Source: Ionaspis alba
Lineage: Eukaryota
Direction: 5' to 3'
Length of the DNA: 42,620 bases
Assembly: GCA_964255285.1 (NCBI GenBank)
Contig: CAXUUL010000056.1
Location: forward strand, 1-42,620
Shown here: positions 1 through 42,620 of the stretch, one piece after another
Numbering within the stretch: the first letter of the stretch is position 1
Layout: every line of letters starts with the position of its first letter
The notes under the pieces: generated by a model
Databases searched by the model: none
Told to the model about the DNA's origin: nothing
What the model saw: the letters and a program-made list of their open reading frames with translations, nothing else
Made by a program: the position numbers and the translations under genes

Positions 1-142
1 CTACCAGAAAGCACAACCGACTGGAAGAAGTGGACTACTTATACTAAACTCTACTAAGAGATCTAAACACTGAGAACGTTACTCCTTTTATCAACATATC
101 ACAACCTACTACTCTACCGTATACCCTGCTATACAACCAATC

Positions 143-1329
143 ATGGACCGAAATAGGGTTCCTCAAAGTCCGTTTGCCTCCATACTCAACTTTCGTGACG
201 TTGGCCAGACCATCAATCTATTGACTGGTCATGCGTATGGCGGTCTTGGTCTTCGAAACAAATCACACACTGATTATATGCAGGATACTAACTGAACGGA
301 TGTTGTTTAGAAGTGCGAGAGTAAGCAGTCTGGCATGCTGTCGAGCAAAGTCATTTTTCCATGTTGTTTATACCTAGTGCAGCCAGATGAAGTTTCTGCA
401 TCCGAAAAAGCCTTCCTCAAGTCCAAATATAATATACGTTCTGTCATTGACCTTCGCTCCAAGTACTCATCTCTTGTTACCAATCTTACTGTCATACTGT
501 GGTCTTCTTAACACACTTCATAGGTCTGAGCATATCGCCCAAGCTCAAAAGTACTCGTCAAGTCCCTCACCTAATATGGCTACAACCACTCTGGCTACTC
601 GAATGTCTGGCACTACCTATCATGAGGTTAGTCTGAATGGTGGAGCATTTGAGCGAGCTATGCTGTGGAGATTGAGCTGGACCAGTATGGCGTAGGTCGT
701 TCCATTCTCTTTTTCAAAAGGCCATGATATCTCGTCTAAAAGCCATCATTCGTGACTGCTGGTTGGATATCTCCAGACGTCCATGCTAGGTGATTCCGAC
801 TAAGAAGTTTATCAGTATGTTGTTCTATTACATGTTCCGTGGTCAAAGATCTCAGGGAATCTCCATCTTTGCTTCGGAAGTAATGCAGCCTCGTGGTTTG
901 GTGGGACTGGCTTGCGATTCTATCGATTACTCCAGCGCCGAGATCCATCAAGTATTCTCTGTTTTGGCTGAGAAGAATAGCTTTCCAGTGCTTGTACATT
1001 GTACCCAAGGTAAAGATCGAACTGGGCTCATCGTGCTTCTTGTCCTACTTCTCTGCGACGTTCCATTACCCGCCATTACACTAGACTACCTTGCATCTGA
1101 GAAAGAGCTAGAGCCAGAAATGAAAGAAAGGATCGCAGAGATGGAATCAATCGGACTTGGTGAGGAATTCGCCAGGTGTCCATCGGATTTTGTTGAGAAA
1201 GTCGTGGCCCATATCCAGGAGAAGTACGGAGGCATAACATCGTATCTTGAACAGGCAGGCATAGACGAGGATATGAGGATAAGGGTACGGGCCAATATAT
1301 TGAAGGCAGAGTCCGGGTACGACAGATGA
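143..1329 (+). CDS. Tyrosine/serine protein phosphatase (Y_phosphatase3-like), 5 exons; introns approx. 235-283, 321-382, 463-523, 692-815
   Basis: Spliced reading gives NFRDVG...LFRSARPD...VIDLRS in the N-terminal half and the catalytic P-loop HCTQGKDRTG, then DYLAS and YGGITSYL in the last exon. GT-AG introns restore the frame. Confidence 0.88.
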
Positions 1330-1982
1330 ACTGGCTGCCATCGTACTGCTCTGAATTACCACAGATAATGCCCCGCCGGAAGTCGACCGCAACGCCTAGC
1401 GTGGTTCACGTGCCTGGTAGGCTGGAGGCGGTGGCCGAGGCTGAACTGGGGTTCCTCCCGGTGGATGCACAAGTGAAAGTAGTGACGAATCAGGTTGTTT
1501 AAGACCGTTGGAATATCTCATCGACCAGTATGTGAGATTGACCAAACCCTCATGTTACGGTAACCGAGGACGAGGGCTGGTGTTAATCGCCAGACCGAGG
1601 CTGCCATTCAAACAAAACGTCATTGGTTGGACGATTCCTTCCTTCTGACGCGTTCTGATCTGCCACTCATTCCATACACGGGACAGGCATAAACTTGTTG
1701 TTGCACCGCGAGCTCGGCCCAGACAGCCCACGGAACAAGGGCATGTTGCATTGCGCGAGTCACGATAATCTTATTTGATAGCTCATACCGATCACCTCCT
1801 CGTCTTCTACAATTTCTGCAATTGAGTGATCGAGCTGGGGAATAATGCTTGCAAGCGATGCACCGAATCTTCCGTGGCCAGATACTCAGCTAATGAGTTA
1901 ACGAGGACGGACATCCCATTGCAGACAACATGGCACATTGACTAGCCATTTCATAATTTATTCCGTCGCTTTCTGATATGCG

Positions 1983-2015
1983 GCATCCGTGTCGCATTCG
2001 TGTCGCATTCGTGTA
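1983..2015. repeat. Short tandem repeat, 11-bp unit (GCATTCGTGTC) x3, imperfect
   Basis: gcatccgtgtc gcattcgtgtc gcattcgtgta read directly from the sequence. Confidence 0.7.
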
Positions 2016-2817
2016 TCAATAGAAGGCTATTGTTATCATCTGAGCCGCTTGGCTGACTCTGCCTCTTCATGTTCACATAAAACAAGAACCAAGCGCTTTC
2101 TGCTTGGTGATCCCTTCCTTTTTCCTTTCTCTTCGGTGCTGCTGCTGCTTCGTTTCCATGTATGACTAGATAGTCTCTATACGTGTTCCAAGGCTATTCA
2201 TACTGAGCAAACTTCGCCTGCGCCTGATAACACGACGCAGTACTATTCTATTCACGAAAAGCCCGCCCTCCTCCATACCCTCCTCGAAGACATCGCAGCG
2301 GTGGACTCCGGTGTGGGGAAATTGTAGCGGATTGCGCTCCATAAGCGGTCTAATACCTCTCCGTGTTTCCGGACGATGTTGTGACGGGTCAATGCTTTCT
2401 GGAGATTTTAGAGAAGGGGAGCGAGCCTAGTGACGAGGGCCTTTATGCTGTGAGGCGGGTCAGGCCGAGATCTCCGTTCGGGGCGGAACATGGTAAGACG
2501 CTTGTCGGGGTGGTTTTGCGGGTGGTAGGGACGGCTTGGTGGGTGGAGAAGGAGGTGAGGAAAGCGAAGGTGCAGTGCGGGTTGAGGGAATTAGGTTGAC
2601 GGCGGGTGACTAAAATTTGAGAGTGTGCTGTCAAGGCTCGTGCAAGAGATACATACGAGAGTGAGACTAAAGCTTGTCGCACGTATTTGAGATCAAGGTA
2701 CGACAAAAGGACTCGACTTATAAGACCAAGTTGATGGCATTGTTTCTAACAGCTGTGTTCTGCGGGCTGCGATGCTTATGCTATTATGAGAAGCGCCTAT
2801 CCACTATGCATGCACGA

Positions 2818-4086
2818 TTATCGTCTACTTTTCCTTTGCCTGCTAACGCTCGAACCAGATGCGCCAGTAGTGACATTGACATTGTACCCCTGACCGCGTG
2901 GGACAACGTCGACCTGAACACCGTGGTCTTCGTCGTCGTCGTCATCGGGATCCTCCTCGCTAGTGCTTTCTCGATGACCGCTTGCCCCGGAATATCTTTG
3001 CCGAGCTAATGCGGGATCAGAAGCGTAGGGATGTGTACCGGACGGTCCCTGTGGTTGGATCGGGTATCCGATATCAGGAGGGCCTGAGGTATTGCGCCGA
3101 GCGCTGGGGGCATATTGACGAGGTAGAGGAGGAAGCGGTGGGGAATATGCTTGGTATTGATGAGGGTCTGGAGGATAAGGAAGGCTCGACGAAGATCTTG
3201 CTCGAGGCTGCCAATCAAGATCGTCTGGCATCGGTCTTGGTGATGATGGTGCTCGACCTGGATAAGAATGTTGCTGCTGTTCGGGCACGGAGAAATATCT
3301 CTTCTGCGGACCACGGTACTGAGCTGATGGAGGACCATGCTGGAGACTATGTGACGATCCTGATCGAGATCCTGGATGGGAGGAAGGGCCATAAGGAGAG
3401 CCATGTGGCGGGGAATAATAGCCTAGCGGCGCGTAGACTGGCTGTCCGTCGGGTCCCGCCACCACAAATCCCGGTGGAGGAGCTTGTATACCAAGACCGG
3501 ATTCTGCACTGTTAGAGTTGAGCGATGACCTGCCTTTCCGTTTCCCGGCTGCTGGTACTAGAGCAGTCTGTGAGCCATTTGAGCGACCACTGCTCCGCCG
3601 CACATCACCTGCTTTCGATATCAATGCCGGTCTTTTGCTCTTTGTCTGATCGTTCTTGATTTTCCTCTCCAGTGCATCTCGTTCCGGACCAGTCAGCTTG
3701 ACGTGCGGTTTTCCCATCATCTGCGCTCGCTGTATTCTCTGCATGGCTCGCTGAACCAAAACTTCTTCCTTCTCTCGTAAAGCTACCTGCATCGCTGCTC
3801 CGCTTGTTGTGCCATCGTCATCGTCGTCATCATTGTCCGAGTCCTCGGAATCCTCCGAGTACTCGTATTTCCGTCTATCCCGCGAAAGGCGACTCAAATC
3901 TGCGCCAGTAAAATGCAATTCATCACTCGTGAACTGACGATCCAGGCCAACGCCTTGCCCATCGTCGTCAGATTCGCTGTCTATTTCCTCAAAACGCCGT
4001 TGTTCTTCCCATTCCCGTTGTTGCCTTTCCCACTCCTTCCTCCTCTTCGCCTGCCGGCCCCCTGATGGTCTTCCCCAAGGGGGCAT
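2818..4086 (-). CDS. Acidic/Pro-Ser-rich hypothetical protein ORF (422 aa from first ATG) starting 26 nt after the YIP3 stop; probably the C-terminal extension of YIP3 made by -1 frameshifting
   Basis: Long intronless ORF in the -1 frame relative to YIP3. The frame stays open upstream through the YIP3 stop as far as a TGA at about 4141-4143. It contains a structured-looking core (MQVALREKEEVLVQRAMQRIQRAQMMGKPHVKLT..ERDALER) and a GVQVDVVP C-terminal motif. Confidence 0.8.
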   Translation of the reverse strand: MPPWGRPSGGRQAKRRKEWERQQREWEEQRRFEEIDSESDDDGQGVGLDRQFTSDELHFTGADLSRLSRDRRKYEYSEDSEDSDNDDDDDDGTTSGAAMQVALREKEEVLVQRAMQRIQRAQMMGKPHVKLTGPERDALERKIKNDQTKSKRPALISKAGDVRRSSGRSNGSQTALVPAAGKRKGRSSLNSNSAESGLGIQAPPPGFVVAGPDGQPVYAPLGYYSPPHGSPYGPSSHPGSRSGSSHSLQHGPPSAQYRGPQKRYFSVPEQQQHSYPGRAPSSPRPMPDDLDWQPRARSSSSLPYPPDPHQYQAYSPPLPPLPRQYAPSARRNTSGPPDIGYPIQPQGPSGTHPYASDPALARQRYSGASGHRESTSEEDPDDDDDEDHGVQVDVVPRGQGYNVNVTTGASGSSVSRQRKSRR

Positions 4087-4134
4087 ATCGTATGGAGTTC
4101 GCGGCCGACCACCTAGACCGCCTCCTCGGAAAAA
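4064..4134 (-). other. Candidate -1 programmed ribosomal frameshift element (slip site U_UUU_UCC, spacer, stem-loop/pseudoknot)
   Basis: Minus strand: TTTTTCC (4134-4128), spacer GAGGAG, stem GCGGUC/GGCCGC (4121-4116 with 4106-4101), and loop GGUGGUC complementary to GACCAUC (4070-4064). Confidence 0.7.
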
Positions 4135-4643
4135 GCTGTATCAATCGGCTTGTCCATAAGGGCGGCGTGACCCAGAATCGTGACGCCTGTGGCACCTACA
4201 AGCCAAAGAGCCGTACTTATCGGTGATGCCCATATGAATAAAGGGACACCGATGACAAACAGCCCTGTGTAAAGTTGTGAAGTTGTGGCTCGGGCAAATC
4301 CCAGTTCCAGATCTCGTCCTTGAAGCTTCTTGATGGCGAACAGACCTACACCAACGAATATGATGTCGAATAAAAGGGTGAGGTTGGTCAGCAAACTGTA
4401 TATACTGAGCATAGCGGTGACGGCGACATAGTTGCTCGAGAAGTAGCCTAGGTTGTAGTTGACTCTGCTCTGTACTTCCCCAAAGCCCGATGGTTTTGAC
4501 AGTCTCTTGAAGTCGAGAAACTCTGATATGGGCTTTAGGTTGGCGAATCTCGTGCCGATCGATTGTGAACGGACTCTCTCCGCGAACCCTCCTAGGTTGA
4601 GCTGGGACGTGAGCGCGTCAAGTGGGATGCTGATTCGCGACAT
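4113..4643 (-). CDS. YIP3: Prenylated Rab acceptor 1 / COPII vesicle protein Yip3 (PRA1 family)
   Basis: 176 aa with the PRA1 hallmarks LKPISEFLDFKRLSKP, RVNYNLGYFSSNY, hydrophobic hairpins and ILGHAALMDKP. Confidence 0.93.
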   Translation of the reverse strand: MSRISIPLDALTSQLNLGGFAERVRSQSIGTRFANLKPISEFLDFKRLSKPSGFGEVQSRVNYNLGYFSSNYVAVTAMLSIYSLLTNLTLLFDIIFVGVGLFAIKKLQGRDLELGFARATTSQLYTGLFVIGVPLFIWASPISTALWLVGATGVTILGHAALMDKPIDTAFSEEAV

Positions 4644-4715
4644 GATGGGAGTCGGTAGGAGAGCTTGATAGACAGATGAGTGAAAGAGCTATCAGGGTAA
4701 AAAAGTTCGAGGCAT

Positions 4716-4814
4716 CTGCTTTGTGCCAAATGTCAGCCTAAAGCTGACAAGTATTTGCGAAAGGGAGGGAAGGGGATACGTAAGAACATGCAGAGTAAGG
4801 TGTGTGGGACTTAC
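4716..4814 (-). other. Putative 5'-UTR intron of YIP3
   Basis: GTAAGT donor at 4814, GCTGAC branch site and CAG acceptor at 4716, all upstream of the YIP3 ATG. Confidence 0.6.
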
Positions 4815-5372
4815 GTACTCCCTTCGAGAGGTAGTACTAGGCAGACGAGCTGGTCCTGCGCATAGAGTGGTGAAATTTATGGTTGAAGAGGAAGGAGAAG
4901 TTTGCAGCCGTGCTGAGAACAGAAAAGTACTCCAGAAATCCAAGCTCAACCAGGGTTAGGTCAAGTCCAAATCCGGAATGGCGGCTTCTTCAGCCGTTTC
5001 TAGAATACGACCATACGGAGAAAAGAGGTAATTGCCGCCGCAAGTGTGTTCTATGCTTTGATAATAATGCCTCTCGTCGCAGTCCAGAGACTTTCAGCGG
5101 AGAACCGGACACAAAACCTGCGGAGAAGTTTTCTTTCCTTTTTAGTGCCGAATATGCAAGTGCCTATGTGAAAGGATTATCTGGCTTGGGTTATAAAGTT
5201 GGTTGGCTAGTTGCCTCATTGGACCACGTCCTCGGATACGGGCTGCACCACACGGCTTAGCTCTACATAAGCTTGCCAGATTTCCTCAAGCATCAGAGTA
5301 GTTTCTTCCCTTCTTAGACCCGAAAATCGAGATTTGGGCATTCATGCATAACTTTCCTTGACAACCAAAGCC

Positions 5373-6680
5373 ATGAAAGCGTCACTATTCTTCGTCTTCC
5401 TCTTCGGAGGTCTGCTGGCGCTGGTCGCTGCTTGGGACGACAAAGGTAAGCAGTGCAGGAATTCCAACTCTGCAGCGTCTGACCTAACGCTTCTTGCCAG
5501 ATCATGAGATTTTCCGGTTGAAGGATGAATTGGAAGCCCACGAGGGAGCTGGTGTCACTTTCTATGGTACGAACTTCCACCCAAGTCCTACAGGAAAACT
5601 CACTGATACTGTACAGATTTTGTGGGCATAAAGCAGGACGCCTCGCAGGAAGACATCAACAAGGCATACAGGAAGAAGTCCAAACTTCTCCATCCCGATA
5701 AAGCCAAACAATCCTTCATCGCCTCGAAGGCAAGACCTACCAAAAAGCCTGGTCAGAAGCCGGGTGTCCATGTTAGCAAAGCACCTTCTGAGAAGGAGAT
5801 CCGCAAAGCACTGCAGGAAGCGAGTGATCGATTTGCTCGACTTGGTCTCATTGCAAGCATCCTGCGCGGATCTGGACGGGAAAGATACGATCACTTCCTC
5901 AACAACGGCTTCCCGAAATGGAGAGGCACAGGCTATTACTATGCTCGATTCCGCCCTGGCCTCGGTTCTACTCTGCTCGGACTGTTTGTCTTCGGCGGTG
6001 GCTTAGCCCACTACGGCGCATTGATACTGAGCTGGAAAAGACAAAGGGAGTTTGTGGAACGCTATATTCGACAGGCAAGGAAAGCGGCTTGGGGCGACGA
6101 ATCAGGAATAATGGCGATTCCTGGTCTGGACGCCGATGGCGGAGTGCCTGCGTCGTCTATCGCCACTGGTGCAGAAGACGAACCTGTCCTGTTAAATCGC
6201 AAGCAGAAACGGCAGCAGGAGCGTGAAAGCAAGAAGGGGAAGGAGAATAAAAGGTCGAGATCTGCAAAGCGTAGTGGGACAAGTACACCACTCGAGTCCA
6301 ACTCCACGGGACCTCAAGGTGCGAAGAAGCGTGTGCAGGCTGAGAACGGGAAGGTACTCCTGGTCGATTCCGTGGGAAACGTTTATTTGGAAGAGGACAA
6401 CGAGGACGGCGTGAGAGAAGAATATCTACTGGACTCCAATGAGATAATCAAGCCTACTTTCCGATCAACCGTGCTTTACCGGCTGCCCGTCTGGGCGTAT
6501 ACAGCAATAAAGAATCGCTTGTTACGCCCAGGCACGGAGAAGGAAGGAAATGCAGTTGTCGACGAGGACGGCTCATCTGGCTCCGAAAATGAAGAGAAAG
6601 CGGCAACTGCGGAGATCATGGCTCCTTCAAATCTGTCTGCAGCGAGTCGGAGGAAGAAGACCGGGAAGATACGACGATAA
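5373..6680 (+). CDS. ERJ5: ER-targeted DnaJ/Hsp40 co-chaperone (Erj5-like); introns 5446-5500 and 5567-5616
   Basis: Signal peptide MKASLFFVFLFGGLLALVAAW, DHEIFRLKDE, J-domain with HPD (LLHPDK), RYDHFLNNGFPKWRGTGYYY and a downstream TM segment. Confidence 0.85.
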
Positions 6681-7076
6681 CAAAAGCTTGAGACATTTTG
6701 GTCCCCTGTTGCTCTTTCTATGTACCATAGATGAAATTATAGACGCACGATTGGATCCACACATACCACACGGAACTCTTCCAGCAAGCCTTGGTTTCCT
6801 GTTCTTCGTGTGCAAGTCATCATACATGCTTAGCAAAAAGCGTGTGGAAGCACGCTGGACGTCACCGATCCATTCGAACAGTGGCTGCAGAAGCGTAGTA
6901 GATCATGCAGTTGTGATTCATGAGGCTTTTGAATGTCTATCCCAAAAATGAAAAGCTTTCATCCAATCCTATCTGCCCAAGGAAAGTCATCGCAATATGT
7001 CCAGAAATACTGCCCACCACATACCTCTAGGACGTATTCTTCATTGCGGTCTCCCGCCTCCTTATTTCCACCATCC

Positions 7077-7619
7077 TCACATAAACATCTTAGCAATATT
7101 CACCACATCCCCCACACCAATCCCTCCCTGTCCTCTCCCACCACCACCAAACGAGCTCCCCCCAGACGAGCTTGACCCACTCCCACCCAGCCCTAGTCCC
7201 GCCGGTAATCTAATCCCCACCGTCCTCAACAGGTTATGTAAAGCGCCCCCGGTAATCAACGGCATGACCACTAACATGACCACCTTCACAGGATGCCTCC
7301 TCGCATAGTCGATTAAATCTCGCAAATACCGCTTGATCTGATGCACCAATCGTGAGATATACCCATCGCGCGGACGACGTTTATAGTACGAGGATGATGA
7401 ATTATGCGGGCGCGAGAAGAAACCCCTGGAAGAGGAGGCGGGGGAGTGCGAGCGCACGAAGTATCCTTTGGTCTCGTTGTTGTGGGAGTGTGAGCGCGCT
7501 GGGGAGTGAGGGCGGACGAAGTAGCCTTTGTTTTCGCCGTGGTGGGAGTGAGAGCGGGCGGGGGAGTGGTTGCGGCGGTGGGAGTCGCCGACGGAGGAGG
7601 AGCCTGCGAACCAGGACAT
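7077..7619 (-). CDS. Hypothetical protein (180 aa; His/Ser-rich repeats, hydrophobic segment HPVKVVMLVVMPLITGGAL, Gly-rich tail)
   Basis: ATG-initiated ORF in good context (aacaATG) with a protein-like RRPRDGYISRL...RRHPVK core. Confidence 0.78.
   Translation of the reverse strand: MSWFAGSSSVGDSHRRNHSPARSHSHHGENKGYFVRPHSPARSHSHNNETKGYFVRSHSPASSSRGFFSRPHNSSSSYYKRRPRDGYISRLVHQIKRYLRDLIDYARRHPVKVVMLVVMPLITGGALHNLLRTVGIRLPAGLGLGGSGSSSSGGSSFGGGGRGQGGIGVGDVVNIAKMFM
7440..7570 (-). repeat. Intragenic 60-bp (20-aa) tandem duplication, about 2.3 copies
   Basis: HSPARSHSHHGENKGYFVRP / HSPARSHSHNNETKGYFVRS / HSPASS. Confidence 0.8.
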
Positions 7620-8027
7620 TGTTGCGGTTCACAGGAGTGTTTTTTCGAGATCGGGAAGTCTTCAGGAAATTAATTGGAGTCAAGTAGAGCCTGATTGCAA
7701 ACTCGATGCTAGGGAGGAGTAGTCGTTAGTACATACACGGAGATTAGAGAGCTCAGCGTTCGAGAGGCTGGGAGGTGACCGAGAGGCACGGCGGTGCTTG
7801 GCAGGGCAGGGGAAGGTAGCTACAGGGCTAGCCCTGACTTTGGAGATTGTTCCTTCTAGCAAGACGAATATCAGTACTTCCGTTCCGCGACCACCAACTT
7901 GATTCCTTCAACCTCAATTTGGCGGTGCAGTGGCTGGCGCCTCCATCATACGTGAAGAAGGTCTAGCCTCACTTCTGCATGTACCGACTGTCGAGTCGCC
8001 CATCAGCTTCTTCACCAAGGTCTCACA

Positions 8028-8687
8028 ATGATCATCCGAACACCATCGAGACGACTTCAACCTTTCCTCCGTTCGTCACATTCCTATCCGGCAATCGCTC
8101 CCCCATCCTCAAATCGCCATCTCCACTCCTCCCTACCTGCGCCTCCAATTCCTTCCCCAACACCTTTCGTCCCCGACCCACCAACCTTCCTCACACTAAT
8201 CGGCCGGCAACTCTCCCAACACGCCGCCAAAATCCCTACCTGGGATGCCCTCTTCTCCCTCAGCTCCTCTCAGCTCCGCGATCTAGGCGTCGAACCTGCC
8301 CGCACACGCCGGTACCTTCTCTGGTGGCGGGACAAGTTTCGCCGCGGCGAGTACGGACCCGGGGGCGATTTGCAAGAAGTTGTTGACGGTGTGGGCGAGG
8401 TGCGTGTACTGGAGACGAATGGGAAGAAGATGGTGGTTAACACGAAGCCGGGCGATGAGGCGAGAGAAGGTATGGGGAAGGTCAAGGGGTTTAAAGTCGA
8501 AGGAGCGGGAACGGTGGTCGGGCCTTGGGCCGAGTTGGTGAAGGGGACGAGAGGGAGGGTGGCGAGGGTTAGGGTTAGGGAGGGAATGTGGGCCGTTGAG
8601 AGAGGGAGGAAGATTCATGGTGGGGAGAGGAGGAGGAAGAATGTGCTGTCGAGGATTGCGGCGAGGGAGAGAGGGACATTGAAGTAG
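8028..8687 (+). CDS. FYV4: Mitochondrial small-subunit ribosomal protein mS41 (IGR-motif protein)
   Basis: Arg/Ser-rich presequence-like N-terminus, FLTLIGR IGR motif, WDALF..SSSQLRDLGVEPARTRRYLLWWRDKFR, and C-terminal GRKIHGGERRR. Confidence 0.88.
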   Translation: MIIRTPSRRLQPFLRSSHSYPAIAPPSSNRHLHSSLPAPPIPSPTPFVPDPPTFLTLIGRQLSQHAAKIPTWDALFSLSSSQLRDLGVEPARTRRYLLWWRDKFRRGEYGPGGDLQEVVDGVGEVRVLETNGKKMVVNTKPGDEAREGMGKVKGFKVEGAGTVVGPWAELVKGTRGRVARVRVREGMWAVERGRKIHGGERRRKNVLSRIAARERGTLK

Positions 8688-9067
8688 GGTAACGGAAGAA
8701 GCGAGGAGAGGGTGCAAGGGTCTTAATGGGAAGCTGTACTGAAGCCGTCATTATACTATGTCTGGTGGCGGCTTTTCAGTGTACTTATGAGATAGAGATC
8801 GATATATAGCCCTAGGTGCTCGATCACAGTCAGGGTCTGTGGTAACTGTATGTATGTATGTATAAAGCAATCCCTGTTCATACTATCATACCAGGGAAGG
8901 TGTCTGCTACTGCGAAATATAGCGTCACACCTTCAATTTTCTCGATCTCTCAACTTGGCGTGATATGTGATACGAGGAAGTATGCGAATCCTCCGTCAAA
9001 GTTTCATTGTAAGTTCTCGGGCACCTCAGCACGAAACTAAGAAGTTTGACCATGTATAAGCATGCCT

Positions 9068-10333
9068 TCACTCCTTTACTAAACAACTATCCAATGTATA
9101 CCTCCTGTAGTCTTCCCAGCCAATCAAGAACCTTTCCGGAGCAGCTTTCATCCAGCCAGTGATCTCATCCTTGTCCATAATGACAATAGAGGCCAGCAGA
9201 TACGATTTCTTGGAATGCTCCCAAAGCGCTTGATCTGATGCCCGCTTCTTATGTGGCTTAGAGAAATAACGGTCGTTCTCCTCGGCCGCCCTTAATCGCC
9301 TATATTAACACCTTCGTCCGTCATAGGAATTTCGTGACATTTGTCGTAGTCAAGCATCCACAGATGTGCGACACGTTTCTGGAAGGCGTCAAAGAGCAAT
9401 GAGGCAAGATCTTCGCTGCCATCCAACACGTTGTGACGTTGCTCTTTGGCGGACGCGTCAATGCTTTATGCAGTCGGTGGGCCCCCTAGTACAAATTCGA
9501 CGTCGTTGGTGTCGACGTGACCCCCCCAATGACACAGGGCTAGTCCGATAGCTAATTCGGTAACATAGACGTGGATCTCGAGTCATATTTCCTCCGCCAT
9601 ATCGAGGTGAAGCGAGGAGTTTCGAAGGCTGAAGAAATGCTTCCGCCTTGTAGGTTGACTGTTAGGTACGCGCCGTCTTCGACCAAGGTACAAACGAACA
9701 ATACAGTCATTGTTGCCCAGGACGGACTTTACACCGTCTCTACCCTCGTCAGGGTAGAAGATGTCAATGAGATTCTCTCTAATAGGTCAGGCGAGAAGAA
9801 GAATTCTTCCCGAACACAAGACCGGCGTTCGCAGAAGTTCATGGTTGGCAGGCAACCTCTCCACATTATCGGCCCACCATTTTGGGTCGTCTGAACTGAC
9901 AATAAACAGAAGCATTGGTGTGCGCGGCGGCTTCCCCAAGCCATCAAATAATGTTTTAGCATTCGCAAAACGTTGATGGACGCGAGACTGCAGATTGAAG
10001 TCGTTCTGTAGTGCCAGAGTGGTCTCTTCGTACCTTGCTTTCTTTACGACGCGAAGATAGCCAGGTTCTTGGAAGACAATCCCGCAATATCCGGCGCCAA
10101 TTTCTCGAAATTGTTGTCGGGGGAGGTCACCCATTGGCCAGTATCTCCAGCTGCTGTGCAAGTGCGGGAGAGGTTGAAATGAACGACCGAGGGGAGAAAT
10201 TCCGCGCGAGTCGCGAATGGGCATTCTCGCCAGCAGATAGTTGCTTCTCGAGCTCTTGGAGCTCCTGGTGATGGACAACCTTTGGAGAAGCATGTGACGA
10301 CTTAACTGGCTGCTGACCAGTCGCGATATCCAT
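9068..10333 (-). pseudogene. Disrupted DUF3669-family (kinase-like fold, often annotated 'zinc finger') gene
   Basis: Family-like motifs FREIGAGYCGIVF, NDF, DCIVRLYLGRRR, FFSLRN, LALCHW..HVDTNDVEFVLG, LWMLDYD and NDRYF occur in order. They are broken by in-frame TGAs at 9787-9789 and 9583-9585 and by frameshifts near 10130 and 9290-9450. Confidence 0.75.
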
Positions 10334-10575
10334 ACTGTACGGACAACATGCACGATATGCTGGGTGAAATGACGATAACGGTTTATTTAGCAGCTTTTTA
10401 TGCACGAGAGTAGGATCTGCTATGGTTAGTAAACGTTTAGATAGATATAGAATGATCTGAAAGCGTAGTATTTATATCAATAGCTTAAAACAAGGAATTC
10501 AAAAGCGCTAGTCAATATTCAAATATGCTATATGATCAGAACCATGGAGCAGAAAATCCTCTAAAACAGTACCTC

Positions 10576-11061
10576 TTATTGGCACGGAGCCATCAGCTGT
10601 ATAATGTTTTCGATAGGATCCTGTTGCGCCATGACGTCCGCGGAAAGAGGCCATTGGAATATCGAGGAGGTCCTTTGTGCTATGGGTGGGTCTGAGAGAA
10701 CCAGTAGCGTACGAACCACGCTTTCTCTGAGAGATCCTTCGAGACCTAGTTCACTTGGTGCAATCCTTGAACTCTTGTTGTCGATCGCCCAGTCTTCCCT
10801 TGATGGATTCCACTCAGGAGATACCATAATTCTTAGGCATACACCAGGATGCTATCCATCATGTGTGGTTACCTGGCAATGCCAGACCTCTCGAACATGG
10901 GCTTTCGCTAAAGGAAGCCTTTTCAAGAGGCCATAAATAACCTTTAGGAGTTGTTGATTTCGAGGATTGCCGCCATGCCCATTCCTGAGCTCTCCCAGAA
11001 GCTCTTGTCACGAGTCTTCCCAAAGGAAGAAAGCTGGTTTCGGGGCCGCATTATCCGACAT
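10576..11061 (-). pseudogene. Possible degenerate ORF (161 codons with two internal stops)
   Basis: ATG at 11061 opens a single frame to 10576 interrupted only by TGA (11010-11008) and TAG (10854-10852). No family recognised. Confidence 0.3.
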
Positions 11062-11152
11062 TGAGATGTGATAAATCCTCAACAATACGTCAATTGTGTC
11101 CCTGTACAAGGCCTAGCCGGGATCATGGCCATGATATCCAAAGCAGTTTCCT

Positions 11153-11881
11153 TCAAGGAGCAGTTTTTTCGGGATCTCCGACGTCGCCGCTCGAGAATGC
11201 TGTCAGCCGTTCTTTCAGCACTCGAATCTCCTTTTCGTTGACTTTGATCTGACTCTTGAGCTTCTCCATGGTATCTGTCTGTGTATGCATCCTCCTAGAT
11301 TCAACAATCAGCAGTCTTTCCACCAAACAGATATCTCGCAACCTCCGGTGCATTGGAGAGACTCACGCGGAAACCAAGCTCATCTGTATGACTAGCAGTC
11401 TCGCCGTCAACGCTTCCCTCTTTCCCAGACTAGCCTCCAACTCATCCGCCCCCGTAACCCACCTCCCCCTCCCAAGTAACTTTCCCACCAATCCCTCCCC
11501 ACCCGTCGGTCTCGTCTTTATGATCTTCGCAGCCTGCACCTGCAGCTCAATTTCCACAGCCCTTACTTGCTCAAACAGTCTCCCCAAGCTATCCGGATCC
11601 AGCAAGTAGTTATCTACAACGGGTGGCTCTACACCATATATCTCGCGATGTTCAGGCTTCACAAGGTTGCGATGGGATGCAAGGATGTCTCGCCGGACAA
11701 GATCGGTCTCGAGGGCGCAAGCGGAAAAAGCCTCGTAGAAACGCTCGATATCGGTTTCGGTGCGGCGAAAGGAGCGTAGCAGGTAGGCGTATCCAATACC
11801 ACCGGCTAGAATGGCGTAGAGGAAAGTTAGGATACCAGCGATGGAGGCGGTGATGGATAAGGGGCTGTCCTCGAGGGTCAT
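11153..11881 (-). CDS. Hypothetical protein with N-terminal hydrophobic helix and C-terminal coiled coil; intron 11366-11295
   Basis: EDSPLSITASIAGILTFLYAIL N-terminus. A GTGAGT...CTGAT...TAG intron joins exon 1 in frame to RMHTQTDTMEKLKSQ. Confidence 0.78.
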
Positions 11882-12259
11882 TGAGATTGGGGTCGCAAAG
11901 TTAGGAGATAATGTTCAGTAGCAATCTAAGCAATGCTATATAGCTGTCAGCTGTAATGGGTCCGGCTTGCCATAGCTGAGATGAACGCGAGAACAAAAGG
12001 AGTCGAGGAGCAGTGCTTTTGGGTGGAACATGGCCTAATAAAGTCAACATATGACGTCGGAAACCGCCGTGGAAGGTATTCAGCAGCGGGTAGAGCGGGG
12101 ATTGGGGCCGGCTAAATCCGAGAAATCGTAGTCCGGGCGACCTTCCCTCTCTCAATATTCAATATATAGTCAAAATTCATTCTGTTCGACCAAAAGCATT
12201 TATAGTATATCATTAAGCTCTATCGTTCCCTAAGATCCATAGTTCACATCTTCAATCCA

Positions 12260-13546
12260 ATGGCTGATACAGCTCTTCCCAGCGATATGCTGGCTTGCCA
12301 AGTAATCGAGTGTACGTCTTCTCTACACCATACGCCATGCTTTATTCCGCTGACCAGAGTCTTTCCATAGTCAACAAACCTTATAGAATCCACCGTATCC
12401 CCGTCCCGTCCCCTTCCTCCCTTGCCCCGACCGAGATCCTGGTCAAGGTTGCCGTCGCCTCCCTCTGCCACACGGATAGCATGGTTGCCAAAGGCGTCTT
12501 CGGCTCCAAGCTTCCGCAGACGGCCTCACACGAAGGTGCGGGCACGGTCGTAGCCCGGGGCTCCGAGGTCACGAACTTCGAAGTTGGCGACAGGGTGATG
12601 TGTGCGCTAATGATGCATTTGTGCGGGAAGTGTCGGAGCTGCAACGGGCCGGAGAAGAATAGGCATTATTGTCCGAATAAGGGTCCCATGTTGGGGATCA
12701 CGGGAGACGGCGCATTTGCAGAGTATTGTGTGACGGATGCCAGGACGACGAATAAGTTGCCAGATGAGGTGTCTTTTGAGACGGCGGCGCCAATGGCGTG
12801 AGTGTCCGGATGTGCTTTGTTTTCCATGACACTGCGGTGGAAGTGCTGACAGATTTAGGTGCGCCGGTCGGACGATATATCGAGGAGTTGTACAAGCGGG
12901 ATTGAAGGACGGAGAGTGGTTGGCACTTGTAGGATCGGGAGGGGGTTTAGGCCATCTTGGTATTCAGTTTGCCAAGGCCCTGGGCTTAAAGGTGGTCGGC
13001 ATCGATGCAAGAGATGTGGGATTAGAATTGAGCAGGCAATCTGGTGCAGATCTTGTTGTTGATGCGAGGATAGGGAAGGAAGAAGTCGTGAAAGAAGTGC
13101 AGAAGGCCACCGGCGGCGACGGGTGCTCTGTATCCATCACGATCAGTGAGGCGCCAGGAGCGGCATCGTTAGCATGTGCGGTGACCATGATGCATGGACG
13201 AATGATACAAATTGCTCAGGTACGTGGAATGCGAAGCAAGTCGCAAAAACATTGCCGGACTGACAGTCCAAAGCCAAAAGATATCTCGGTACCCTTTGCA
13301 GAACTCATCTTCCGGGACATCAAAATTGAAGGCTCCTTGCTATGCTCTGCACAGCAAGGCCAAGAAATGCTTGATTTTGTCGCAAAGCACAAGATCAGCG
13401 TCAAGGCAAATCCCGTACATGGGTTGGAAAAAATTCCTGAATTGATTAAGCTTGTTGATAATGGTCGTATGCAAGGTAAGGGGATAGTCATTGTGGACGA
13501 GGAGGCTGTAAAGAAGGAAAAAGAAGGTGTTGGCGAATTAGTATAA
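12260..13546 (+). CDS. Zinc-binding medium-chain alcohol dehydrogenase; introns 12312-12370, 12798-12858, 13220-13273
   Basis: Catalytic SLCHTD and SHEGAG, structural Zn CGKCRSC...C, GAFAEY, AC-AG-T-YRG and Rossmann GSGGGLG. Confidence 0.93.
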
Positions 13547-13653
13547 CGATCGAATAGTAGGAGTCTGGATATCATTATACGACGCTAGCCATGAGAAACC
13601 AAGTCCAGGTAGACGCTTGCATATACAAATGGAGCGGAATAGGGCAAGCGCCC

Positions 13654-14400
13654 TCAACCAGGAGGCATATTAGTCTGTCGGTCGCGCTGTCTGATCATAC
13701 AAGGACTTCGATGCACTCCATATCCAAGATACGGGCCGGTCCAATGGCTGAGATCAATATCAACCACATCCACCTCCTGCCAGCCAAATCTGAGATATAG
13801 AGTCCGCCCTCTCATCTGAGTCGTCAGCCAGACGGGAACTTGATTCAGTTCAAGTTCTTGCAAGCAATATCGAATCAGTTTTGACCCAATCCCCTGCCTC
13901 TGGAAACTTGGAACCACCATGAGAGTATGTAAGACTAGGTCGACGAGATGAGTAGGCCAGAAGTCGGTATGAGAAAGCACCTATAGCACTCATATCACAG
14001 GAAACTGACCTGCATGCTGCTTGCCTGCCATGTGATATTCGTACAGATCTCTCAATCGTTTATGTATCATCACTGTAAATGCTCCATTCATTTCTTTAGG
14101 AAGGGTAGGTTGCATGTCGTTTGTCCTTGGCTCAAAAACGCCATCAGAGAAGACTATGATTGCATACCCAACGACCTTCCCAGTACTCTTCAGTAGAGCC
14201 TTGATGACGTGAGCATCAGCATTGGAAGCAGCAACTTTGAGTTCCTCCAGCGAGAACCGTTCTGCTAGGGAAGAATCGTAGGGCTCGCTTTCGAATATGA
14301 CACGACTGATGAGGTCGACTCGCATCGCGTATGGCAGGATAGGAGCTAGATTTGGCAGATCCTCTCCAGAGGCTGGAAGAATGTCGATGGTGTCTTCCAT
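13654..14400 (-). CDS. GNAT-family N-acetyltransferase; intron 14009-13935
   Basis: Motif A (LMVVPSFQRQGIGSKLI), VWL...GRTLYLRFGW motif B and KVVGYA in exon 1. Confidence 0.87.
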
Positions 14401-14724
14401 TGCGAGAAAACTGTATAGGATCACTGAGCAGAATGCTGGATCAATTCGTGGAAATATTTGAGGCAACGATATTAAAGTGTTGCTTTTTTCGTCGCGTCAA
14501 CAAACATCCGAGCACAGTGCCAAGCCGTTAGTCCCCAAAGTTATGAGCGGACGGGTCTGTATCGTTTACTGTGAATAAGTTTTATGTAGGCAGTTGATAC
14601 AAGTGAAAGAAGACAATCAATCGCACGCTCGAACGCTACAATTCGTGCCCCAAACCATACAATCTTCTCATCAATCCAACACCACAAATCATCACAACCC
14701 TCAGACCCCAATTACCTCCAGTAC

Positions 14725-17700
14725 TCATCTACCATACTCCAGACTCGGGATAATGACCGGCCCATACTTACTTACACCACCATAATGGCCCTCTCCTTGC
14801 ACCATAAAATCCGCCGCCAAACTCAACCTCCCGCTACCACCATGATCCGTCCTCCCAAAAGTTCCCTGCACAACCTCAGGATCATACGCAACAATAGCCA
14901 CATAATTCCTCCTCCCCATCAGCTTCTTCTGATCCCTCGGCTTGCCATCCGGATCCGTCTGGAAGATCTCCATCATGTCCTCCTTGGTATCACTGAGCTG
15001 GTTCGTGGATCTATGACCGTTGGCAGGGATGTAGAGGGGTTTGTTGTTGTGCAGGAGTTTGAGAACGTAGGCTGGTGTCGGGCTGTTGACCACGGAGGCG
15101 GAAATGAGCTGATACATTGTTTTGTGATCTGACGGCTTGCCGGGATCGTGGACGAGGCCGGCCCCGCAGCAGTTGACGGAGCCGGAGAGGAAAGTCATGC
15201 GGATGGATTTTTGATGGGCAATTCCTTGTAGAGTACGAATAAGGTAGGTTCGCTCGAGGTCCTAGTGGCTAAGTTAGTGCATTGTTGCTGTAAGTTGCAA
15301 GGATGGCGGTCGACCTTTGATTCATGAGTCCATTGATCTTTGAGCTCGTCGAGCATATCGATGTCTCCAAAGGGACTAAGGATTCCACCCATAAGACCAG
15401 ATTTCCCAACAGCCTTCTTCACAGAATCAAAGCCACTGCCCACCATCGTTTTCGCACCCACAACGCCAGCCACGGAGCTCGTCACTTTGCCAAGGACGTT
15501 GTAAGCGCCGGTCACGGCTTTCTTGCCTGTGGCCACAGTATGTGCTATCTGCTCTGCAGCTTCCAGCCGAGGATAGATGATGGGTACGGAGATCATCCAT
15601 ATACAATGCTGAACACTAGGTGGGAGCATAGCAATCTTGGGAAAGAGACCTTGATATGTGGGTCCGGCCATGACTTGATGGGGATTCCGCTCAGACCGAC
15701 AGTCAGGGCCTACAACAACGACTGCTGGTCCCATGTATTTGACAAAATGCCAGCCTGTACCGGTGATGGTGAAAATATCTGTGTCCGTACTGACATTGCG
15801 GAGCAGTTCCAAGGTGGTATGGTGCTGGAACAAGAGATACATCTCTATGCCTATGCGTCCGATGTTCTTGAACATGTTTGAGAATTGCATATACTCCGGG
15901 TACGACCCAAAGCCATCAAATCTAAGGCAAGTCAGCAATGTTGGATTACTTGCTTGCGGGAGGAGTCTTACATGTCGTGATCATCGATCTGCAGGACATG
16001 CGGAATCTGGGCAAAGGCTTCTCTGAGGTATGGTTGATCGAAATGACTTGTATAATAGTGGAAATAAGCATGAGAAACATCTTCCTCGTGCCTGGCAGTC
16101 CACGGCTCATTCTTTCGATTCTCTTTGCCACTCGTAGAGAGCCACTGTTTCAGAAGCGGGATCTCTCTCCATATTCTGTCGGCATATATCTGGTTACCCA
16201 GACCAAGTTGCGTGTGAAAACCACCACATTCGATATGCTTGGCCATTATATCTTTCCACATGAAGCCAATTCCGCCAAGTCGAGTCCTCTCGTTGGCACT
16301 GACGTTGAGTGAGAAGTCATTGCCAGACGTGGCAATAAACCGCCAATTTGTCTCATGACGACCGGCTACCAAGAACTCGTAGCGAGTGCACCCTAAATGG
16401 GAGGTAATTGCGTATGTCCATTTCGCACTGCCCGTTTCTTCCATAGTGAGATCTATCTCGTAGCGATAAAATGTCCACCGCTGGTGCCGAGATATTGGAT
16501 TGGCTTTGAGTTGTCTGGGATTCGGAGACAAGTCGAGCGTTTGATGGATATGAATCGTTGGCGGCTGAGGCGCGTCTGTCACCAGTAGTATCGAGCCCAG
16601 CCATACACCTCGCTCGATGTCCATGTTCGTGTACCGCAAATACGGCCCAAAATACACGCCATTTGTCGGGGCAACCTTGTAGACATCCACACCGCTGGAT
16701 GGCGGTGGTCCAGTGAAGCCAGTCACCGTGGGTGTTGCTGACTGCATACTCATGACGCTTTCTGCATAGCCGGGTGTCGAGGGCTGAAATCCAGGGGATG
16801 CAAGGGGTTTCCCACCAAATGTGCTCAGACCGGGTGATTGCAGTGGATTGGAAAAGACACTGGCAGAAGGTGAAAGAGGCTCATTCAGATTGAGCGGAGT
16901 TGGTCCTTTAGGGAACTCCCATTGAGTTGATTGAGTTGGCAGGTGGATATAGTAGTACTGGCCAGAGTTCGGGTCAAGGTGAGCAATCCAGCCTTCCGGC
17001 AAAGGCGGAGGGGAGGCCGGTCCAGCTCCTGGCGGTGCTGATGTGTCTGCTTGCTGATGCGATATACCCAGAGTACTGTTCTGGCCCGGCTGCGACGAAG
17101 CCGATCCGTGACGTTGTTGTGGGTCATTCGCGTACGCTGGATGGCTCTGCTCGTGCGATGTTTCGGGAATAGCAGCTGCTACTGCGGCTCCAGCAGCCAC
17201 TCCTGCGGCCGCTGCTGCAGCGGCTGGCCTTGCTCCCGGTGCTGATCCTGAGATCTGCGTATGCTTCTCGTTCGGATAACCTTGCGCAGTCGTGGAACCT
17301 GATGGTCGAGCTTGTGAAACACTAGAGTATGCAGGCGGCGGTGACCCAGATACATGTATTCGTTGAAAATCCTGTTCTAGCGCCGTTGTAGCCGGCGCTC
17401 TGCCTGGCTGGGCTGGGGGTGAGGTTTGTCTTCCTACACCAAGCGATGTATTGATTGGCGGCGATGTTGAAGTTTGACCAGGTCCCTGATAAACTGTTGG
17501 TGGTCCATGAGGAGTACTTCCCGGCAACTCTGTTGGTGTCCAAGGTCTATGCGGAGGTTCTTGTTGTTGGGACGGCGCTGCTGACTGACCACGCGGCGGC
17601 TGTGAGCCATACTGACCAGCTCTTTGTGCTGCTGCAGCATTCTGCGCTTGCAAGCTCGTCAACGTTGAGGTCCCTGCTATGCCTGCCGCAGCATATCGCG

Positions 17701-18478
17701 CTTCTATTCCTCCATCGGGCTGATCATCGGGTGGTACTATCGGGGTCTCTGGGGGAGGCGGAGACCCTCTTTGTGCTCGTGTCGTCGAGGTCGACGCCGT
17801 GGAGGCAAGTCTATTCACCGAGCTTGGCGCTGGAACATGCAGCTCACCTGATCCACTTGCATGATTATCACCAGGAGGGGGGTAATAGTGCTTGTTATAA
17901 TCATATGGATTAGATGCAGCTTTCGGCGGACTCCGAGAATCCGGCACTGCCAAAGGCGGAGGTAGCTCACCACGTTGAGGTAGCCGCTGGAAAAGACCTT
18001 CTTTATCTGGTGTTTCAGGACCTGGCGAATCAGGCAGAGGCTTTGGTGCAGTGCCTCTCCGCTCAGCTAGTCTCGATGCTTGTACCGGAGTTCCATTGCG
18101 GCCGTCTCGAGCTCGCAACGCCGAGGGGTACTCAGGGACACCTGATCGACCAGAATCCGGCGATACGGATGTAGAGGACGAAGTTGACATATAGGGCACT
18201 GGAGCTCTGCCCTGCTCGACGCTGTCCGAGTGATCAGGGTATGGCAGTCTTTCATTGCTTGGGTATCGCGGCCTGTCATCTGGGTACGGCAATGGTGCCG
18301 GTGAGCTGGATGCGCCTGGCGGAAGAGAGTAGGCATCCGGCTTGCCGACTGCAGGTTTCTTGTTGGTCCCAGGCTCTGGAGACTTGTTAATTCTCAGTGG
18401 TGCAATTGTCGGTGAGTCGGAGGTCGAGGGCTGTTCTAAGAACATCTCCTCACTCCCATGGCGCGCGCGAGAGGCCAT
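14725..18478 (-). CDS. WW-domain plus PhoD-like metallophosphoesterase-fold protein; introns 15971-15922 and 15314-15262
   Basis: Pro-rich disordered N-terminus, WW domain LPEGWIAHLDPNSGQYYYIHLPTQSTQWEFP, then GNQIYAD, DDHDIFDGFGSYP, GPDCRSER, TFLSGSV and QLISAS. Confidence 0.87.
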
Positions 18479-19192
18479 TCAAATCGAGGGCGAGCTGCAA
18501 TTTCGATGCGTCAGCAGAGAGGAAGAAATCCCGTATCAAGATCCGCAGCTCGTGATTCCTGTCGGCTGGGTTTGTGATTGAAAAGAAGTCTGAGAGTGAG
18601 TTACTTCGCCGAGGATTTGGAGGATTAGAGAGTGAAACAGAGCTCCCGCCGGACGAAATGGTTCATTATATGCAAGCAGTCAAGATATCATCCACGAAGA
18701 GGAAGTGGTTCACGAAGGCCAGATTGTGGGCCACCTGCACCTGTTTGAGAGAACTGTAATAGAGATGTACGTATTCCTAGACGCCCACTTGGCTGGCTTT
18801 GGCGGGGCGTCGAGATGATTGGTAGAGGCTTAAAGACCTGCCGAACTTTTACGCGCCGCATGCATCAAATACGACTGGGATGTCACTGTCTTTGCGGCCC
18901 GGCCCTAGCAATGATACCAATCAGAATAGGAGGTGCAACTTCCTGACAATCATGTCCAGATGAACAAGCCACTATGTTACCCGAAACGGGCGTGGAAGTG
19001 AGGCTGATATTAATGCATGGTCGTCTTGTGGCATCATCAGAATCTAGGCTCTACGTTTCACAGGCATTTTGAAGGAGAATTAGCCAAGCTTTGATATGTA
19101 AAGAGTGCATCATTACGGTGTAATCTATCAAACGATCGCCGTAGAATCAAGGAGTGTCTCAATTGGCGAAGCTGCTCATACTCCTACAGAAC

Positions 19193-21178
19193 CTAATCCT
19201 CCCCTTTCAATAGTCCCCGCAAGATCACTCCTCCAGGTCCTTCCAAGCATCCTCCGATCTCCTTATCACTAACACAGCTGCCAATTCTGCGGTCCTCTGG
19301 TCTTTTTTGCTTCTTAGAAGGCGTCAATCGTCCTAGACACAAGCCATTCACCCCTTTCCCATCGCCACCCTGCACCAGACTCAAGGTCTCCAATCCACCA
19401 ATCACATCTGCAAACTCCGTGGAGGTGAGCGGGTGTAATGCGTTTTCTCGCTGACACAATCCGCGGTACATCTCGTACACCTTCCGGATAGTTGGTGCCG
19501 CATTGGAAAACTTTGAGGGCGTTGCCAGGACGTCTGTCCTGAGTTCCGCGGTTTTCTTCTCTAGAGCAACGAGCGCGCAAAGTGCAGCCTTCTGTTGAAG
19601 GTTGAGCGATTTCAAACGCTGAGCCGTACCATTGTTGAAAGCGGAAGCTGTAACTCTCGCCACGTGCGCTATCGTTGCTCGAGGAGCTGTTTCGGGCGTA
19701 AGATGTGCCAGAGCTTGGATCAAGGGATTTTGTGGTTTCTTGAAAGTACGAGATGGCGAGGATGAGGAGGACAGGTTGGGGTTCTCGGCAAGTGGAGTCT
19801 TGGACGGGCTGTCATGTGGTGATGGAAAAACTACTTCGAGCTGCTTCTTCTTTGTCTCAGACTCAATAAGATCTAGTGAACGGCGGACGATGTCGAATGC
19901 TTTCCTTAGGTCACCAGTCTGAGATGCTACCTTTTTCGAGCAGAATTGGATTGCTGTGGGATGCAAGAACGGCACGAAGTCTTTCAAGGCGGTGCCTGTA
20001 GGAAGGAGGGTCTTCAACTTCGTGGTGATGACTGAATTGATCTGCGGAACGGTGTATGGAAGAAATGGCAGAAGCTGTGGCTTGAGGTTCCTTGCTTTCA
20101 GACGTGGAAGGAATCGATCTGTCAAATCAAGCGCGTTGGCAATTCCAATCAAAACAAGCGTTGATGTGGGATTGAGCGACCACTCGAATAACGTATAGAG
20201 AATTTCAAGACCCGAAGTGAGGAAATGATCGATCTCGTCCAGGGTAACGACGTAAGCCCGGCCCGTAGAATCACCTTTGGTAAAGAACAAATCTTTTAAT
20301 GTTGACATTTGACTCCTTTCCCCATCAATAGTATCGCAAAGATCTTCAATTAGCTTGCCGTAAATGTCATTCGGATTTTTGACACTCATGCAGTTGATGT
20401 ATGCAGTGCGGACATCTTCTCTACCATGAAGCTCACTACAGACTTCATTGACAAGCGCACTCTTTCCTGTACCTGGAGGGCCGCTGATGTATATGCAATG
20501 GCCTGACATTGATGCAGTTGCTGCTTTTAGGAATGCGCTGACATTGGAACGCTCTTCGTCCCGCCCCACAAGCCGTCCTGGATTGGTACTTCTGATGAAT
20601 AGCTGCTTTGCGGATTGGTAGATCGTCTGTGCATCACTCGGAAACGATGGTGTTCTTGGGGTGTTCGGAGTGATGGGCTTTCCTGTAGCTATACTTCTAT
20701 GGCGCGGAGTAACTGGTATCTTCTTCGACAGGACGTCGAGGTGCCGTGGTGTACTGGGTGTCAGGAGTTGAATGTTTTTGGGAGACTCTGCTTCAATAAT
20801 TAGCAATGATCGTTTATAAGACTCGACCAACATACTATTTGAAATGCTGCTGCTCTTGGCGAGTCCATTGAGCTTCGCAGAGGAGAGTGCAACTCTTCCT
20901 TCACGAATAGAAGGTCTCGTGGTGCTTCGAGCTTCATCGCTGGAAACACCGAAAGGGTCCTCCAATTCTTCAAGAACATATTCACTGTCATTACTGACGT
21001 CTTCTTGTTCGAGTCGAACGCGTCCCGGGTCAATATTCTCGTCGTTGCAAGGTCCACGTACAACTCTGCGTTTTCTGGGAGTGAATAAGGAAGTCACAGT
21101 AGATTCTGATTATTGTGTGAGTAGGTTGCCACGCAGCGGAATTGTTCCTTCCTCACCTCTAGAGCGTTTGATTGCCAT
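19193..21178 (-). CDS. CDC6: Cell division control protein Cdc6/Cdc18 (AAA+ ATPase); intron 21156-21106
   Basis: LVGRDEER, Walker A YISGPPGTGKS, Walker B LDEID, IGIANALDLTDRFLPRL, GDLRKAFD, and many S/T-P CDK sites. Short first exon MAIKRSR. Confidence 0.95.
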
Positions 21179-21263
21179 TTCTTCCGGTCGTCGCTGCTTC
21201 TCGATGTCGGAGAAACCTGTCGATGAGCTCTTGTTAAAGTGCCAGGAGGAAGGTGCAGGGGGA

Positions 21264-21286
21264 ACGCGACTTAGTGTCAATCGCGT
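21264..21286. promoter_or_regulatory. Two inverted MCB-like boxes (ACGCGA) upstream of CDC6
   Basis: acgcga at 21264-21269 and tcgcgt at 21281-21286, 86-108 bp upstream of the ATG. CDC6/cdc18 are known MBF targets in yeasts. Confidence 0.55.
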
Positions 21287-21923
21287 TTCTCGATTGCAGC
21301 CTAAGCCATCTAGCGTGAATTGATCGCGGCATCCGATTTCCCGAGCCGAAAATGCAAAGAAATCATTTTTGAAAAGCAATAATCACGGCTGTAATATTAC
21401 GGCTGCCAAGCTTTGCACAGATGTGCATACTGTACCATTTAGATTTCCACAGTCGTCCACACATGTGACCGTAGCATATAAGAATACCATGCAACAACCA
21501 TTATACTACCACCATTATGTTATGTTTATATGTATTTATTGGACACATGGTGCACTACTGATAATCTATGTATTCGTGTCTGCGCTGCGATGCTACCTCT
21601 CTTTGCCTAACTCTATTATTCGAAAAGATCAACCCAATTACCCCTTTTGCACTTCATCTTACTATTCAATAATATGAGGAGTTGAGCTAATAGCGCAGGC
21701 TAATTCATGACGATCGCGAGAGCGCCTGCTCCATTGTTTTGCGACAGTAGATTGTGGGAGAATGGTAACGGCCCAGCAATGGCCGGACAAGCATCGTGCG
21801 GATTCCCGTCATGTCTAATGGTGCTCGCTCAACTCTTTTACAAGATATACATGGAAGTGGGAGTATAACTTTTCATACTCAGCGCTTCACAATCCTCTGT
21901 CGTGCCTAGTAGATACCCTTGTT

Positions 21924-24819
21924 TTAAAAGTCCATAGGTTTATCGGTCAATTCAACTCCATGTGCTCTCTCAATCTCCCCACTGGCTCTTGATGACTCAT
22001 TGAGGCTTCCAACGCTATCCCTTTTGACAGCGTGCCGTGCAATCATACCCAGTCCCGACCCTGATCCTGATCCGGGTGTTTTCCTGTTCAACCTATTCGC
22101 GGCAGCGGCAACATGTCCCGTGCGTCCTAAGGAGTTCTTCTTCTCAACACCAACAGGCGCAGTATCTCGAGCGCCATCCATAGACACCGCTGAAGCAGGA
22201 ACGGTGTTCTCTGACACGCCATTTGTTGTCGATGGCTCCGGCATCGGCTTACTATGAGTGACTTCTGCAGAGACGGGATTGCTCGGTGGTTCCGCAGTCG
22301 GCGGGATCTCGCCAGGTACTTCAAGGCTGTGGCGGATGCCACGTTTGTGGGCATCAACATTCGCCGGTGGACTGGTTTGAATCGGGAATCGTCTCTCCGG
22401 TCCTCCACTCGACCTGTCTCTGCGATGTCCTCTTCCGTTGACTGTCGCTGATGGCGCTGGACTGGTAGCTCGTGACTTTGACACAATCGCCCGGTTGCGC
22501 GCCTCCATATTGGCGCGCCGGTTACTTTCGTCGGTGCTGGGCGCTCGAGGCCTTGGATTCGTTGGTGCAGCCAGCGTATGGTTTGCCGAACTTGCTCTTT
22601 TCAGCTCACCGAAGATTTCTTCTTTGTGATCGAAGAGATCGCGGATCAAACGATAAGAGTGGCGTTCGTGCATGGTGAGAGAATTGTCAATGCGAGGGCG
22701 GAGAATGCATGGAGCAAGTACTTGTGCAAGTGCAGCGATGAAGGGCTCATCTGCGGAAGTGAGTTCAATCAGGCGTGTGAAGTGTGTAGTGATCGCATCG
22801 AGTGTGGCAATGTTGGCTAGTCGAAGTTGCCCTAGGGTGTTCTGTAAGACGGATACTCGCGTCTCGGCAGAAGTAGACGAGTCGGGGGTGGAGTAAATGG
22901 TTTTGATGATCTCGTAAACTTGAGAAGAAACAAGGGAATCTAACGCAAGAATCAATCAACTGTTCCTAGGGATGTCAGCCAATGATGACCCTTACCAGGT
23001 AATTCGAGTAAGTATAACTTTAGAACGCTGGCAACAATGGGTATCTCATATCGATCTAATATCTCCCGAGGGACGACCTTGCCGCTATTGATGGAGTTGC
23101 GTAGGTGGTGCGTTGCTGCTAACGGGACATCGACAATCCAGATGCCGCGCCGAGCTTCGTCGCCTTCTAGATCGGGATAATCTTCATTGCTTGTTAGTTT
23201 CCATTCCGTAAGACCAAATATGGTACCTACGATTATCGAGGAAGGTAAGAATGGTTGTGACGATGATAGGTACACGTTTGCGATCTTGACGAGCTCGCGC
23301 CTCAAGGTCGACTCCAAATGTTTGTTCTATATAGAGGGTTAGCCATTAAATCCACGACCTGACGGCTGCACTCACCATCAACATTGTTGTAGTAATTGTC
23401 GTACACCTGAACTTTGGGAACAAATGCACCTGTACGGTAGTTTTCCAAGAAGTACCGAAGATCGCCCAAAGGCTGTACAGTTTCCTGATAAAGCATCATG
23501 TTGTCGACGGTGCTCTGGAGACTTGGAATAACATTGCTAATAGCTCCAGAGAAATCCAGCATCACTGCCTTGACTGCCTTCAAGCGATCTAGCTCACAGC
23601 GTTCCATGAACTTCAGGTGATCTATGATTGCTTCTTCGAGATTGCACCGCAATAGATCCAATTTCCGTACTCCTGCTTTGTACTTTTCGTCTGCGTCTTT
23701 AGCTTCCCTCTGGAGCCTCTCCATCGGTGTTTCATTGGGATAAGGATTGTTGAGTGGGTTCCAGCCAGATAACATCTCGCCCATAGATCCAATAGCAGGA
23801 GAATCACTGTTTGAAGCTACCGATGCCGTTGATGAGGCGCGCTCCAACTTTCTCTTCTCTGGTATTCCTGTTATTTGGAACACCTTCGGCCGCCACTGAT
23901 AGTGCAATTTCGAGCTGTTCGCAAAGACGTTACCAACATTGCCGACAAGCCTCAGGAAGCCATTTGAGACAAGATCTTGGCCTATTCTCTCTGCGTAGCT
24001 GACACTCGTGGCTCCCAACTCTTTCTGGATATATTCAACAATATCTGCTCCTGTCGAAACATTCTGATAGGTACCCAGGATTGGCACCTTGGTCTCACCA
24101 AGCTTGATCGTATTAAGGACATGCGTGAGTATCTTCTTGACCTGCTCTGGCTGGTAAGTCTCATCTCCTATTTCGATGGGATCCGGTTCCTCGGGATCTT
24201 CAAACTCAGACAACTTTATAGTTGGAGTGTTCTTGGGTTTGGGACTTGTGGGCTCGGTCTTCTCTGGGCTTTGGAAAGCTAATTTGTTTTCCTCCTCGAG
24301 ATCTTCTACCTGGCGGCATTTGTTGAAGTACGAGCTTCTCAGTTTCCTCACTACCTCTGCCTGCCTGTCATGAGCCTTAATTCGAGCCTGTAGATCATCC
24401 TGCGAATTGTGGACCCGAGCTTCGTGAGCATCGCACCAACGTGTGAAAGGTACCACCACTAGTTCGCTGATATTGGATGCGATCTTCTTATGATTCTTAG
24501 CTGCTTCCTCCATCTCGCTCCGCACTCCTTCATACGCCTAGAGCATACTCTGTTAGTTTCAGATTTTCAGTACTTGAGCTTGATGTACCTTTCTCAGACT
24601 TGCTCCATCGTCTCGTGCAAATCCTCCGGTCATCCTGTCTGTCGTAGGCACAATATCACCTAACCGTCGCCCATATTGCTCTTCAGCGTCAGCTCGTAGT
24701 TTTGCAATGGTAAGGATTTGCTGATCTTCAACAATGCCTTGCTGAAGCTTGCCGAACAAGACACCAAGTCCGCCGGCATAGTCGCTCGACCAGAAAGAAT
24801 CGGCAAATCCCGGCATCAT
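21924..24819 (-). CDS. RGD2: Rho GTPase-activating protein with F-BAR, DEP and RhoGAP domains (Rgd2/Rga8-like); introns 24588-24538, 23375-23327, 23230-23182, 22995-22940
   Basis: MPGFADSFWSSDYAGGL N-terminus, DEP region AERIGQDLV..GFLRLVGNVG, QTFGVDLE, and RhoGAP ASVLKLYLLELPDSLV and LAPCILRP. Confidence 0.9.
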
Positions 24820-25446
24820 GCCAATGTCAGTCGAGTCGCAAGGATGGATCCCAACAAGGTCGCCACGAGGGCATCAAGAAGCTTGTTCTTGTTTGTATTC
24901 AGCCTTTCTCTGATCTTCCAATACCAGACAGCCCTTTGTTATCTAATCCGGGCCCAGGGGAGCCCCAAGGCTTCCTGAGGATGCTCAATTGCAAGACGTG
25001 GAATACTATTCAAGAATTCGCCAACGCTGGAGAAGCATGGATGTATGCTTTACTTCGCTTCAGACTGGGCCACGGATGTGCCATGAAAATTGACAAGACG
25101 TGGCTGAAGCTGGCTGTAACACTGTGAGCAGGTAATGAAATAGTGGAATACTTCAGTCAATCTCACTCTAACGTTTCTAGCTCTCGGTTTCGCGCATAGA
25201 GGTTATGCAATTTACAGTATTTTGGTAAGTGCTGCGTGGAGATACTAAGACTACAGCCACCCGCGCTACCCATGATCGTAAAGCCCAGCTCTAATTCGTG
25301 CAAAGTTATGCACAGCGCAGACTTGAGTAAAATGTGAAACCGGTAAAGCGGTACCTCGGTTACAAGTTATCTAGGAGCTCTATGATCCGTGCATTATCGC
25401 ACTCGAAATGTACTCCATGAGAAGGTACCATTCAACCTCTTGAGCG

Positions 25447-27123
25447 ATGTCTTCGGAGCAAGATCCTTTGTTGCCTCGTACCCAGCCTGCTCCTGAGATA
25501 TATGGCTATGGGTATTCCAGGCTTCAGCAAGCCCAGTCCGAAGAGCAAGGACAGGAACAGGACAAATTTGAAGATAATGAGCAGGATATCTCAACGAACT
25601 CATCTCCATTGACATCCATTCTTGCTCTGTTTACTATCATAGTTGCTCTGTCTTTTCTCATAGCTCTTCTATTACCCGGAGGCCTGCACCTTCCACGGGA
25701 TAATGCCAAGAATGAAACCTCGAGCATTGATGCACGAGTTGACAAGATCATGTCTGAAAACCCACTTATAGGTTGATTTTCTGATCTTTGATACAATATG
25801 TCATGGTCTAGATCATGTCTGATACGTGTTAGATGGTCATAACGATTTGGCAATTCTCATCCGGTTTGTCTACCACAACAAGATCTACGCCAAAAGCTTC
25901 AAGGAATCCTTCGAGCACGGTGGCATGGCAGGGCATGTTGACATACCCCGTCTCAAAGAGGGCAAAGTCGGCGGTGCATTTTGGAGCGCTTTTGTCTTAT
26001 GCCCCAGGAATGGCAGTAACTTCTCGGATGAAAACTATGCAGAAGGTCAGTGCTATAGCGCTTTGCCTGCTGGATATGAGCTCGGTTGCTTGCGAAGCCC
26101 GTGGCGAATACGCTGCGCTCACTCGGAGAGGTAGAGAAAATCGTACTCGTGGTCCAAGGCTAACATTATCCAGCTGTTGCCACCACACTCTCACAACTGG
26201 ACTTACTTCGCAGACTGCTTGCCGCTTATCCCAATGTGTTTGCTTCTCCAAGCCTGAACAGTACCTCAGCGATGTCTGCTTTCAAGGAAGAGAGCAAATT
26301 GATCTCGCCGTTCGGCATCGAGGGACTCCACCAGATCGGCAATTCCTATTCCAATTTGAGGTTGTATGAGTCTCTTGGAGCCCGATACGTGACATTAACA
26401 CATAACTGCCACAACAAGTATGCAGACGCTGCCATTGAAACAACTTCCTCGAACACCATGGTGAAAGCAACGCCATACTGGGGTGGAGTATCCGAGCAAG
26501 GACAAAAACTTGTCCAAGAGATGAATAGAATTGGCATGCTGGTCGACCTATCGCACGTCAGCACGGATACCATGCTCGATGTCCTCGGGGGACGACCTGA
26601 AAAATGGAGCGGAAGTGCTGCTCCTGTTATGTTCAGCCACAGCTCAGCTTATTCTCTGTGTCCGCACCCGAGGAACGTTCCGGACGACGTCTTAAAGCTT
26701 GTAAAGAAGACTAACTCGATTGTGATGGTGAACTTCAGTCCAGACTTTGTGTCTTGTGTGGAATCGAATTCATCTTCTGGGATACCCGACCTATATCCGA
26801 AGAACGCTACGCTGCAACAGGTGGTAAGGCATATCACCCATATTGGTGATTTGATTGGATATGATCATGTCGGTATCGGGAGCGACTTTGACGGCATCAT
26901 GGACACACCCACTGGACTCGAGGATGTGGGAAGATTCCCAGATCTTGTGGCACAGCTTCTGAAGCATGGCGTAAATGATGATGATGTCGCGAAAGTTGTG
27001 GGAAGAAACATAATTAGAGTTTGGGGAGATACAGAAAAAACAGCGAAGCATATGCAAGGGCTTGGAATCTTGCCTGCGGAAGATGATGTAGGGAATAATA
27101 TGGGGATGAAATTGCACTTCTGA
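25447..27123 (+). CDS. Membrane dipeptidase (peptidase M19) with N-terminal TM anchor; introns 25772-25832 and 26046-26173
   Basis: PLIDGHNDL, GHVDIPRL, GIEGLHQIG, YVTLTHNC, EMNRIGMLVDLSHVS, FSHS and HVGIGSDFDG. Confidence 0.93.
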
Positions 27124-27557
27124 ATAGGAACAAAACCAACTCAGGCGTCTCAGAGCAAGATGTCTTGTAGCACTAATTACCGGGCAGCAAAAATTCTCGC
27201 GAGCTTTAATGACGTTCTACCGTAAATACCTTAGGTAGACAGAAACTATCGAAACTCGGTAGTGGCGCCAAGTCTATGCTGGAGTTGGCGAGTCAGCTAA
27301 TCAAACTCGGCACCACCTTGAGCCTCGCCTCCTCACGACGCGGTGCGGCTTAGAACGTGACAATCTATAGTCGCCAAGCATAATGTGGATGACGAAAGCG
27401 AGTGAACAGAAACTTACGCCAGCGTCGTCTGCCTGACTGATAACTCTACTCCCTAGAAAAATAGTCTTCAGCTTTTTCCTTCTCGCTCCCTACAACACGT
27501 CCACTTCAGATTTTGATGTGGCAATGAAGACAGCAGCATGTTCAAGGATATTCCAAA

Positions 27558-30500
27558 ATGCCATCTACAGCGTCAACAGAGACGCCAGAGGCAAAAGAGC
27601 TAAGCTTAATTGGCAAAGTCGAGCTCCGAATTGCCTTGACCGATTCAGACGTCAAGCTCGAGTCCGTCTTGAAGACCTATCTTGCTCCACTTCTTCTGAA
27701 GCTTGCGTCTGATAACCTGAGCGTCCGGAATAAGGTATGACGGTTCCCAGGGGGCTCTTCCACTGTGTCATCCGTACAACACCGCACCGTTGTTCTTGCT
27801 TCTGACCTCAAGGAACAGAGACTGATCAAGGATCTGATCCTAGGTCATCTCGGTTTGTCAGCACATCAATACAAGAATAAAACCACCGTATGCTTGATAT
27901 CCCCTTACTCTTCAAGGCGAAGGTCTCCCTGCTGTCGAATGCATCCTTTTTTACCTTGATCGCAATGACGTTCTTGGTGAGGTATGACACCATCGTTGAT
28001 TGTTGATCTGGGAACAGTTCTATTAGGTTACCCGTCGCCTCCTTACTGAAGCAGTATAAGGAGTGTCATAACACCCTTATTCGTCACTTCGATATTCTGT
28101 ACATACAACAAGGACTTGATAGACTTCCTGTTCTAGTATGTGCTATTCATTCATAGTTCTCCACATGTGTTTTGTTGGATTAGGCTTCGCTCGAGGTATG
28201 GGGTTTTGATACATTGCATGTAAACCGTTGTGTCCAGAGGCTTAAGCTTGCTCAATCATGGGCTATTCGAGGTAATTTATCAGAGGTGATTTGTGCTGAT
28301 AGTATGCTTTGACTGTTCAGGAGCGCCTAGACCTTCTGCCTACAATAATCCAAGGTCTTGCCGAGAATGTGCACGAGTCCGTGAACCACACTGCCAATCT
28401 ATTCAACCTGATACTCAGATTACTCCATCAAATGAGATTCCCTTCTCGGGGAAGCGACGAGGATCTTGCTTTGAGAGCAAGACTGGGATTGGTTGAGAGA
28501 CCGCAGGATGCCGAATTCATTGCAACATGGCTGGGAAAGTTGATCTTGTTCGCTAAACCGACGCCACCGTCAAATAGATGTCCGGGGCTCAACGTCGATG
28601 ACTGCAAGTTCTTGACTATCTATGGAAAAGAAGACACCTGGACGGTCGGAGCTCCTAGGAGCTTGAATCTTGTAGAGACCAAAGTTCTGGCTACAAAGTT
28701 CCTTGCTAGTGGAGCGTTCATCGACTCCGAGCGCCTCCTACCGGCTCTATTCGCCTCTGCAGATCCAAATTCTCGACTATCCGATATTGGTGATGACATT
28801 CTCAAGCGATCGATCCCGTCGACACCTTTAGAGGATCGAGGATTCCTTGAGAAGTTATTTGCCATCTATTTAGGGACAAAGGGTAGCTCGGGCTCTCTGC
28901 CAGCACGCGTGCCGCTGCAGACAAAGATATTGGGGCTTCTCTGCAGATCAAAAGAAGCGACAACTTTCATTCCTCAGATTGTCCAAATAGTCAATGAAGG
29001 CCTTGCGCCACGAACCTCGCGTGCTAGTGATCATGAGCCAGAGACTACCGCGCAGAAGCAAGGTTTGGAGACCTCTAAACTCAGAAGTCAGGTCTTCAGC
29101 TTCACAAACTGGGTTAGCCGCTATGGTTCTGCTGAGGACCTTGAGGTCGTGGCACCCACACTAGTCGCTGATCTTCGATCGTACATCTCAGGTCAAGGAT
29201 GGCCACGCATGAACGAAGATAGCTCCAACAACAATTCGGCTGAGCTTAATTCGCGTTCCTTTGGCTATGAGAGCATTGGCTTACTCGCAAAAGCCTGCCC
29301 TGGTAAACTAATATTGGATCCCGATCTCGACCTTCTTCGATGGCTCTTCAACTCTCTGAGTTGTGACACATCAGGGAAAGATATTATCATAAGTGTGGAA
29401 CACGCTCTGAGTAGTGTTTTGGGTTCGTTTGGTAATGCCCTCGATTCTGAGATTCGGGAACCTTTATCAAATCTCCTCCTCTATAACATGAGCTCCAAAG
29501 TCGGAGATTTGAATACATTCGGATATACCATTATTCGAAACACTCGATACATCTCCGTGCGCTTTGCCAATCGATGCCTACCCTTTCATAGCGTGGCAGG
29601 GCGATGGATTGATGTTCTGGCACTGGCAGGTGGTGCAGGCGAAAGACGCGAGGTGACAGAGGAAGGTAGAAAGGGTTTGGATCCGTATTGGTTCAGGAAC
29701 ATAAATCCAGCTCATGAATCTATGCCTACGCAAAATGATACCCCAGATCGAGGTCGTTATGACTTTCCCGCCTTTGATGAGTTGGTCGCTCTCTTTTTTG
29801 GTGCCGAGCTTGGGTCGGAGGAGTCGAAACTAGAGCAGATGGGGAGTGGCTACACTGCTGCTGTCGTCTTCTGCCGATGCATCTTACTTCAACACGCCCT
29901 AGCTGTGAAGCACATTGCTCCGGCTGGTGACATTAACTGGAAGAAGAACATTGATGCCCTAGTCACACATGATGATGCGATTCGCAAGAACATTCAGGAG
30001 TATCTTTTGGAAAAATACGGCAGAGGGACGGCGGCAGCTTCCAATCTTCTCAAATTTCTGCATGCTGCCTTCTCGGGATTGATTGATGAGACGCCAACAG
30101 ACACAGCTCTCGTAGGTGATTGCCTGCTGGAGCTCTGCATCTTCTCTCCAGCATCTATTCTGGATGATGTTGCTCCCCGAACCTCGGAACTGAAATCTAC
30201 TATACTTGGCAATAGGCACTCTTCAAGGCGTGTTGCGGCGCATGTATTTGGACTACTTGGGTCGCGTAAAGGCTGTCCTATCCCACATTTGCAAGAATCA
30301 GCAAATGTTTTCTTTGATAAGACAGCGAATTGGAAGCAAGCCATCGGATCTCAAGTGCATGAGGTTCACGGCTCAATGCTGGCATTGGCCTATTGGCTGA
30401 GTCGGAAATTTCATCTTACGGGAAGAGAACATGACTTCAAGAATCCACTGGAGTATACCTTCATCACATCCATCTTCGACATAATAGATCAAAGCCGAGA

Positions 30501-33500
30501 TAAAGACTTGGTTGAGGCTGCTATCATCTCGATTGATCAATTATGTCTATACAACACACTGTGCCCAGCTACCATCCCAAAGCCTCATACCGCCTCAACC
30601 TTGATAGAGAAATTCTCAGAAAAGGCCAAAGCAGGAGACGAAAAGGCCGTACTTGCTCTGGGGCACTTCGCAATGGTCAACAAAGACACATCGGCAAAGT
30701 CTGCTATCACTTCTATTATGGACGCTCTCTATGCGCTGCATGAGACAAGGCAGCCCGAGCTTCAATTCGCTGTAGGCGAAGCTCTGAGCTGTGCAGCCGC
30801 TGGGTGGCAGTCAAGCTCTCTCATTGGGGCTCTGGACGTCGAGAAGTCTTCGGCGTCTACAGGACTGCAACCGCAACCAGAAATTCTGAGCGCCGTACTA
30901 GACAGAGTTTTAAGCGATTGCAAAACCACAAAACCAGCGCTCAGGCAAGCGTCTGTGATCTGGCTTCTATGTCTCGTGCAGTATTGTGGTCATCTACCAG
31001 AAGTGCACGATCAGCTTCGGTCGTGTCAGACAGCTTTCAAGAGCTTCCTTGCTGATCGAGAGTCGCTGAACCAGGAGACAGCCTCTAGGGGTCTAACTCT
31101 AGTCTACGAAAAAGGTGACCGTGCGTTGAAAGATGACCTTGTGAGAGACCTTGTAGGCTCATTTACAAGCTCCAATGCTGGGCTTGCAGGAAATGTGTCA
31201 GAAGATACCCAATTGTTCGAACCAGGTGCATTACCTACTGGTGGTGAGAACTCTGTGACAACCTACAAAGATATCATGAGTCTTGCCTCTGAAGTAGGAG
31301 ACTCTAGCTTGGTGTACCGTTTCATGTCTTTAGCATCCAACAATGCTATTTGGTCAAGTCGTGCCGCGTTCGGCCGCTTTGGTCTTAGTAATATACTGTC
31401 AGACTCAAGCATAGATGGGTATCTCGCAAGCAACCCAAAGCTCTATCCAGCACTCTATCGATATCGTTTTGACCCCAATACCAACGTCCGCACCTCCATG
31501 AACGACATTTGGATTGCGCTCGTGAAAGATCCAACTGCAATCATCGATAAGTATTTTGACAGTATCATGGAAGATCTGCTTAAGCATATTTTGGGCAAGG
31601 AGTGGCGCACACGGCAGGCAAGCTGCGCCGCGATTGCGGACCTTGTGCAAGGAAGACCATTAGAAAGGTACGAGAAATATTTGAACCGGGTTTGGACTTT
31701 GACTTTCAAGGTCTGCGATGATATTAAGGAATCGGTCCGTTCAGCTGCGATGGCTTTGGCTCGGGTTTTGACCGGTGTCTTGACCCGAAGTCTGGAAGCT
31801 AGTGACTCCTCTGCAACGGCCGCAAATGCAGTGCTCAAAAAGGTGCTTCCGTTTCTATTGAGCCCTTCTGGTCTAGAATCAAGCGCACAAGAAGTCCAAG
31901 GCTTCGCGCTCAAAACTTTACTAAAGATCATCAAGAGCAGTAATGGAGGAGTTCTTCGGCCGTTCGTCCCAGATCTAGTCGGCCACTTGCTGTCTCTCCT
32001 GAGCTCGCTAGAGCCACAGGCTATCAACTACGTGCATCTCAATGCTGAGAAATATGGCATGACCGCGCAGCAAATCGACGATGTCCGTCTAAGCAGCGTG
32101 AGAGCTTCGCCGATGATGGAGGCAATTGAAAGATGTCTTGATATGCTGGACGAGGAAAGCATGAAAAAACTACAGCCGAGTCTGGAAAATGCTTTAAGGA
32201 CGGCCATTGGATTACCTTCGAGGGTTGGTGTGAGCCGAGTGCTGGTCTCACTATCTACGAGGCACAATTTCCTCTTCCGACCATATTCGAACTCATTTCT
32301 TAAGCTTCTCTGCAAACATGTTCTGGACAAGAACGAGACCATATCTGCGTCGTTTGCCACAGCGATCGGTTACCTAGCAAGGTTAGCGTCTGACGAGGAG
32401 ATTTTGAAGTTGTTCGACTACTGCAAGAAGCTCTATTTCGAGTCCGAAGACCGGAATCGTGCCGTGTCTGCCGAAGTTGTACATGCTGTCGCCAAGCATG
32501 CCACTGACAGATTTGCGTCTCTCGCTGGTGACATTCTACCATTTGTCTTCATTGCCAAGCATGACAGCTACGAACGCGCGAAAGACCCCTTCCAGGAAAC
32601 GTGGAACGAAAACGTGGGAGGATCCCGGGCGGTATTGCTGTATCTCAAGGAAATCATCGGCATAGCTTTTCCGCATCTGGACTCGCCCCGGTGGTCCGTT
32701 AAGCACACTTCCGCCTTTGCAATCGCAGACGTCGTAAAATCTGCGGGGGCTAAGATATCGAATTGTAATGCCGAGGCTATCTGGCCGTCTCTTGAAAAAA
32801 CTTTGGGTGGTAAGACATGGGAGGGGAAAGAGAAGGTTCTGGAGGCCTTTGTCATGTTCGCGAAGCACTCTGATCTCACGACTCCTGACGGACAGATTGC
32901 GGATCAAATGAGGGTGTGTAAGATCTATTCCTTGACCTCCGGCTTGACGACTCCATGTAGACCTTTGCTGACACGAATCGCTCTAAACAGCAGATCATCA
33001 TACGCGAGAGCAGACGAAACAATGCTTCCTATCGTCAGCATGCATTGCTCCAGCTCGGTGACTTCATCGAGTTGTGGGAGTCGTTCGACTGGTATGAGCA
33101 GGTCTACTCGGTCACAGCGCCTGTCATCCAGGATCTGCTGGACAACTCGCATGAAATGGACATTGACTCGCAATCCGGTGGTCCGTCATCCAAAGTTATC
33201 GCCGAACAGACCTTGGCAAACGCGCTCCGAACACTCCTCAAGTCGCTCATCCCGAAGGACCGTGTAACAGAGATAAGAATAGAGGCAAGACTTTCACAGA
33301 GCAACACACTCGTCTCGAAAGCCATGATAAGGAAAGAGAGGGTGATACAAGAGGCCATCTTGGACGGTGAGAAGTTCCTCTTCCAGCGTCTCGCCGATGT
33401 GCCTCCCAACCCTTCTTTGGATGCATGTTTGATGCCATTCGCCCTCGCTCTGTTCGAGGCAGATGACCAAAGGGTGGAATCGATTCGATCCAAGGCAGCC

Positions 33501-33647
33501 GAAGCAGTAGCCGAGCTAGCCGTCTATGCGAGCAAAGGAGGGGCAGTCAAAAAGATGCTGGCTTCTGCCATCCCCGAGGCTCGAGCGCGAGAACGCTCTC
33601 AGCCGGTGCAGCAAGTCCTGGATAGGATCCGCCGACGCTTGGATTAG
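27558..33647 (+). CDS. ECM29: Proteasome-associated HEAT-repeat protein Ecm29; introns 27735-27843, 27888-28017, 28136-28320, 32914-32990
   Basis: ELSLIGKVELRIAL...LKTYLAPLLLKLAS..VRNKV, LVYRFMSLASNNAIWSSRAAFG, LYRYRFDPN, EWRTRQASC and GKTWEGKEKVL. Confidence 0.94.
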
Positions 33648-35781
33648 GTGAACATGGAGATGATTTCAAGTTGTGGCGATCAACACGGCTACATTGTGCG
33701 CCTTGATATGATTTCTTTTCGTCCGAAGGCCGAACGGAGTATTCAAGAGACTACAGTGGTCCCGATAGGAGGAGTTACGAAGGTCGGGAGATTTGATGAT
33801 ATTCTTACCGATAGAGTAGACAATGAAGTCGTGATATCAAGTTCTATTCTTTTCAACGCGATTTGGAAGCATTGTGTAGACATTGATCTCCTTCTCGAGT
33901 GCTGTTTACTCATCCACAGCTTGAAAGTATAGCAGGAGTTGTGGGGTAACGAGGCAGTGGAATTGTTTTCACCATCTACTTCAGGTAGAATGTATGTACT
34001 CCATCGACCATATGTGGCGAACAATTCTATCAGGAGGTTTGCGAGTGGCGGTTTCATCTCCGCAAAAATGCTTACATGATTATTAACAGTCTCTCGTAAC
34101 ACGTGAAAAAATTTCCTTGGTGTGATACACAAAGGCACAACAGGTCGCCGATGTGAATCCGGGGGGGGGTGCAACAGCATGCAGAGGTCGTTGGGCGTCT
34201 GTACCCGGTCCCGTGGTTGCAGCCCTCAACGTGAACAGAGATTGGGGACATGGGCTTGACCCATGGCGCTGGATTGCGAACCGGGTTACGATGTGCTTTA
34301 GGTTATCCAATTATTTGCTCAATACCAAGATCAGACGTTACACGTCACTGGTTTTGCATCTTCCCTGCCACACCACACCAACCATATCTGTTCGTGGACA
34401 AATGGCGTTCTGGCGCAAACTGTGGGGGTTTGGTATGGGCAGAGGACGGGATGAGTGACACGGAAAACCTCGAGAAGCAAAATTTGGCAGTCCCAATGCT
34501 TGGTATCGCATGGCATTGTGGAGGTCGATTCGAACTCCCGGTCGTGTGGCAGAATGAATTGTCATTTTATAGTCCTACACTCCATAAATCCTGAAGCTTG
34601 TAACCCTACAGTGGAAATTGCCGTCCATAGATGGCAATCAGCCATTCATGAATCTTGTTTGCACCTTTCCAATTCATGTCGTTCTCGAAGTCCTTCCACT
34701 TTTCCTTTGATGACGACGCGTGAATTAGTAAACCTAGACCAGCGCTGACGACGTGGTATATGTTTGTATGTATGCAAAGTACCGGTATGGTCGAGGAAAA
34801 GTACTCCGTTCTGAGGATGTCCCAGCTGAAATTTTTCGCCTAGTAGGGCTGGAAGGAAGCCGACTCGCTCAACGCGGCAGGTCGGGGTCTAGACGGGCCG
34901 GTCGGGAGCCGCAGCTCGGAGAAGCGCAGAATGCTTGGCGCATCTCCCGTTTCATGCAGGCGTTCCACCAATTTGGAGAAGCAGAGCGGCGCTGGGGACT
35001 GCATATGGACGTGCTGCGCCACGACACGGGACCATGGTCTTTCCCACAAGCCTCATGTGCCAACCCTGCACCTCTTCCACCACCTCCAATCCCACACGAT
35101 GATCTGCTCGAACCCTGAGCCCAGGCTCGCGTCAAGAAGGTCCCCGAGACAGAGGAAGCCCGGCTCGAGGAGACGTGCTTGTCGTATGCAGACCTACGAC
35201 GACGATGACTATTCTTCAGCTCATATGTGTCCCCTTGCCTCTGCGGACCCTCCCGTAATTCCAATTCGTTTTCAGAACCTCTGTTTCTTGACCGAAAATG
35301 TCTTGCTTCACTGTCGTATCTATGTGTCCAAACCCTGTCGTGACCTCACGGAGCACTACCCCGACAGGGGTGATTTCCGTTTTCATGAGGCACGATGACA
35401 TCTGTGTATTGTTTTGGCTGCTTTTCGGCACTTAGTTTGTGGATAGGAGCACATCAATGTGACATACACTATCTGGTTTCCTTTTTGTATTTCACCGGGC
35501 ACTAGTAGTCTCGCAAGACTACCTCGTTATTGTAATCAATATATTCCTCTGCCCTATGTGGCTGCAACCCCCTGCCCATTGTATATCAAAGTGTATCAAC
35601 AACAGTGGGGACGGCAATTGTTGGATCATCAATGTTGACGAAATGCTTACATATCTGGTCGGACTTGCCGTGATCTGGGTGCGAGGGAAAGCACCTGTGT
35701 TTTGTTTTATATATCTCCTGATCTCCGCTCCAAAATAGCTTCATCAGAATCCGAATCCTGCATCGAATCGTCTTGGCAGAG

Positions 35782-38586
35782 ATGCACAACAAACGCGGGC
35801 AGGCCTCGAGGCGGCCACAACCAAGTCGTCTACCAGCGATTGCTCCCCGAGACGAGGCACACCCACCGTCCGCAACGGATCAGAACGTCGCCATTGCACA
35901 GAGCATTACTGCAGCTCTCCCCAGAACCTACCTGCCATCGAGGTCAAGAAGTGGCTGCTGGTATGTCCTGGTCTCTACTTAAAGTATACTAATAACCTTA
36001 CTAACAAGACTTGCCAACAGGACGTGTCGGGTACTAGACTCGCTAATACTAGAACTTGCCTGTGCTTTGCTGACTGATTTTTAGCAACGCAAAGTCAAGT
36101 TTGTTTTCCGTGCCACTGAACCGACATTCGAGGCCGAATGGCTAACTCTTCTACTTCCACAGATGTGACGAGAAAAGGCCAGAATGCAACGTGAGCTACC
36201 TAAGTTTTATTGATTACTTTAGTGCATGTACAAAGAGCTGATGGAACACCAATGCAGCAATGTACCCGCTTGGGACGTCCTTGCGATTACAGCCATAAAA
36301 TGACCTGGAAAGACGAGACCTCCAAGGTTGTTGATAAGTACCAGGGAGCAGATTCTTCGGAACTGGAACAGTCGGATTGTGTGTCTTACTCCATGCTTCT
36401 CCAATGTACCGCAACACTAGGTCTTACTGGAGTAGTACAACCTAGGCAGGAATACCGGCCACATGAGGACGAGGATCGACTTCCATCCTTTACATCGCTG
36501 ACCAACGACGAGGAATGGGAACAGAAAGCAGAGTATCGGCCGCCCGGTACATATTTCATCGTTGCCAATCCATCGAGTTTCGAAACTTCCGAAACTTCAC
36601 AAGCACATGCCGAAGACGTTGGTGAACCGAGTACAAGGTCTCCATTTCAGGCCCGTGATACTCTGAGGACCAGCATCGGGACGGACACTGAAGGAGCCCG
36701 AGCTGGAAGGTATATCGCACCAGCAGGCAACCTTTACCAGAGCACGACCAGCCAGGAGACACGTGATCAGTGGAGGACCTCCACCAATATTTCAATCGAT
36801 CACAACACGCTAGTCCTCGGTACATTCGATGGAGCCGTAGGAGCCTCGCCTCCGAGGACAGCAATGGACTTCTCCCGCTCTAGGCCTTCCCGCAACGAGG
36901 CTTCCTCGCCTCAAAGCCCTACTTTGGCGGGGTTTTCGCAAAGTCTCGCAAGCATGAATATTACTCCGGAGCTTCTTCCACGCCGAGACCGCTCAGACAG
37001 TGGTCGATCCACCACCGTGGAAGCTCGGCTGAAGTTGCACTACAAGTTGTTCGTTCGTCGACATCTTACACAGATCCACAAAAAGTCTTCTCGTGAGGGA
37101 TCCCCTACTTCTCACGATGCGGATGACGATATGTTTGAGAAGGAAGCGGCGACTTTTCCACCTGTAAGTCCATGCTCTTTGGACCCGCCTTGGTTCAATG
37201 TTTTATGGAGGACTAACAAACGTACCAAGCTATCTCATGCGCTCATGGCAATATCGGCTCTAAGCTTAGCGAACAGGGATAGTTCTCTTAATGTCGAGGC
37301 TTTACAGCATTACCAACAGGCTTTGGGTCCACTGCAGATTAGCCTCAGACACGAGCAGGATTTAGCAAGCAATGGCGCTTTCTTGACTCATTTCATCCTG
37401 CTGCTCTATGAGGTGTGTTATTCTCTGAAAGCCTTGACAACCCTACTGATGTACATAGATTGCTGCCGCAGAGCCCTACTGGTCAAATCATTTGTCGCAT
37501 TTGATACACATTGCCCGAATGAGACGGGACATGCTTGAAGAAGAACCCTATCCTGCTGTCCTATGGTGGATATGCAAGATCGATATCAATGCTTTGCTCA
37601 GTGGCTGTGGCAAGGGCGAGTTCATCGACGACATGATGAAAACAAACGAAATCCCGACCGTTGCCGCACTTCTACAATTTCCGTGTATAGCAATGACTGA
37701 CGTGGCCCATGCTCACGGCAGAGAGGCGATCACCTCTACACTAACCTCGTATCAGAAGCTGTTCCTTATAGCCGCAGAGATTGGTCAATTGGCAAGGCAT
37801 CTACGTCAACAGTCTGCCATGCAAAGACGGTCACGTGGCTCAAGAACTTCGCCAACGTTGGAGACCCAGAGTCGGCAGCAAGTCTCTCAGCTTCGAGAGA
37901 AGCTGAAAGAGTTTCGGTATGGCGGGCTGCCTGCAAGCCCGGCCAGTCGTCAAAGACCACAGTGTATTTCTGGACAGCTCCAAAGCATATTGGATCAGGT
38001 AAGCTCCTTCCAAAGTCCATGTTCTACAATCAACCTCCCCCTTAGAGCTATGCTATCCCCGGGCAGTCATCCTCAAATGCGTCATGCATATAACCAACAG
38101 TCTCATTCGACACCATCCGCAAGATTCTATCCATGCTAGCGAGAGAGTGATTGCTGATCAATCCGACAGTGCTACCTCATATATCGAACCTGTATTATCT
38201 ACTCTTTAACAACTATGTGGCCCAAACAGCGAATGAGTACCAGTCCAGCACATGAGGCAGAGATTGCCCAATGCGTTGCAGAAATTTTGGAGTTTGCCAG
38301 CGACACCGTCTCACGACGTCAGCTCGAGCATGGCTTTATTGTTTTCCCTCTGTTCATGGCTGGTTGCGCTGCAGCTACTGCTTCTGACAAGACCCTCGCT
38401 CGAGACCTGATCCATAGGATGGAACAGGAAAGTGTTGGCAAGAACACCCGAGCGACTAGAAAGCTTCTCGAAGCGGTGTATGAACAGCAAAAGGCGAGTT
38501 TGTCTAGCACTGACCAATCAAAGGAGGTTGATTGGGTTCAGGTTATGAAGGATAGTGGACTACAAGTGGTCAACTATGGATTGTGA
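35782..38586 (+). CDS. Zn(II)2Cys6 transcription factor with fungal-specific TF (Fungal_trans_2-like) domain; at least 7 introns including three microexons
   Basis: Splicing 35961-36020, 36031-36084, 36099-36162 and 36191-36257 yields SRSGCWTCRQRKVKCDEKRPECNQCTRLGRPCDY. Later introns are 37164-37229, 37413-37458 and 37999-38169. Motifs include ALQHYQQAL, FLTHFILLLYEI and IVFPLFMAG. The start codon is tentative. Confidence 0.88.
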
Positions 38587-39314
38587 AAGCACGATCCTTA
38601 GATTGTTGGTATTTTGATCGGGTCTGATTTCGAAGTTGGGACGATTCTACGATGAGTTCGCTCTTTTGGCAAATAGGACACTCCTTTGCTGGCCGGTGGC
38701 AGCCCTCAGGACAGCTTGATCTGGCAGGGTCTAGTATGAAATTTCACAGTCTTTTTAGCTGCAGATGCAGAGCAGACAGTTACTGTTTACCGAATTTGAC
38801 TGCTTTTCAACAACTGCATGTCTGCCTTTCCAGACGGTCTTATTGTAGACGGTCCAACGGAGGCAACGAGCGCTAGTCAGAGAGTGACTATTGTACAATC
38901 ATTCAAACCCACAACATGTGCCAACTAATGCAGAGAAACGTGAAGCTCGTGGCATCCTGATCGCCTCTGTAGTACGTAGCCCTATCAGATCTGGATAAGC
39001 AAGCGAGAATGACGAATTTGTGAATTGCCTGGAGCTTCTTCTCTTTCTAGCATTCACCTATAACTCTACCATGATGACCCTAATGCGGCCTGTCTAAGAC
39101 TCACACTTGGATTTTGCGCCACCATACTTCCAGCGCGCCTTTGCGTCCGTTCAACTCTCAAAGATCAAGACGACCACATTCATTGGAGGAACTTGACCCT
39201 CCTTCCGACCTTGTTTGCCGTCCATATTTGCTCTCTGATTAACACCTAGTATTCACCTGTGAAGCACATTGGAGAAAGGCTTATCTCTTCCTTGTAGCCG
39301 CCGAGGCTGAGTGG

Positions 39315-41123
39315 ATGGACATGGACGAAGAGAATGTTGCCCAGTTTACCAACGTGACTGGCTCAACAGCTGAACGAGCTCGGCAATACCTTAGCCTGGC
39401 TGATGGTAATATCGAACAAGCCGTCGAACTTTTCTTCACCACTGGGGGCATAGATTTAGCGGAACCTACCACGACAGCAACAAACCCACCAACCACACAC
39501 ACCCCTCCAATACACTCAGAACAAACTGGAACAGATGATTCACGGGCCCGAAGCCGGTCACGACATGAAGTTATCAGCATAGAATCAGACGAAGAGATAA
39601 TAGATAACGACGATCCAGTGATTACGGGACACATTTCAGGGCAGCCTTTGAGCGCCCCAAGATCGGCAAATCGTACACCTGCAAGCGGAACACCACCTAT
39701 ACCTCAGCAGACCCGATTTGAAGATGACGATGAAGCTATGGCTAGGAGGATGCAAGAGGAGATATACGCAGGAGGGGATATGGGAGGGGTAGTGGGTGCC
39801 GATGGCTACAGAGCTCCGATAGGTCGGACCACGGAGACTCTGGTTGGGCCTGGTTCTTACGACCTGGACGACCACAATGATCTGCAAGCAGCTGTTGATG
39901 CTCAGCTACGTGCCAGACAACATGCGAGGAGTCGAGGTTAGTGATCTGAAGATCAGATACGATGGAATCTGCTGACAATCATAGCTCGGCCGCCCGGGGG
40001 CATCCCAGGCATCTTTAATCAACATCCATCCTCAAGCTCAATCTGGAATGACGCGAATCCAGATCCCCGGAGTGAAGACCATCGTGCACGGCTCGCTCGC
40101 TCAACTGCAGGAGCGTCAGAAACGTCTTCGAAATCGGGATTGCTGGCTGAGATGTATCGACCGCCATTCGAGATAATGTCACGATTATCATGGGAGGATG
40201 CAAGATCGGAGGGAAAGGAAAACGAGAAGTGGATATTGGTTAATGTCCAAGATCCCGCAATCTTTGACTGTCAGGTACTGAATCGAGATATTTGGAAGAA
40301 TCCTGGCGTTAAAGATACGGTTAAGGAAAACTTTCTATTTATGCAATATTCCAAGGACGACCCTCGAGGAGGTCAATATATGCAATACTACTTCCAGAAC
40401 CGCGATAACCAGGATGCCTACCCCCACATCGCTATTGTGGATCCAAGAACCGGGGAGCAGGTGAAAGTATGGTCCGGACCACCAGCACCCAAAGCTCCCG
40501 ATTTCCTCATGCAGCTCCACGAATTCCTAGACCGCTACAGTCTCAACGTCGCCGCTCGGAATCCCGTTGCAAAGCGGAAACCTGAACCTAAGAAAGAGAA
40601 AGAAGTGGAGAAGATGACGGAAGAAGAAATGCTTGAAATGGCTCTACAGAACAGCCTAGCAGGCCGTAGTGCCGTCCAGAAAGCCGACGACCCAGACGAG
40701 CTCACCCGCAGCATGGGCGACGAGCGCAAAGGGAAAGGTCGGACCATCAACATCGACGATGATAGTGAAGACGCGGAAATGACCGACATCGAGCAAGTAG
40801 CCACGAACGGCCATACTTCCACTACCTCACCCTTCGCATCCGTATCCTCCTCACACCCCCACACCGAACCCGCAGCTGACGCCGCCAGCACGCGTATCCA
40901 GTTCCGGCATTCGGCCGGCAGAGTCGTAAGGCGATTTAAACTTTCGGACCCGGTGCGCAGAATCTATGAGTGGTTAAAGGCGAGTCCGTTGGAGGGAAAG
41001 GAGGGGCTGGCCTTTGAGTTGGTGAGTATGGGGAAGAATTTGATGGAGGAGTTGGATGTGGAGATTGGGAAGGCGGGGTTGAAGAACGGGACTGTGATGG
41101 TGGAGTTTGTGGAGGACGGATGA
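39315..41123 (+). CDS. UBX5: UBX-domain Cdc48 adaptor (UBA-UAS-UIM-UBX; Ubx5/UBXN7-like); intron 39937-39984
   Basis: UBA-like FTNVTG..ARQYL...IEQAVELFF, UAS LAEMYRPPF..KWILVNVQD..FDCQVLNRDIW, UIM MTEEEMLEMALQNSL and UBX TRIQFR...VRRF. Confidence 0.92.
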
Positions 41124-41409
41124 AGGGACTGTTGTCAATGTGAGGGGATGACATGGGTGTTGTTGGCATGAGAGATGGATGTCGTTGACTGGTTACCGGA
41201 TCGATGAGATATGCATTTTTGGCGTCAGAGCTACTTGTAGGTAGGTAGGTAAGGCCGTCTGTGCCTGCTAATGGTTGTGACATAGACAGCTTCTGCGGCG
41301 GCTGATAGACTCGCGCTCGGGAACTCTTGCTACCATTTACTTTCAACCTTGCGCGCGTTCTTGTTTTAACACGCATCTTTCTACTAAATCCCGTTCCTCT
41401 TCCTTTACG

Positions 41410-42380
41410 TTACTTCTCAAGCAGTATTCCCAGCGTCACCGCCCATACGTGCCCTCGAACTTCGCCGTCCTCAACCTGCTCCTCGTCGTGACATAGGGAT
41501 CGATCCCCTCCATAATTCATGGGCGTCTCGCCAACACCTCCCTGCCCTCTGCCTTCCATCCTGGTCTCTTCATCGTCCCAGACTTCGCCATGCGGATCTT
41601 CGATGCTCTCAGGTATCGGAAGATCGAGCTCCTTGAAGGGGCGGCACATGTGCGTGTTCTGATCTTATGGCTCAAAATGTTAGCCTTTTTGCAATGTCCA
41701 GCAGCACGAGTTGTGAAGCCTGAGCGCAATGAGAAATCCTGGATGGATAGGATGGAAGAAAGGAAAGTTAACATACGCTCAATCAGCTTTTGTTTCTCGG
41801 CCTTCACCTCTTCCCTCAGCACGTCTTGCTCGGCCGCTAGTCGCAATATCGTTTCTGATTGCTTGGCGATTTTCTCTCGCAACTTCTCTGGTTTTCTTGT
41901 TTTCGGTGTCCCTGCTTTGGAAGAGCTGGAGTGCTCCTAAGGTGATTCTGGGACATGATTCTCGGCGTCTTCACGATTTGCAGCTCTCTCTGCGTCAGAA
42001 TCGAGCTCAGCAAGTCGACTCGGCTCCGATGAAGGTGACGGCGCTGGTAAGCGACTTCGAATTACCCTCTCCTCGCTTCGCCGTAGTGACCGAGACCTTG
42101 GGGGCGAGCGAGATCGACCGCGAGCTCGCCGCGAACGTCGGGCAGTTTCGGGGAGATAGGCAAGATCCGCTGAGCTAGCTTCAGTTTCTTTGTTAGAGGT
42201 CGACTGTGCGCTATTACTTGGATCTAAACTAGCAGCAGAGCGAGAAGGAGAAGGAGAAGGAGAAGAAGGAAAAGCCGTAGTTGAGGAGCTCGAGGATGGT
42301 AGCCAATAGGTGTGGTTACCGTGAATGGTATACCAGGCGCGAATAGCAAGATTGCTGGGATCTGGAGATTGTGAGGACAT
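41410..42380 (-). pseudogene. Hypothetical gene interrupted by a single in-frame TAG (41939-41937); intron 41776-41664. Pseudogene or recoded gene
   Basis: The 147-aa ORF continues in frame past the TAG into a coiled-coil segment (LREKIAKQSETILRLAAEQDVLREEVKAEKQKLIE). A GTATGT..GCTAAC..AAG intron then joins it in frame to ORF 41410-41649. Confidence 0.55.
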
Positions 42381-42620
42381 TGGAGTGCAGATGCAGCTGA
42401 TGACAAGAGGAAGGTTGAGGACCTGAAAAGGAGCTCAAATCCATGACGTGGTTTGAGAGGGAGGTGGGAGGACGGAGCTGGCGTATTGTGGAAGGACTAG
42501 GAAAGGCGCGGATGAGACGTTGTGAACTATCATGCACATTGAAAGGAACAAATGCACAAGCAGGTGATCCCCAAGTCACAAGCACTAATAAATCATGCAA
42601 GAAGTGAGAAACTGAATGTC

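Follow-up and report, generated by a model that had tools for sequence, protein, structure and literature searches.

A conserved, probable -1 frameshift cassette with a predicted pseudoknot at the YIP3/PRA1 locus of a Lecanoromycete-like ascomycete

Results

Two reading frames at the YIP3 locus

The window, a stretch of 42,620 nucleotides, carries on its minus strand a YIP3/PRA1 coding sequence (ORF1) and, in the -1 frame, a second long reading frame (ORF2); their features are collected in Table 1. ORF1 matches the Pfam family PF03208 (PRA1) with an E value of 2.4e-37 and 128 bits, over profile positions 2-142 of 143. At 76 related loci it was aligned by tblastn through its final residue (176), mostly over residues 1-176; the shorter ones start where a contig ends or from residue 3-4. 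A candidate intron in the 5'-UTR was rejected: a strict motif scan found it in just 12 of 49 distinct upstream regions, too few to call it conserved.

Table 1. Features of the YIP3 locus, with positions in the window
Feature	Position	Strand	Details
ORF1 (YIP3/PRA1 CDS)	4643-4113	minus	176 codons and TAG stop (4115-4113); CDS without intron
TGA closing the -1 frame	4143-4141	minus	two codons upstream of the slip site
Slip site U_UUU_UCC (TTTTTCC)	4134-4128	minus	0-frame Phe171, Ser172; -1 frame UUU UUC
Spacer, 2 nt	4127-4126	minus	GA in the window, GG in many relatives
Stem 1, bulged	4125-4094	minus	MFE and centroid folds
Stem 1 lower helix	4125-4122 with 4097-4094	minus	GGAG with CUCC
Stem 1 upper helix	4121-4116 with 4106-4101	minus	GCGGUC with GGCCGC
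Stem 1 loop, 9 nt	4115-4107	minus	TAGGTGGTC; contains the YIP3 UAG stop
Stem 2 5' arm	4113-4107	minus	GGUGGUC; part of the stem 1 loop; the stop codon ends on its first G
Stem 1 bulge, 3 nt	4100-4098	minus	GAA
Stem 2 3' arm	4070-4064	minus	GACCAUC; within the ORF2 codons of a conserved W-G-R-P-S motif
ORF2, -1 frame	4134-2818	minus	slip site to TAA (2820-2818); 436 residues after the shift
Helical hairpin of ORF2 (residues 109-164)	3804-3637	minus	AlphaFold2 on alignment A1

ORF2 is open for 440 codons from stop to stop (4140-2818) and encodes 422 amino acids from its own ATG (4086-4084). The upstream TGA that the preliminary description had given as closing the -1 frame is present, and in the window this frame is open for two codons upstream of the slip site, a closure that is not kept in relatives. 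In this species the shift must therefore fall within 4140-4113. Conceptual translation joins 172 residues of ORF1 to 436 of ORF2, giving 608 amino acids, the size proposed earlier.

Judged by its 191 homologues (best E value 5e-145), ORF2 is a conserved coding sequence. Among the 120 matches listed of these 191, the named relatives are all fungal and lichen-associated, the two best being Lecanoromycetes (lichen fungi), and the Podospora 3' ORF protein was not found among the same 120. ORF2 has no Pfam family, and a search of solved structures with its profile, at E values up to 1, returned no relative. The AlphaFold2 model has a mean pLDDT of 54, with 241 of 436 residues below 50, and its confident parts are limited to the helical hairpin and a small beta-hairpin. 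The helical hairpin is the sole long confidently folded part (mean pLDDT is 80-95 for the 10-residue blocks between residues 111 and 160) and holds most of the invariant residues. Nine rows of alignment A1, from relatives in which the ORF2 protein call begins further upstream, reach the cassette, and all nine have an identical -1-frame peptide across it (SFFRGGGLGGRPRTP).

The slip site

The U_UUU_UCC heptamer lies on the minus strand where the preliminary description had placed it, in the phase GCU UUU UCC, which are codons 170-172 of the 176-codon ORF1. It was also correctly called non-canonical. The heptamer violates the X_XXY_YYZ rule in that its A-site codon UCC is not YYZ, and re-pairing of the UCC-reading tRNA to UUC after a slip requires a G.U pair at the middle position. 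All 77 junctions have UUUUUCN, as TTTTTCC in 71, TTTTTCT in 4 and TTTTTCA in 2. The position of the ORF1 stop codon is likewise constant in 77 of 77 (TAG 72, TAA 5). In the Ser codon, the third base is free: C in 71 of these junctions, U in 4 and A in 2.

The predicted pseudoknot

A downstream H-type pseudoknot is predicted both in silico and by covariation. The pairing of GCGGUC with GGCCGC, its extension by GGAG and CUCC, the loop with the stop codon and the 7-bp pairing of the loop with GACCAUC all lie where they had been described; the last, with GGUGGUC, includes one G.U pair. The distances fared less well. The spacer of 6 nt proposed earlier holds as the distance from the heptamer to the upper, covarying 6-bp helix; counted to where the whole of stem 1 begins, the spacer is 2 nt. 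Canonical viral signals have spacers of 5-9 nt. The gap before GACCAUC, put at about 30 nt, measures 23 nt from the stem 1 3' end and 36 nt from the loop.

The stem 1 hairpin alone folds with -12.7 kcal/mol and the stem 2 duplex with -8.8 kcal/mol. The folding energy is no better than chance (z = -1.04; 30 of 200 shuffles fold as well or better) and is not counted as evidence here. A nested-only consensus fold (RNAalifold) favours the stem 2 helix and inner pairs over stem 1. The Rfam search over 3900-4300, at E values up to 1, gave no match. The core of the cassette is found a single time in the window, where 0 copies are expected. Two DNA sequencing runs were also compared with the window. 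Contigs of one match it nearly identically along its full length, and this run may have supplied the DNA; the other yielded pieces at low depth and a foreign contig whose match is confined to 4094-4157.

Conservation of the junction

We examined 80 metagenome loci, of which 76 contain the junction and 4 are cut by contig ends. In 76 of the 76, which are not independent (their 160-nt junctions reduce to 53 distinct ones, and many of the contigs belong to a common naming series and could stem from a single project), YIP3 lies directly upstream of an ORF2 homologue in -1 phase, and the phase, slip site and stems are kept. A constant -1 phase, conservation of the heptamer, suppressed synonymous variation and stem covariation had been named in advance as checks on a frameshift signal; the relatives display each of them.

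Synonymous variation freezes exactly at the cassette. Third codon positions have a majority fraction of 0.556 in codons 1-169 and of 0.975 in codons 170-176, a level reached by 0 of 163 other 7-codon windows. Among 45-nt windows along the 678 nt, conservation is highest in the one that begins at the GCU before the U-run. Where the stem 2 3' arm overlies the Gly, Arg and Pro codons, their synonymous third positions either do not vary or change together with stem 2.

Compensatory changes occur in both stems. Across 41 distinct sequences, 99.1% of the cells of the 17 pseudoknot pairs are paired and four pairs changed on both sides, in a cassette region so conserved that few events underlie the covariation. 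None of 500 shuffles matched the alignment in paired cells, in compensated pairs or in covariation score, and slid controls of the pseudoknot reached at most 60% paired cells with 0 compensated pairs. In stem 1, 100% of the cells are paired in these sequences. Pair 24-40 is formed by G-C in 38 of them and by A-U in the other 3; at pair 26-38, 39 have U.G and 2 have U-A. The lower 4-bp helix of stem 1 is invariant across the 41 sequences and thus lacks covariation support, and the bulge is G-A-N in 40 of them. In stem 2, 97.9% of the cells are paired and three of the seven pairs have changes on both sides. As far as sequence comparison reaches, these data are decisive for placing the signal above chance.

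Discussion

The frameshift of this gene family is already in print. Malagnac et al. (2013) described a -1 frameshift at U_UUU_UCC in PaYIP3 (Pa_1_8470) of Podospora anserina (PMC3777964), which was first noted in the Podospora genome paper (ref. 21 of PMC3777964) and was reviewed in 2016 (PMC5009743). The preliminary description was right to mention such a case, and PaYIP3 shares both the slip site and its codon position with the window; the novelty that the description implied is not borne out, the family's frameshift having been published in 2013. In the account of Malagnac et al., Podospora cDNAs were unspliced and unaltered at the junction (n = 12), the long form was seen in vivo on a western blot of an 88-kDa GFP fusion, and the short:long Yip3 ratio was tissue-specific (PMC3777964). 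In a yeast reporter the PaYIP3 signal gave ~1% shifting, its pseudoknot was a poor stimulator of a canonical slip site, and placing the canonical slip site out of frame lowered the reporter from 1% to 0.3% (PMC3777964). That paper also describes the frameshift as conserved across Pezizomycotina, the 3' ORF as confined to Pezizomycotina, and compensatory changes among species in the stem-loop/pseudoknot (PMC3777964).

The window resembles PaYIP3 as described there in nearly every part. Both have a 5' PRA1/YIP3 ORF and a -1-frame, lineage-specific 3' ORF without a known domain; both have U_UUU_UCC at about codon 170 with a 2-nt spacer; and in both, stem 1 is GC-rich, has a 3-nt bulge and encloses the 0-frame stop in a loop that pairs downstream. 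Compared by eye, the cassette is near-identical to the Podospora oligonucleotide in the Methods of PMC3777964, and stem 1 is GUGGUC/GGCCAC in Podospora versus GCGGUC/GGCCGC in the window, so that a U-A pair there corresponds to C-G here, a further compensatory pair. The window differs in its spacer (GA, as opposed to GG in Podospora), in having a -1-frame TGA shortly before the slip site and an AUG of its own for ORF2, and in its host lineage, whose best named ORF2 relatives are Lecanoromycetes. The main text of PMC3777964 mentions neither Lecanoromycetes nor lichens.

The comparative tests and the match to PaYIP3 support the programmed -1 ribosomal frameshift with pseudoknot that had been proposed for this DNA. 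We consider it very probable, at roughly 85%, that the locus is the orthologue of the PaYIP3 recoding gene in a Lecanoromycete-like ascomycete, in which an unspliced mRNA would yield Yip3 and, by -1 frameshifting, a 608-aa fusion. Our analysis establishes the anatomy of the locus and the conservation of its phase, slip site, structure and coding; by analogy with Podospora, the unspliced mRNA, the long protein and ~1% shifting may be expected in this organism as well. In the proposed mechanism, a single unspliced mRNA would carry the PRA1/YIP3 ORF and the Pezizomycotina-specific -1-frame ORF. The majority of ribosomes would terminate at UAG 4115-4113 and produce the 176-aa Yip3, which works on ER/Golgi membranes as a Rab-GDI displacement factor. 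A minority would slip by -1 on U_UUU_UCC (4134-4128), with Phe171 UUU at the P site and the A site occupied, or about to be occupied, by Ser172 UCC, while held by the bulged stem 1/stem 2 pseudoknot (4125-4064). Shifted ribosomes would read CGA GGA GGC onward to give a Yip3 of 608 aa whose C-terminal extension would be largely disordered, and the junction would be either Phe-Ser-Arg (tandem slip) or Phe-Phe-Arg (P-site-only slip).

Two refinements of this mechanism, both going further than the published account, strike us as rather unlikely. In the first, the invariant lower 4-bp helix would already be inside the mRNA channel with U_UUU_UCC in the P and A sites, so the effective stimulator would be a compact pseudoknot of the 6-bp upper stem and the 7-bp stem 2 at the canonical spacing of 6 nt. 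The lower helix and the conserved G-A-N bulge could in that case be a regulatory module, for example a binding site for a putative trans-acting factor that would set the tissue-specific short:long Yip3 ratio seen in Podospora. In the second, the extension protein could also be made free, as a third product, in lineages like this one in which ORF2 has an AUG of its own.

A different explanation is that the two ORFs are independent cistrons, with ORF2 translated only from the AUG at 4086-4084 (422 aa) through an internal promoter, leaky scanning or reinitiation, and the overlap conserved for other reasons. The window's AUG lies 16 codons after the slip site, an in-frame ORF2 AUG within 20 codons of the slip site is present in 15 of the 53 distinct junctions, and many database entries annotate a free-standing protein of ~420 aa. 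However, an AUG at the window's position is found in just 25 of 77 junctions, and in the 38 of 53 that have none within 20 codons the first AUG comes 25-188 codons into ORF2, within conserved protein sequence. Separate genes need neither zero spacing nor a -1 phase, yet 76 of 76 loci keep both; the frozen synonymous sites and compensated stems indicate an RNA signal; and in Podospora the long fused protein was seen directly (PMC3777964). With these observations, independent cistrons appear very improbable.

It is also scarcely credible that RNA polymerase slips on the T5 run, adding one base in a few transcripts, and that ribosomes do not slip. A run of five U's is short for polymerase slippage, although it does lie exactly at the frame change. 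The conserved and compensated pseudoknot directly 3' is a hallmark of a ribosomal stimulator. The Podospora data are divided on this point: 12 unaltered cDNAs are too few to reveal 1% altered transcripts, the yeast reporter cannot tell the two mechanisms apart and the main text of PMC3777964 contains 'transcriptional slippage' 0 times, but the fall in reporter activity with the out-of-frame canonical slip site argues against slippage of the polymerase (PMC3777964). A short intron joining ORF1 and ORF2, as assumed in several automatic annotations, including 16 database proteins from lichen genomes that fuse PRA1 to an ORF2 homologue, is next to untenable: these 16 models join at differing places (some delete the last membrane segment, some go -1 upstream and some skip the cassette), as gene predictors do when bridging a frame change, introns are not usually the most conserved 45 nt of a locus, and the Podospora cDNAs are unspliced at the junction (PMC3777964).

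Among known frameshift systems, the coronavirus IBV 1a/1b signal (U_UUA_AAC) is similar in its H-type pseudoknot with a long GC-rich stem 1, very short loop 1, stem 2 of 6-7 bp and long loop 3, and PMC3777964 itself likens the PaYIP3 pseudoknot to it. In contrast to IBV, YIP3 is a cellular gene with a bulged stem 1 and a heptamer that is not X_XXY_YYZ, and its spacer to the stem 1 base is 2 nt versus 6 nt. Efficiency in yeast is ~1% for PaYIP3 as compared to 10-15% for IBV (PMC3777964). Mammalian Edr/PEG10 shares with YIP3 a -1 frameshift in a cellular gene and a pseudoknot stem 1 with a 3-nt bulge (PMC3777964), but is retroelement-derived and uses tandem slippage at a canonical slip site, whereas YIP3 belongs to the ordinary housekeeping genes and its site is non-canonical. 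Bacterial IS elements frameshift by -1 on hexanucleotide motifs through slippage of a single P-site tRNA (Licznar et al. 2003, cited by PMC3777964). By analogy, tRNA-Phe may re-pair from UUU to UUU on the U-run of YIP3, the A-site codon being irrelevant; such P-site-only slippage agrees with a Ser codon whose third base is free. IS elements differ in that they depend on the bacterial ribosome and lack a bulged pseudoknot at 2 nt after the slip site.

Ordinary nuclear genes of cellular organisms rarely use programmed -1 frameshifting, and YIP3 is among the few such cases that are both ancient and conserved. The feature described here is real, mechanistically unusual and already known; since its existence, slip site, pseudoknot and conservation in Pezizomycotina are in print (2013, 2016), the window adds no new principle. 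Its contributions are modest: a further case, from a Lecanoromycete-like fungus; 76 compared loci that all keep the -1 phase, with compensation in both stems and a sharp synonymous-site freeze; the finding of a free third base in the Ser codon; and a YIP3 frameshift element without a matching Rfam family. It also carries a practical warning, as annotations of lichen genomes split the YIP3 gene or bridge its frame change with invented introns.

Arrangement of the two reading frames

The YIP3/PRA1 coding sequence (ORF1) ends with GCU UUU UCC GAG GAG GCG GUC UAG and is overlapped by a second reading frame (ORF2) in the -1 frame. The slip site, both helices, the loop and the GACCATC arm named in the preliminary description were all found where it had placed them, and the 422-aa downstream ORF with its ATG and the upstream TGA was confirmed. 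The -1 frame is open for just two codons upstream of the U-run. Therefore, any frame change in this species would have to fall within 4140-4113, in which U_UUU_UCC is the sole homopolymeric run. Conceptual translation with a shift after codon 172 yields the predicted fusion of 172+436 = 608 aa.

Features of the probable YIP3 recoding region
Feature	Position	Strand	Basis
ORF1, YIP3/PRA1, 176 codons	ATG 4643, TAG 4115-4113	-	Pfam PF03208, E 2.4e-37
ORF2, -1 frame, 440 codons stop to stop	4140-2818	-	
ORF2 own ATG, 422 aa	4086	-	
TGA closing the -1 frame upstream	4143-4141	-	
Slip site TTTTTCC	4134-4128	-	
Stem 1 lower helix GGAG / CTCC	4125-4122 / 4097-4094	-	
Stem 1 upper helix GCGGTC / GGCCGC	4121-4116 / 4106-4101	-	
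Loop TAGGTGGTC	4115-4107	-	
Stem 2 3' arm GACCATC	4070-4064	-	

Conservation across relatives

At E <= 1e-3, a search with ORF2 gave 191 homologues (best E 5e-145). Among the matches listed, the best named ones come from Lambiella, Ptychographa and Xylographa (57-62% identity), and a taxonomy look-up places Lambiella and Ptychographa in the Lecanoromycetes, Baeomycetales. The window itself is thus probably DNA of a lichen-forming Lecanoromycete. Metagenome contigs were scanned with an alignment of 32 ORF2 proteins, and the resulting 80 loci were searched by tblastn with ORF1 and ORF2 of the window. In 76 loci the ORF2 match is immediately preceded by YIP3; the remaining 4 start within ORF2, where the contig ends. 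The -1 phase of ORF2 is constant, at 76/76 loci with an upstream YIP3. In 77 junctions including the window (53 distinct 160-nt sequences), the expected conservation of the heptamer is evident: TTTTTCC is found in 71, TTTTTCT in 4 and TTTTTCA in 2, such that UUUUUC is invariant and the Ser third base varies (C, U or A). The ORF1 stop occupies the same position in 77/77 (TAG 72, TAA 5).

Synonymous variation at the YIP3 3' end is suppressed, as had been anticipated. ORF1 plus 150 nt was compared among 52 distinct ungapped sequences that represent 66 loci, the window among them. The mean third-position majority fraction is 0.556 in codons 1-169 versus 0.975 in codons 170-176; none of the other 163 seven-codon windows reaches 0.975 (highest 0.788). 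The most conserved 45-nt window in 678 nt begins at ORF1 nt 508, the GCU preceding the U-run. Third positions of the -1 frame stay at 0.88-1.00 at most codons as far as the stem 2 3' arm, and drop to about 0.4-0.6 past it. A 24-kb contig of a sequencing run matched to the window (X2) aligns over the cassette only (4094-4157, 64 nt with 4 differences), apart from 21 nt at 3949-3969. The contig appears to be from another organism of the same study, and the match illustrates that the cassette is far more conserved than the flanking DNA.

It is possible that ORF2 is initiated independently at 4086 in the window species. As a general explanation this is contradicted by the relatives, most of which lack the AUG: the codon at its position in the 77 junctions is ATG in 25, GTG in 26, TCG in 12, GCG in 5, TTG in 4, GCC in 3 and GGG in 2. 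Of the 53 distinct junctions, 38 have their first in-frame ORF2 ATG 25-188 codons past the slip site, within the conserved protein; therefore independent translation of ORF2 is not general. Nine of the 32 aligned proteins are database entries whose annotated start lies farther 5' in the -1 frame, and all nine have the cassette peptide SFFRGGGLGGRPRTP and lack Met at the AUG position.

Structure of the predicted pseudoknot

The pseudoknot was scored on 41 distinct 87-nt junctions as 17 pairs (4-bp lower and 6-bp upper helix of stem 1, 7-bp stem 2), a model itself derived from one of these sequences. Standard pairs occupy 99.1% of 697 cells, with six unpaired cells in stem 2. The proposed covariation is present in both stems: four pairs changed on both sides, in 7 cells, and 0/500 shuffles equalled the real alignment in paired cells, in compensated pairs or in covariation score, although these are related loci, and many of the contigs, whose names belong to one series, may stem from a single project. 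When the 3' partners were slid by 1-3 columns, 29-60% of cells were paired, with 0 compensated pairs. In stem 1, pair 24-40 is G-C in 38 and A-U in 3, and pair 26-38 is U.G in 39 and U-A in 2. In stem 2, pair 31-78 is G-C in 18, G.U in 18 and A-U in 2; pair 32-77 is U-A in 39, C-G in 1 and U.G in 1; and pair 30-79 is G-C in 37 and A-U in 1. The lower helix is neither supported nor refuted by covariation because it is invariant.

Single-sequence folding predicts stem 1 with a bulge (-32.5 kcal/mol), an unexceptional energy (z -1.04; 30/200 shuffles equally good). RNAalifold, which cannot draw pseudoknots, places the stem 2 helix and four inner pairs in place of stem 1; these inner pairs are without two-sided change, and the joint change at columns 24 and 40 is explained by stem 1 alone. 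The computed energies are -12.7 kcal/mol for stem 1 alone and -8.8 kcal/mol for the stem 2 duplex. An Rfam search of window 3900-4300 gave no match at E <= 1. In loop 3, inside the pseudoknot (columns 59-72, window 4084-4071 (-)), GCCC and GGGGAA are invariant, even at synonymous third positions of their Pro and Gly codons. These two blocks, which do not vary in the alignment, may form a small CCC/GGG hairpin or take part in tertiary contacts.

Relation to the Podospora gene and proposed mechanism

The preliminary description had correctly pointed to a -1 frameshift proposed in YIP3 of Podospora anserina, which was published in 2013 (Malagnac et al., PLoS One, PMC3777964) and summarised in a review (Atkins et al., 2016, PMC5009743). 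According to the 2013 paper, the PaYIP3 mRNA consists of a YIP3-like 5' ORF and a -1-frame 3' ORF, the latter with no known domain and found in Pezizomycotina only. Slippage was proposed to occur on U UUU UCC at codon 170, and 2 nt 3' of this site begins a stem-loop or pseudoknot whose 3-nt bulge is conserved. Production of the long form in vivo was shown by an 88-kDa GFP fusion, and a yeast dual reporter gave ~1% shifting versus 0.3% in an out-of-frame control. Pezizomycotina keep the arrangement, except two clades with +1 phase and two species without the extension (PMC3777964). By eye from the Methods oligos, GCGGUC/GGCCGC of the window corresponds to GUGGUC/GGCCAC in Podospora, which adds one further compensated stem 1 pair. 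The window feature is an orthologue of this recoding event, and is therefore already known.

Twelve PaYIP3 cDNAs match the gene exactly except for a 173-bp 5'-UTR intron (PMC3777964). In the window, motifs alone (GTACGT ... GCTGAC ... CAG) mark a candidate 103-nt 5'-UTR intron at 4716-4818 (-), upstream of the YIP3 ATG and followed by a 7-codon upstream ORF (4692-4715 (-); ATG 4715-4713, TGA 4694-4692). When the upstream sequences of relatives were scanned with strict motifs, 12 of 49 distinct regions contained a candidate of this kind. A divergent neighbour ORF (5607-6680 (+), 357 codons stop to stop) contains …AYRKKSKLLHPDK…, which we take to be a putative J-domain-like motif.

Polymerase slippage on T5 could also produce the fusion, and the 12 cDNAs and the yeast reporter are compatible with it (PMC3777964); it leaves the conserved pseudoknot unexplained and is very improbable. 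Splicing of ORF1 to ORF2, assumed by at least 16 automatic fused annotations among the matches listed, is less probable still, since their joins disagree with each other and the Podospora cDNAs are unspliced here (PMC3777964).

Programmed -1 ribosomal frameshifting, the original interpretation, is supported. As in the published reading, the pseudoknot would hold ribosomes with Phe171 (UUU) in the P site and Ser172 (UCC) in the A site, and a small fraction would slip back one base. The paper describes tandem slippage, with tRNA-Ser(IGA) re-pairing to UUC via a middle G.U, and single slippage of tRNA-Phe in the P site, preferred in its Discussion (PMC3777964). The -1-frame codon is UUC regardless of the Ser third base, so both routes are possible. 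The 6-nt spacer described previously is the distance to the covarying upper helix, and the invariant lower helix starts 2 nt from the slip site; the 6-nt spacer and the paper's 2-nt spacer are the same RNA measured to different helices. The lower helix is predicted to be already unwound at slip-site decoding, which would leave a compact pseudoknot at the canonical distance.

The ORF2 extension and its annotation

ORF2 matched no Pfam family in a Pfam search, and a structure search with its profile (E up to 1) found no relative among solved structures. AlphaFold2 on the 32-protein alignment gave a mean pLDDT of 54 and a pTM of 0.24 for the 436 residues, 241 of which are below 50. The confidently modelled parts are two helices, spanning residues 109-137 and 147-164, and a small beta-hairpin (220-234); between 111 and 160, blocks of 10 residues have pLDDT 80-95. 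By this model, most of the extension is disordered and a single helical hairpin is conserved.

Among the matches listed, some lichen-fungus annotations present ORF2 as a separate hypothetical protein of ~420 aa, and others fuse it to PRA1 with joins that vary by genome. The fused models drop the last membrane segment or change frame early. YIP3 recoding is therefore systematically mis-annotated, as split or inconsistently fused genes.
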